Part shown: positions 1 through 64,000 of the stretch, one piece after another
Layout of the letters: each line of letters begins with the position of its first letter
How positions within the stretch are numbered: the first letter of the stretch is position 1
Assembly: GCF_004010195.1 (NCBI RefSeq)
Contig: NC_057718.1
Coordinates: 48,605,859 to 48,669,858 of the forward strand
Reading direction: 5' to 3'
DNA from: Chiloscyllium plagiosum
Taxonomy: Eukaryota
Length of the DNA stretch: 64,000 nt
Notes under the pieces: model-generated
The model's database searches: none
What the model was told of the DNA's origin: nothing
The model's input: the letters and a program-made list of their open reading frames with translations, nothing else
Translations under genes and position numbers: made by a program

Positions 1-14
1 CTGCAGCTTTCAGA

Positions 15-146
15 TTTGATGAAGAGTCACTGGACTCAAACATACACCCTGTCTTTCCCATTACAGATACTGCCAGTCCTCCTGAGTTTCTCCAGTGCTT
101 TCTGTTTTAGTTTGAGATCTCCAGCATCCGCAGTTCCTTATTTTAT
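15..146 (+). mobile_element. Penelope-derived short non-autonomous element (pLTR fragment)
   Basis: ttgatgaagagtcactggactcaaac...ctgagtttctccag...ccagcatccgcag; same motif set as copies at 15357, 20408, 59322 and 60305. Confidence 0.6.
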
Positions 147-2631
147 CTTAAAATATCTATCCAGATATCACACATATAATTACATGTCTAAAAGCATCAT
201 ATGAAATCTAATGGGAATGGAGCTACTGCTTTTAAAGAGTTCACACAGAGATGAATGACCTCCTTCTGTGTTGGATCAATCTATGAATTGTTTGGTCCAT
301 GCAACTTAATTCCCCTCTCACCCCAACATGTGTTACATGCTGCCAAAAACAGTTTTGCTGAATATCATACTAAATAAAAGTATTGGCACAGAATTAGTTT
401 GAGAGATAATACCGAGTCCACAGTGCCTGCCATTATTAGGACAAAAAAATCTCCAAAGGATTGTAGTGAAGGGATGACTTTGTGTTCTGCTTCTCAACAA
501 AAATACTGTTATGTACTGCATCACTTCATTGCTTGCCTCCTAAAATTGAAACAAATTGCCATCTCACTGTGACCCTCCCCATTGTGTGCCAACACATTGT
601 TGGATTTGCAGTATTAATATATAATAACCTTACCACAGTCATTTAGGGCTGTTAATTCATGACATGATTTATGGTTTGGATATTGCAATTAAATTTTGAG
701 ACTCAAAAAAGGAAAATGTAAACGACAGTGTTTCAGTCACACGGGTAGTAGTGATTCTAGAGATTTTTGGAATTTTAAAATTAAAGATTTAGAAAAAAAA
801 ATCCATTCTGTGTCATGTTTTCTTTCTGTTTTAAACATGGTTTCCTTTATTTTACTTTATGTACATGTTTTGACTGGTTTGACATGGGTATCAGATCTAC
901 TTAGTTCTGTCTTTAAAAGAGGGATTTAGAGTCCTTTGGGATTTATTGAAAGGTTTACTGCTGATGGTGGATTAGCTCCATGTGTGACGCCAATCTGACA
1001 CGATGGGCTGGAGGTTGTTGATAAAATAGCAGCACATGAATGACGCACTGTTAATTATGTATAAATCAACCAACAACTTCATGGGATCAAGAGACATAGA
1101 TATACCTGGAACTTCCTGGTTGATTTACATCACTCTCCACTTTGCTACTGCTATTTGCTTTGCACAAAGAACAACTCACTCTTGAATACTGGATTTTCAA
1201 GTTAGTTATTCATTAAACTCATCAGAATGTTAGTTTTGATAAATAATAATGTAGCTATGCTATCAATTGCATGATAATTTCAGACGATCAGCCTCTCTGT
1301 GAGAATGTACAATTTCAAACATAAGATCTCTTTTTTTCCTTTTATTCAAATGGGAACAATGATTTCTCTTATTAACAATCTAGTCTGTAGTTGCACTTCT
1401 GCTTCTCAATGGCCGACAAATGTCCTTGATCTAAATTTCAGGCTCCTTCCTTTAACAGCATAGTGGCTGGGAACCCAGTGATATGGTTCAAAACTTTAAA
1501 ATTCTCAAATCCATTTTTTTCTTTACTTGGCTTGCTTTTTTTCTTTGTCTCAATCTAATTTTATTCCTTCCTTTTATTTCTCTTCCTTTATCGGATATGA
1601 CATCACACCTAACAGTCCATCTTTAGTTCATTCTCAATCCTTCAATCTCATGAGGCTCCAGATGTTCCTAAGTGCTTTGAGATGAAGAATGTTAAAGAAA
1701 TCTAACAAATGGTGTGTACCATGAGAGACCTGTTCTTGCAAGCTCCAGCCCAATGTAACTGATTGAAATTGTTAAGCTCAACCAGAGATGGAAATACATG
1801 TTGCAATTACAATTTTAATGTGCAACTGGATGAAATATTCCCACTTGTATCACACAGTTATCTAATCAGATTTTTGGTAGGTTTCTCACTGGGAGCAATA
1901 AAATAAGGGTCTGAAATTAAGCTCAAAGACATTTGGTGGTTGGTGAGGAGCAAAAGTTCTAATTTACCTTTTACATCAAGGCATTGACTAAACTGCTATA
2001 TATTTTCAGCATTTTACGATCTCATTTAAGAAAATATACAGAATAGTTTGTCTATTTTACTTATAACTATTTCCATTTGAAGAAAAGGAAAAAATGCTAT
2101 TGCTGATCTGTACTGACTGTGGAAAGGTTTTTATACCCAATGGTAACACTGTACTTGGTTTCAATGAACACGTGCTATCCTGAACATGAATAGTTAAGGA
2201 GAAAATCTTCCTGTAGTTCAGGGTTGCTTCTGCTCATAAAGTTAACTACTGCTCTAGCAAACAAGTAGTGATTGAAGGCAATCTTTAATTCACCGAGCAC
2301 AGCTATAACTAAAATAAGTTTTAAAAAACCCCCAGCTATTCAACTGCACAAAGGCTCATCCATTGCCATGAGACAACTCTACTTATTCTGTAGCTGAGTT
2401 TTCACATCAAGTATATTCAGTCATTCTGCAAATGCAATTACCTGTCTCCAACAATGCTTATTTTGTTTCTTAATTATAATCTGCTTTGAAGAGCAATGAA
2501 TTGGAGTTGCTTGCAAGTTAAATCTTCTTGAGTTTAAGTACTGTTTTTATTTTCAATTTATTTCAGCAGTGTAGAATCTCTCCACCCCACTTAGAATTTC
2601 TTTTGACGTGTTAACTTGTATTGAAAATAAA

Positions 2632-2750
2632 TAACCAGAAAGACTTTCCATTTATATGACATCTTCTGCAAGCTCAACATTTCCCAAATTGCTTCTTAGA
2701 TAATGAATTTGTTTTAAAATGTAATCCACAGTTGCTATGTAGGAAGAATG
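2632..2750 (-). mobile_element. Degenerate DeuSINE/L2-type 3' tail
   Basis: agaaagactttccatttatatgacatc...ttgctatgtaggaa resembles the reverse complement of the L2/DeuSINE 3' end. Confidence 0.4.
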
Positions 2751-5700
2751 AAAAGAAAATCTGATATTCATTAATGCAACTGTGATCATACTTGAATGTT
2801 ACTTCTAGACACTGAATTTGTCTGTAAAGTGGCAATCTTAGTCTTTTTTTAAAAGAAAGTCATAAAAAGCCTATAATTTGTCCAGACTATCGTGTTAGAC
2901 CACCAACTAAACTCATCAGGGGAGAACAAATCACATCCATTTATTATTGTCACTTATCTGATGGGAGCTTCATTATCACTGCTTGTTTTACAGGGTTAAA
3001 ATCTGTCAGGCATCCCTGACAGTATATAAACATGCTAACTTGTGGAGGAGGGCCTGTAACTCAGTGTCACCACTGATTATCATGTGTTGGAACAACTGAC
3101 AAGAGGTTAGAACAATTTTTAAATACTTTGCAGTGAAAACTATAGCGTAAACAAAGTGTCATTCCTATTTGCCTTGTTGGTGCTCTAAGACAAATAAAAG
3201 TGATTGAAAAGTACAAACAATAGATGATGGGGCCAAACGACTAAGTTGACATCAGTGCAGACATGATAAAGTTCATGCATGGCTAGACAAGAAGATTCCT
3301 TGCAGAATTCCTACAAGTCCTGCTTGATCCTGTTGAAGATATACAGCTGGTTTCATCAGACATTTGTGTTTCCCCATTAAACTTTATGAGGGGTCGAGTC
3401 CTCAGCTGTTTTTATGCACTAGGACAGGCCATTTTCCTCTGCAAAATTCTGATATATTTCCGTTTTGATCTGCTCACTTCCTTCCTTATTTTGTAATAGC
3501 AAAGTTGCACAGATAACAGTTTAAATTTTGCATCTGTTATTGTTTGCTCTGACTACTATAATGTTTGAAGCTAAATACAGTACACATTTCAAGACAATTA
3601 GAAAGAAAACGAGTCAATGGATGCTTATTATTGACTGTTTGCATGAAGTCATTATTTGCAATAAAATAAAATTAACTGCATAATAACTGCATATTTTAAG
3701 ATATGTTCTTTAAAACTGTACAACAGTCTTGGTTACTTTCATGATACCAAATTGCGAACATAGCTGTTTTTACAAGCACGATTAATTGAACAGGAAATGG
3801 AGATTTTATAATTTGTACAATTTTATTATGTGAACATATTATTATTTGCATTGTTAAAAGAAGTTTTTCTTTCCAAATACACTGTTATTTTGAGCTCAGA
3901 GGCACGCAGGATAAGCCAACTGATTAATTTCATTGTACAACAAAATGATTGCCATGGAAAGTTTATTCTACAAAGCCTTTTAATATGCAATGTAATAATT
4001 AGGTGTGTTACATTTCATGGAGGAACAGGAGATTGGTTCCATGCTCCTGACAGTCCTCCAAGAATTAAACATCAAAGAACACAAAACACTTTAAAGCAAA
4101 AGAAATGGTCACTTTGAATGCAAGGTTACACAGTCACCAGTTTGCTAATATTAATGTTCCCCAAACAAGTATGACAATAATGAAGTAGAGTTACTAGAAT
4201 GGGCACAATTTGTAATCAAACTTGCACATTTTCTGAGATATATAATTCACAAATTTCCATTTAAATGTATTTGTGTATTGTGATAAATTCAAAAACTGGC
4301 ATGAATAACCACACTCAGGTAACATTTAGGAGACAATTTTTGAAAAGACAAAACAATTTTTTCAAAACTTTATTTGATATATTTATGAGGGATAACTGGG
4401 TGCAATTTGATTAATATTATTGAAATGGGAATAAATAATAAATATATAATAAATAGTTAATCAGTGTCAATTCTCCTCTAATGAATTATTCAATTTTACA
4501 TAATTGCAAGTTGCTTTAAAAAAGCAAATTTGATCAGTGGGAGGGCAGCTATCCAGGTTGGGGCACTTGGCACAAAAGCACATTTGCTAGTTACATTGTT
4601 TTACAGTTGTCAATTTTTTTGGCATATTAGAAGATATGTTCCAAAGCCTTCAAAACATTTGTAATAGTCTCCTTTTGCCAAAAAAAACCCTGAAAAGCCT
4701 TGCAGCCCTGTAAATGAGTGTAACTAATGGAAATTCCCAATGCTGAAGCTATCCCGGGGGCATCACTAGTTTTGTTAGTATGACTGGCTTCAAGCTCACT
4801 GTTTTTTAAAGTAGTGCAAAAGATCATGCAAGTTCGAGTTGTACTGGGCATAATTTATGCTTAGAGTTCTGCAATGTTTTGATTTGGTTTGTTCAATGTC
4901 ACACTACATGTACTGAGAAGACAAGCTCAACATAAAAGATACAGCTGTTCAAAGACTGCATCATCTTTTCAATGGCATTAGTTAGGATTAAATGTTGATC
5001 AGGGCACTGGGAAGAACACCTAAGCTCTTTAACATTGTGCAGATCTTTCCTGATCCTTTGGCCATCAGCAAGTGTATCTTGCATCCCTAATTCCTTCTGG
5101 CTGCCAATGTGCTCAACCAACCCCACAGGCATTATGAACATTCCTCCTCTCTGGTTGGCGTTTCTGGCCTGGTGTTTACGAAAACATGCATGGTCTCAGG
5201 TGTAAAGAAAAACAGGAGATCCCGTTTATTTACTTGTTTTTATTCTGCATTTTGCTGCAACCCATTTAGAAGGAAGATGAAAAAGTGTGGGTAGAGAAGC
5301 AACGCAATGGCAGCAACAATTCCAGGACAGATATTATTTCTTAAAGAAAATATTTATGAACATTCCTGAGTGCAAGACCTGAAGCACACTGAGGAAATAG
5401 ATTGTAAAATTCACCAGGGGGATTGAGGCCTAGCATTCTCATGGGCCAGTCTGTCTCATTGCTGACCCTGGCATTGTTTCTATGGTCAGTGGGAGGGCAC
5501 CTATCCAGGTTGGGGCACAAATGTTTTACAGTTGTCAATTTTTTGGCATATTGGAAGATATGTGGGTATTTCTTGCCCCCACCTGCCCTATGGCAAAACG
5601 TATTTGCTTTTTGTAGATGGTCACCCAGATTCCTCCATCCTCATCCAAGATGCCTTTTGTCGCTTGTACAATGGGATGATCTGGTAAAATGTAAAAACAT

Positions 5701-5849
5701 TTCCTCTCTCCTGTGGTCCAAGCTCGGATCATGCAAGAGCCTGATAAATGAGAACCATACCTGATGTGGTAGAACATATCACAGGTGATATAATTGAATG
5801 AATCCAGTGATATTTAAGGATGTGAGTTTGAAATGGGACATAAGCTAGG

Positions 5850-7390
5850 TATCAGGATGATTACACCTGAAAAGCTGAGCGGATTATCCAAGCTGCTCAA
5901 AGATCAAGATACTCTTATTGATTTACATTTGGCACTCTAGACTATGAGGTTGAAGTTCTCACGGTTGATCTCTTAGAACTTTTGCCAGAATCAGTATGAA
6001 CAGTTGTCATTGGCAAATGCCAAATATGAGCAATTACAAGAGTTGAAAATAACCATTATCCAGAGATGGCATGACTGTGTATAAAAAAAACCTGAGAAAG
6101 TTTGCTTATTTTGACCATCAAGAGATGAATTGGTATATCAGGACATGTCATTTTCAAGGGTGAACAAGTTCTAACATCAAAGGTATTATGCCAGGATATC
6201 TTGTCCAAATCACACTGGGGTGGGGGTGGTGGGCAAATGGGTATGAAACACAAAAGATGGCTGGCATGTGAATCTGTATTCTGGCCATGGAATAATCAGG
6301 ATATCAATGACTCATGAGTGCATGTGATGCATGCCAAACACACCAACCCGGAAGTGGATGAAGCCTCTGCATCTGCATAACGTTCAATCCACTCCTCGGA
6401 TGAAAGTGGCAACAGAGCTATTGGCAATGCACAGAGAAGTTCACAGTCTGTGATCAGTTACTTTTCTAAATTTCCCTTTGTTTGATGATTAAGCAACACA
6501 ATAAGCGCACCATTATTGACATGATGAATGCTATATTTAGCTTATTTGATGCCTTGAATCTGACAAAAAAGACTACAGTGCACTGGTAAAACATTTAAAC
6601 TCATGTGAATTAAGTGGCAAATGATCCATTTCAAGTCATCACCCTCTATCCATATTCAAAACGCCTGGCATATCATGCGGTACATTCTATCAAGTGAATG
6701 CTCATTAAATGTTGTACAACACAAAACTTTCATGTTGTATTTGCTGCATTTTTGTGCAACACCAATGGAGAAGGGAATATCATCCTCAGCACAATTTATG
6801 TTCAGAAGACAAGTATGATTGGCCTTGCCTAGCACCCAATTATCCAATCATTCCAAAAAGTAGGACCTTCTTCTTTAAAGACAGAGAGGAAAGTGCTTTA
6901 TCACCAGCAAATAGTCAGAGAACTATGACAATGGTGTGCTGGGCAGAGAGTGAAAGTTAGAAATCCAAATATAAAAATCTGGATATGAGAAAAGGTTTCT
7001 AAAAAGTGCAAACAGTGCCAATCATATAAAGATATCACTGATTATGGTGCTGTATTGCAATAGAATAGAAGTCACTTCCGAACAAGTTATATCACACAAA
7101 TCAAGCACTGAATGAGGAAAAACACTCTGGTGATGATGATTGTGCAATGATGTTAAGTGACAGCAACCAGCGACAACCAAGTTGTCAAACAAGTGGAACA
7201 GAGAGAAATGCATACCTCTTCAGCTAGGTACATGATCATTAATTCAAAATGAGTTGACAATCCTCCAAAGCATTGTTAGTCATGTAAACTCAGTTTTACC
7301 TTTTTGTATAATTATTGAATTGACAATGTATGCCTACGTACAATGATGTACATCTGTTTACAATTTTTTTTTACCTTTAGAAAAAGAGGA
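5850..7390 (+). mobile_element. Decayed Ty3/Gypsy LTR retrotransposon internal region (integrase)
   Basis: Frameshifted translation of ~6140-6700 gives GHVIFKGEQVL..QDILSKSH..GQMG..ACESVFWP..CDACQTHQP (HHCC zinc-binding region), P.MKVATELL, YFSKFP and an SSP motif; purine tract agaaaaagagga at 7379-7390 (PPT). Confidence 0.8.
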
Positions 7391-7393
7391 CAT

Positions 7394-7677
7394 TGTGTTA
7401 TGTTATGTTATTTGTATGTCAGTATACCTTTAGTAATCACAGTATGCCAGTATACCTTGATATGCTTTTGAATCACTCAATCGTCGTATGTGACCTGAGA
7501 CCATAACAATCTCATACTCCACCTTATCTCTAATCAATTAAATGATAATACTTTACTGAAAGTGTTTTCCTCTGTTGTAACCTATTAGCTTAATATTCGT
7601 CCAGATACTTAAATGTCTGAGGAACGTAATGTTTGTACATAATAGTTCATTGTATTAAACATCAATTGGCATCTTCA
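7394..7677 (+). mobile_element. 3' LTR of the Gypsy element
   Basis: Starts TG 3 nt after the PPT, has ATTAAA at 7654 and ends ttCA at 7677; no 5' partner seen. Confidence 0.5.
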
Positions 7678-7699
7678 CTGCCACAATAAATACACCTGG

Positions 7700-8259
7700 T
7701 TTCTTATACAAAACATATTATTTAATGGAAACAAAATCACACCATATATTGTGACAATATGCCACTGTTTTTTCTTATTTTGGCTACTTTGCGAGAGCCA
7801 TTCTGTACTAAAACCTGTGTGGGAACTTTTTGAGGTAGAACTGCCTGTCATGACCAACTTCTTTCAGTTTGTCGAAAATTTGTCCCTTGTTCTCAGTGAT
7901 CCCAATTTTGTCTTATTTTTGCTGATGCAGGTGATTACACCCTTGCGCTTTATATTCTGCTGTTAGACCCTGATGTACACCTTCGTGCACCCTTTGAAGT
8001 CCTTGCTGCTTGATGCGACAACAGTAGACTGTCCACTTCACGTTGCTGAATCTGGGTAAACAGTGTAACAGCACCGGTTCCTCCCTGTCCTAAAATCAGC
8101 ATTGAGCACTTTGAGAGCTTCTTTGATCTGTAAGTTAAATCACAGAGGGTGACAGTCCCCTCTTTGACATGCTTCTAGTGAGAAAAGAACTACAGAGGTA
8201 AATCTAAATGGTGGATTTCCTGTCTTGACCGAGCTTTTAAAAATATGGATATTCCTCAC
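7700..8259 (-). other. Candidate terminal exon of a minus-strand, probably non-coding transcript
   Basis: Minus-strand acceptor ttatctctcttcagttttacctcctttgtag|GTGAGG at 8259; non-repetitive sequence; ATTAAA on the minus strand near 7721; no long ORF. Confidence 0.25.
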
Positions 8260-11200
8260 CTACAAAGGAGGTAAAACTGAAGAGAGATAATATTTTAATA
8301 GTTTTGTCTTGTGTTTTAGATTCAGATGTTGAAAAAACATTTGTTCAGTTAGTACAATGGATGAAATATTTTTCTATTGTCTTTGAGCACTCATTCTAAG
8401 TATTCTGTCTCTTTCCTGTGTCCTTTAGTATAGTTCAATCTGATAAAGGTACAATTGTATACCAAGAAATGTTACTTTTGGACTGTAATTGTGACAATGG
8501 GAGAGATGGTAATCAGACAATACAGTCCCTTGCCTGTACACCATGTGTTTAGCCAGACTCTTTCAATCATTCCCAAAATCATTTTTATTTGAAGTAAAAC
8601 AGCATAGATGATGCATCTGTCCAAATGTTTGATGTTTAATATTTCAAACATTTTAGGCAATTCAGTTTTTCTTTTAAAACTTCAGCATGAGATATGCAAT
8701 TTGAGAAACTATTTGAAAACCAGAGTTGAAAGTTCAAGAAATTATTTTTACAACATTTGCTTGCAGTTTGGAAACCTTCCCTCAACTTTGAATTCACATT
8801 CTATCTTATGATTGACTGCATATATTTCTTGCTGTGTATTTCTTTCATAATTGGAATTATATTTACAATCTCTTTGTCAAGAGAATACTTAAGGACTTTG
8901 GCAAAGGATTAACAAAAATTTTAAAATTTGAGCAAAATATTTTGCACATGCTGTTAAAACATCTCTTCAGCTCTAAAACATTTGGCTATGCCTTCAACCT
9001 CAATTAGTACATTGGAGACAAGACTAAGAAGAAGCACTTTCTGTATTGCATTACAAATTGTCTGACTGCTTTGCTTTTCCACTTCTTCCTTTTTGGTTTA
9101 AGGAATATAAGTCATTTATCTCATACTCAGGAACATCTGAGCACAGCCCAACAAACTTATCACTTGTTTTACATGTCTTCTCAAAGCAAACAGTTTGTTC
9201 TGCCAGAGGCCAGATGAGTATTCAATTGATCCTTATTAGCTCAAACAACATCTGGTTTTCATTAGACTGGTGGCAGAGCAGAGCGAGGTGCTGCTCTGAG
9301 CATTAAGCCACATAACAGCCATTAGCAGAGACTGAAGAAAATTTAACATATCCTGTAATTATAGTGAACTTTACACAAAGGGGCAAGAACACTCTTGTGA
9401 CTATCTACAGACATGATTAAAGAAGAAAAGAAAACAGTTTTGTCTGTTTGTGCTATGTCAGCTAACATTTGGTTTGTTAGTAGTTATTCTTTTTCTCTAT
9501 TTTCATAGCTGATTGCATTCAGAGCATGTTCTAGCTGTAAGCACAGGAAACAGACAGTGCATGGCTTTTGCCTTTTACTTTATTTTCTGGCCAGCAGGAG
9601 GCACAAATCCACAGGACATGATGGAGACATGATTCCATATTTCTCAGCTCCTTGCCCCACTTTCTCCAGTAACATTACATCATCCAGGGTCAATGAATGT
9701 GGGTTGAACAATAGCTAAATTTCTTGGCAATTGTTGAAACTATTGGCAAAATTTACTGTGTTTATTAATACTCTGTTAGAATGTTGCAGTATTTGCCTTT
9801 CAGAATTCTAGAAAGGAAATCACACACTTGTTCTTTGCTGCATGAAGGTCCCCCTGAAGACTGATTGTGTGTAATAATGGAGAGTCTGCTAATAATGGTG
9901 TAAGTAACAGCATTATTTTATCTGAATGTCAGTGAGCTGAGTGGTTGGCCATGCTTACAAATCTACAGTAATGTTGCTCTACAGGTCCAAATGAACCCTC
10001 CTCAGCCTTGAAGAGACATCGTATGGCTATGACAGTAAAAATTGTGATTTCCAAATTAATGCACTGACTAACTGGGGGCAATTTTAACCTAGTCTGCTGG
10101 TCAAGAAGCTGACAGGAATGGGTGCATTGTAGATTTAGCACCTGGCCCAATTTTACTCTCTATTAAAGACACCCAATCCTACGTCTTTTCTGCTGACAAG
10201 TTAGGTTAAGCTTGCCTTCATTGTTTCTGTTGTATTATGCCTAAAACTTAAATTTGACAAGAGTGCACAACATAACACCAGAAACACAAGTCAAAGGGAG
10301 AAACCTATATTGCAAAGGTTGGTATAAAACAAAGTTATATAAAATAAATGTTTATAAGAAAGAAGTTGAATAGGAGTTACATTAACAGACCAATTATTAA
10401 CAGTCCCAATATCAAGGAAAAATGCAATAGACCAGTCTTTATATAAATTTATAAAATCTATTAGGAACATTAGTTCAAAACAATTATAACATTCAAAAGA
10501 TTAAATGTATTGGATAAAATCATTTATACGATGGCAAATTTATGCTGCTTGATTTTACAGTTCCCTGATATTATCACTGATTAAATCTCAAGCATGTGTT
10601 TATACAAGTTGTTGACTTCATTCTGCTGTCATCTAGATAAGGTCATTTAAAACTATGGCAATGCCACTCTTTACTTCGCGCTGTGAAATGTGATTGTAAA
10701 ATAAATTGAACCATAGAAATATGTAAGATCTACTTGTGTTTGTCAGTGACAAGTAACTTTTAGACAAGATTTCATTGCAACAATTTTTTTATTATTCTCC
10801 TTGCTTTTCATAAACAAATTCAGAAACTAGTGCAGGCCATACTTCCATCATTTGTTATTCTGATTTTCCTACTCATTATGCCAGATGAATGTACTAGTAG
10901 AGGAATAGGAAGAAAAAAAGAGAATAGCACAATGCATTGTAGTAAGCAGGTTGTAATTAAACTCGTGCTGATGTAACACAACCATAGTGACAGGCTTGCT
11001 CTTGGTTTGTCCTGAGTTAGTTGATTTTAACTGGAATGGGTATAGTTGGCCACAAATAGCACAGTGTGCCTTGATGAAGGAGGAACAATTGCTATCCAGT
11101 GGTGAGTACTGGAAAAGTGTGCACATTATACATTAAAGGGGGTCAATTGTGTCCAACTAAGAACTCCCTAAGATTGAATACTCAATATTCACTGGGAGAG

Positions 11201-11509
11201 AAATTATATCTTATAGTAGCATAACCTAGATAGTATTGCACTAACTGTCTGTTACATCAAATATTCAGCTCCAGTGGAGTCAATATGCAAGACAAATTTC
11301 TATCATACTATCTTAACAGTATTCTCTAATGTAAGGCAAGAATGTAGTTGATTCTTGTGGAATCACGTATGAGTATAAGTCCTGCCTTCTCAATCAGAGG
11401 GAAAGAAAATTAATGGGATAGATCTTCTGATCAATTGCAAGGAATGCATTGCTGCTGTCAATGGAACTAGTGCGTACTTACCTTTCAGAGCACTTTTAGG
11501 CTGAATGAA

Positions 11510-11700
11510 TGGGTTTGTAAGTGGGCAGAACAGTGGAGAGTGGGGGAGAGCGTGTGAGTGGGTGAGTATGAATGTGTGAGTAAGTGTGGAGGGAAGAGAG
11601 TGTGGAATGTGTGAATGAGTGGTAGATGAGTAAATGGGTGAGTGGGTGAGTGAGTGTGTAGTGAGTGAGTGAGTGGACCGGTGAGTGAGTGAGCAGTTTG
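11510..11700. repeat. (GTGA/GAGT)n low-complexity tract
   Basis: gtgagtgggtgagtgagtgtgtagtgagtgagtgagtg. Confidence 0.85.
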
Positions 11701-12329
11701 ATCAGATTTTGGGTAATTTGGTAAGGGGGAGGATAGTCGGGTCAATAGTTGCTTGTTGGTTGGATGAGGTGGTTGTGTATATTGGGCAGGTGGGCTACGT
11801 TGAGCTATTAATCATTGAATTACACGAGAGATTGAACAGAGTAGCATTATTGGAGTAAACACCCAGATAAATGGTATGTTTTTAGCCCAAGTTTCTGACT
11901 CTGTGATCAGTAGAAGATATTTGTGGAGAATCGCTGGCAGCACAAATTAACCAGTTAGAAGGTTAAACATTCCAGACAATTATAATGCAGCTGTATGTAG
12001 TGGAATTTCTAATGGATCCCAATGCCTACCAGCAACTTTGTGTATCTCCACTCCCAATACAACATCTGGCCTTTTAAAATTATTTTGTATTGTAATGAAA
12101 GCGATTTGTGTAAACCCGCACTTCCCACACCAGCACTTACAATATCTTGTAATGGTGTTTATCTAATGTTTTCTTGGAGTTCTGACAGGATCATTTGGGC
12201 CCAGATTTCATTACAGGGTTGGTCCAATTATTGACACAAGTGCTGGAGATGAGGTGAATGTGACTACCCTTGAGATCAAAGCATGATTTGACCAGGTCTG
12301 GTATCAAAACCTCTTTGTAAAACTGAACT

Positions 12330-13305
12330 CAATAAGAATCAGGGCAAAAAGTCTCCCTGGCTAATGTCACATCTAGCACATTGGAAGGTATTTGTTTTCT
12401 GTTGGAGGCCACCTGTCTTAACATAAGGATATAATTGCAGGATTTCCTCAGAGTGTCTTTGGCTCCAATATCAACAACATTTTCTCTATCACAAAGTCAG
12501 AAGTGGTGATGTTTCTGATGATTGAACAGTATTCACTTCTAGTCATAGCTCCTCAGATGATTAAACAATCTGTTGCCGCAAGAAACATTCTTCTCACATT
12601 GATGCCAGACCACTAACATTTGCAGCAAGAGAACGTCTATCATTCTCGGCTTTACACTCACTGATATTACAATTGTGGAACCCCCAGTACTAGCATCTTA
12701 GGGACACCACTGACAAGAAACCTAATCAGACCAGTCATGTAAGTGCTGTGATTACAGGAGTGGATCAGAGACTGGGTATTTTGTGGTGAGTGACTTACTT
12801 TCTGACTTCCTACCTTAAACAAATTGTACAGAATCTATTTGCCTGAATGAATGTGCGTCCAACAACACTCAAGCAACACACCAGCTCAGCTAATCAGTCT
12901 GCTTGATTTGTGTCCCATCCATCTCCTTATCATTCACTCCCTTCACTCTTACTGCACACAGTGGCTGAAATACAGACCATCTACAAGAAGCATTGTAACA
13001 AGTCACCAAATTTGTCACCTCCCAAACCCACTACCTCTACAATGTAGAAAGAAGGAGTAGCTGAGACATGGGAACACCATCACCTACAGGTTCCCCTCCA
13101 AATCAAATGTCATACTAATTTAGAAATATATCTTCATTCCTTCATTGTCATCTATTAAAAATTGTGGAACTTTGTGCCAATCAGTACATGGACTGTAGCA
13201 GTTCAAGCATGTAGCTCACCACCACTTTCATTAGGCTATTATAAGGATAGATATTAAATGCTGGACTTCCCAGTAGCATTCAAATCACATAAATGATTTA
13301 AAAAA
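12330..13305 (+). mobile_element. Old CR1/L2-group LINE 3' part (family B)
   Basis: Decayed RT (gttggaggcc...cctcagagtgtc...gaagtggtgatgtttctgatgat) through the 3' tail taaatgctggac...cacataaatgatttaaaaaa. Confidence 0.7.
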
Positions 13306-14019
13306 TGTTACGTCTTGTCTTGAGAGTTATGAATTATGTAAATGTGTTTGTTAAACTCTGTTGATTGAAAGTAATCAATTGGCAGGATTTTTCATAAAAT
13401 GTTGTTCCAAAATTTGAACTTCACCTGGTTGGCCCTGATCAGCTCAGGGAAATTGAAATCAAATCTCTGATTCATTTCAGTGACTGCTGGTGCTACTTCC
13501 TGTCTATCTATGCTGAGGGATAAATTTCATGGCTAAGTATGGCTGATGCCAGGCTTAAAGTAAAAGGAATGCAAAAGGAGTCTCAAATCGTAAAATTAAT
13601 ACCTAAATATCTTGTTCATTTTAACACCATTACATATATCCTGTAACATTGCTGCACAGTATTTTCTGTGTCCTACTTAATCATCAGTATATTTATTGAT
13701 TTAAAGGTCTCATTGCGCTGAATCTCAGGTGTTTTGGGCTCAAGCACCATTTGTGTTGGGCATTGTGAGAGTTCTTGCTGTATCTTACAAAATTTGCTTA
13801 ATTAACTGTTTACCTATCCCTATGGTGATACCCTCACCTGGTTCTAGCTCCATCCGACCAAATGGTATTCCCAGAACAACTTGCTACTGCCAGAATGCCC
13901 CAGAATTCACTAGCATTCGCTTGGCATGGTGCCATCCTTAAAAGCACATTTGCATCCAGAGAAACACTGTCAGTCTGGAGCTGCCCTGCACGGTTCCTGA
14001 CATTTGGCCAAGGCATACG

Positions 14020-14240
14020 GAAATTTGACACTTGCCATGCATGGAGGGACATGAAAATCCATCTGGATGAGATGGTGCTGTGGTAGGATGTCCTCTTCCC
14101 CCAGCACTGAAAGAGGAGGCCAAGATACCAGTCTATGTCAGCCTGGTCCAAGGTTGCCACTTGAGTCAGTGCAATCCCATCTGTCTGGAGGAACGCACAG
14201 CAGTGTGAGAAGAAAGTTGTTGTCACATTCTACTCATTGC
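14020..14240 (+). pseudogene. Myb/SANT-like (trihelix) domain remnant, PIF/Harbinger accessory gene
   Basis: One frame reads DMKIHLDEMVLW*DVLFPQH*KRRPRYQSMSAWSKVAT*VSAIPSVWRNAQQCEKKV, matching the W..VA..VS....R...QC.KK pattern; three stops. Confidence 0.65.
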
Positions 14241-14744
14241 TGCTACTGTTCCGATCTCCCAACAAGAGTCATGCTCTACCATTTCCACTATTTTCTGCAG
14301 CATCTTCCCTTCACCATCAACTATCATCCACTACAACTACAACATCACTGACCACTGTCAAAAATTCTTGACTTGTGTTTAGCTTGGTACGTTTAGTATG
14401 ATAGGAATCCATATATTAATAAGGTAAGATGTTCCATCAACAATCTGTAACTCCCCTTAATAAGCAACCAAGAAGCTTGTCCGCACACCCAGAAGATGAT
14501 TAAAAGTCACAGTGAGTTGTTCCTGACATCGTGATGTTTTTCCAAGTCAGGATGGTGAGTGCTTGGAAGGTAACTTACAAGTGGTCATGAGCCCGTGTGT
14601 CTGTTCCCCTTGTTCTGATCAGTACACTTTTTGTGTTTGGAAGATGCTGTCTAAGGAGCCTTGGTAAATTTCTGCAGTATGTCTTGTAGATGATACGCAT
14701 GGGTGTTACTGAACGATGGTCAGTAGGGGAGGGAATGAATGTTT

Positions 14745-15120
14745 AGACCATAACGTTAAGACCATAGGAAATAGAAATATTCATCTCCTCAAGCCTACTT
14801 CATAACTCAAGTGGATCATCCCTGATCTGACACTCATCACATCCACCTTCCTGCCCTTTCTCCATAACCCTTGTTTCCTCTTACTGATCAAGAATCCATC
14901 TATATCAGCCTTAAATATACACAAGGATTCTGCCCACTGCTCTCCCCAGCATGGAGTTCTGAGGACTTGCAATCCTCTGAGGGAAGAAATCACTCATCTC
15001 ATTCTTAAATTGATGTCTTTTTTTTCTGATAATGCCCTCTGGTCTGAGACTCTCCCATGAGGGGAACATCTTCTTACTGTTTACCCTGTCAAAATCCTTA
15101 AGAATCCTGAATGTTTCAAT
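14745..15120 (-). mobile_element. CR1 LINE 3' fragment
   Basis: IETFRILKDFDRVNSKKMFP..ESLRPEG..FFPQR and IFKADIDGFLISK; tail agaccata repeat. Confidence 0.8.
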
Positions 15121-15356
15121 CCTATATGCTTGTAAATGTGCTACCAGAATGGACAGTTGCATTCCCTGAGATTGTGTCCTGGATGAGTGTTGATAGAGTT
15201 GATGAGTTATCCTGTCAATTGGACAGGATTCCTTCACACTCCTGACTTGTGCCTTATAGATGATGGACAGGCATTGGGGAGTTAGGAGGTGAGTTATTTT
15301 TTGTAAGATTCTCAGCCTCTGACTTACACCTGGAGCCACAGTACCATTATGACTAA

Positions 15357-15492
15357 AGGCAAAATACTGTAGAAGCTGGAAATCAGATACAAACACTGAG
15401 AATGCTGGAGAATCTCAGCAGGTCTGGCAGCATCTGTGGAAAGAGAAACAGATTTAATATCTTGAGTCCAGGATGAATCTTTTCAGAACTAT
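15357..15492 (-). mobile_element. Penelope-derived short element
   Basis: aaaatactgtagaagctggaaatc...tgctggagaatctcagcaggtctggcagcatctgtggaaagagaaacag. Confidence 0.7.
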
Positions 15493-16173
15493 TTGAACAG
15501 TTCAGTTCAATTTTTGCTTAACGACAACCCCAGAAGTTGATAGTGAGGGATTCAGTGATGGTTACGCCACTGGATGTCAGGGATCAATAGTTAGATTTTC
15601 TTTCGTTGGAGATGATCATTGCCTCATATTTGTATGGTGTGAATGTTACTTGCTACTTGTCAGCCCAAACCTGGAAAATATCCAGGTTTTGCTGCAATTG
15701 GACTTGGACTATTATAGTATCTGAGGAGTAAGGAATGGTGCTGAACATTGTGCAATGATCAGTGAACATTCCTACTTCTAACCTTATGATGGAGGGGAGT
15801 CATTGTTGAAGCAGCTGAAGATGGTTGGGCCTAGGACATTACCATGACAAACTCCTGCAGAGATGTCCTGGAACTGAGATGACTGACCTCCATCAATCAG
15901 AACCATCTTTCTTTGTGTCAGATTTGAGAGCTTTCCCTTTGCTAAGGTTTCTTGATGCTGCCCTTTGTGAAATGTGATCCTGATGTCACTTTATCACTGG
16001 GGTTCAGCTCTTTGCCTATGTTTTAACTAAGGTTCTAATAAGCTCAGGAGCTAAATGGCCCTGACAGAATCCAAACTGAATATAAGTGATGTTGTTGCTA
16101 TGCCAGTGCTCCTTAATAGCACTGTTGATAACACCATCCATCACTTTACTGATGATCTATAATAGCTGGATGG

Positions 16174-16618
16174 TTCATTGATATACATTGAGAGTGCGCC
16201 TGGAGGTCCATCAACTCCGTGAAAGATGCTCTTTGGTCTGCCCAAAACCTATTGGTGTCCAGAGCAAGGCGTTGACCTCGATTGAGTTTTGCAGACTGTC
16301 ACACTGCAAGACCCAGGATTACGTGCTGAGGGATGTGCCAAAGCTAGGGGCAGCTGCTGCCAAGGCACAGTGGGGAAAGACCGCTGTCTCAGGGCATTCT
16401 GCTGAAGTTAATTAGGGATCCATTCAGGTGCCACAAATATACTAAATAAAATCTTGTACAAGTAAGAAATGCCTTTGGTTTGTTTGTTCGATAGAGTCAT
16501 AATCCAATGTTTGTTTATTTCTTCATAGTATACTGTACAGAATCAAACTGCTTTAGTGAATAAGTATGTATATAAAGATAATTTTTTTGCAATAAAGCAT
16601 ATTTGTGAAGGAAAAAAA
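16174..16618 (+). mobile_element. Tx1-clade (L1 group) LINE 3' end
   Basis: Reads CAWRSINSVKDALWSAQNLLV / SKALTSIEFCRLSHCKTQDYVLRDVPKLGAAAAKAQWGKTAV, the Tx1 ORF2 C-terminus; AATAAA at 16591 then an A-tail; host LINE resumes at tggggttgtaattgg. Confidence 0.8.
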
Positions 16619-16824
16619 TGGGGTTGTAATTGGCTGAGTTGGATTTGTCCTGCTTTTTGTGTCAGGACATAAGTGAGCAATTTTCTCCATTGTCAGGTTA
16701 ATGGCAATGTTCCTGAACGGCTTGACTCGGGAAATAGCAAGTTCTGGAGCAGAAATCTATTGTGGAATGTTATCAGGGACCGTGGCTTCTTCACTATCTA
16801 ATGCCTCCAACCACTTCCTGACAT

Positions 16825-17221
16825 CGGAGGCTGAGGGGTGACCTTATAGAGGTTTACAAAATTGTGAGGGGCATGGATAAGATAAGTAGACAAAGTCTAT
16901 TCCCTGGGATTGGGGAATCCAGAACTAGAGGGCATAGGTTAGGGTGAGAGGGGAAAGATATAAAAGAGACCTAAGGAGCAACATTTTCGCGCAGAGGATG
17001 GTAGGTGTATGGAATAAGCTGCCAGAGGATGTGGTGGAGGCTGGTACAATTGCAACATTTAAGAGGCATTTAGATGGGTATATGAATAGGAAGGGTTTGG
17101 AGGGATATGGGCTGTGTACTGGCAGGTGGGCCTAGATTGGGTTGGGATATCTGGTCGGCGTGGACAGGTTGGACCGAAGGATCTGTTTCCATGCTGTACA
17201 TCTCTATGACTCTATGACTCT
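16825..17221 (+). mobile_element. CR1 LINE 3' fragment
   Basis: RLRGDLIEVYKI...RGERYKRDLRSNIFAQRMVGVWNKLPEDVVEAG; (CTATGACT)n tail. Confidence 0.9.
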
Positions 17222-19994
17222 GTGGAGTGAATTAAATTGGCCAAAGATTTGCATATATGAAGCTGGAGACCTCTGAAAGATGCTGAAATGGTTCATCCAT
17301 TGGCACTTCTGGCTGAAGATTGTTGGAAATTTTTCAGTCTTATCTTTTGCCTGAATTTCCAGGCCCCCTAGTATTGAGGAAATATATGTGGAACCTCCTC
17401 CACTGAGTAGTTTAATTTTGCAGCATCATTCATGGTAGGATTGGTAGGACTGCAGAGCTTAGATCTTGCTGGTTGTTTGTTGAACTGCTTAGTTCTGTCC
17501 ATCACTTGCTACTTATCCTGTTTGCCATGCAAGTGGTCCTGTTTTGTAGCTTCACCAGATTGACACTTTATTCTCAGGTATGCCTGGTGCTGCTCCTGGC
17601 ATGCCCTCCTGCACTGTACATTAAAAAAAGGGTTGATCCCCTGGCTTGGTGGTAATGGTGGAATGGAGATATAAGGTCCCATAAGTTACATATTTTGGAG
17701 AACAGTTCTGCTGCAGATGATAGCCTACAGCACCTCTTAGATGCCAAGCCTTGAATTGCTAGATCTGTTTGAAGTCTGTTCAATTTAGCACGGTGATAGT
17801 GCCATACAATATTGCGGAGGGTATTCTCAATGTGAAGGTGGGATTTCAGCTCCACAAAGTCTGTGCGGTGGACTCTCTTACCAATGCTGACATGGACAAA
17901 TGCATTTGCAGTAGTCAGATTGGAAAGAATGAGGTCAAGCGGGTTTTCCCCTCAGCACCCAGCAGCCAACCAATCTAATTAAAGATTGTCTTATTATTCT
18001 GACATGACCGACTCCCAACATTGACTTTGATTTCTCATGAGTTGGCGTAGACCATGGATAAGTATGTTAAATAAATTATCAACAATTACACAGCTTCTAA
18101 CTTGTTGGAAATACATTGATTACGCAATGTTTGTAATATCTTAACAAACCTGCCAATCAAACAAAGTCATGATTCTTACCAGCTTTCTGACCTTTGAGCG
18201 AACCTATCACTAATTTACAGAAGACAGAGGCCTTAAACCTTTCAGCTTAATACAACACAGAGATAGGGCCTGAAGAATGGAGCGAGTTGGGTAGATCTTT
18301 TATAAACGGTACAGGCATGATGGGCTGAATAGTCTCTTCTGCACTGTAAAATTCTATGATTCTATATTCACATTATATTTTAAATTTCTATAGTTGTAAA
18401 ACAATGCAGCTATTATGAACAGTACCACATAAGTGTGTTCTAGCAGTTTGATAAAATGTTACACATCTTCTATGTTCTATGTTCTATATACACATTTCTT
18501 GTCCATCACACTTCAATTATCACACTTCTCAGGTAACAGCATTTGATACATATATAATACTTCATTACAGACAGATTGCAGAATTTCTGCACATGTTTGA
18601 TCAGCTCATATTGAAATTGTTGTACACTACAAAACCCAATTAATCTGAGCAATTGCACTTAGAAGAGGACAATGACAGCTGGAGAACATACTGATGTACA
18701 CCACTGGAGTAAATCATTTTAACATCTTAAGTCCTTCTGATCTGCAGGTTGAAACTGACACTTTCAATTTCAAAATTCAGAAATAAACTAATAATCAAGA
18801 ATTGAATAGTCGTGGAGTCTATTTACTTTATTGCAAATATATTTTGAATGATCTGTGCATACTAATTAGACCACCGTGTATAACTTTTATCTTGACCTAG
18901 GTGTTTTGGTTTCAGAGTCTCTAAAACCATTGATGTAATGTAGGACCATATGGATATCAAAACACCCACCTACCCATTTACCATGCTACCTACCTGCCAT
19001 CCTACCACTTACATTACCTGCTGTACCCACAGTCTTTAAACAATGGTGGACCAGCTTGAAAGGCCAAATGTCTTCTTCCTACTCCTGTGCTCCTATTTAC
19101 CTACTTACCTAACCCACCAAACCACTCTAGCACCTTACCCATTCACTAACACTCACACAGCACATTTAAATGTTTCCAGCTAGTGCTGTGAAAAGGGGCC
19201 ATGTCTTCTGCGCAGATGGTCTTTTCAGGTTTCTGTGTGGATTTCTGTTTTGAGAGTTCTTCAAGATGCAGTGGCAGAAATTGGAAACTTTTAAATGTAA
19301 CCTGGTAGTGCACAACTTTCTGACTGATCAGCATTCCAGCTGATAATTTCAGCACTGTTTGGAAGATTAGGATATTTATGTTTACTTTGCAACTATTACA
19401 TAAGGATGATTTCCTTTGGAGCAGTTTAGCAGATTAAGTCTCCTTGATTAAACATTCCTATAAAATAATTGTACAACACAATATATCATTAAGAGAACAA
19501 TGAACACCAATTTCTATTGAAAAATGTATGTGTTTTTTTAAAAAAATACATTTTTCTTAAGTATATTTGTTGTGCAAAAGCAGTCTTATTCCTTCAAACT
19601 TTTTCATCTCAAAATGATTGCGAACTACTGTAAATCACTGTGCATGCGTCGATATGTCACAAGAGCAATCTCATTTTACTCCTCCAAAAGTCATGTTTTT
19701 GCACATACTTAATGAATAAGTGACTCCCTTTTTGACCACAAAATGCTATTTTCACATGAGGATTCAGCCTCGGTTTCTCCTTATCAGTGTCTTATAATTG
19801 TGCATCTGGGATCAAGCAGTTGATATGGGTCATATTGCGAAGGTGAGGAGTTTAAGATGCTTTTACATCCAAAACAGATGCCTTTCAAAATAGTGATCAC
19901 CCCACACCCATGCTCAGTACTTCACTTATAACTTTGGCACAAAAGGTGGCACCCACTTTTAGAGAGATTTTTTCAAGGTTTTAAAGGTTGATTT

Positions 19995-20405
19995 TGATTT
20001 GGTGTAAAGGAGTTTTATCAGGCTTCTGTCTATGTTGGAGTGTCTGAAACATGAGGAAAGGTTGGATAGTCTGGGATGATTTTCCTTGGAGCAGCAAAGG
20101 TTAAAAGGGGACGTATAGATGTGTATAAGATTATAATGGACATAGATAAGGTGGATAGGAAGGTAGATTTTTCAGTATTAGAAACGTCGATAATTAAGGG
20201 GCATATATTTATGATAAAAGGTATAAGATTAAGAGGAGAGTTGAGAAGAAATATTTTCACTCAGAGATTGAGAGTCTGGAACTCTATGCCTGAAAAGGTG
20301 GTTGAGTCAGAAACACTTGTACCATTTAAATAATATTTAGATATTCACATGCCTTGCCATAGCCTCTGGAGCTATGGGACAAAAGCTGGAAAATAGGATT
20401 AGTCA
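19995..20405 (+). mobile_element. Degenerate CR1 3' fragment
   Basis: ORF 20076-20333: GRIDVYKII..IDKVDR..RGELRRNIFTQR..WNSMPEKVVE. Confidence 0.8.
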
Positions 20406-20407
20406 AA

Positions 20408-20570
20408 ATTCAACAAAGAACTGTGGATGCTGAAAATCTGAAACAAAAATAGAAATTGCTGGAGAAACTCAGCAGATCTGGCAACATCTATGGAGAGAAA
20501 GCAGAGTTAATGTCCAGTGACCTTTCTTCAAACCTGCTGAGTTTCTCCAGCAATTTCTGTTTTTGTTTTA
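20408..20570. mobile_element. Penelope-derived fold-back element inserted in the CR1 tail
   Basis: aaacaaaaatagaaattgctggagaaactcagcag ... ctgctgagtttctccagcaatttctgtttttgttt inverted arms. Confidence 0.75.
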
Positions 20571-21783
20571 TACCTTTGTTGACCAGTATAGCCTTATTAT
20601 GTGCTGTATATGAGGAGATAACCTATATGTCAACATCCATGGTGGTTAAAGAATACTTATGAATTGTATTAATGGATACTTGAAGATAGAAAAGGTGTGA
20701 GGGATAAGAATGAAAAGGACAAAGTGAAACAGAAATTTAGAAAGGCAGCATTATGTTTCATTCTACAACATTTCAGAAGTACACAAGTAGAGAAATACCC
20801 ACAGGCAATTGTTTTGAAAATACAGCCGTGTGTCACAGATGGTAATTGTTGCATTTTGAATGAATGATCTGTATTTGCTCACTAATGGTATTCAATAACC
20901 TTTGCACATTTTTGGAGTAATTTTCAATTTACTGAAGAAGCAGAAAATTGGCATTCACATTTGATACCCATTATAGAACTGTCTTTTAAACTAGAGCTAC
21001 ATATCAATTAGAATTTGATTCATAATGTCACATTTGAACTCTTGCAGTAAGTTACCCCGAAAGTGTCAGCCATTGAGGAACATTCATCAGTCATTGAAAG
21101 ACATGTTAAGTTTAAGAAGTCTCATATTCTCCACATTTTCTCCTCTTTTTGTTGCTTCTTCTGATATTGTTAGCCCTTGGCACACTGAAATTCTCTATAT
21201 AACCACAGTGCAAATCAGTTTATTATAATATGTCTGACACTGCACACTACATTCACAATTTATCAGAAGTACTCTTAAGGATTTTCCTAACACATTGATT
21301 TGAATGAGAAACATAACATGCTAAGAGCAGTCAACAATACAGCCAATGTCTGTAGAAAGAACAGAAAAATTAATGTCTTAGGTCGTGTAGTCTTCACCAG
21401 AATCTACTTGATACATTCAGTAACCTGTTCACTTCATGGATGCAAACTAACCTGCTAAGTATTTTCAGCCTGATCTTTTTCTGCCAGATTTTCACTATCA
21501 ATTTTTCTTTGCCTTTTGTTCATTGATTTCAGCAATTGTTTTATTTTACTAGAAGCAGTTTTCAAACTAAATTTGAAAGTCATGGGACTGTTAGATTGGC
21601 TGAATGGGGCTGAGAGCCAGTACTGCTTTGTCTGAGCAAAAATCAAACTTAACCTGCTAGACAACTAGATTCAATCTGCGTATTTGCATATTTCACCTTG
21701 TGAAGGTTGCTCATGGTGGTTTGTACACTGAACAGAAGCTGTACTTCCTAATCATGGAAGGTTGTGGTTTTTCACCTTCTCAC

Positions 21784-21877
21784 CATGGCTTTTCTTTGGA
21801 GGGAAGTTGATGTGGGCACCTTTTGTGAGCTTACTGTGGCTCATAGTGAAATGGACCAAATTAGCAGGTAAGTAGAT
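21784..21877 (-). other. Candidate internal exon (94 nt)
   Basis: Long minus-strand polypyrimidine tract ending ctttgtctcccctaaag|ATC; donor CATG|gtgaga. Confidence 0.3.
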
Positions 21878-22719
21878 CTTTAGGGGAGACAAAGAAGAGG
21901 AGAGTTACAAAAGCCGAGAAAGAGAAAATAAAATACAAAAGATTACTAAAATACAACATCTCATCATTTCATTAGAAACAATCTAAAGTGCTTCATATAT
22001 GTGAAATTTAGGCATATAGTTGACAACTGTCTGTCTCTGCAACAGATAACTGGCTGTTGTGGCTCTCATTCTGTGGGTCTATATGATTCCTTTTCCATAA
22101 ATTTCACCTTTCACCATTTTTGCAATTACACCTTCGCAAAAGAAGCAATAAACAGTTTGACAGAGAAACAGTGGGTAAGGAGCTGCTATAAGAAAGGAAG
22201 GGAAGGGAAATGGCAGGAAAGTTCTATACTACAATCCAAGGGACAAGAGGATCATCCAAGGACAATAGAATCTATCTAGTATATCCCCATGGTGGGAATA
22301 TCCTGTGGTAAACTGGAGTGGGAGGGAAGTTCCAACTGAATGCTACACGGGACATATGTATTCTCTCGATCTTACCAGCGTGGGAGAACATGAAAGAGAA
22401 GTGTTGGATAACTACTGTCAGTCAAATTTAAATGTAGTTCTCCCACCATACTGTTGAGAAGGTTGTTATTTTAATGTTTAAACTACTGTCATACTGGTTT
22501 TAGAAAAAGTCCCATTTATTTGAATAATTTTGGGCAGTTTTGCAGCTCTTAAGGTGCTAAACTGGACTCTGAAGTATCTAATTGTGAGTTCAAAATCTAA
22601 TCTTGATTGGTAACTTGGATTATTTTCATGCTCAAATGTACCCCAGCATACCTGCAGGCTTTTGGTCTTAATATCTTTGACTATTAATTCTATTCACTGG
22701 CTTCAATGTCATACATAGT

Positions 22720-22995
22720 AGCAGCAGTGTGTATCATGTACAAGATGCACTGCAGCAACTGACTAAGGCTCCTTCTTGAGTATTTTCCAACACATCATCT
22801 ACCTCTGGAAGGAGAAGGACCATAGATGCATAAGAATTGCAAGTTCTATTCTGAATCACATTCCATCCTGACTTGGAACTATATCACGTTCATTCACTGT
22901 CACTCACTCAAATCATGGAACTTCTTCCCTAACAGTGCCATGGGTGTGTCCACACTGCATAGATTGCAATGGTTTAAAAAGGATGTTCACCACTC
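22720..22995 (+). mobile_element. Family-B LINE 3' fragment
   Basis: caagatgcactgcagcaact...ccatcctgacttggaactatatc...ggaacttcttccctaacag. Confidence 0.65.
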
Positions 22996-23310
22996 TATTC
23001 ATTTCAAAAATGAAAATCACCATAATTATCATCTGTTATACAAAGATCAAAAGTTAGATTTTCCATGCCCATTTTTCTTTCCTGTTTTCATACAAGATTG
23101 TGACTGAGTCCATATTGGCAGCCAGCACAATTTTTGAAATTGATGAAGATACCATTCACTAAGGTTAACTTTAGGAAGAAAGACTGATGCAAAAGATTAA
23201 TCAGATTTAGAGGCTGGGCAAGTAATTATGCTGCGTATTGTGGAATTATATATTACCTGTGCCACAACCCTCCACAGATTTCAATTAGCCCACATCTTCT
23301 GGTATTTGGA

Positions 23311-23381
23311 ATGTCAGGGAGAACAAGTTACATGTCAGGGAGGACAAGTTACATGTCAGGGAGGACAAGTTACATGTCAGG
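23311..23381. repeat. 21-bp minisatellite, ~3.4 copies
   Basis: Unit atgtcagggaggacaagttac; one substitution in copy 1. Confidence 0.95.
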
Positions 23382-24059
23382 ACCCCACAGATGTCCTGAC
23401 ATCTATGAGAATGTCCAAACAGCTTGTAATTCTGCTGAGGAATTTCCCCGCTTCCTATAACCTTATTTTGATTTACTAACCTGAATAGTCACCAATAAAA
23501 TGTCAAAAAGAAAATTCTGAGTTTAGATCTGAGGTAATCACAGAGCTTACTTTCTTTACTACCCTAAATCTGAATGAACCTCAGTCCACCCAACCACACA
23601 AATACCCTCCCGGACTCCTCTGACTACAAATCCCCCCACCAAACCAACCTGACTACCCCTCCTGGTCAGACCTGACTCACCTCCACCACCATACTCCCTT
23701 GACCCAATCAGGATAACCCTGACCACATGGTTACCTCACTTTACCTGACATTCCTCCCAACACAGCCCAACTACTCACTCACCTATCTCACCCACCTGGC
23801 ACCTTATTTACCTGCCATTGTATCAACCTTCTGCCCCATCACGTTGTCCAATTGCCATTCTACCATCCTATGCAACTACCACCCAACCACTCAACTTGCC
23901 TCCCAAATTACCAACCAGCCCACCCAACTTTCACCTCGTCTACTTTCTATCCAATCTACTTACCTACTTACTAAAGTAAACTAAGTAAACTAGTAAACTA
24001 TGGGCACATTTTGCTGAGCATCTCATTCGGGCCTGTAAGGGCCAGCCAGACCTCCTGGT

Positions 24060-24540
24060 CACCCCCAATTTCAATTCCCCTTCCTATCCCTCTCTGACAT
24101 GCTCATCCTTAGTCTCCTCCGTAGCCACAGTAAATCAGACTGCAAATTGGAAGAGCAACACCTCATCTTCCACCTGGGCAGCCTACACCCCAGAGGACTC
24201 AGCATTGAGTTCTCCAATTTCAAACAATCTTCCCACCCATCCCCGACTCCATATCCAGCCCGCCTCCTCGCTTCCACCCCTCCGACCGACCCTTCCCTCT
24301 AGCTAACAACTGGATTCATTCCTCCCATTGACCAACCAGGTCATACACTCTACCTGTGCTAACCTATCTCTACCTCACCATTCTGCCCCTCTCCCCACCC
24401 ATAACCCTTCCCCTCTTTATCTGCAGCTTCCCCTACTCCCACCTCCATTCCTGAAGAAGTGTTACACCCAAAATGTTGACTACTCCACCTCCTGATGTTG
24501 CCTGGCTTTGCTGTGATCTTCCAGCCTCCTGCTTGTCCTC
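24060..24540 (+). mobile_element. Penelope-like element 3' end (GIY-YIG C-terminus plus pLTR)
   Basis: KLEEQHLIFHLGSLHPRGLSIEFSNFK; pLTR attcctgaagaagtgttacacccaaaatgttgac...cctgatgttgcctgg. Confidence 0.8.
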
Positions 24541-24835
24541 TCCTCTAGCTACAAGACATAAGCTAGGAATGTGATATACTTGCCTGAGTAAGTGCTGTTT
24601 CAGTCAAGAAACTCATTACCACCCAGCACAAACAGTTCACTTATCATCCTATTTGTCACCATAAACATTTACTACCTCCATTGCATTGTTTTCCAGAGTT
24701 TATTATCTGCAAGATGTGTTCAGCAACTTGTCAAATTTTCCAACATTACTTCCCAAATGTATGATGTCTATAATATGGAAGGAGTCAGATACAAGGAAGC
24801 AGTGCCACTCGCAATTGCTCCACTGAGTCACACTG

Positions 24836-25045
24836 ATTTTATTTGATTTGATTTATTATTGTCACATGTACCTAGGTACAGTGAAAACGTTTGTTTTGCA
24901 TGCAGGTCATAACATACAAAGTGCATAAGGGTAATAGAAGAGAGCGAGGAATGAAAGAGCAGAATGACTGTAAGATATTTAACAATAGGATCTGCTGTAG
25001 AGAGCTCGCAAAGAGTTGCCATGGCTTCGGCGCCATCTTAGAACC
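24836..25045 (-). mobile_element. Short internally deleted LINE derivative, possibly Rex1/Babar group
   Basis: Minus strand starts ctaagatggcgccg and ends ttcactgtacctaggtacatgtgacaataataaat(caaat)n. Confidence 0.45.
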
Positions 25046-26240
25046 TGTAACTAACACCATTCCTTCGGCATTACCTGATTTCCTGGAGCTCCATTCAAAC
25101 AGCACCATGGATTGCAGAAGAGAGTTCATTGCCAACTTCTCCAGGATCTTTAGAGATGAATCACGAAAGATGGCCTTGTCCTCATGCCCATAACACATAA
25201 ATAAATAAAAATAAAATATTATACTTGCGGCATTTTGGGTCACTTTTCAGAGAAATGATAAAATGCTGTTTAACCACAAGTATTTCTTGGTTTCATATGG
25301 AGCATCAAAGTGCAGTTAAGTCAAATTGATCGCAGCTCATGATTTCAACTTGCCTAAATGCTGAATTCTCTCAATTTTAACCATGGATACTGCATAAGTC
25401 ACAGACCTTGTCAAATGTCTCCCTGTGCTCTAGTTTCATGTTAGATTAATTAAACAGAATTTGAAGAACTAAAAGAAACAGAATTGTTGAAACAACTGTA
25501 AGTTTTTCATTCATATCACCATCATGCTTTTCACATAACTCATCATGGTAGAGTTTGTCACTAAAATGTTGCTATTACATAAGCATTAATATTGTCCAAT
25601 TTAAAAATTGCTTTCCACAGAAAATTTGTTACATACAATAGATAAAAAAGAGTACTTGTAAAAAGAGAACTATAGAGAATTTCTGACTGATATTTTTATT
25701 TTGTGCTTAGAAAATTGAAGAGAGGTATTTAAAGATACAGGGCTAAAATCTAGATGAATCCATTAACTGACATAAGGATTGTGACATGTAATTTGCTCTC
25801 ACCCAATAGTAATAATAGAGGCAGCATGCAACTCTGTGCTAAGTACACTGCAGAGTGATTGTGAACTGAACAGAAGTCTCAGGTTCTTGGGAGCACAGTG
25901 TCAGTCAAAACTAGCCTGTAATCCTTGAATCCAGTCTGCAAATGGGTAATTGTATTTTGGCTACAGTAGTGCAAGCAATAAGAATAACAGGAGAAGGGAG
26001 AGACATGGATAGTTCTGCTACCAAGCAGAGAGAAGGCTAAAGGAGTCTAAAACCATAGAATGGCCTTTTGTAGGAGGTTGAAGAACTGATGAAGTTAGAT
26101 GGGGCCAGAAGACCTTCCAGATAAATACAGTGAGGGTAAAAGGTGCAGCTAGTTTCTGAATTTAATGGCAGGAATGCGGCCCTGGCTACCCTATAACTCT
26201 CAATCGCCCCAATTGAACCTTCACGTCTCATCTTGAGATA

Positions 26241-27187
26241 GGGATTTTAGTAAGGCGTTTGATAAGGTTCCCCATGGTAGGCTACTGCAGAAAATACGGA
26301 GATATGGCATTGAGGGTGAGTTGGAGGTTTGGATTAGAAATTGGCTGGATGGAAGAAGACAGAGGGTAGTAGTTGATGGCAAAGTTTCTTCATGGAGTGC
26401 CGTCACTAGCGGTGTTCCGCAAGGATCTGTTTTGGGACCATTGCTGTTTGTCATTTTTATAAATGACCTGGAAGAGGGGTTAGAAGGTTGGGTGAGCAAG
26501 TTTGCGGATGATACGAAAGTCAGAGGAGTTGTTGACAGTGAGGAAGGATGTGGCAGGTTACAGCAGGATATAGAGAAGCTGCAGAGCTGGGCAGAAAGGT
26601 GGCAGATGGAATACAATGTAGCTAAGTGCGAGGTGATTCACTTTGGGAAGAATAACAAAAAGATGGGGTACTGGGCTAATGGTCGGATACTTGGTAGTGT
26701 GGATGAGCAGAGGGATCTTGGTGTCCATGTACACAGATCTCTGAAAGTTGCCACCCAGGTAAATAGTGCGGTGAAGAAGGCATATGGCGTACTGGCTTTT
26801 ATTGGTAGAGGAATTGAGTTCCGGAGTACTGAGGTCATGTTGCAGTTGTATAAGACTCTGGGTGCGGCCGCATCTGGAGTATTGTGTGCAGTTTTGGTCA
26901 CCATACTATAGGAAGGATGTGGAGGCACTGGAACGGGTGCAGAGGAGGTTTACCAGGATGTTGCCTGGTATGGAAGAAAGATCGTTCTTCACTCAGCGAG
27001 TCGTAAGTTCATGGAATGCCTTGCCAGTAGCAGTGGTGGACTCTCCCTCTTTATGGGCATTTAAGCGGGCATTGGATAGGCATATGGAGGATAGTGGTCT
27101 CGTGTAGGTTAGGTGGGCTTGGATCGGCGCAACATCGAGGGCCAAAGGGCCTGTACTGCGCTGTATTCTTCTATGTTCTATGTTCTA
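26241..27187 (+). mobile_element. Young 5'-truncated CR1 LINE with frameshift and internal deletion
   Basis: DFSKAFDKVPHGRL..SGVPQGSVLGPLLFVIFINDL..KFADDTK..; RFTRMLPGMEERS joins directly to FFTQRVV; (TTCTATG)n tail; CpGs retained. Confidence 0.95.
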
Positions 27188-27832
27188 AAATGGTTACAAT
27201 GTAGGAAGAAATGCAATTATCTCACAAGTGGTCCATATCAGAGAAATTATGTTCAAATGCCATTTTTCAGTGCAGCACTAACCTTGAAGCTGTGCAATAT
27301 ATAATATCCATCTCACTCACCCGTTCATGTGGTGAGTTACTGTGCATATGTGGGCTGCATGCAACTGGGGAAAAGATGGTGGGTATGCTAGTTCACTGGA
27401 GATTTAAATCTGCCCAGGAATTCAGTGAGAAGGCATGCAGGGCAAACGTTCACATAGGAGTATTGGATATGTGGATAGGCCTGACAAAAAGTTTGTGGTC
27501 ATGGCCAAGGAACATAGCATCCCTGAATCATTGAATGGATACAACAAATAGGGAGGCTATTTGGGCTATCATCCCAATGCCAATTTAGCTAGTCCCATGA
27601 GCTGATATGTTGGGGAAACCTTAGCATGTCTTTTATTCTAACCACTAGCTCCATATTTTTCCTCTTTTGCCAATCATCCTAATTTGCACCTTGATCTTTT
27701 CTCAATGGCATTGTGAAGTCGAAAGAGTATATGTTCACTTTAAGAAAGAAAGTGTTTCCTGAATTTAAAGTGCAGCCACAGCTGCCAGAATACAGAACAG
27801 CTAGGAGAGTGGCTGTTCCACAATAGATACAT

Positions 27833-28400
27833 GTAACAAATGGCTGTTAAATGGATATCTGAGTTTTGGTTGATGTTTTGACAGCAATTCAAATTTAACT
27901 AATTAGTTTAAATTATGCCCAGGATACTAAGACCCAATTGAGTTTGAATTTATTGTATTGACAACTTAGGACCAATGAGAGAGAATGATATTGGTTGTAT
28001 AAAACGAGGGAGTTTTGAAAATTGGTCAGAGCAACTGTCTGTTGAACCAGAGAGAAACTGCCATCTGAAGAAATAACCATCTTGCTCTCGAAGAAAGTTT
28101 AGAAGGAGCTATTTATCAAAAGGTACCTTTTCCTATAAAAGCAGTACAAAGCAAGAAGATGACCCAAGGAGAAGATAGCAGAATTGGAAGATCGGAAGGA
28201 AGACAACATAAGAAACTGTGTGTACTTTGAGAAATTAATTAATGTAATGTTTATTAATTGTGTTATTGGAGCAGCAATTTTATAGAGTTGGGGTCAGATA
28301 GTAATTAGTTAAGAAAAAAGGAGGCTTGGATTTGTTAATAGTTTTTGTTTAGTGTACATTGTTAGAGTTGGGAAAATAAATTGCTGGTTTTCTTTAAAGT
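27833..28400 (+). mobile_element. Probable LTR fragment
   Basis: Starts TGTAAC, TATAAAA at ~27998, AATAAA at ~28375; right end lost at the Penelope junction. Confidence 0.45.
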
Positions 28401-28728
28401 TCTCTTACAGTTCTTTTATAAAGTTAAAAATCACACAACTCTAGGTTATAGTCCAACAGGTTTAATTGGAAGCACTAGCTTTCGGAGCGCTGCTCCTTCT
28501 TTAGGTGGTTGTGGAGTATAAGATTGTAAGACATAGAATTTATAGCAAAGGTTTACAGTGTGATGTAACTGAAATTATATATTGAAAAAGACCTGGATTG
28601 TTTGTTAAGTCTCTCATCTTTTAGAATGACCACGTTGGTTTCAGTTCTTTCAGTAAATTGCAAAACCTTTTTAAAAGGTTACATTCTGAAGTGATCTTTA
28701 ACAATTGGTGTCTGTCAGCCCAGATCAT

Positions 28729-28958
28729 TAGATTAGATTACTTACAGTGTGGAAACAGGCCCTTCGGCCCAACAAGTCCACACCNNNNNNNNNNNNNNNN
28801 NNNNNNNNNNNNNNNNNNNNNNNNNNNNNNNNNNNNNNNNNNNNNNNNNNNNNNNNNACGTGCAAACTCCACACAGTCAGTCGCCTGAGGCGGGAATTGA
28901 ACCCGGGTCTCTGGCGCTGTGAGGCAGCAATGCTAACCACTGTGCCACCGTGCCGCCC
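28729..28958 (-). mobile_element. HE1-type tRNA-derived SINE containing the assembly gap
   Basis: Head gggcggcacggtggcacagtggttagcattgctgcctcacagcgccagagacccgggttcaattccc; CR1-like tail (tctaa)n; 5-bp TSD atcat at 28724 and 28959. Confidence 0.9.
28785..28857. other. Assembly gap (73 N)
   Basis: Run of n. Confidence 1.
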
Positions 28959-29589
28959 ATCATGTATTGAAGGTGTGAGTTCCCCTGTGTGTGATACTGC
29001 CTGTGCCACAATGTTTAGACTGATTCTAATCTAAAAAAATGCATTTACAGAATCTTACATGGATTCATACAGTTTTTGAGGGAAGTAAAATGCAATTCTG
29101 CAAGTACAAATTCACCCCACAAAGTTATATTTGTATGTTGTGCATGTGGGTGGGTGTGTGTGTGTGTGCATGGGGTGGGAGGTGGGGGTTGTGAGTGTCT
29201 GTGAGAGAGTGGGTGCATGTGTGAGTATAAATGGGGAAAAAGTCTGTGTGTGTGTGTGTGTGTGTAGGAATGTCTGTCAGTGTGTATCGTGCAGTGGGGT
29301 CACCTGTAGTGTGACATGAACCCAAGGTCCCGGTTGAGGCCATCTTTTATAGTTCTCTATCACTCACTCACACCAACAATGCCCACATCTCACTAGTGAA
29401 TAAAAATCAAACTTGTCTTGCACCTTTAATGACATACATTCTATTTTTAGTTCCTCTATGGCCTTTAGAATTTTCTCCTTTATTTTATATAGCAGATTAC
29501 AAGGCGAGGTGAGCATTTCTGGGTGTTTGGTTTTAATTACCAGAGGGGTTCAACCTCCACGTTGGAACAATTGGAACAGTTCTCTCTAT

Positions 29590-29880
29590 CTTCCCTGTCC
29601 AGACCGCTCATAATTTTAAACACTCCTCTTAACCTTCTCTTTTTTTGAATGGAGAACAACCTCAGCTTCTGCAATCTATTTATTTAACTGAAGTCCCTCA
29701 TTCTTGGAACCATTCTTGTAAATCTTTTCTGTATATTTCTAAAACCTCACATCCTTCCTAAAATGTGGTGCCCAGAGTTGGCCACAATACTGCAGTTGAG
29801 GCTGAACCAACATTATATGAAGATTCACCATAACCTCCATGCTGTTAATCCCTATACCTATATTTATAAAGCTCATATAA
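29590..29880 (-). mobile_element. Degenerate CR1 RT C-terminal fragment
   Basis: IGINSMEVMVNLHIMLVQPQLQYCGQLWAPHFRKDV. Confidence 0.8.
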
Positions 29881-31539
29881 AGCCATGATCCTGCATGCCA
29901 AGTCTCTGGAAGTGACCACAGCAAACACAGCCCTCTCAACCCTGCAAAATCCATCTTGCTAACATCTCAGGGCTAGTGCTAAGCTTAATTCCCTCCCTAA
30001 CATCATTGTGGATCTACCTGCAGCAAATGTACTGCAATAGTTTAAGAAGGCAGCTCATCATTACCTTCTCAAGGGCAACTAGGAACAGACAATAAATGCT
30101 GACCTCGCCAACAATGCCCACATCTCACTAGTGAATTAAAGAAAAGCTATCCTGGCACATTTAATGACATACATCCTATTTTTAATTTTTCTATGGCCTT
30201 TACAATGTTGTCCTTTATTTTATATTGTCTCTCCAATACTCTGATAAAAATGTGCCACTTCACACTTCTCCACATTAAATTTAATTTCTTTTTGAATATT
30301 TCATCTTACCAATACACTCTTGAGGTCTATCATCATCCTCCAAAATGGAGAAAACAGGCAGGTTTTGGAGCCATTCCAGATGTATTCACCTAGATTGTGC
30401 AGGAAAACAGCACCAATGCATCTGTATCTGTGTGGCTGACTCTTGCAACACTTCGGGATACAGATCATTAGGTTCAGGGATTTATCAACTTTCAGTCTCA
30501 TTAATGTCTTTAGTTATTTTTTACAAAGACTGATTTCTTTCAATTCCTCATTCTTGCTAGTCCCTTAGTTCTCCACTATTCACAGGAAGTTTTTTTTTCT
30601 ATCTTCCTCTGTGAAGATGGGCATAGAATATTTATTTCTCTGCCAATTGCTATTCTCCATCATATATTCCTTCATCTCTGCCTTTAATGGGCCTGCATTT
30701 GTCTTTATTATTCCTTTCCCTTTTACAAACCACAAATGCATTTTAGTGTCTTTTCCAAATTTACTTTCATATTCTATTTTCTCTTTCTTTATCAGCTTTG
30801 CGGTGCTAAATTCGGTTTTTTGATCCCCTTTTGTTGAAGATAATAAATTTATGTGAAATTAGCATTCCATGCTGACTGGCTTCACTTCCAAAACCTGCAG
30901 GGTATCTCCAGGCTATTGGCCTCCACAACATGAAAATCAACACGAGCTGCGATTGAATTTGTCACGATCATGGCCATATCAAAGGTTGCTTTGGAGCCAA
31001 CCTTTCAGCCTTAAATGGTTGAGATTGTGGATGGATATTGGTTTGATAAAATTGAACAAATGATAACATGAACCATAAATAATTGACTAGCTCAGCTATG
31101 CCATTTTTCCACAGCTGAAGCTGACAGTATTTCATAACCGGCCAATAAAAAGCAGAAGTAAAGAGGAAAATTATAAAATTTCCATCCAAGAGTTTCAAAG
31201 AAAAGCCTTTTTCTAGAAACACAAAAGTCTAATATAAATCTAAAAGCCACCAATTCTTTCACAAGAAGATACTGATGAGTTTGGAACCAATCATGTTTAC
31301 TTGAAGGTAACGTTGACATTAAGTATGATTTTCACTGTGGATGATGGATATGTTGGAGTTCAACACCACCATTTATGAAGTTGATTGACAGAAGAGATTA
31401 TTGTAATACTACCAGCAGCATTTTCAAGTTTATTCTGTCATAAAGTTGTTCTTACATTCTCTTCAAATGCATGGCTCACATAGATTGTGATTTTATGAAA
31501 CATAGGCTATTCTAAATGTTTTTTTTTTGTTTATTAAGC

Positions 31540-32255
31540 TGTAAGAATGAAGTCTCTTGGGTTTTGTAAAAATAAAATATATTTTGAAAATAAAAACAAA
31601 AAATTTGTCTATAGACCAGCCCTCCTCAGAATATTTTGAGAAGGTAGCCTAGACCCTACCTTTTTCTTAATTTAAATGTAGATGTGAAGTGTGTGTTCCA
31701 GATGCCACGTGACTGGTCAAACTACTTGACGTTAAGCAAAACACAATTTATTTTAACACTATAATTAAAATACAAACAAAAGAACGAGGAATTTAAAATA
31801 ATTTAGCTATTGAAAAACTTAACCGAATAATAGATACAGTGCTTATTACTATTTAACTGTTCCAATATAGTCTCATCCCATAAACACACCCTTTGGTAAA
31901 AAGGCAAATTCAGACACAGATTCTTAAATGCAGTTCTCTAATCCAGGAGGAAAAATCATCAAGAGAAGGTTCAGGGAGAATAGCAATTAGGGATCATTCA
32001 CTGAAGCTTCCAACTCTTTTGAGACCACAATGGTTTCTGATGCTACTGAAAAAATAAAACCCAGACATCTGCATCTGTGTGAGCTGGCCACACCCATTCA
32101 GGCTATTTCCATTGTTCCAACTTAAAAAGACCTCAAGGCCACAGAAGTTGTTTACTTAAGTCATCTTCAGTAGCCAGTTCAGTACCTCTGTCTTACAACC
32201 TCTTTTAAAAAGAAAAAAGGAGAAAATAACCTTTTAAAGTGACAGCATTGTCACA
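31540..32255 (-). mobile_element. Probable solo LTR
   Basis: TGTAAG...TGTCACA termini, minus-strand AATAAA at ~31748; no TSD seen. Confidence 0.45.
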
Positions 32256-32839
32256 ATATGGACAAAGAATCTGATAAAATATCTGCGAGAAATCATGTAA
32301 CTACCCTTGCAGATTTCAGCTGGTTTTGGGATGAGATGGTACTTATTTCAGGAAAAAATCAGAAGAAACCTTTTGATATTCAGTACCCATTTCCAAAGGT
32401 GAACAGAAACTCCCTAACAATTGCTCTCCGGGATGTGTGAATAGCCCTTCCTGACAATGAGAGCCATCTACGCTTATGACTGAGACAGTTAAAGTCAGTT
32501 ACCTCAACTAAAACATGTTAGATAAGATCTAAGTCCAAAGCCTAGGAAATCCAACAGCTAATATGAAAACATGATTCATCAGTTTTGAAATAACAGCCAT
32601 TTTTAGATTTTGATCTGTATCTACATAGGAAAGGCTATAAGCAATCATGTCATATAGAAACACCCCCAGGATAAACTTTGAGAGTCATGAACAGAGAGAG
32701 TTCTCAACGAGGAGGTGGAGGAAGACAAATCAGCTGAAGAGCCTTTGTACTGATTTTTAAAATTTCCCTTACTCATTCATCAGATGTGGACTTTGCTGAC
32801 TGGACTAGCATCTGTTGTCTATTCCTTGTTGCCCTTGAG

Positions 32840-33728
32840 AACATAGAACATAGAACATAGAACATAGAACAATACAGCACAGAACAGGCCCTTCGGCCCA
32901 CGATGTTGTGCCGAACTTCTAACCTAGATTAAGTACCCATCCATGTACCTATCCAAATGCTGCTTAAAGGTCGCCAATGATTCCGACTCTACCACTCCCA
33001 CGGGCAGCGCATTCCATGCCCCCACCACTCTCTGGGTAAAGAACCCACCCCTGACATCTCCCCTATACCTTCCACCCTTCACCTTAAATTTATGTCCCCT
33101 TGTAACACTCTGTTGTACCCAGGGAAAAAGTTTCTGACTGTCTACTCGATCTATTCCTCTGATCATCTTATAAACCTCGATCAAGTCACCCCTCATCCTT
33201 CGCCGTTCCAACAAGAAAAGGCCGAGAACTCTCAACCTATCCTCGTACCACTTCCTCTCCATTCCAGGCAACATCCTGGTAAATCATCTCTGCACCCTCT
33301 CCAAAGCTTCCACATCTTTCCAAAAGTGAGGCGACCAGAACTGCACACAGTACACCAAATGTGGCCTAACCAAAGTCCTGTACAGCTGCAACATCACTTC
33401 ACGACTCTTGAATTCAATCCCTCTGCTAATGAACGATAATACACCATAGGCCTTCTTACAAACTCTATCCACCTGAGTGGCAACCTTCAAAGATCTATGT
33501 ACATAGACCCCAAGATCCCTCTGTTCCTCCACCTGACTAAGAACCCTACCATTAACCCTGAATTCCGCATTCTTATTTGTTCTTCCAAAATGGACAACCT
33601 CACACTTGGCAGGATTGAACTCCATCTGCCACTCCTCAGCCCAACTTTGCATCATATCTAAGTCCCTCTGCAGCCAACAACAGCCCTCCTCACTGTCCAC
33701 AACTCCACCTATCTTCGTATCATCTGAC
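32840..33728 (-). mobile_element. Young 5'-truncated CR1 LINE
   Basis: ORFs 33284-33730 and 32924-33274 (DDTKIGGVVDSEEG..LVRPHLVYCVQFWSP..FFTQRVVGAWNALP); (TTCTATG)n tail at 32840-32870. Confidence 0.95.
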
Positions 33729-33822
33729 AAGACAAGAAGATCTCAAGGGGTCTTGCCACAGAGATATCAGAACGCATAGTAAACAGTATACAGTGAGGCA
33801 GCCTCAAAGACTAGAAAATAAC

Positions 33823-34329
33823 TGTTGGGGATGGGTTGAAATTATGCAGTGGGTGACTCATTCGTAGTCGTCCAATTTAGGGAAAATAAATTGTGCCATA
33901 CAAACCTTGAGTTATTGACTGTTTATTCGTGAGCTCACGGGAAGATTCAAGTCGACCTAATGGTCACAAGTCACTCCGATGAGATGCAGAGAGTTGCATG
34001 ATTATATAGGTTACAATCTTTAACAATTAGCAAACTGTTAATTGCAATATAATGAGTAGGCTAGGCACTTTGCCCAGTCACTAGCTTCAGTCACGTAGTA
34101 TCTGGACAGTCTTGATTAGTAGCTGATAAGCAAGAGTTAGTATATAATAGGTTCCCAGGCTGGAAAATAATTTATTTATCAGGCAATAGTACAGCTGCAA
34201 GGCAAACCACCTCACTGAGCCTGGGAAACTACGAGCTTAACAATCAGACACTAATATGAAATTCAAAATGATTTCCAGGCTTTTAATATGTGACAAAAAA
34301 GCTGCTTTAGATCTAACAAATCTCCCACA
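33823..34329 (-). mobile_element. Probable solo LTR (507 bp)
   Basis: Imperfect inverted termini TGTTGGGGAT...ATCTCCCACA; minus-strand TATATAA at ~34005 upstream of AATAAA at ~33925; CpG-richer than flanks; no clean TSD. Confidence 0.5.
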
Positions 34330-34340
34330 AAATTTAACAT

Positions 34341-34453
34341 ACTTTTTTAATCAACCTGTTCAGAGATGTTGCCGCACACCTCTGGAATAAGTGGGATTTG
34401 AACCTTGATCTCCTGCGTAGGAGCACTACCACTGTGCCACAAGATGGCCCTTT
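34341..34453 (-). mobile_element. Short tRNA-headed SINE-like element, copy 1
   Basis: AAAGGGCCATCTTGTGGCACAGTGGTAGTGCTCCTAC..GGTTCAAATCCCACTTATTCCAGAGGTGTGCGGCAACATCTCTGAACAGGTTGATTAAAAAA; A and B boxes; homologous to 50264 and 53133. Confidence 0.8.
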
Positions 34454-34464
34454 AGGCAGCTTGC

Positions 34465-34537
34465 TGTTTCTGCCCAGTTTTGAATTGCAGACCTTTCATG
34501 TGTCAGGTGAAAATACTAACCATTACACTACAGAATC
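34465..34537 (-). pseudogene. tRNA-Val pseudogene
   Basis: 73 nt, ungapped, ~55/73 identical by eye to vertebrate tRNA-Val(CAC) as recalled; many changes at CpG; anticodon now GAC; no CCA. Confidence 0.85.
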
Positions 34538-35269
34538 CATCACCTTTCATTTATTTTACCTCAGGGTAATTGATAATGTATATTATGATTGGATTAAGAT
34601 GCAAGCTAAACTATAAACTTATCTTTAAAATCAAAACAATGTTTCAGAAGTATATATTTTTTCATCAGAATTAAAAAATTTGACATTGCACAGATATTAA
34701 AAGGCCACTGAAGGGTGATTGGTAAATATTATTAACCCATTCGACAAGAGTTTTTACAAGATTAGGCATGGACTTAGAGATTGCAATCTAAATCTGCAGA
34801 CTCTCATAGATTGTAGAATCACTAGCAGCAACTTTTAGATTTTCTTGTTCTCCTGTGCATGTGCAAATTTGCTGACAGTTTCATTGTCATTATCACTGCA
34901 AAATTCTGAATGATTTTTATAGGGTAACTAAGAATAAATTATTTTTACTGTCAGAAGGATCAGTAATGGAGGGGAGTAATTTAAGGTAATTGGCAAAAGA
35001 ACTGAGATGAGAGGATGGGTCTTCTTATTATGAATTATATGAATTATTATGATCTGGAATGCATTGCCTGAAGAGGTGGAGAAATAGATTAAAAAGAATT
35101 GGAGAAATATTTGAAGGAAAGAATAGTATGGTCACAATGTTGAAGGGCAGAGAGGAGATGTTAAGGTGGAGTTAAGGTTAAGGTGGATAAATGTGTCAAA
35201 TGGGTTGGCACGGAACTGATAGGCCAAATGGCATTTTATGGTGTAAGCGTGTGTACTTTCTAACTTGAT

Positions 35270-35855
35270 AGAAGCTTGAGAGCAACTGTTTGAAGATAAA
35301 TCCACATTTGATATGTGGGAGGCTTTTAAAGAAAAGTTGATTAGAGTGCAGGATATATAGGTAGCTGTGAAAATGAGGGATAAAAATGGCAAGATTAGGG
35401 AACCATGGATGACAGGTGAAATGATGAGACTAGATAAGAGGAAAAAGAAAGCATATGCAGGGTCTAGGCGACTGAAAACAGACGAAGCTTTGGAAGAATA
35501 TTGAGAAAGTAGGACCAATCTGAGGAATTTAGAGGGCTAAAAGAGTTCATGAAATAGCTTTAGCAAATAGGTTTAAGGAAAATCCCAAAGCTTTTTATTG
35601 TATGTAAGGAGCAAGAGGGTAACTAGAGAAAGGGTTAGCCCACTAAAGGACAAAGGAGGGAAGTTATGTGTGGAGTCAGAGAAAGTGGGTGAGATTCTCA
35701 ATTAGTACTTTGTGTCAGTATTGACCGAGGAGAGGGACATGACGAATGTTGAGGCTAGGGATAGCTATTTAATTGCTGTAGGTCAAGTTGGCATAGGGAG
35801 GGAGGAAGTGTTGGGTATTCTAAAAGGCATCAAGGAGGACAAGTACCCAGATCTA
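35270..35855 (+). mobile_element. CR1 ORF2 internal fragment (EN-RT linker)
   Basis: Decayed WEAFKEKLIRVQ..REPWMT..KENPKAFY..PLKDKGGKLCVES..; cut by the Penelope cluster. Confidence 0.8.
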
Positions 35856-35857
35856 TT

Positions 35858-36945
35858 AGGAGGAAGTGAGGATTGCAGATGCTTAGAGGTCAGAGTCGAG
35901 AATGTGGTGCTGGAAAAGGACAGCATGTCAGGCAGCATCCAAGGAGAGGAGAATCGATGTTTCAGGCATAAGCCCTTCATCCTGATGAAGGGTTTATGCC
36001 TGAAACGTCAATTTTCCTACTTCATTCCTGATGAAGGACTTATGCCCGAAACATCGTTTCTCCTGCTCATTCTTGAGGAAGGGCTTATGCCCGAAACATT
36101 GATTCTTCTGCCTGACCTGCTATTCTTTTCCAGACCACAATCTTGACTTTGATCTCCAACATCTACAGTCCTCACTTTCTCCTAGTTGATTTTAACCCTA
36201 CTGCGAAGCGTCTTCCAACGATGCTTACCTTGAAGACATTCTCCTCCTCTCTCTACAAGGATTCCAGTGAGTTTCTCCCTCACTGCACCCCCCAGGTCAT
36301 TTCCTCTGCACTGAAGCTCTTCAGCCACATCCTGAAGCACACTCGCTACCACAGCCACATTCCCTTCCTCAGTGACTGCCTACGGAACTGAAATCATTCC
36401 TGATGAAGGGTTTATGTCCGCAATATTGATTTTCCTGCTCCTCAGATGCTACCTGACCTGCTGTGCTTTTCCAGCACCATACTCTTGACTCTGATCTCCA
36501 GCATCTGCAGCCCTCACTTTCTCTGAGTTGATTTTAACCCTACTGTGAATCCTCTTCCAAGGATGCCTACCTTGAAGAAGTTATCCTCCTCTCTCTATGA
36601 GGATCTCAGTGAGTCTCTCTCTCTCTCTCTCACTCTCACTGCACCCTCCTCCCCCCACCCCCCCCAGGTCATCTCCTCTGCCCTGAAGCTCTTTAGCCAC
36701 GTCCTGAAGCAAGCTCACTACCACAGCCACATTCCCTTCCTCAGTGACTGCCTACGGAACTGAAATCATTCCTGATGAAGGGTTTATGTCCGCAATATTG
36801 ATTTTCCTGCTCCTCAGATGCTACCTGACCTGCTGTGCTTTTCCAGCACCATACTCTTGACTCTGATCTCCAGCATCTGCAGCCCTCACTTTCTCTGAGT
36901 TGATTTTAACCCTACTGTGAATCCTCTTCCAAGGATGCCTACCTT
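35858..36945 (+). mobile_element. Penelope pLTR cluster: inverted pLTR, tandem hammerhead-like cores, tandem pLTR plus ORF-start units
   Basis: Inverted arm 35858-35980; CTGATGA..GAAAC cores at 35982 and 36028, mutated cores at 36073, 36400 and 36772; peptide SSSLYKD..QVISSALKLFSH.LK..YHSHIPFLSDCLRN occurs twice. Confidence 0.8.
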
Positions 36946-37045
36946 GGCCTCTCGAAAATCCTCAGTTCATCCAACTCCAGTTCCAGTTCCCTAACTCGTT
37001 CGGTGAGGATCAGGATCTGACTGCATTTCCTGCAGAAGGTGTTGG
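36946..37045 (-). mobile_element. CR1 ORF1 fragment (Cys motif plus leucine zipper)
   Basis: FCRKCSQILILTERVRELELELDELRI. Confidence 0.7.
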
Positions 37046-37104
37046 TGAACTGCTTTCTTAAACTACTGCAGTCCAGCGACACTGAAGAAACAGTGGTATA
37101 ATTA

Positions 37105-37665
37105 CAAGTCATAATGATGACTGATTTGGAGGTGCATTTGTAGGTGGCAGTGTTCCCACGTATCTGCTGCACCTGTCCTTCTAGATGTTAATAGTTGTGG
37201 CAATGGATCATTGAGCAATGGTGGCTGAGGGAGTGAATATCTGTGGATGCAGTGCCAGTCAACTGTGCTGCATTGACTTGGATGGTGTTAACCTTCTTGA
37301 CTGGTGTTGGAACTGCATGCATCCAAGCAAGTTGGGAGTATTCCAAAATACTTCTGGTACTCCACAACCTCCTGTTGAGGGAGCAGCACTCTGAAAGCTA
37401 GTGCTTCCAAATAAACCTGTTGAGTATAACCTGGTGTTGTGTGGTTTTTAACTTTGTACTCCTGACACATGCCTTGTAGAGAGTGGACAGGCTTTATGGA
37501 GTCTGTAGGCAAGTTATCCACTGCAGGAATGCTTGCCTCTGACCTGCTGTTATAACCACTGTATTTATATGGCTAATCCAGTTGAGTTTCTCGTCAATGG
37601 TAACCCCCAGGATGTTGATAATGGGGGATTCAATGATGATAATGCCATTGAATGTTAAGGACAGT
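37105..37665 (-). mobile_element. Family-B LINE, 3' portion, with a Penelope pLTR insert at ~37365-37458
   Basis: Colinear with the 15240-15590 copy; continues at 39735 on the other side of the CR1 insertion. Confidence 0.7.
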
Positions 37666-37667
37666 TA

Positions 37668-39730
37668 TAGAGTCATAGAGTCATAGAGGTATACAGCATG
37701 GAAACAGACCCTTCGGTCCAAGCCATCCATGCTGACCAGATATCCCACCATGGCAGCACCGGCCCATCTGCATGCCTTTAAATGTAGCAATTGTACCAGC
37801 CTCCACCACTTCCTCTGGCAGCTTATTCAATACACGTACCATTCTCGTTGTGAAAAGGTTGCCTCTTTAGGTCTCTTTTATATCTTTCCCCTCTCACCTT
37901 AAACCTATGCCCTCTAGTTCTGGACACCCCCACCCCAGGGAAAAGATTTTGTCTATTTATCCTATCCATGCCCCTCATGATTTTATAAACCTCTATAAGG
38001 TCACCCCCCAGCCTCCAAAGCTCCAGGGAAAACAGCCCCAGCCTGTTCAGCCTCTCCCTATAGCTCAAATCCTTCAATCCTGGCAACATCCTTGTAAATC
38101 TTTTCTGAACCCTTTCAAGTTTCACAACATCTTTCCGATAGGAAGGAGACCAGAATTGCACGCAATATTCCAACAGTGGCCTAACCAATGTCCTGGAAAG
38201 CTGCAACATGACCTCCCAACTGCTGTACTCAATACTCTGACCAACAAAGGAAAGCATACCAAATGCCTTCTTCACTATCCTATTTACCTGCAATTCTACT
38301 TTCAAGGAGCTATGAACCTGGGCTACAAGGTTTCTTTGTTCAGCAACACTTCCTAGGATTTTACCATAAAGTGTATGCGTCCTGTGATGATTTGCTTTCC
38401 CAAAATGCAGCACCATGCATTTAGCTAAATTAAACTCCATATGCCACTCCTCAGCCCATTGGTCCATCTGATCAAGATCCCCTTGTAATCTGAAGTAACC
38501 TTCTTCGCTGTCCACTACACCTCCAATTTTGACGTCATCTGCAAATTTACTAACTATAACTCTTATGCTCGCATCCAAATCATTTATATAAATGACGAAA
38601 AGTGGTGGACCCAGCACCGATCCTTGTGGCACTCCACTGGTCACAGGCCTCCAGTCTGAAAAACAACCCTCCACCACCACCGTCTGTCTTCTGCCTTTGA
38701 ACAAGTTCTGCATCTAAATGACTAGTTCTCCCTGTATTCCATGAGATCTAACCTTGCTAATCATTCTCCCATGGGGAACCTTGTCGAACGCCTTACTGAA
38801 GTCCATATAGGTCACATCTACTGCTCTGCGCTCATCAATTCTCTTTGTTACTTCTTCAAAAAACTCAATCAAGTTTGTGGGACATGATTTCCTATGCACA
38901 AAGCCATGTTGACTATCCTTAATCGGTCCTTGCCTTTCGAAATACATGTACATCCTGTCCCTCAGGATTCCCTCCAACAACTTGCCCACCACCGAGGTCA
39001 GGATCACCGGTCTAGAGTTCCCTGGCTTTTTGTTACCACCCTTCTTAAATAATGGCACCACATTAGCCGACCTCCAGTCTTCTGGCACCTCACCTGTGAC
39101 TATCGATGATACACATATCTCAGCAAGAGGTCCAGCAATCACTTCCCTAGCTTCCCACAGAGTTCTAGGGTAAACTTGATCAGCTCATGGGGATTTATCT
39201 ACATTTATGCATTTCAAGATATCCAGCACTTTCTCCTCTGTAATATGGACATTTTTCAAAGTGTCGCCATCTAAATCTTCCATGTCCCTTTCCACAGTAA
39301 ACACTGATGCAAAATACTCGTTTATCCCTCATCTTCTGCGGCTCCTCAGAAAGGCCGCCTTGCTGATCTTTGAGGGGATATACTCTCTCCCTGGTTACCC
39401 TTTTGTCGTTCTTTTTTGTAAAAACCCTTTGGATTCTCCTTAACTCTATTTGTCAAAGCTATCGCATGTCCCCCTTTTGCCCTTCTGATTTCCCTCTTAA
39501 GTATACTCCTACTGCCTTTAGACTCTTCTAAGGATTCACTCGATCTATCTTGCCTATACCATACATATGCTTCCTTCTTTTTCTTAACCAAACCCACAAT
39601 TTCTTTCGTCATCCAGCATTCCCTACACCTACCAGCCTTTCCTTTTACCCTAACAAGAATATACTGTCTCTGGACTCTCTTTATCTCATTTCTGAAGGCT
39701 TCCCATTTTCTAGCCGTCCCCTTACCTGCA
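37668..39730 (-). mobile_element. CR1 LINE, ~2 kb, 5'-truncated; RT domain interrupted by one nonsense codon
   Basis: ORFs 38714-39142 and 37823-38713 are in frame across a TAG; motifs VPEDWRSANVVPLFKKG, DFSKAFDKVPH, GVPQGSVLGP, KFADD; (CTATGACT)n tail. Confidence 0.95.
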
Positions 39731-39734
39731 AATA

Positions 39735-40062
39735 TTGTTGTTTGTTTCTTTCTTGTTAGACCTAACTATTGTGCGTCATTTGCATGGCAAAAATGTAACT
39801 TGACACTTTTTGACTTAAGCTTGAATATTTTCAGGTCTTGCTGCATTTCCTCATGGACTGCTATAGTATCTGAGGAGTTGTGAATAGTGTGGAACACTGC
39901 AATCGTCAGTGAACATCCCCACTTCTGATCTTTGAATGGAGGGAAGATCATTGATGAAGCTGCTAAAAATGGTTGGTCCTAAGAAACTACCCTGAGGAAC
40001 TCCTACAGAGATGTCCTGGAGCTGGGATGACTGACCTCTAGCAACCACAACCATCTTTTTAT
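39735..40062 (-). mobile_element. Family-B LINE RT fragment
   Basis: ORF 39851-40054 QLQDISVGVPQGSFLGPTIFSSFINDLPSIQRSEVGMFTDDC. Confidence 0.85.
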
Positions 40063-41262
40063 GTGTCCTGAGGTTGGCGGGTCATGAGGCGGAAGATGAG
40101 GCATTCTTCCTCCAGGTGTCGGGTGGTTATGGAGTGGCGATGGAGGAGGCCCAGGCCCTGAATGTCCTTGGTGGAGTGGGAGGGGAAGTTGAAGTGTTTG
40201 GATACGGTGGGGTGGAACTGGTTGGTATGGGTGTCCCAGAGATGGTCTCTGAAGCGCTCTGCCAGTAGGTGTCCTGTCTTCCCAATGTAGAGGAGACTGC
40301 ATTGGGAGCAACGGATATAGTAAATGACATGTGTGGAGGTGCAGATGAAGCTTTGATGGACTTGGAAGGCTTCTTCGGGCCTTGGACGGAGGTGAGGGGG
40401 AGGTGTAGGCGCAGATTTTGCAATTCCTGTGGTGGCAGGGGAAGGTGCCAGGAGGGGATGGTGTGTTGGTGGAGGGTTTGGACCTGACGAGAGAACAGCC
40501 TTTATGGAAAGCGGATGGGGGGGTGGAGAGAAATATATCTCTGGTGGTGGGGTCTGTTTGTAGGTGGCGGAAATGGCAGAGGATGATACAATGTATACGG
40601 AGATTGGTGGGGTGGAAGATGAGGACCAGGGGCATTCTGTCCTTGTTGTGATTGGAGAGGTGGTGTTCGAGGGCGGAGGTGCGGGAAGTGGATGAGCTGC
40701 TCTGGAAGGCATCATCAACCATGTGGGAGGAGAAGTTGTGATCTTTTAAGAAGGAGGCCATCAGGTGTGTTCTGTGGTGGAATTGGTCCTCCTAGGAGCA
40801 GATGCGGCAGAGGAATTGGGAATAAGGGATAGCGTTTTTACAGGAGGCAGGGTGGGAGGAGGTGTTATCCAGGTAGCTGTGGGAGTCAGTGGGTTTGTAG
40901 AAAATGTCAGTGTTGAGTCGGTTATCGTTGATGAAGATGGAGGGGTCCAGGAAAGGGAGGGAGGTGTCTGAGATGGTCCAGGTGAATTTAAGGTCCGGGT
41001 GGAATGTGTTGGTGAAGTTGATGAACTGTTCAACCTCCTCATGGGAGCACGAAGTGGCGCTGATGCAGTCATCAAGGTAGCGGAGGAAAAGATAGGGAAT
41101 GGTGCCAATGTAACTACGGAAGATGGACTGTTCCACGTAGCCGGCAAAATGACAGGCATAGCTGGGCCCCATGCGGCGTGTCCTGGCTGCCCCTTTCGTC
41201 TGGAGAAAGTGGGAGGATTCAAAGGAGAAATGAATGAGAGTGAGGACCACTTCAGCCAAATG
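40063..41262 (-). mobile_element. Penelope-like element: RT C-half plus GIY-YIG endonuclease (frameshifted)
   Basis: HFLQTKG..MGPSYACHF..FLRYLDDC..KFTWTISDTSLPFLD..YKPTDSHSYL..IPYSQFL; CTSTHVIYYIRCSQCSLLYIGKTGHLLAERFRDH..LEEECLIFRL. Confidence 0.95.
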
Positions 41263-41830
41263 AATAAGTTTTGTGAGGCACGATTACCCTTCACAAAACC
41301 GTGTTGACTATCCCTAAGCATGTTATTCCTTTCTAGATGATTATAAATCCTATCTCTTATAACCCTTTCCAACACTTTACCCACAACCAAAGTAAGGCTC
41401 ACTGGCCTATAATTTCCAGGGTTGTCTCTACTCCCCTTCTTGAACAAGGGAACAACATTTGTTATCCTCCAGCCTTCTGGCACTATTCTTATAGACAATG
41501 ATGGCATAAATATCAAAGCCAAAGGCTCGACAGTCTCTTCCTTGGCTTCCCAGAGAATCCTAGGATAAATCCCATCCGGCCCAGGGGACATCTATTTTTA
41601 CACTTTCCAGAATTGCTAACATCTCCTCCTTATGCACCTCAATCCTGTCTCATCTAATAGCCTGTATCTCTGTATTCTCCTCGACCACGTTGTTGTTTTC
41701 TAGTGGGAATACTGAAATAAGTATTCATTTAGTTCTTTCCCTATCTCCTCTGACTCCACACACAACATCCCACTACTATGCTTGATTGGCCCTAATCTTA
41801 CTCTAGTCATTCTTTTATTCGTGATATACC
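41263..41830 (-). mobile_element. CR1 ORF2 fragment (start of RT)
   Basis: SPGPDGIYPRILWE..WRITNVVPLFKKGSRDNPGNYRPVSLT..SQHGFVKG. Confidence 0.92.
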
Positions 41831-42244
41831 TTAGTCTATTTTAGTTAACTTTGTCTTCATACCTTTGTAATTGATTTTATTACAGTTTCCAGCTAGTTTC
41901 AGACCTAGGTTTCTCACATTCAAACTATGTTACGAACACTAATTAAAGAGATCACTGTTGTCATAATCTTGTCTTTATTGAATACTTGCCAGGTATAAAA
42001 ATAGCCTGTCCCCTCGGTAGGGTCAAAATAAACTGTCTGGAATGCTCTGTATAAACCCATTATCATGGTGCCCTAATCAAATATGATTTGTTCAATCTGG
42101 ATCAAGGTTAAAACCGTCTCTGATCATTACATTACCTTTATTACAAACACGCATTATTTCTTGGCTGATACTCTGTCTTCCAGACTAGCTATGGTTAGGC
42201 CTTGTTATGATATCATTCAGTGTGGAAGGGTCAAAATTCTAAGA

Positions 42245-42448
42245 GGAGAAAGTGAGGTCTGCAGGTGCTGGAGATCAAAGTTGAAACTTTATTGCTGGAA
42301 CAGCACAGCAGGTCAGGCAGCATCCAGGGAACAGGAGATTCGACGTTTCGGGCACAGGCCGAAGAAGGGCCTGTGCCCGAAACGTCGAATCTCCTGTTCC
42401 CTGGATGCTGCCTGACCTGCTGTGCTGTTCCAGCAATAAAGTTTCAAC
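42245..42448. mobile_element. Penelope-derived perfect fold-back insertion
   Basis: 82-bp perfect inverted arms 42279-42360 and 42368-42449, 7-nt loop; 14-bp TSD tcaaaattctaaga at 42231 and 42449. Confidence 0.92.
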
Positions 42449-43788
42449 TCAAAATTCTAAGAACTGCTTCCCTAATGGCATTGTGGGTCTACCTACGCCA
42501 GATTGACAGTATACCAACCACTTCAAGGATAATGTAGAAGAGGCAATAAAAACTATCCTAGCCAGACACATCCACATTTCGTGAATAAGTGAAAACTAGC
42601 AGCTAGAGTAAAGATGGAGTGGAATGATGGAGTGGAGTGGCTGAATTTCCCCAGCTGTCTGGAGTTCGGTTTGGAGACAGAGATGTTAGGGAAGCAATAC
42701 AATTCTTCATTGAGCCAGCTTCCTGAGGCTGTACCATATCTTGTGAATTACTCTTGTCAAAGGTATCTTTCATTTACCTATTTCTTAGCTCAATCCAAAC
42801 TGTTTTGACATCTTATCTTCCAAGCCAAGATAACTTTCCATTACAATATTGATCTCATACTAAATTAGTAGAATTAACCAACCTCTGGTTCAATTTCTAT
42901 TATGTAGATGAAACGGTAAACACTTAATTAAAGATGAGAAGGATGTTTCAGGATCGCATACATATTGCTTTGGGTATTGTAATCAGTGATTCCCCTCAAG
43001 GCAATCTTTCATTTAGATATATGTGGATTAATGATTGTGCTGCAAAGTTATGAATATGTATTTTATTTGCAGCAAAACCAAATTGTCCACTAATTAAATA
43101 AGCAGTAGAAGTTTGACCTGGTTCTGGTTGACTTGAATCAACAACAGGAAATAGTTTCTAATTCAAGAAGCATTCCCTATGAGGCTCAGGTTAAATATGG
43201 AGGATGTAAATGGCACTGGCTAGTGTAGTAGAAATTATCCTGAGACTTACATTGAGGTTGAATGGTCAGAACACTAAGGAATTGACTTGTACTGCTGTAG
43301 ATATGGAGTATAATCTCACTGCTTTTTCCATAAATAAAGGATCTGAACATTTACAAATAGCCGTTCATGTTTGCAAAAACATAATAAAAGGCTTTATTTT
43401 GCTGCTGCACTTTTCATCTCATCATTCCTGAAGTATTAACTCATGCCAATTCACCACTTTAAGAGTATGGTTGCTGTACGTTTCAATGCACTTTTCAATT
43501 GTTCACTGATCATGTTCAAGCCAAATCAGTGAGATTGAGTCACCATGTAACAGAAGATGGGTATCATTGAAAAGTGCAAACCTATCCTAATCAGGCTTTC
43601 ACATAATACCATTTTTCCAGGTGGGGCACTGACTAGCAATCAGAAATGGGAACCTTGACTGAGATTTTTCTGCTCCCTAGGTCAGAGATACAGAAGACAA
43701 TTATAGCACCCAGCTGAGATCAACAACTGAGGTGCAGTCTGTACAACCAACTAAAATCTTCCTTGTCCAAACAGCTCATTTTCATATT

Positions 43789-44066
43789 TTAGATTAGATT
43801 AGATTCCCAACAGTGTGGAAACAAGCTCTTCAGCCCAACCAGATCCATTTCCCTCTGACTAATGCACCTAACACTATGGTCAATTTAGCATGGCCAATTC
43901 ACCTGACCTGCACATCTTTGGACTGTGGGAAAAAACCAGAGCACCCAGAGGAAACCCACACAGACACAGGGAGAATGTGCAAACTCCACATAGACAGTTG
44001 CCTGAGGCTGCAATTGAACCTGGTGCTGTGAGGCAGCAGTGCTAACCAATGAGCCACCATGCCAAA
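43789..44066 (-). mobile_element. HE1-type SINE
   Basis: tRNA-like head ggcatggtggctcattggttagcactgctgcctcacagc; core gatgtgcaggtcaggtgaattggccatgctaaattg; (tctaa)n tail. Confidence 0.88.
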
Positions 44067-44539
44067 AGCACAATATTTATGGAATCATCAGAAAAGTAAT
44101 GATCCATTCTGTGCCAAATACAAAACACTGCAGCCCAGCCATTATAGACTAATGATGTGAACTTAAAACTCAGAATGCACTGATTACAGAATAATGGTGT
44201 CATTGCATAAGTTAATAATCAGTGAAGGATCTTTCTGACTTGTGGTACTTGTAAGTGTTTCATGTCTGAAAACTGTAGACATGCCTTTTTATAAAATGTT
44301 GAAGTAACTAGTGTAAAGGTGGAGTGGCATGATGTAGGCTGAATTTCCCTAGCTGTCTGGGATTGGGTTTGGAGACAGGGGTGCTAGGGAAGCAATACAA
44401 TTCTTCATTGAGCCAGTTTCCTGAGGTTGTGCCATGTTTTGTAATTTTCCTTGGGTGGGTGGGGATGGCAACATGTTATCTAAGGCAGAAACAGGAAAAA
44501 TGTTTTCTCACAGGTGGCCATGAGCATTTGGAACTTTCT

Positions 44540-44740
44540 TAGAGTCATTGAGTCGTACAGCATGGAAATAGACCCTTCAGTCCATGCTAAACATAATCTC
44601 AAACTAAACTTGTCCCACATGCCTGCTCCTGGCCCATATCCCTCCAAACCTTTCCGTTCATGTACTTATCAAAATGTCTTTTAAACTTTGTAATTGTACC
44701 CACATCCACCACTTCCTCAGGAAGCCCATTCCACATGTGA
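44540..44740 (-). mobile_element. CR1 3' end fragment
   Basis: agagtcattgagtcgtacagcatggaaatagaccc...aaatgtcttttaaactttgtaattgtacccacatccaccac. Confidence 0.75.
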
Positions 44741-45999
44741 AGTAAAAGCAACGTCTTTTAATACTTTTCCGGCAGAGGTAGATAGATTCTTAATAAGCAC
44801 AGGGGGTGAAAGACTATCAGGTGGCAATGTGTGGTAAAAAGATTAACCATGATCTTACTAAAGCTTGGGGGGATAAGCGACCTATTTTTCTGTCCTAATT
44901 CCCATGTTTATATGTGCACTCCAGGGGATGGGAAGGCTGTCAATCAAACCAGTGAAAGCTCCACTGAATGGCCATTTTCCCCACATCAGTACAACTTTGT
45001 TAGCACATGGAAACACCCCTTGCTGAATCCACAACCTGGCAACAGATGTGAGAGACTACGTCACAATGGGAGGTCCATTGGAGTCAATCCTCTATGCTCC
45101 TATGGTGAACTTCTAATACGGAAATGATCACAGCCTTGACCAATACAATTTTTTTTGCAGATGGAGCTTTATTCATCATGGAACCTTCTGTAATTTTTTG
45201 AGAACACCTCTATTGGAGGTGTCTTTGCATTCATCTGCCTCAACATTACTCACTTCCCCCGTGGTACTGCCAGCCATCAGTCTTGCAGTATTTCTCATGA
45301 GGCCTCCCCCATCACTGTTCTGTTCATCTAACTAATTGAATAACAAGTGTGAAGATGGTCAATTAGGAGGCTACCTAATGTAAAGTTGTGCAGGTGGATA
45401 TGCTGCCGAGTTGTATGGCCCTGGGATCCTCATACGGTCCCAATGTTGAATACGTGATTTCCATCCAGAATTAGAGTTTTTGCCTAACTGGATACAATTT
45501 GTGCCCATGATACTTCATAGAAACAAGTTTTCAAACAGGGCTGTGTGACCTGAAAGGGGCAGTGGGCAGACACAGTTGGTAGAGACACATGGGGAAGGAG
45601 GAAATAATAGAAGATCTAACCCAGGGTATTGCAGAAACAATGGTCGGAGCAGATTTCCAGCCTAATTCTTTTGTCAATGAAATTGTGCTACACAGAGTGC
45701 TGTATGTAATGTCAGAAGAGTAAGTAACAGAAATAGATATCCTTAGCTGCTCACTATTTGCATTTGTTCGTTTTTCTCCACTTGTTCTCCAGAATGGTTT
45801 AATTTACATTCTGCCTGCAGAAGCAGCTTTGACAAGTTATTAATAAGCCTTTGACAATATTGTTCTCTTGGGAATTATTTTTCTCTTGTTACGAATTTTT
45901 TAAAAAGTGTATTTTGTTTTGTTTTCACTGTAGAAAAAAAGTGCTGACAACAATTTCTTCATTCAAATTTAAACTAACGACTCTTGTGTTCTCCCTCAG

Positions 46000-46119
46000 T
46001 TTATGTGTTTTGTGTGCCTTTGTCTGTGAATGTCATGACGAGTTGTCAAGCAAATTGCTAAAGCAAGCTGCTGAACTTCAAATGAGGAAACTGCAGCTGG
46101 CTGTGGAGGGCAACCTCAG
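46000..46119 (+). other. Candidate plus-strand exon (120 nt)
   Basis: Branch point ctaac, ctcttgtgttctccctcag| acceptor, CAG|gtaacc donor; one open frame LCVLCAFVCECHDELSSKLLKQAAELQMRKLQLAVEGNL; product not recognised. Confidence 0.25.
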
Positions 46120-46519
46120 GTAACCCTGGTACAGGAAGGAAACCATCCTGATACACAACAGCAAGTCTCTATTGCCATGGAGCCACTGTCACTCTCCATG
46201 GTGACACCTCATTAGTAATCTGCTGAGCTGCTGAGGATATCTCAGCAGCAGTATACCACCACCTCCTCAAGGGGAATTGGGCATGTGCAATACATGTTGA
46301 CCTAGTCAGCAATGTCCACATCCCATGCATGAATAACAAAAAATGGTGGAATGTTCTAATATCTGAAAATTCCTTTGAACAGTGATCTGTAGAGTCCTCA
46401 TTAGCGGCAGTTTGAGTTTGCAAGGCAGCAGTTCAACCTTTGATGAAAGTGATATGCTGCAATGGAAGCTGTGAAATAAGCCTCACTTTGGTCATCATGT
46501 TGGTTCCATAAATGTGTTT

Positions 46520-48995
46520 GTCTATTTAATTGTGATATTTTCCTAGATGACTGCATCTGGCACATTGTGATGTTTGCCACCTCAACCAACATATGGTTGT
46601 GAGTAAAGGTTTTTTGAGGTGGTTTGCTGCCACTAATTTCCATTGTTTTTGCTTTTTCTTGGGCCAATCTAGTGATTAATGGTAGAAGATATAGTGGTAG
46701 ATAAGAAGAAGATTTATTGCATATAGCAACTACATTTGGTTTTATTGACTGTTGACCTTGATTCTAATTGACTCAACTGTAATTGGTTAATGAACCATGC
46801 TGCCATCATATACTTCACATGTCCAACTCGAATATTGTTGAATGACTGATCTGCAATGAGACAAGGTTCCTGTTGTTCGTCCGTACAGCCCTCTCAGTTG
46901 TTTGATCAGTATATGATGGACATTAGTCTGCTGACACTTGGATGATTGTACCAAACATTGTTTATGTCCCTTATCCATACCTGTTGCCGTTGGCCCAGAG
47001 TGGCAATACCTTTGCAAGTTGCATCTCGTATAATGTGTTGCTTCTGTTCTTGAAAGTATTGCTTTTTATTCTAAACTTCATTGTCGTCCCTTGGTCTCAA
47101 CTGTGGAGTCAACTTGTTTGGTAGGTGAGTTTTCAGTTTTCTCTCTATCAGCATTTTTGATGGCAATTGCCATAACCCATTATTTAGTATCAAGTTTGGC
47201 AAAAATTCTACTTTCAGATGATTTGGCTAAATTCTCAACAACTCTAGATAGTGGCAGATTTAGCAACTATTGCTTTGTTGCCTTATGTCAGATCATATGC
47301 TGATGGAGTTGGTTACCATAGACAAGGAAGTGACAGACATTTTGATAATTTCTTCAAGTTGTGTCGAAATTGATTCATTAAGTGGCATTGAATCTTTCTA
47401 GGTATGTAGAGACATAACGAGTTAGGATCTTTTCTCAAGTTGATTCTACATTTGGTGTTGAGTTTACTTAACAAATTATAAATAAATTGGGTTATCCCAA
47501 CAAAAGGAATTTTTACTGCTATATTGTTGTATTTCTTTTACTTTCTGAATGATATTTATTACACTGCACATATTGGATGTTCACATTTTTCCATGTCTTC
47601 CTGCCTTTTCCAATAATCAAAATGACAACTGTCTGTTTTTTCACCTTCCTGCAGCCAAGATAGAGTTTCCGCATTTCTTCCAATATAATTTGGGCATTTT
47701 CCCACTATTCATGGTGTGAAAAGCCAAACACTTTTTTCTATGTAATTACTTAAATAAAGTGTTCGAGCTGAAGCATTTAATAAATCTGCCTATCACAATT
47801 ATGGCTTAATTATTAAGTCCAGGCCTGTTAAACATTTATTTTCCCTGACTTTTCTTCTTCTGCATGACTCTTTCACTATATTTCCTTAATTTAATTTATT
47901 TTCACAGTGAATACACTGTGAGGCTTTGTGAAAAATCCTGGTTTAAATTTCTTTCTTGGTCTTTTCATATTATTGGTCTATCTCATCAAGCCTAATAATA
48001 TGGTGAAAAGAGATAACTTTTTTAGACTCCCATGCCTTCATTTTCTGTTCACTGCATCATTTTTTCAATTAAGTTATTCCCTTTTTGTTTAGGCATCATT
48101 AACTTATCTCCAAGAGCCTTTGTTACTCCTCCGAGAGTCTTCTTTAGTAAGCCTTCTAAGTGTACTAATTGTGGATGGCTTTTGTCTATTTTCCTGGTCT
48201 ACATTGTTGCCCCAGTCGTTCTTACCAGCTTCTGATAACTTTAAAGTTCTGATAACTTCAAAGTTTTGCCTTTGAAGATCTGAGCTAGCTTTTTTACAGC
48301 TCCCATGGCAGCAGTTGTCTCTCATGGTCAGTAATGGTGTTTTAGCTGCTGACTGACTATCTGTGTATTCCTACGGTGGCAAAGTTTGGAAAATTCGCTT
48401 GCTTATTTTATTTCTCTTTTGGACTTCTTTTTCTGTGGGGGAACTGATCCTCCCTGCTTCAATCATGTGATATTGGTGACCACTCCCAGTACTTTGAAGT
48501 ATTTCCCCTCACTTCAATAGTATATAATACTGGGTATGGTTTGCTTTAAGTAATTAGTTGCCAACAATTCTCCTTTGATTTTGCTTCATCTTGGGCCTCG
48601 GGGATACACCACAGTAGAATAACCACAGAAGAGACACTCTTTATGGATAACAAGAAGATCCACTGCATAATGGCAATAAGTACAACTACATTTGGTTGGG
48701 CAGAAATACATGGACCTAAGAGATCTGGTTTAGATACATCTCCTTCCTCTGAAAGCTGGAGCGGAACTCCTTGTCTTCAACCACAGATTGTGTGTGACCG
48801 ATATTGTCTCCAATAATTCCTTGGATGCATGGATCTCTGAGATCCATGTGTGTCATTGATTTCCAAAACCAGAAGTCAAATGTGTTGGCATGCCTATTGG
48901 CATATGCAGAACCCTGTATCAGCTGAGGGAATATTGTGTGTGACCTTATTAGAATGTCTAGAGCTAATGTAGTTAGAACATTAACCTCTTCATGA
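46520..48995 (-). mobile_element. Heavily decayed Gypsy-like LTR element
   Basis: Integrase C-terminal-like GTIIQVSAD*CPSYTDQTTERAVRTNNRNL at ~46860-46960; two related LTR-like segments sharing gataa.aagaagat...tgcata..caactacatttggtt at 46700-46742 and 48646-48696. Confidence 0.55.
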
Positions 48996-48999
48996 CCAT

Positions 49000-49335
49000 T
49001 GCCTGATATGAGAGTGACTACATGTTCTATGTTGGAATGGATGAGCTCCAAGCCCTGAGCAAATCCTCGAACAACTTCGGAGCTGAATTCTATTTTGCAA
49101 CAGTTTTCTGGCATCAAGGATTGAGTTGTATACAACCTTTCTTTATTAGTGCATCAATGTTCTCATTTGAGTCATCTGCAGCAGAACTCATGTCTGACCT
49201 TGTCAGCTGGTGAGCTAATACCTGCACTAACCCTGTCCTGACCCTGTCGCTTATGTCCTGTGGCTGACTATGTGGTAATTTCTCCTCTGAATAAATAGCT
49301 ATAATGTACACAATCTCAGCATCTGAGGTGATCTC
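49000..49335 (-). pseudogene. Probable C-terminal part of a Harbinger Myb/SANT accessory gene
   Basis: SSAADDSNENID.. / EFSSEVVRGFAQGLELIHSNIEHVVTLIS; same strand as, and downstream of, the Myb-like fragment at 50800-50990; assignment is from memory of such proteins. Confidence 0.35.
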
Positions 49336-49339
49336 TACA

Positions 49340-49525
49340 ACTGTGGTGGATATGGGTACAATTACAACATTTAAAAGACATTTGGACAAGTACATGAATA
49401 GGAAAGCCATAGAGGGATTTGGGCCAGGAGAAGGCAGGTGGGATTAGTTTAGTTTGGGATTATGTTTGGTATGGACTGATTGGATGGAGGATCTGCTTCT
49501 GTGCTGATTGACTGTACGACTCTAT
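49340..49525 (+). mobile_element. CR1 3' end fragment
   Basis: gtggtggatatgggtacaattacaacatttaaaagacatttggacaagtacatgaatagg...gactctat. Confidence 0.85.
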
Positions 49526-49673
49526 AAATGACAGTTTTTCTTCATATCAACTCTGACTGGGAGGTTCCAGTTTCTGAGCAACTGGATTAGCTATTGGTGA
49601 AGGAAGAAGAGAAAGTAAGAATTGCACACTTGTAGTTAAAAAAAAATTCTACTTTGTATTAGAACTTAGAATT

Positions 49674-49997
49674 CCTACAGTGTGGAAACCAGTCCTTTGG
49701 CCCAGCAAGTCCACACTGACCTTCCGAAGAGTAACCCACCCTGACCCATTCCATAATTTCTCTACGTTTCCCCTGACTAATGCACCTAACATTTTGGGCA
49801 ATTTAGCATGGCCAATCCACCTAACCTGCACATCTTTTGGATTGTGGGAGGAAACCATAGCACCTGGAGGAAACCTGCATAGACACAAGGAGGATATGCA
49901 ACCTCCACACAGACAATTGCCCGAGGCTGGAATCAAACCTGAGTCTCTGGTGCTGTGAGGCTGCAGTGCTAACCACTGAGCCATCATGCCGCCCCCT
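49674..49997 (-). mobile_element. HE1-type SINE
   Basis: Head gggcggcatgatggctcagtggttagcactgcagcctcacagc; central gatgtgcaggttaggtggattggccatgctaaattg; tail tttccacactgtagg. Confidence 0.9.
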
Positions 49998-50263
49998 GCA
50001 AACTTGTGAGTCAAAAACAAAAAATTCTATTCTATATTAGAACTTAGAATTAGGTATTCTGGTCTTCATAAATTGGAAATAATCACACTTCATACAGTAT
50101 TTGGCAGGGTTAGCTGTGTTTAATACAGCTTGTCATGCTGTCTGGTATTAAGGCTGTCTAAGATCAGTGTTTCACATCAGATGCCTCTCCAGTATAGTCA
50201 TAAATATCACTTCTGGAACATTTACACAATTGGTTCCTGGCTAATTAATTCCTAATATTGAGC

Positions 50264-50375
50264 ACAGTGCTTTTGTGTGCAAAGGTAGTGTCCCTATCTC
50301 TCAGCCAGGAGGCCTAGGTTCAAGTCCCACCTGCTCTAGAGATGTGTAAGAGTATGTCTTAATTTAAAATATCTA
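50264..50375 (+). mobile_element. Short tRNA-headed SINE-like element, copy 2
   Basis: ggtagtgtccctatctctcagccaggaggcctaggttcaagtcccacctgctctagagatgtgtaa...aaaatatcta; homologous to copies 1 and 3. Confidence 0.75.
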
Positions 50376-50799
50376 CAACATACACCATCCTCATCACCAA
50401 TCCCTTAAAGGTCTCTAAAGCCACCTGGTCAGTGATGCACCTTCTCATGATAATTGACACTGTTTACTCCATGACGGTTAAAACATGCAGACATGTTTAT
50501 CTTCTCCACTTTTGTTCTTCATGCCATCTGTCATGTAAGGAAAAAAAGACGACTGTGTTAGTGCGTGGCCTGAAATAGTTTTGAATTATGTGGCTGTCAT
50601 TGGTGAATAGCCACCAGTTTGTTCAAACTGGTAGTGTTTGTGAGACTGATAACAGTTTAAATGTGAGGTAAACTGTATGAATTGAAGGGTTGATGACTAT
50701 TTGATAGAGATTGTTGGTAGGTGAGTGTGGGGATTGCAGTGAATTGAGCAGTGGTTAACATTATATGCACAATTTGAACTCACTCACTTTGATGACTTG

Positions 50800-50990
50800 A
50801 GTCAGTTTGTTACATTTATTCTGCATGCCATCCATCTTCCTGGATCTACACCTTTCCTACTGCTACTTGAGCATTTATCAATATGCCTCTTGTTCCACTG
50901 AGAATATAAGATAATTCTCCATCTCTTCACCCACTCCAACAATACCTTCAGTGTGTTATTGGAAAATCTCAGTGCACGTTGTATCACATA
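50800..50990 (-). pseudogene. Myb/SANT-like N-terminal remnant (Harbinger accessory gene)
   Basis: QRALRFSNNTLKVLLEWVKRWRIILYSQ matches the R..RFS...L..L...V..R...L pattern. Confidence 0.55.
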
Positions 50991-51589
50991 TTCAACAAAT
51001 CTTCATCTTTGACAATGCAAATCAATTTCACAAAGTACTCATATCTCTTCTTACAGTCAAAATACACTATGATGGCAGGTTGCAGGCTGTCTTTAAGTAA
51101 TGCTAGTCATTTGGAGGTAAGTAATGTCAGAAGCGAGTTTGCAGGATGGGTCATAGACAGCATGATTGACAGGAAGGACAGAGGGGATAGCTTTAAGTGT
51201 CATGCCCCCTTTCCTGATATTAAGTCCCTCGATCAGGCATTGAAAGACTTTGATTGATGTCCCCCATTCTGCCTGGCCCCTCATTTGGGAATTGAAAAGC
51301 TGACTGCACGGTTGTAGCTGTTGTGCATGCCATAGGCAATAACATCATCTGCAGTAAGGCTAACACCAGTGGCAGTGGCCATGGACTGAGCCCCTTAAGT
51401 AGTTCTTAAGTTATGACCCACTAACCTCAAATTGTGGCAGGACATGAATGGTCACCACTGTTCCTCCTGCCCATAACAATTCTTGTGAAGGCAGGAAAGT
51501 GGGTATGGGAGAGGATGCTCTTTGGGTATACCACCATTATACCCTTCCTGCCTTCCAGCTTGTCATCAGCAGAGGATTCCACCTAGGGT

Positions 51590-52525
51590 TGTAATGAGAT
51601 CTGGAGCTGAGAAGTTCTAGTGGACTTAAACTGCACATTACTGATTGGTTATTGTTGAGTCGTGGTTAAGAGTAAACTGATGGGTTGCAAGGGAGATTAA
51701 GAGGGATGGGGAGGGGAGAATAATTTGCACTCCTTTTTGTAAACATGACATATAGAGACTAGTTTTCATATTGTTGGGTAAATGCCAGCCTTGTGACTGT
51801 CTTAGCTAAGGACAATAGTCGTTCTTCAACACAGGTCTTCAGTATTCCTGCCTGAATATTGGCCAATGCTGCAGTAACACCCCATTTTCAGAATTGTCTG
51901 ACTCTTTTCTTTACCCCTCAATTAACCAGGGTTAGCTAGTTTGGCCAGGAATGATAGGAGAAATTTGTTGGACGTATACGCTGAATACAATTCTGCATTT
52001 GTTGATGGCAAAGTTTTTGCTTTGTTTTGAGCAGCTAGATCTATTCTTCATTTATATCTTTGACTATGATGGTAATACCACATAACAATATGGAGTGAAA
52101 ATGTGACTGAGATTGCATGGTGATCACTTTTGCAAATACTGTCACGGACTAACAAATCCTGGGTAAATTAGTGAAGATGAAGCAAAGGGGGTTATTTTCT
52201 TCTGTTGGTTCTTTTATTACCAATTCCATGGCCAGTCTGGCAATGGAATTCATCAGTAAATGACCAATTGCATCAATATGGTATTATATTCTTACTGCTG
52301 ATCATTGAAGTTTCTTGTCCTGCCATCTTGCTAAACTTAGTGTTTCTTCAAATTGAGTTTAACGTGGAAAAGTATTAACTTATGAGTTGAAGGAGGACAA
52401 TAATCAGGAGGCTTTCTATCCCTCTTTTTGATTTAATGTCATGAAGCTACTCTAGGGTTGTGTGTTTGCATGAGCAATTATTGAGAGCAAGATACATTCT
52501 CCCCTGATTGTATATCACTGTGTCC
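51590..52525 (-). mobile_element. Very decayed family-B LINE fragment
   Basis: gttgtaatgagatctggagctgag..agagtaaactgatggg..gagcagctagatct.., colinear with 16030-17930. Confidence 0.5.
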
Positions 52526-52529
52526 CTAT

Positions 52530-52805
52530 AGGTCAGAACAGGATCAATGATGAGGAGGCACAGATTTAAGGTAAGGGGCAGAAGGCTTAGAGGAGGTGCG
52601 AGGAAAGACTTTTTCACCTAGATGCTGAAACTCACGTAACATTCAAGTATTTAGATTACACTTGCAACTCCAAGACAAACAAGTCTGTAGGCCAAGTGCT
52701 GGAAAATGGGACTAGAATAGTTAAGTGGTTGTTTTTGACCAGTCTGGATGCAATGGGCTGAAGGGCCTTTTTCTGTGCTGAACATCTCTTTGACTCTATG
52801 ACACT
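52530..52805 (+). mobile_element. CR1 3' end fragment
   Basis: ggcacagatttaaggtaaggggcagaaggcttagaggaggtgcgaggaaagactttttcacc...tgactctatgac. Confidence 0.75.
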
Positions 52806-53132
52806 AAGGATCCTATTGTTTTTGCAGTGCCAACTCAGTGGTGCGACATGACTAGTGGAAGTTATATTGAGGTAGACTGCAGATGATGTCATGTATTTCT
52901 AGCGGGCTCATTTTAAACTGTGAAACCTTGCTATGGGTGACAGATGCCTCAGCAGTGAGGGGAGTAGCTGTGTGGCAGTATTGGGAAGAAAGCATAGGCA
53001 TCCTGAGAGTGGACAGCAGCATTGTGCTCCATGGTGTCACTGCCTCTTTCCAAGGATAGTACCTGAGCAATCTGAGCAATGTGTTGGAGGACAGATTGCT
53101 GGACTGCTGTGACAGTTTGCAATCGTCATTGA

Positions 53133-53253
53133 GATATTTTCTAACGACCCTGTTACAGAGATGTTATGATACACTTCTGGAGCAGTTGGGACCTGAACTT
53201 AGATCTCCTGACTCAGAGAAAGTGACACTACCATTGCACCATAGGGTCCCTTT
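53133..53253 (-). mobile_element. Short tRNA-headed SINE-like element, copy 3
   Basis: AAAGGGACCCTATGGTGCAATGGTAGTGTCACTTTCTCTGAGTCAGGAGATCTAAGTTCAGGTCCCAACTGCTCCAGAAGTGTATCATAACATCTCTGTAACAGGGTCGTTAGAAAATATC. Confidence 0.8.
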
Positions 53254-53344
53254 ATGGAACAGTTCACAAATTTGCATGTCATCCTTGCACAGAGGCCATG
53301 CAAACCTTCCCAGTATCATTACAATTTTAGTATAGGTGCTGCTG
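53253..53344 (-). pseudogene. U6 snRNA pseudogene (U6 nt ~11-102)
   Basis: CAGCAGCACCTATACTAAAATTGTAATGATACTGGGAAGGTTTGCATGGCCTCTGTGCAAGGATGACATGCAAATTTGTGAACTGTTCCATA; ungapped, ~78/92 identical to recalled vertebrate U6; ACAGAGA box mutated to ACTGGGA. Confidence 0.93.
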
Positions 53345-53679
53345 GGGTCTTCTCTGACACTGGCATCCACAGCTAGGATGGAAGAAATTTACACTGATAT
53401 GATAATAACATAAATTTTATGCAGATACGATAAAGTTATGAATGTTAAGAATGTGCTGTAATTGGTAGAAACAGGTGAGTGATGGAGGTGAGGTCCATTG
53501 ATCAAAATATTGTGATAATGGATTGGAACCCTCAAATACAATTGGCATGTTTAATTCTTCAAAGACAAAATGATGGCAAGTATAAATTGAGTAGTTGTTT
53601 AGCAAAACATTTGATGTGGAATTATACAATATAACATCTAAAATATCAAAGAAACTTCAAACAGATTGAATGATGATTT

Positions 53680-54370
53680 CTTGTGACTACAAAGATATTG
53701 AAGGATTGGCAACCTCTGCTCAACAGCAAATTGCCAACTGTGGATTATATCCCAAACTTCAGAGACATTTTGTGCTTTTTCCTTTGAAAATACACAATCC
53801 CAACCTTTTCAACTCTACTGGAGTGTATTAGTGGGACTGAATGCATTCATATACCAAACTGGGTTTGACTGTCAATATCCTATGCCAATCACAGTCAAAG
53901 AATCATCCTCTAGTTCCTCTGCATTTCAGGTAAAGACTGTGACTCTTATGCTGAACTGACATTTTTTTTTATTTCTTTCACCTTTAGACTCACTTCTTAT
54001 TTCTAACCTTTGTGTATGCCTGTTGTATTGTTCATTCTTCATGCATTTAGTAATGAATAAAACCACTTTTTGTTCACTCAAGAAAGCCTGGTTTCATTGG
54101 CTACTTTGAAATATAAATATCCTTGGTTCTGGAGAAAGGAATGCTCATGGGAAGGATCCATTTTAAAATGAACCTATTTGTGACCAACCAAGGTAGCAGG
54201 TGAATAATGAAGGAGACCTTGTTAACATTTGGGGTATCCTGAGTAGAATCATAATGAATTGAGAAACTTTGCTTAAGGTCCATGCATAACAAATGAAAGA
54301 TACCAGTTGTTTGGTTGGTGGGATATGACATTTGAAGATACATTCACTGCCCTTTTCCCTGGCATAACTC
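53680..54370 (+). mobile_element. Probable degenerate LTR
   Basis: AATAAA at 54056 followed by accactttttgttcactcaagaaagcctgg; ends ..ccctggcataac. Confidence 0.35.
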
Positions 54371-54941
54371 ATTTTTACACTGCAGTTAGAAACCATCACT
54401 ATTCAACATAAACTTCCCCTATAATAAACATAGGCTGGCTTTAAGTTACTTAGGTTGAACTTGCTGTAGATTCACATCACTTTGCTTTCCTGCCTAGACT
54501 TGTCACCACTCAACTGTACATTTTGGCCAATTTCTGCATTCATTTAAATGAGCAAATAGTAGAAATGTACATGCTGTCTATATTGGAAGCACTGGATGTT
54601 TGATTATGCATCACATCCTGTTATTGGGAGTTGGTTAATTCTGTAGCCCATGTATTCAAATTGCTGGATTTCACCTTTCAGCCATTTTGTTTGGCATCGA
54701 TTCATTCAATGCATGCTCCCTTGTTTTTTCTTCAAAACACAATGCTACGTATTTCTGGACTAAACTGTATCTTCCAATTGTGTGACCTCACTGCTCATCT
54801 GCCAAGGTCACTCTTAAATATTTTGCAGTTTCTTTCTTATAATAAGCAAATCATCTTAATTTTGTGCAATCAGTAACTTTAGCAGAAAATGAAAATGGAT
54901 GAATAGTTGAAAAAGAGAGTAATTAAGCAGGTTGAGGATAA

Positions 54942-55155
54942 AGGGGGTCAGTTAACTCAGTTGGTTGGACGGCTTGCTTATGATGCTAACAGCATGGGTT
55001 CAAGGCCCATTGTGGCTCAGGTTAGCATAAAGGAATCTGTCTCAAACTCACCTTCTTCTCACCTAAGGCATAGTGACTTGTAGGTTAAACTCACCATCAG
55101 TTTTTTCTCATGGATGAGAGAGAAGCTCTCTGGGACTCTGGCAACTTTACCTTTG
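54942..55155 (+). mobile_element. tRNA-derived SINE (third family)
   Basis: A box taactcagttgg, B box gggttcaaggccc, tail ggcaactttaccttt. Confidence 0.65.
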
Positions 55156-55189
55156 GTTTTTAGAAAAAAATGGGACAAAATATTTCAGT

Positions 55190-56010
55190 GTCATAGAGCT
55201 AAACAGCGTGGAAACTGACCTTTCTTTCCAAATTGTCCATGCTGAGCAAGTACCTTAAATTTATCTATCCCATTTAGACAATAGACAATAGACAATAGGT
55301 GCAGGAGTAGGCCATTCTACCCTTCGAGTTTCTCCTCATCTCTGTCCTAAATGGTCTACCCCATATTTTTAAGCTGTGTCCTCTGGTTTGACACTCACCC
55401 ATCAGCTGAAACATGTTTCCTGCCTCCAGAGTGTCCAATCCTTTAATAATCTTAAATGTCTCAATCAGATCCCCTCACAGTCTTCTAAACTCAAGGGTAT
55501 ACAAGCCCAGTCGCTCCAGTCTTTCAACTGGAGCGTAGTCCTGCCATTCCAGGAATTGACCTCGTGAACTGACGCTGCATTCCCTCAATAGCCAGAATGT
55601 CTTTCCTCAAATTTGGAGACCAGAACTGCACACAGTACTCCAGGTGTGGTCTCACCAGGGCCCTGTACAGCTGCAGAAGAACCTCTTTGCTTCTATTTGG
55701 CAGCATTTGGCCCATATCCCTCTAACCTCTCCCTATCCATGTGCCCATCCAGATGCCTTTTAAGTGCTGCAATTGTATCCACCTCCACCAACTCTTCTGT
55801 CAGCTTATTCCATACATGCACCACCCTCTGCGTGAAAAAGTTGTTCCTTAAATCCCTGTTAAATCTCGCCCCTCTCACTTTAAGCCTACACCCTCTCATT
55901 TTGAACTCCCCTACCCTGAAAAAAAAATCTTGCCTATTCACCTGTCCATGTCCCTCATGATTTTATAAATCTCTATAACACCACCCCTCAGCCTCTGACA
56001 TTCCAGGGAA
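55190..56010 (-). mobile_element. CR1 3' fragment (outer element)
   Basis: ORF 55693-55941 RGARFNRDLRNNFFTQRVVHVWNKL; tail at 55190-55275. Confidence 0.88.
55276..55694 (-). mobile_element. CR1 fragment nested in CR1
   Basis: SKEVLLQLYRALVRPHLEYCVQFWSP; (CTATTGT)n tail; 4-bp TSD attt at 55272 and 55695. Confidence 0.88.
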
Positions 56011-56447
56011 AAATAACTGTCATTGGCAGAGCTTAGGGATGTAACTTTTTCTTTCCAAATTGTACAGTTCTGTTGTGCTACCTCAGTCCTATCCTTCATC
56101 CAGTTGCTCTAACTGTCGCTCTGAACTTCACTACCTCTCCTTATCACATGTGACCTGCTCTTCTTTGCTTGCACATAATATCCGCTTCTTGCACAGCAAC
56201 TTTACCCAGTTACATTTGTTGCTTGTCCTCAAATATTCCTCTTCTTATTCTTGGTTAGATTTCTGCTTCTCAGTTCAGATCAGTGTCTCACTTCACTTTC
56301 TCTTTTGCATGTATTTTCATCCCTTTGCAACCCTACCAATCCTACATCTAGGCCCTTCATCCTACAGGACCATGCATCAGCACTGGTGCTCCCACAAATT
56401 ATCATCAGACTCACAGACACATGTTAACTGAAGAACATTATACTTAC

Positions 56448-56565
56448 CTGTCAATTGCCCACATTGTGACTGTGGTTGAGAAAGTCATTTCACATTTGAA
56501 ATGTCTAAATACCACCATTAATATTCAGAGCATTTCCCATGTTATTTAAAAGGATGTTAAAAATA
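56448..56565 (-). other. Candidate internal exon (118 nt)
   Basis: tctttttattttcctttcccaag|TAT acceptor; GACAG|gtaagt donor. Confidence 0.35.
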
Positions 56566-59321
56566 CTTGGGAAAGGAAAATAAAAAGATATTAGTGGTAA
56601 TTTGCATACTTTTGGTATGCTTCCAGGGGCACAGGTAACTCTTTGATCATTTGTGTTTGTTTCAGGTCTTCAGCATCCACAGTTTTTTTTGTTTTATATG
56701 AGTGTTTGCCTTGAGTTTGACAATGATGTATATGTGGTCAAATAACCAGCCAGCCATCACTATCCAGCTTTACCCAGGAATACAAAGCATTTTACCATTT
56801 ATTTATGGCAGTTTGCAAAGGATTGGATATCCCTGCACCTTTTTATTTTGTCTTGCCCTGCATTTTATCTTTTTCAAAGCAATGCTTTTGTTTGTACATA
56901 TTTGTGAATCTTATAGTCTATTTAATTATATGCTCTTTCATATTTGGTCTGAATGTTTTAAATTTTTTATTAATTATGTGTTTATTAAGTCAATCTCTCA
57001 GTCTCCTCTCGGGCTGCTTTTGACTGTGATTTCATTTGCACCCCCCCTCTCCCCCAGCACCCCGCTTCCCACATACACATAAACATTCACTCATTACTTG
57101 ACATAGTCCATCTAATCAGGTGGTAAATGATTGACAGGCCTGATAGCGCCATATCTGAACATAACATATGTCTCAATCACGACAGCAACAAGCCCACAAT
57201 GCTTTATACTTTGTCTGTGCAGTAGAAGGCTGGCAACCCTTCCTCACTCTCTGTGAGGCCCTTTGACAGCAGAAACAACTTTTGAAAAAGGCCTCCAGAT
57301 GTAAGTGAGAAAAAGCTGCTAACATTCCAGGAACAAATTTCAACAGCCTGCACTTCATCCCTGTCACAAATGATTGTTCATTCATGCTGTATCCCAGCTA
57401 TCTCCATTCTCAAGTGATGCCTCATGCGTTGAGGTAAAGGAGATAGACATCTAACACATTGAGTGGAGGAATTTTCTAAGTAGGGTACTGTGCCATTGTG
57501 ATACACCATCATTTAGGCCATGATGACCTGCTAATGAAGTCGGTTTTATGTTCTCACTCCTTCCAGCTGTCCATTATAATAACAGACATTTCTATTATTG
57601 ATGGTGAGTGTTCAGTGTTGAATGACTGAAAATCTACAATTATATGGTCTTTGCAGGCTGTGATAACCCTATTTTAAATGCAATAAAATTTGGTTACAAA
57701 AACTCAAAGCTTTGACTTTGCTTTCATTATTTGGTTTGTTTAAAGTAAGGAGGCAACTGACACTTTTATTTTGCTTCTGTTTCATTTCCCTGATTCTCAT
57801 ACCTCACCAATTGTCCTGATTAATTGGTGTTTGTTTTTCTATTAAAATTGAAAATAACAAACTTCAAAGAGTCAAAGTAAGCAAAGAATAGTGTTTGTTG
57901 CTGGCTATCTTCCAGGTCTTGATGCTCTTTTTAGCAGAATTACTGCCAACAACCTGGCTCCTGGCCCAGGTCTCTGCCATTTTTATGTGAATAACAACAA
58001 AAAAATGTGCAAATGACAATTTGAAAGACCAAAGGAATTAGCTTGGCTTCAAATTATTTTATAAACATCTGTGTCTCCAGCAAAGACAAGGTTAAACATT
58101 GAAATGGAAAAAGGTAGGGCTTATTTTCAGATGAGAAGTTTTGAGCAACAGCCAAAAGATATTTGAGACTTTTTAAAATAGCTGAGTGCACTAATGTTAT
58201 TTATGCTTCCATTTCTTTCAATGCCTGTGGCTTTTAACAACAGCAATAAGCAGGCCAAGAAGAAGGAGGAGTGAATTATCACTTTTAGTTGATACTTAAA
58301 TGAAATATAACTGTATTTTCTGTTTGATATGAACAAAACGTTCCACAACTCCCTGATTAAACTTATTAGCCTTCTCCTAAAAGTCAGTTTGATTTATTAA
58401 AAGAATGATTTGAAAATGCTTTCTTGGGTTATAGAGATTTCATAATCCCTTACACGGGTCTGGTAAATCTCCACTTACTTCGATTTCAAACCAATTTATG
58501 TCTTTGAGAGTGACCCAGGGAATTAATGAGGTTCGTGCTGTCAGTTCTACAAATGCAAGGTCAAGTAAATCATTCTCTTTCCAACTAACTCTGGTTTACG
58601 CTACAGTTCTGACTCCAAGCTAAATGATAACAAACTCGCAGATGCCTTTGAAATATGGCATCACTGACACTCTCTGTCCATCTGCTGAGGCATATTTTAA
58701 GCTCTGCTTCTCTCCATGTTGTAAACTTTGCTTTAATGGAGTCAGTAATTACTGATAAATGGAGTTTTGATGAAGTCATTGTACTGTAGGTTCAGTTTGT
58801 GCTGATCTGTGTGCTTTGAATGCTTCCCTCCCAAGCTCTAATTTAAAAAGACAGTATGCAGGACAGGCAGTAGGCCAAAGTTGCTGACTAATGTTGAACT
58901 TACACCATGTCTCATGTAATTGCACTTTAACACAGATTTGCATACTTTCCTGGCTAAAAGGCTCGACTTTGCACTGTTGAATACAAGGGGGCCCAGTTAG
59001 TAATGCATACAGAAAACCAGCTCTGCCAACTGAGCCAATCAAAATTTGGCCAGTTCTTGTTCATTGGGTCAGATCAAACTGGTAAATAGTGCTCAATGTG
59101 GTTGATAATATAAATTGAAATGATAAGTTCTTATCTTAAATAGGGGAAGCAGTATTAAGCATATAATTGCCCATTCTGGAGAAGCAATTAGCCCTTGTTG
59201 ATTTAGTCCATACATTAAATTACCAACCTTATGGGTAAATGATTTCTGATGTATAATATATTTGCAATTGAGGTCTCATCATAATGTTTGTACAGAAAAC
59301 AAAGAACCAACACTATCTTCT

Positions 59322-59425
59322 GCAAGAAAACAAAAACAGAAATTGCTCAACAAATTCAGTAGGCCCAGCCTATTGGAGAGGAAACAGCGTAACTGTGTTG
59401 AGTCCGGTGACCCTTCTTTGGAACT
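59322..59425 (-). mobile_element. Penelope-derived short element
   Basis: aacaaaaacagaaattgctcaacaaattcagtagg...tgagtccggtgacccttctttggaac. Confidence 0.65.
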
Positions 59426-60304
59426 GTAACTTTTGCACTGTGAATGATGCAATATGCCACAGACCAAGCAAGCATCTTTAAATACAGCATTGTGCTTCAG
59501 AGACCTCATGGGTTCTGTGTTGCATCTCCTCTCAATGTAGGTAAACAGCACCCTGTCAAAATTCAGGCTAAAAAGTATTTCAGATTATAATACTGGTAAC
59601 GAATGAATAACACAAAAAACGCCATGTTGTAATTATTCAGAAATAACAAATTGTGATTCAGTGGAGAAGGAGTTAAAATAGCTCCTGCAGAACACAGTTC
59701 TTATACAGTTCCATAATTCAAAAGATTTTGAATTAACAATCTTTTATATTTTTTCTACCATGATTTTGTACATGATTGAAGGGAATTTCCTACTGACAGT
59801 CCAATTTTCTATATAAACTATTGAAACTGAATTCAGGATGTCAATTAAAGATGACTATCAAGGCTTTCAAGGTAAAGAAGCCTTTCATATCACTGACGTG
59901 TTTTCAACATGGTTTGACAACGGGTTTGAAGGTGGGGGCATATGTAAAGTCCAACAGGTAGCCTTTCCACTGCCTGCCCACTCAGCCCCCGCTTGACTAA
60001 AATTAGCTACCACATAAGGGTTGCATCCTTATGTGTGGCACTACTTTACATGCAGTGGTGGGGGGAGGGTCATGCCATATAAAAAGCCTGGCAACTTTAG
60101 CTGCGTGAGCTGGCATCAGGGACTGTATTGGTGGGCTGTTTAATCTAACAGAGGCACTTACACAAAGGGAAAACAGCAAGAGATTTTGGGGAGCTCACTC
60201 ATGCTCACAACAGCTTGAGTGAAGGATTCAAAACATACAGATCATCACAAACTGTGAATCTATAGTGCATCAAACTCCAATTATCAGTAATCACATTTTA
60301 CTTA

Positions 60305-60428
60305 TTCTGAAGAAGAGACACAGGACTAGAAACTGCTTTCTCTCCACAAATGCTGCCAGACCTGCTGAGTTTCTCCGGTAATGTCTGTTTTTGTTTCAGA
60401 TTTTCAGCTCTGCAGTTCTTTGTTTTAT
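60305..60428 (+). mobile_element. Penelope-derived short element
   Basis: ttctgaagaagagacacaggactagaaac..tgctgccagacctgctgagtttctcc..tgtttttgtttcagatttt. Confidence 0.7.
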
Positions 60429-60744
60429 TATTACTTTTTGCTGGTTGTGCATGGGTACAAAGGCACCCCATGAAATAAGTATAAAAGGGTATACAGACAA
60501 ATAAGTGTAAAGGGGTACACTTTTGTCTGGACGTCACATGGTAATAAAATATTGTTGAAGAGAAAAGTCTTAGATAGGGAAAATTTAAAAGCTGAAATGG
60601 AGTACATTTGATTTTCCTTATGTTCATTTAAATAAACTAAATTACTTACTATCTACATATCTATGTATAAATACTTGTCAAAAATGGAAATCAGTTCTAA
60701 TATCCATAGATGATAGTTGGAGTTTGTGGCTTAGAAGGATCATT

Positions 60745-61320
60745 AATAACAACAATATGCATTTGTGTAGCACCTGTAATGTAGAAAAAAACATCACAAG
60801 GCACTTCACAAAGACACAATTGGGCAAATATGAATTCCAAGACAGTGAAAAAGATATCAGACATTGTCACTTAAGGTTTTGTCAATGATCAGGGTTTTAA
60901 AAAGGAGGTGGGGGTGGAAGAGAAATATGAAAAAAAAATGAACCAAAGGTTTTTCAGTTCAGAAGCAGTTTCTGAGGTGGATGATATCACAGAAATTTGA
61001 GACAAAACTGTTTGTGAAGGGATTTTAAACTTTAAGCTGCAGGTGTTGAGTTAAAGAAGTCAATGGTATGGGATAGGATACAAAGAAGAATGGTTTGGAG
61101 AAACTTAGATTATGACAAGGGAGAAGTCTGGTATCTGAAGTTGGGAATGGTAAAGGCATGGAGGAGACTTTCAGTAGTAGATGAGCTGAGGCAGGACCAG
61201 AGGCAGGAAATGTTTAGAAGGTAAGTAGCATATGTGATCAAGCCGACATGGTTTGTGATCTCACAGCTGAATATTATGCTGAGATTTAGAATATTCAGAT
61301 TCAACCTGAGATAACTTTTA
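60745..61320 (-). mobile_element. L2 LINE 3' fragment
   Basis: aacaacaatatgcatttgtgtagcacctgtaatgtag..caaggcacttcaca is the L2 tail reverse complement; LSSSTTESLLHAFT.. Confidence 0.6.
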
Positions 61321-62153
61321 AACCTGGGGATTAATTTTGTGGCTCTTGTGTGATCAGCTTACAGCACTCAAATGGCTCTTTTTTAGAGTCTCCATGTCTA
61401 TATGATTTGCCTGGACCAACTTGGTTTGCCTGAACCCCCTCTGACTTGTACTGTACAGTTTTGAGGATGTATTTTGATTATGTATTTAATATTAAGTAGC
61501 AAATCATTTTCAATTCCAATAAATCTCAACACTGGTCATAATATAAGTTCTTGCCTACTTTTTCTTACACAATTTGTATTACAACTTCTTCCAATTCAAT
61601 TCCATATGCTGTTTTGCACTGACTTCTGTAGCTTCCTAGACTTCAAAAGCATTTTACTACTTGTAAAGTGTTTTTGGTGTCTAATGTTTCTGAGAGGTGC
61701 AACGTAAATGTAAGTCTTTCTTTCTTTTAATTGGCAACAATTTTCGAATTACCTAAGCTGCTTCTTTAGTATCAATTTAGAACAGGGGAGTTTCACATAT
61801 TTGCTCATTTAGTCACAGAAAAGTAAACTTTTCTAGCTGAGTTCAAAGTCCATTCTTAGTTCGTATTTATTCCTTCCATTAAACATACAAATATAAGGTA
61901 CGTTTTTCCCTCTTATGAAATTCTGTTTCTGTCACATATGCATCTGTTGCTTTATTTGTTGAGCAAGATTGGTGTTAAAATTTGCAAAGTAAAGCCTGCA
62001 CTTTTTCAAGCCTGAAAGTATATTTGTACTTTAAATATTAAATAATGAAGAGAAACAAGAAAGATTTAAAGCATATTTACAGATTTTGACCAGATTAAAG
62101 GTCACGGAGCTGTGCTATGGTAAATAATCTCTGGAGATCCTGAAGAAACTTAC

Positions 62154-62283
62154 CTTTATTTTGCTCATGGTACTGCGGTGCATGGGATTAGGTGAGTTTC
62201 TTAGTGTTTGGCTTGGCTTTCCTCACACTATCATATTCCCTGCAACAGCTGTTCTGTCCTTTTCATCGTCCAGACATTATTAG
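62154..62283 (-). other. Candidate exon (130 nt), non-coding or start-codon-containing
   Basis: ttttttcttccccccacag|CTA acceptor and AAG|gtaagt donor, both near consensus; stops in all three frames, but the exon ends ATG CAC CGC AGT ACC ATG AGC AAA ATA AAG (MHRSTMSKIK, phase 0). Confidence 0.45.
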
Positions 62284-64000
62284 CTGTGGGGGGAAGAAAA
62301 AATCTCATTAGAAATTATTTGAGCTTCTTAAAATTGCTTCAAAATTAGCCCAGTACTTTATTATGACAACTTCAACATGCAGCCACTTTGTAGCACAGAT
62401 GGTGGGAGAATTTTTATTTTAACTTTGGCAGGTGAACCAGACTTGACAATTTAACATTCTCAAGAACAACAACTGGCTTTTAAATGGCACTATAGGGCCT
62501 GTAGCAAAATGTCACAAGACACTTTACAGGAGTGTAAGCAGACAAAAATTGACACCGAGCTCAAGATTGAGACTTTAGGACAGGTGACCTAAAGCATGGT
62601 CAAAAAACTAGGTTTAAAGAATCATTTTCCATGTGACCTGCTCCCTGTTCCCTTGATCAACACAGCTCATGGAGCCAACTGAGGACTGTATATAATGCAT
62701 ATATATACATGTTTCTTATATTCACAATATCACTGCGTTTCAGGCAGAGTCAGATACTCAAACCTCAGAATACACAAGGCAATCTCATTCCTGACTGTGT
62801 CAGCTGCACCCAGGCACCACCCCCAATGCCTATGCTGCCAGTCTTACCCAGATGTACTATTTATAAACAGCATTAGACCCCATCCAATGTCTTGGCCTCA
62901 TCTGCTGCCATTAGAAAGTCTATCTGACTGGACAAAGAAACAGCTGAAGGTAATGCCAAAGTAAATATATCAAATTTGCTGGGTGGACAGGGAGACACAG
63001 GTGGGAGGGTGGTGGGAGCCTAGGAGCAGAGCGATGAAGTCTAATGCTTTGGAGGGATGGTGCTGGAATTTAAATTTAAAAAGATCAAATTCATTAAGCA
63101 CAATGGCTGAACACACCCATTTTCTAAATACATCTTTTCAAATCTGGTAACATTGGTGATTCTAATGTCTGCCGAGGACTCTTTTATTGCAAGCCATTGG
63201 TGGGTAAGATTACATTTAATGTGGTACAGAAACAGCTTGAAAGCTGCAAAAGCAAAATCAACTGCTCTAACATGGCAATTTTCACCTCATAAAGCTTAGT
63301 ATGAGCAGACCAGCATGTGTTCACACCTCTTACAGCATGATTATCTAAATTTATAATTTAGATTGAGTAAAGTATACATATGCTATAAAAGAAGTCCATA
63401 AAAGCAATCCATAAAGGAACCACTTAACGTTGTGAATTTCATCAACAATTAAATGCAAGATACCTACATTTTCAGAATCATGAACTGTGAAAATATGTCA
63501 AAACCGATTGTGAGCAAACTAAAAGTCTGATTTATAATGAATAGGGACCCTAATTTGTCTTTGGGCTACGTAATCAAGCCATTTCAAGAATTCAAGGACT
63601 TTACTTCGCACCCTTTTGGAAAAGGTCAAAGATCAATAGTACCAGTTCCCCTTGGCACCTCATAAATTTCAATTGAAAATGATTACGAGGAGGCAGGCTA
63701 AATGGCTTCTCAAGTTTGATCAAGATAGTTTTATCCAAATTGCAATTCAAAGTTGCAAACAATGTATTGGGCACACAGGAATTTTCACAATCCAATTAAA
63801 GGTTTCATCCAAATTACAGAGATTTTCAGTTCATTTGTAGAATGTGGAAAGTTAGATAGTCTTCAAACAATTGCAAGATTGTGATTAACTTCTGCAGCAT
63901 TTAAATCCCTAATTACTGATTGAGTATGTTTGATTAATATCTGAATTATACCATGTTCTATTCTTGATATTAGTATGATTCAGTCGTTAAGTTGGTTTTA

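Follow-up and report, generated by a model that had tools for sequence, protein, structure and literature searches.

Three copies of a tRNA-derived SINE of ~125 nt lie in the window, which is the whole stretch of 64,000 nt of Chiloscyllium plagiosum DNA analysed here. The copy of main interest is part of a fusion at 34331-34537, on the minus strand. This SINE is full length (34331..34450, by profile match), and it is preceded by an AAA linker (34451..34453), an 11-nt 3' trailer read from the sequence (34454..34464) and, as the head of the fusion, a decayed full-length tRNA-Val copy (34465..34537), all on the minus strand. The parts listed in the first-pass annotation, i.e. a tRNA-Val pseudogene without CCA, an 11-nt trailer, AAAGGG and the SINE, are all present. 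The small RNA lies in sense, directly 5' of a SINE that keeps its 3' end.

The head has 73 nt and no CCA, and differs from the tRNA-Val gene L099 at 16 of 73 bases, many of them at CpG. Its Rfam tRNA score of 26.1 bits falls short of the gathering score (29), and ARAGORN called no tRNA over the whole window. The best non-identical matches of the head in the genome are tRNA-Val genes. As for the SINE, it aligns to the family consensus with 102 identities, 19 mismatches and 7 gaps.

The trailer likely derives from a pre-tRNA. A match to the trailer found before TTTT in a real tRNA-Val gene had been suggested as a check, and none appeared: no tRNA-Val gene carrying it was found in the genome at up to 2 mismatches, and ARAGORN made no tRNA call at the six matches with 2 mismatches. 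In a related species the trailer ends with one extra T, as seen in a contig comparison. The AAA linker may be the purine start of the SINE itself, a short oligo(A) or a few untemplated bases. Contigs from three organisms (A, B and C) bridge the tRNA/SINE junction, and the fusion is therefore real DNA. No RNA data set was among those listed as carrying the sequence. Contigs of run X1 depart from the assembly within the SINE (34407-34410) and at the CR1 end of the surrounding block (33739), which suggests an insertion polymorphism together with a different allele at the source locus.

The SINE had also been reported at a U6 locus and as a third copy, and both were recovered. The first is an independent U6 + SINE fusion at 53133-53360 on the minus strand (Rfam U6, 61.7 bits; its parts were delimited at 53137..53347), found at a single locus, with only one 100% match among the 40 matches scored. 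The second is a lone copy at 50268-50362 on the plus strand (profile match), 3'-incomplete and with no small-RNA head. The window also holds ends that we take to be Penelope-like, with motifs that we take to be hammerhead-like, as well as a 372-nt tandem duplication and an 82-nt perfect inverted repeat (35976-36113, 36394-36440, 36766-36812 and 42279-42449). The names V-SINE/HE1-like, CR1, Tx1 and Penelope are used throughout as presumptive labels, given in part by eye and without a repeat library.

The block around the fusion

The fusion sits in a 3.2-kb block (33728..36946, no strand assigned) that very likely fills an assembly gap inside a young CR1 and comes from another locus. On one side lies a young CR1-type LINE that is native here, represented by its 3' end with a short tandem tail (32840..33727, minus strand, with about 3-5% differences between sites). 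On the other side the same copy continues with a 5' piece from ORF1 (36947..37045, minus strand), which aligns to ORF1 in other young CR1s. The junction between CR1 tail and flank is reached by a contig of run X1, and an X1 contig spans the outer junction of the ORF1 piece, with ~31 letters on its shorter side. No contig across 36946/36947 was found among the matches listed, at a site swamped by repeats where this absence carries no evidential weight.

The SINE stretch and the tRNA each have 100% matches at 11 places, on 8 large and 3 small contigs. At all 11 sites (the window block and L031-L040) the shared block ends in the CR1 3' piece, while its 5' ends vary. This arrangement, with near-identical copies, a common CR1 3' tail and variable 5' ends, was first read as a real, very young SVA-like composite retroposon with the tRNA-SINE as cargo. 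That reading was rejected on divergence, length tracking, N runs and depth, and we now regard it as very improbable.

In terms of divergence, copies that include a given segment of those compared over 33728-35880 show the same sequence, except for 2 single mismatches, whereas the CR1 3' pieces of the same sites differ by ~3-5%, and do so to within about 50 nt of the junction. In terms of length, the CR1 5' piece abuts the block in 7 of the 11 sites, and there the sum of CR1 position and block length is near constant (3,884-4,067 in five sites, about 3,400 in two), so that the length of the fill follows how much of the CR1 middle is absent (r = -0.94, n = 7). Among other young CR1 copies, 19 of 20 have an N run, mostly in the same middle part, with the caveat that some of these N runs may not be gaps. 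Finally, contig depth (a rough measure) was compared in four runs, which come from three organisms, and lies near the level of unique sequence: block versus unique flank gave 12.6 versus 12.3, 25.2 versus 13.5-30.6, 5.9 versus 6.0 and 8.1 versus 21.

An identical block between diverged CR1 pieces, a length that tracks the missing part, N runs and single-copy depth led us to conclude gap filling. The sequence put into the CR1 gaps is very likely the flank of a single truncated CR1. The position of the fusion in the window is then very likely an assembly artefact, with 33728-36946 copied from another locus, and the same most likely applies to the 11 identical copies, which would then not be an amplified family. 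Apparent 'families' of one cargo repeated without change inside young CR1s can be errors of gap filling in this assembly, and a read-depth check is warranted. The twentieth young CR1 copy (L317) has a foreign middle and looks like a second case of gap filling; it failed as full CR1 reference for that reason, and L326 was used.

Small-RNA heads across the genome

We found 17 independent fusions of a small RNA with this SINE. Nine have a U6 head, seven a tRNA head (Val three times, Thr, Phe, Lys and one Phe-like) and one a U2 head, which is a Pol II RNA. Each of the 17 has its own junction, and their origins are independent.

A 16-nt core of the SINE occurs 1,949 times in the genome as an exact match, compared with 3 for the control. 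A U6-end motif lies upstream of 25 of these 1,949 copies, and two of them are true U6 fusions. A T-loop pattern search before the SINE gave 21 matches, of which three are tRNA fusions; the Rfam scan took in 20 of the 21 and confirmed one. Copy number is around 30,000, a very rough figure from 3 copies in 366 kb.

The rate of heads was taken from 103 untargeted copies, fetched without selection for a head. Two of them carry a tRNA head and none a U6 or U2 head, a rate that reflects just 2 events at limited sensitivity. By our own estimate chance would give about 2 in 10,000, since Rfam scans suggest fewer than one free tRNA-like copy per 100 kb. Small RNAs are enriched upstream of the SINE, far above chance, as the first-pass annotation had supposed. 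Its count of two in three copies following a Pol III RNA is true of the window but not of the genome, where the untargeted rate is 2/103. Heads are present on roughly 1-4% of the copies of this SINE, and the process is general in the genome.

Rfam scans of 40 SINE loci chosen by position showed no tRNA or U6; BLAST and profile searches found heads in two of these loci (L247 and L219), which Rfam had missed, and the Rfam blank was therefore not used. A pattern joining the tRNA-Val end to the SINE start had 19 matches, none with a tRNA by Rfam. ARAGORN at -ps70 returned pure noise and was dropped. As for non-identical tRNA-Val matches, 23 were viewed: 18 look like genes and five (four distinct) have a SINE after them.

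The SINE is also strongly clustered. Another copy lies directly upstream on the same strand in 13 of the 103 untargeted copies, and on the opposite strand in 4. Two pairs of loci on different contigs, L107/L108 (C17:29304557 and C11:34896717) and L119/L120, are identical over the viewed stretch including their flanks, and are either duplications or further assembly errors.

Small-RNA heads are not limited to this SINE. The family-search loci contain 48 distinct U6 copies, 4 gene-like and 44 non-gene, and 29 of the 44 lie no more than 75 nt from a retroelement or tRNA. The partner is a V-SINE-like element in 19 cases (two of them relabelled by eye from CR1), Penelope in 5, CR1 in 3, and tRNA-Lys and this SINE in one each. 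Several further U6 partners look Tx1- or Penelope-like by eye. Upstream of the V-SINE-like element, a pattern search gave 16 matches, of which 9 are tRNAs above the Rfam cut-off; the pattern demanded TT before the V-SINE, so these matches are uninformative on T-runs. U2 served as a Pol II control: of 30 copies viewed, out of 47 matches, 11 are fused, one of them to this SINE. Two parts of the first-pass annotation do not hold against these counts. A system specific to this SINE does not fit with 19 of the 44 non-gene U6 copies next to a V-SINE-like element and one next to this SINE, and specificity for Pol III RNAs does not fit with the fused U2 copies.

Chains of small RNAs were seen as well. 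These are U6-tRNA-Lys (L151, G000:C17:47236055), a 5S-like end followed by U6 and CR1 (L153, C4:47462435), in which the 5S-U6 chain was identified by eye, U6-U6-Penelope (L176, C31:9507364-9507615) and tRNA-tRNA-V-SINE (L348, C19:5620844). They suggest serial jumps. Separately, five U6 copies (L149, L152, L157 and L163; C21:7.856-7.859 Mb and C89242) have in common an unusual tail of ~100 nt ending in poly(A), with similar flanks, and are possibly a small U6-headed or target-specific family.

The junctions vary from one fusion to the next. Outside the window most fusions have a T-run, 0-2 purines and GGG, and the U2 + SINE fusion reads AAGGG. At least three T are found at the junction in 7 of 9 tRNA fusions not chosen for a T-run. 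The T-AAAGGG junction shared by the two window fusions had been taken as a rule, which fails: the 15 fusions from elsewhere in the genome all lack it, while among 25 lone copies with intact GGG two start with AAA-GGG and 14 with A-GGG. A-rich linkers also occur before other partners (L151, L153 and L158). The shared junction is best read as chance combined with the purine start of the SINE, to which a short oligo(A) may add.

Probable capture of RNA and the competing explanations

Gene flanks are missing from the heads. None of six fused tRNA-Val copies, the window copy included, matches the upstream flanks of six tRNA-Val genes, and these gene flanks match one another. Among the 48 U6 copies, a TATA-like box is present only at the 4 gene-like ones. 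At the 3' side precursor sequence is kept. The tRNA heads keep their trailers up to oligo(T), and the trailer of L109 matches the genes L093/L099 up to the first T4 (TTTT). U6 heads (L184, L177) and U2 heads (L358, L359, L361) have gene-matching 3' extensions of variable length. The U6 retrocopies L184, L177 and L173 extend past the first T4 and match the downstream flank of the U6 genes L144-L147 (C25:39.3-39.5 Mb); judged from this match, they appear to be copies of read-through U6 precursors.

Duplications that enclose the whole fusion were clear in 2 of the 14 cases tested, with 14 nt in L049 and 13 nt in L299 (control maximum score 6). None is visible around either window fusion. No empty orthologous site was seen, the fusion being present in all three species compared. 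Missing upstream flanks, trailers kept up to oligo(T) and duplications around the whole fusion fit RNA capture during reverse transcription. The evidence favours capture during retrotransposition, pre-tRNAs included, and this partly supports the earlier idea of a systematic addition of Pol III RNA to the SINE 5' end. As a generator of Pol III pseudogenes and new SINE heads, the process does make one-off fusions, but among those seen with this SINE none had spread to form a new family. No amplified composite family sharing one head and junction was found, and the other tRNA-Val fusions (L092, L299) differ.

Our preferred explanation, at a probability of about 0.6, is an end-to-end jump, in which a LINE reverse transcriptase leaves the SINE 5' end and continues on a nascent RNA from its 3' end. 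The enzyme would copy the SINE RNA up to its 5' end and then jump onto the 3' end of a nascent pre-tRNA, where untemplated bases of the cDNA would pair with the last bases of the acceptor RNA. tRNA-Val, trailer and SINE would then land in one insertion, of which no duplication remains around the window copy. Observed are the fusion, its enrichment, the variety of heads and partners, junctions that differ and the lack of gene flanks; the jump, the base pairing, the enzyme and the single-event origin are what we infer. The biochemistry invoked for the jump is borrowed from R2, whose reverse transcriptase depends on untemplated addition and can pass from one template to a separate one (PMC8857657), and not from a shark CR1 or L2 enzyme.

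The DNA by itself is compatible with jumping as well as with RNA ligation, in which the two RNAs would be joined first by an RtcB-type reaction and the fused RNA then retrotransposed via the SINE tail. The 5' end of a SINE RNA, as a Pol III transcript, should carry a triphosphate. RtcB requires a 5'-OH and a cyclic phosphate (PMC6789731). Most SINE partners are full length at the 5' end, with the heads joined to an intact 5' start, and pre-tRNA trailers and extended U2 should end in a 3'-OH and not in a cyclic phosphate. Since such ends would be poorly joined by RtcB, the jump is favoured. Ligation has been demonstrated for human U6/L1 (PMC6789731), and many shark U6 copies end in T4-T6 abutting 5'-truncated LINE pieces. 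It may explain part of the U6 set, above all U6 joined to truncated LINEs, and as a general account we consider it unlikely.

Insertion of the SINE into DNA at the Pol III terminators of existing genes or pseudogenes, offered as the alternative in the first-pass annotation, is considerably less probable still. The T-runs at the tRNA junctions are what it would predict. The heads, however, have neither gene flanks nor TATA boxes, many U6 heads are 5'-truncated, U2 is fused although it has no such terminator, and the duplications enclose head and SINE together. The 18 gene-like tRNA-Val matches and 4 U6 genes viewed have no insertion at their terminators. A fixed insertion site within or behind intact genes whose flanks are preserved, as in Tx1-type elements and Dada, which we take to target multicopy small-RNA genes, was not found here.

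Slightly weaker again is retrotransposition of read-through transcripts running from a small-RNA gene into a SINE just downstream, which would account for the genomic trailer sequence kept by some heads but not for the same U6 or U2 trailer joining a SINE at several different points, nor for the intact T-run that usually separates the parts, and which lacks a source gene with an adjoining SINE among the loci viewed.

Known chimeras and the birth of SINEs

The addition of small RNAs to retroelements is not new in itself. Chimeras of U6 with SINE, L2, RTE and CR1 elements are described in platypus, lizard, opossum and turkey, and have been suggested as a source of new SINEs (Doucet et al. 2015, PMC4476161). 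The stringent L2 systems of that survey (platypus Mon-1, lizard AnolisSINE2) show 5'-truncated U6 and short or absent duplications, with one CR1 case in turkey. The fusions reported here are the same in having a small RNA in sense before a SINE or LINE, and the claim of a new system cannot stand as it was made. They differ from the survey, which deals with snRNAs and includes no shark, in that they also involve trailer-bearing pre-tRNAs of full length, U2 with extensions and chains (U6-tRNA-Lys, 5S-U6-CR1).

Human tRNA/LINE-1 chimeras are known from 21 loci, mostly as antisense tRNA halves for which twin priming was proposed (PMC11838501). There too a tRNA is co-inserted with a non-LTR element and duplications surround the whole; unlike the tRNAs described in that paper, those found here are full length, in sense, trailer-bearing and without CCA. 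The RtcB-ligated U6/L1 chimeras (Moldovan et al. 2019, PMC6789731) share with ours a U6 that ends in a T-run and is joined to retroelement RNA, but the end chemistry described for them would not suit a pre-tRNA and an intact SINE 5' end.

The addition of an RNA head is also a known route to new families, as in SINEU and the 5S- or 7SL-headed SINEs (PMC4494074, PMC7245038, PMC5786205). These are thought to have started by the same kind of 5' addition through a template switch. As presented in those papers they are amplified families with one shared junction, whereas the copies described here are one-off retrocopies. Finally, retropseudogenes of pre-tRNA (Schmitz et al. 2004, as cited in PMC4476161) show that a pre-tRNA can be a template for retrotransposition, implying nuclear recruitment. 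Those copies are L1-made and the citing text mentions no SINE partner, while ours are fused to a SINE. In the literature searched, mostly open-access main texts, we could not find a description of sense full-length pre-tRNA/SINE chimeras or of shark cases. Capture of U6 by SINEs is thus already known, and full-length pre-tRNA heads in sense are apparently undescribed in that literature.

In the standard model of SINE birth, a tRNA is joined to a retroelement tail by template switching. To our knowledge, one-off intermediates with a tRNA head have rarely been shown. Many such fusions are found in this genome, and their precursor trailers are intact, an indication of nuclear capture; the trailer-bearing heads make jumping and ligation distinguishable in a test of end chemistry.

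More broadly, shark non-LTR reverse transcriptases might routinely end insertion by jumping to any nascent nuclear RNA whose 3' end is free. A few percent of SINE insertions would in this way acquire a head made of full-length pre-tRNA, U6 or U2, at times as a chain. We hold this wider view tentatively, at a little under even odds. If it is true, fossil pre-tRNAs would number in the hundreds to thousands in the genome and would preserve a record of trailers, points of termination and oligoadenylated intermediates, and new SINEs would have a constant supply of ready-made Pol III heads.

Follow-up and report, generated by a model that had tools for sequence, protein, structure and literature searches.

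A near-full-length copy of U6 snRNA runs without a spacer into the head of a full-length, 119-bp tRNA-headed SINE in the genome of the shark Chiloscyllium plagiosum. We lean, with moderate confidence, towards the view that this pair is a one-off template-switch chimera laid down in a single retrotransposition event. We favor a chimera because the U6 match leads to a direct junction, because two of the three copies of this SINE in the window (the whole 64-kb stretch analyzed here) have no U6, and because no exact target-site duplication (TSD) surrounds the SINE of the U6-headed copy alone. An earlier note on this DNA had described the same minus-strand join between U6 and an element of about 120 bp, and that anatomy is borne out below. 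It had also called the locus a chimera, which we believe is the best reading, but its suggestion of an amplifying U6-headed family is disfavored by the two copies that do without U6. The note overlooked the published U6/SINE chimeras of platypus, Anolis and opossum, as well as a second copy of the SINE that is preceded by a tRNA.

The U6 identification comes from an Rfam scan of the window, which gave 8 matches in all. The U6 model (RF00026) matches the minus strand at 53248-53360 with 61.7 bits (E 3.9e-13, gathering score 44), and this is the sole match in 64 kb at gathering level. The 7 others fall below gathering, and 6 of them (miRNA, lncRNA and scaRNA) are so far below it that we take them as chance. 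The copy tracks the Rfam consensus as far as the A before the U-run, and then two extra As and GGG stand in the U-run's place. The oligo-U end had been described as replaced by AAA; the U-run is indeed gone, but the first of those As is U6's own. At the other end about the first 10 nt are absent, and the 5' stem aligns only across a 13-nt local gap. A count by eye over 54 core positions gives 9 departures from the consensus, of which 3 are at CpG. The 91 nt of the copy hold no CG dinucleotide. No TATA- or PSE-like stretch was seen by eye upstream at the expected positions of these elements. This is a processed, decayed pseudogene. Its trimmed 5' end, the lack of a U-run both before and after the SINE, and the lack of any visible promoter mean that a retroelement had no transcribed U6 gene to target here.

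Table 1. Features of the U6-headed SINE and of the two other SINE copies, in window coordinates.
Feature	Position	Strand	Basis and remarks
U6 snRNA retro-pseudogene	53254..53344	-	Rfam RF00026; 5' end ~10 nt short, 3' U-run absent, CpG-free
Junction of three As	53251..53253	-	first A fits U6; other two not U6
SINE copy 1, 119 bp, tRNA-headed, full length	53132..53250	-	sequence, blastn, profile search
Copy 1 A box (internal Pol III promoter)	53231..53241	-	read from sequence by the box consensus
Copy 1 B box, worn	53189..53199	-	sequence, alignment; better preserved in copies 2 and 3
Copy 1 3' stem-loop	53156..53179	-	sequence, shuffling test
tRNA-Val-like pseudogene before copy 2, full length, CpG-decayed	34465..34537	-	Rfam tRNA, 26.1 bits
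14-nt spacer ending TAAA	34451..34464	-	sequence; tRNA 3' trailer-like, or mutated CCA plus flank
SINE copy 2, full length with 7 nt deleted internally	34337..34450	-	blastn, alignment, profile
TAAA in register with 5' flank (possible 4-nt TSD round SINE alone), then T4 (possible Pol III terminator)	34329..34336	-	in-register test
SINE copy 3: head decayed, without a small-RNA neighbor, candidate 3-nt TSD	50267..50374	+	blastn, profile; 5' boundary by eye

The sequence and the Rfam alignment agree that the U6 3' end and the SINE head are joined directly and in the same orientation. The SINE begins here at GGG, a start identical to that of copy 2. The two As that do not belong to U6 may come from a SINE leader, from oligo-A on the U6 RNA, from untemplated bases or from a decayed TSD. 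At its far end copy 1 has neither a poly(A) nor a microsatellite tail. The longest T run is 2 in the 40 nt after the SINE and 2 in the 15 nt before it, and no A-tail remnant was found downstream, so there is no interrupted U6 end beyond the SINE. The A box, B box, hairpin and terminal letters attributed to the element are all present in it, with the B box worn in this copy. The 3' stem-loop is likely a recognition element for a partner LINE; by shuffling, that of copy 1 is not significant (z -0.99) and that of copy 2 modestly so (z -2.0, 6 of 200 shuffles). Because it lacks a U6 promoter and its B box is worn, we predict that the joined unit is inert.

Three copies of the 119-bp SINE lie in the window; blastn finds the two others at E 8e-14 and 3e-7. 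A profile built from the three finds no fourth copy below E 0.07 in the 64 kb. Pairwise identity is 83/113 columns for copies 1 and 2, 76/107 for copies 1 and 3 and 66/100 for the remaining pair, and the branch lengths for copies 1, 2 and 3 are about 11, 16 and 18%. Ahead of the SINE head lies U6 in copy 1, a tRNA 14 nt away in copy 2 and nothing in copy 3. All of these counts come from a single window and its three copies, of which the U6-headed one was selected. The tRNA origin of the SINE is suggested by the layout of its boxes and by two weak matches. Rfam gives a weak tRNA match inside copy 2 (14.7 bits, E 2.9), and the SINE head weakly resembles the head of a longer tRNA-headed SINE family of the window (E 0.07, similarity in the head only). 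A further stretch at 14072-14133 (+) has an insignificant match to the head profile (E 0.13) and is possibly a very old related head.

The 119-bp SINE is distinct from that longer family, which we take to be HE1/V-SINE-like. Three copies of the longer SINE lie at 28700-28966, 43770-44074 and 49645-50004, all on the minus strand; the first includes the window's 73-N gap, and the tail of the family is weakly similar to a CR1-like end at 17125-17199. No LINE sharing the tail of the 119-bp SINE was found in the 64-kb window. Shark SINE families include the HE1 V-SINE, the SacSINE1 Deu-SINE and the CmiSINE CORE-SINE (PMC5499810, PMC3747384), which are marked by a conserved central domain and a tail derived from a LINE, and our element is not placeable among the families given in the available portions of those papers. 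Neither a U6-headed SINE family nor a prior account of this shark element appeared among the matches listed in a literature search that had most subscription journals and Repbase outside it. Motifs from the SINE body had no matches in metagenome contigs, viral contigs or prokaryote genomes; an abundant repeat of the window also had none in viral contigs, so the blank is uninformative there. The tRNA motif likewise had no matches in viral contigs. For the interval 50000-56000, 24 sequencing runs are listed, of which 20 contain part of it and 8, from 2 studies of one organism, contain at least half of its words; there is no RNA dataset among them.

Just below copy 1, at 52780-53131 (-), is a 93-codon open frame that by eye looks like a LINE ORF2 remnant. 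The search for its homologues gave 3 protein matches, all to unrelated repeat-rich proteins, 0 Pfam families and 0 of 44 candidates. Frames at 40003-41283 (-) are presumably a Penelope-like RT and a GIY-YIG-like domain, and beside them at 40761-41591 is what we take to be a CR1-like ORF2 piece. A short inverted-repeat element is locally duplicated in tandem at 36067-36946 (~85% identical), with others at 35852-36018 and 42227-42461. Another dispersed short repeat with internal inverted arms occurs at 11-142, 15360-15461, 20401-20568, 58745-58837 and 60212-60435. Two different readings of the 119-bp element itself were rejected: an antisense reading frame across it has no protein match, and a Helitron-like reading of its hairpin end does not fit the element's ends.

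The tRNA-like sequence ahead of copy 2 scores below the Rfam gathering score of 29, with E 0.39 window-wide and E 0.0021 within 351 bp. Its 5' half is identical by eye at 26 of 34 positions to the tRNA-Val-CAC printed in the available part of PMC11035144; it has GAC at the anticodon position and a CG count of 0. ARAGORN at its default settings finds no tRNAs in the window, and relaxed settings give 24, mostly noise, with 34465-34537 not among them window-wide. The tRNA identity therefore rests on the sub-gathering Rfam match and the comparison by eye. The T4 starts 4 nt past the body of the SINE (p 0.04 for a T4 within 8 nt). If the SINE is taken out of copy 2, what is left is a tRNA, a 14-nt trailer and T4, which is gene-like. 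We consider the choice between capture of a pre-tRNA and insertion of the SINE into the trailer of a tRNA gene to be near even, the capture reading being weakened by the 4-nt repeat round the SINE alone and by the T4.

A free search for TSDs gave nothing above chance in all five flank pairs. For the whole U6-SINE unit no framing TSD was found: the best of 16 possible starts gave no more than 2 exact nt, in a family whose copies are 11-18% diverged. We also used an in-register test, in which body ends are fixed at the last pentamer common to the copies. For the SINE of copy 1 alone it gives 0 nt exact; two of the three As agree with the 3' flank and one does not (p 0.27), which leaves room for a decayed short TSD round that SINE alone. 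For copy 2 it gives the 4-nt repeat (p 0.009 with a fixed boundary, 0.04 with 2-nt slack), and for copy 3, whose 5' boundary was set by eye, a 3-nt repeat (p 0.03 fixed, 0.11 with slack). The statistics for copies 2 and 3 are post hoc, come from AT-rich DNA and are mutually non-independent. The earlier note had counted a TSD round the SINE alone against a chimera; the U6-headed copy has no exact one, and the two others have repeats of 4 and 3 nt there.

The template-switch chimera would arise as follows. A LINE reverse transcriptase, which we infer to come from a stringent L2/CR1-type partner, would prime at the stem-loop end of the SINE and copy the SINE RNA through to its first base. There it may make an end-to-end switch to the 3' terminus of a U6 RNA that had already lost its Us. 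Copying would halt about 10 nt before the U6 5' end, and both sequences would be inserted as one dead unit. The U6 head and the SINE body have decayed similarly: the divergence of the head (9/54, with 3 at CpG) set against about 11% for the body is compatible with one age. Several observations speak against this account. No TSD frames the unit, so its one-step origin is offered as a proposal only, and the three As leave room for a decayed short TSD round the SINE alone. Copy 2 has the look of an independent insertion in the trailer of a tRNA, and the four letters ahead of its SINE head are identical to those in the U6-headed copy. The tail of a partner LINE was also not found in the window.

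Chimeras of this kind have been described in other vertebrates, and our comparisons refer to the available portions of the papers cited. Doucet et al. (2015, PMC4476161) report U6 chimeras with L2, RTE, Mon-1, AnolisSINE2 and RTESINE1, mostly with a 5'-truncated U6 and a short TSD or none. Those between U6 and a SINE are U6/Mon-1 in platypus, U6/AnolisSINE2 in Anolis and U6/RTESINE1 in opossum. Almost all the platypus U6-L2 chimeras have a 5'-truncated U6, and a TSD of 1-9 bp is found in 72.5% of 40 chimeras; in Anolis there are 6 U6/AnolisSINE2 among 43 U6 copies. The same paper suggests that template switching in human is perhaps limited to U6 and U6atac among the snRNAs. Our locus is like theirs in having a 5'-truncated U6 directly upstream of a SINE with a short TSD or none. 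It has three of the four features of their group IV: a U6 in the same orientation 5' of a non-LTR element, a partner that exists as an independent repeat, and a promoterless processed copy. The fourth is a single TSD round both parts, where our locus shows at most 2 exact nt. The differences are the shark genome (the word "shark" is absent from the available text of PMC4476161) and the unnamed 119-bp SINE. It also has a full-length SINE and a lost U-run, for which that text and its supplement files 2 and 3, as available, hold no junction detail for comparison.

The crocodilian SINEU-1/2/3 elements of Kojima (2015, PMC4494074) are similar in being short retroelements with an snRNA at their 5' end and in the recurrent gain of heads by template switching; the addition of small-RNA heads to SINEs is already known. 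Kojima's argument that SINEU is a family is that no headless partner was found. SINEU has U1 or U2 heads, is multi-copy and lacks a headless partner, whereas here the head is U6, it occurs once in the window and headless copies exist. Our locus is not SINEU. The human U6/L1 chimeras attributed to the RNA ligase RtcB (Moldovan et al. 2019, PMC6789731) share with it a sense U6 joined to a retroelement; they have a full-length U6 with 5-7 T, a 5'-truncated L1 and TSDs of 6-19 bp, none of which three traits is found at our locus. Copy 2 has its own parallels. The tRNA/LINE-1 chimeras (bioRxiv 10.1101/2025.02.02.635956, PMC11838501) also place a tRNA beside a retroelement 5' end, but they are mostly antisense tRNA halves with TSDs of 9-19 bp, and copy 2 has a full-length sense tRNA and a spacer. 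The Dictyostelium elements TRE3 and Skipper-2 (PMC5911963) sit just downstream of tRNA genes, with TRE3 sharing the gene's orientation. They are autonomous amoeba elements whose targeting is shown genome-wide, and copy 2 is one locus of a vertebrate SINE.

An alternative is that of two separate insertions, which we regard as unlikely. In it the SINE inserts alone with a TSD of 3-4 nt and favors Pol III genes, or copies of them, at their 3' edge. It could do so by tethering to a Pol III factor, as TRE3 does, or by reusing an A-rich nick site left by an earlier retrocopy; these two routes share between them the same low probability. The in-register repeat of copy 2, its T4 four nt past the body and the tRNA-trailer-T4 arrangement left on removal of the SINE all argue for it, and so does the 3-nt repeat of copy 3 (p 0.03-0.11). 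In its favor, too, the U6 and the tRNA, the two Pol III small RNAs of the window with Rfam support, both abut heads of the 119-bp SINE. However, a TRE3-like solo insertion downstream of an intact Pol III gene fits copy 2 and does not fit the U6 copy, which is trimmed, without a U-run and promoterless. There is also no exact TSD round the U6-headed SINE, the statistics that favor the idea are the post hoc ones of copies 2 and 3, and among the organisms covered in the available part of PMC5911963 downstream tRNA targeting is placed only in dictyostelids.

An amplified U6-headed subfamily resembling SINEU, for example one descended from a master SINE that follows a U6 gene and is transcribed by read-through from that gene's promoter, would explain why the SINE body is full length behind its U6 head, and a single instance in 64 kb is easier to meet if many exist. 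Crocodilian SINEU has gained snRNA heads repeatedly (PMC4494074). We nevertheless think it quite improbable: one of three window copies has U6, the headless copies fail Kojima's argument from the lack of a headless partner, and U6 has no internal promoter (both from the available part of PMC4494074). Ligation of U6 to the SINE RNA by RtcB before retrotransposition, as in human U6/L1, agrees with the direct joint and the shared orientation. Pol III transcripts carry a 5'-triphosphate, and the SINE at our locus starts at its natural head, which is presumably such an end, rather than being 5'-truncated. RtcB is known to join U6 to non-L1 RNAs as well, but it needs a partner with a 5'-OH, a triphosphate partner gave 0/26 full-length products, and its products retain 4-8 T (PMC6789731, available part), compared with a longest T run of 2 before our SINE. 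We therefore give this route very little credence.

Least credible in our opinion is chance, that is, a randomly placed SINE that happened to insert where a U6 pseudogene ends. It must be admitted that the window was picked for this very adjacency. The adjacency of the tRNA and copy 2 was not selected, however. Under random placement it has p 2.3e-4, a figure that rises to as much as 2.2e-3 when all 7 Rfam matches other than U6 are allowed to count. Hand arithmetic with only the 1011 TAAA sites as targets gives p ~0.002. None of the three copies of the longer SINE family has a small-RNA head, a contrast with the 119-bp SINE that is not significant (Fisher p 0.4).

Taken as a single locus, the template-switch chimera extends U6/SINE chimeras to a shark genome, which is of modest value. 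A broader idea, which we put forward tentatively and hold to be rather doubtful, is that the 119-bp SINE has a systematic link to Pol III units at their 3' ends, by RNA capture or by targeting of trailers. In the capture version, which shares that doubtful standing with trailer targeting, U6, pre-tRNA and other Pol III RNAs would be joined to the full-length SINE head in at least 1% of insertions. The basis for it is 2 of 3 copies in 64 kb, or 1 of 2 that were unselected (95% lower bound 1.3%). No vertebrate SINE with such a link is described among the matches listed, in a search that had most subscription journals outside it. Template switching has been proposed as the way in which SINEs obtain new Pol III heads, but its cases can rarely be counted. 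If this SINE does so often, or if it targets Pol III trailers, that route to head gain would become testable from a single table of 5' flanks. If the link is real, the genome of this shark would preserve an extensive natural archive of head acquisition by SINEs.
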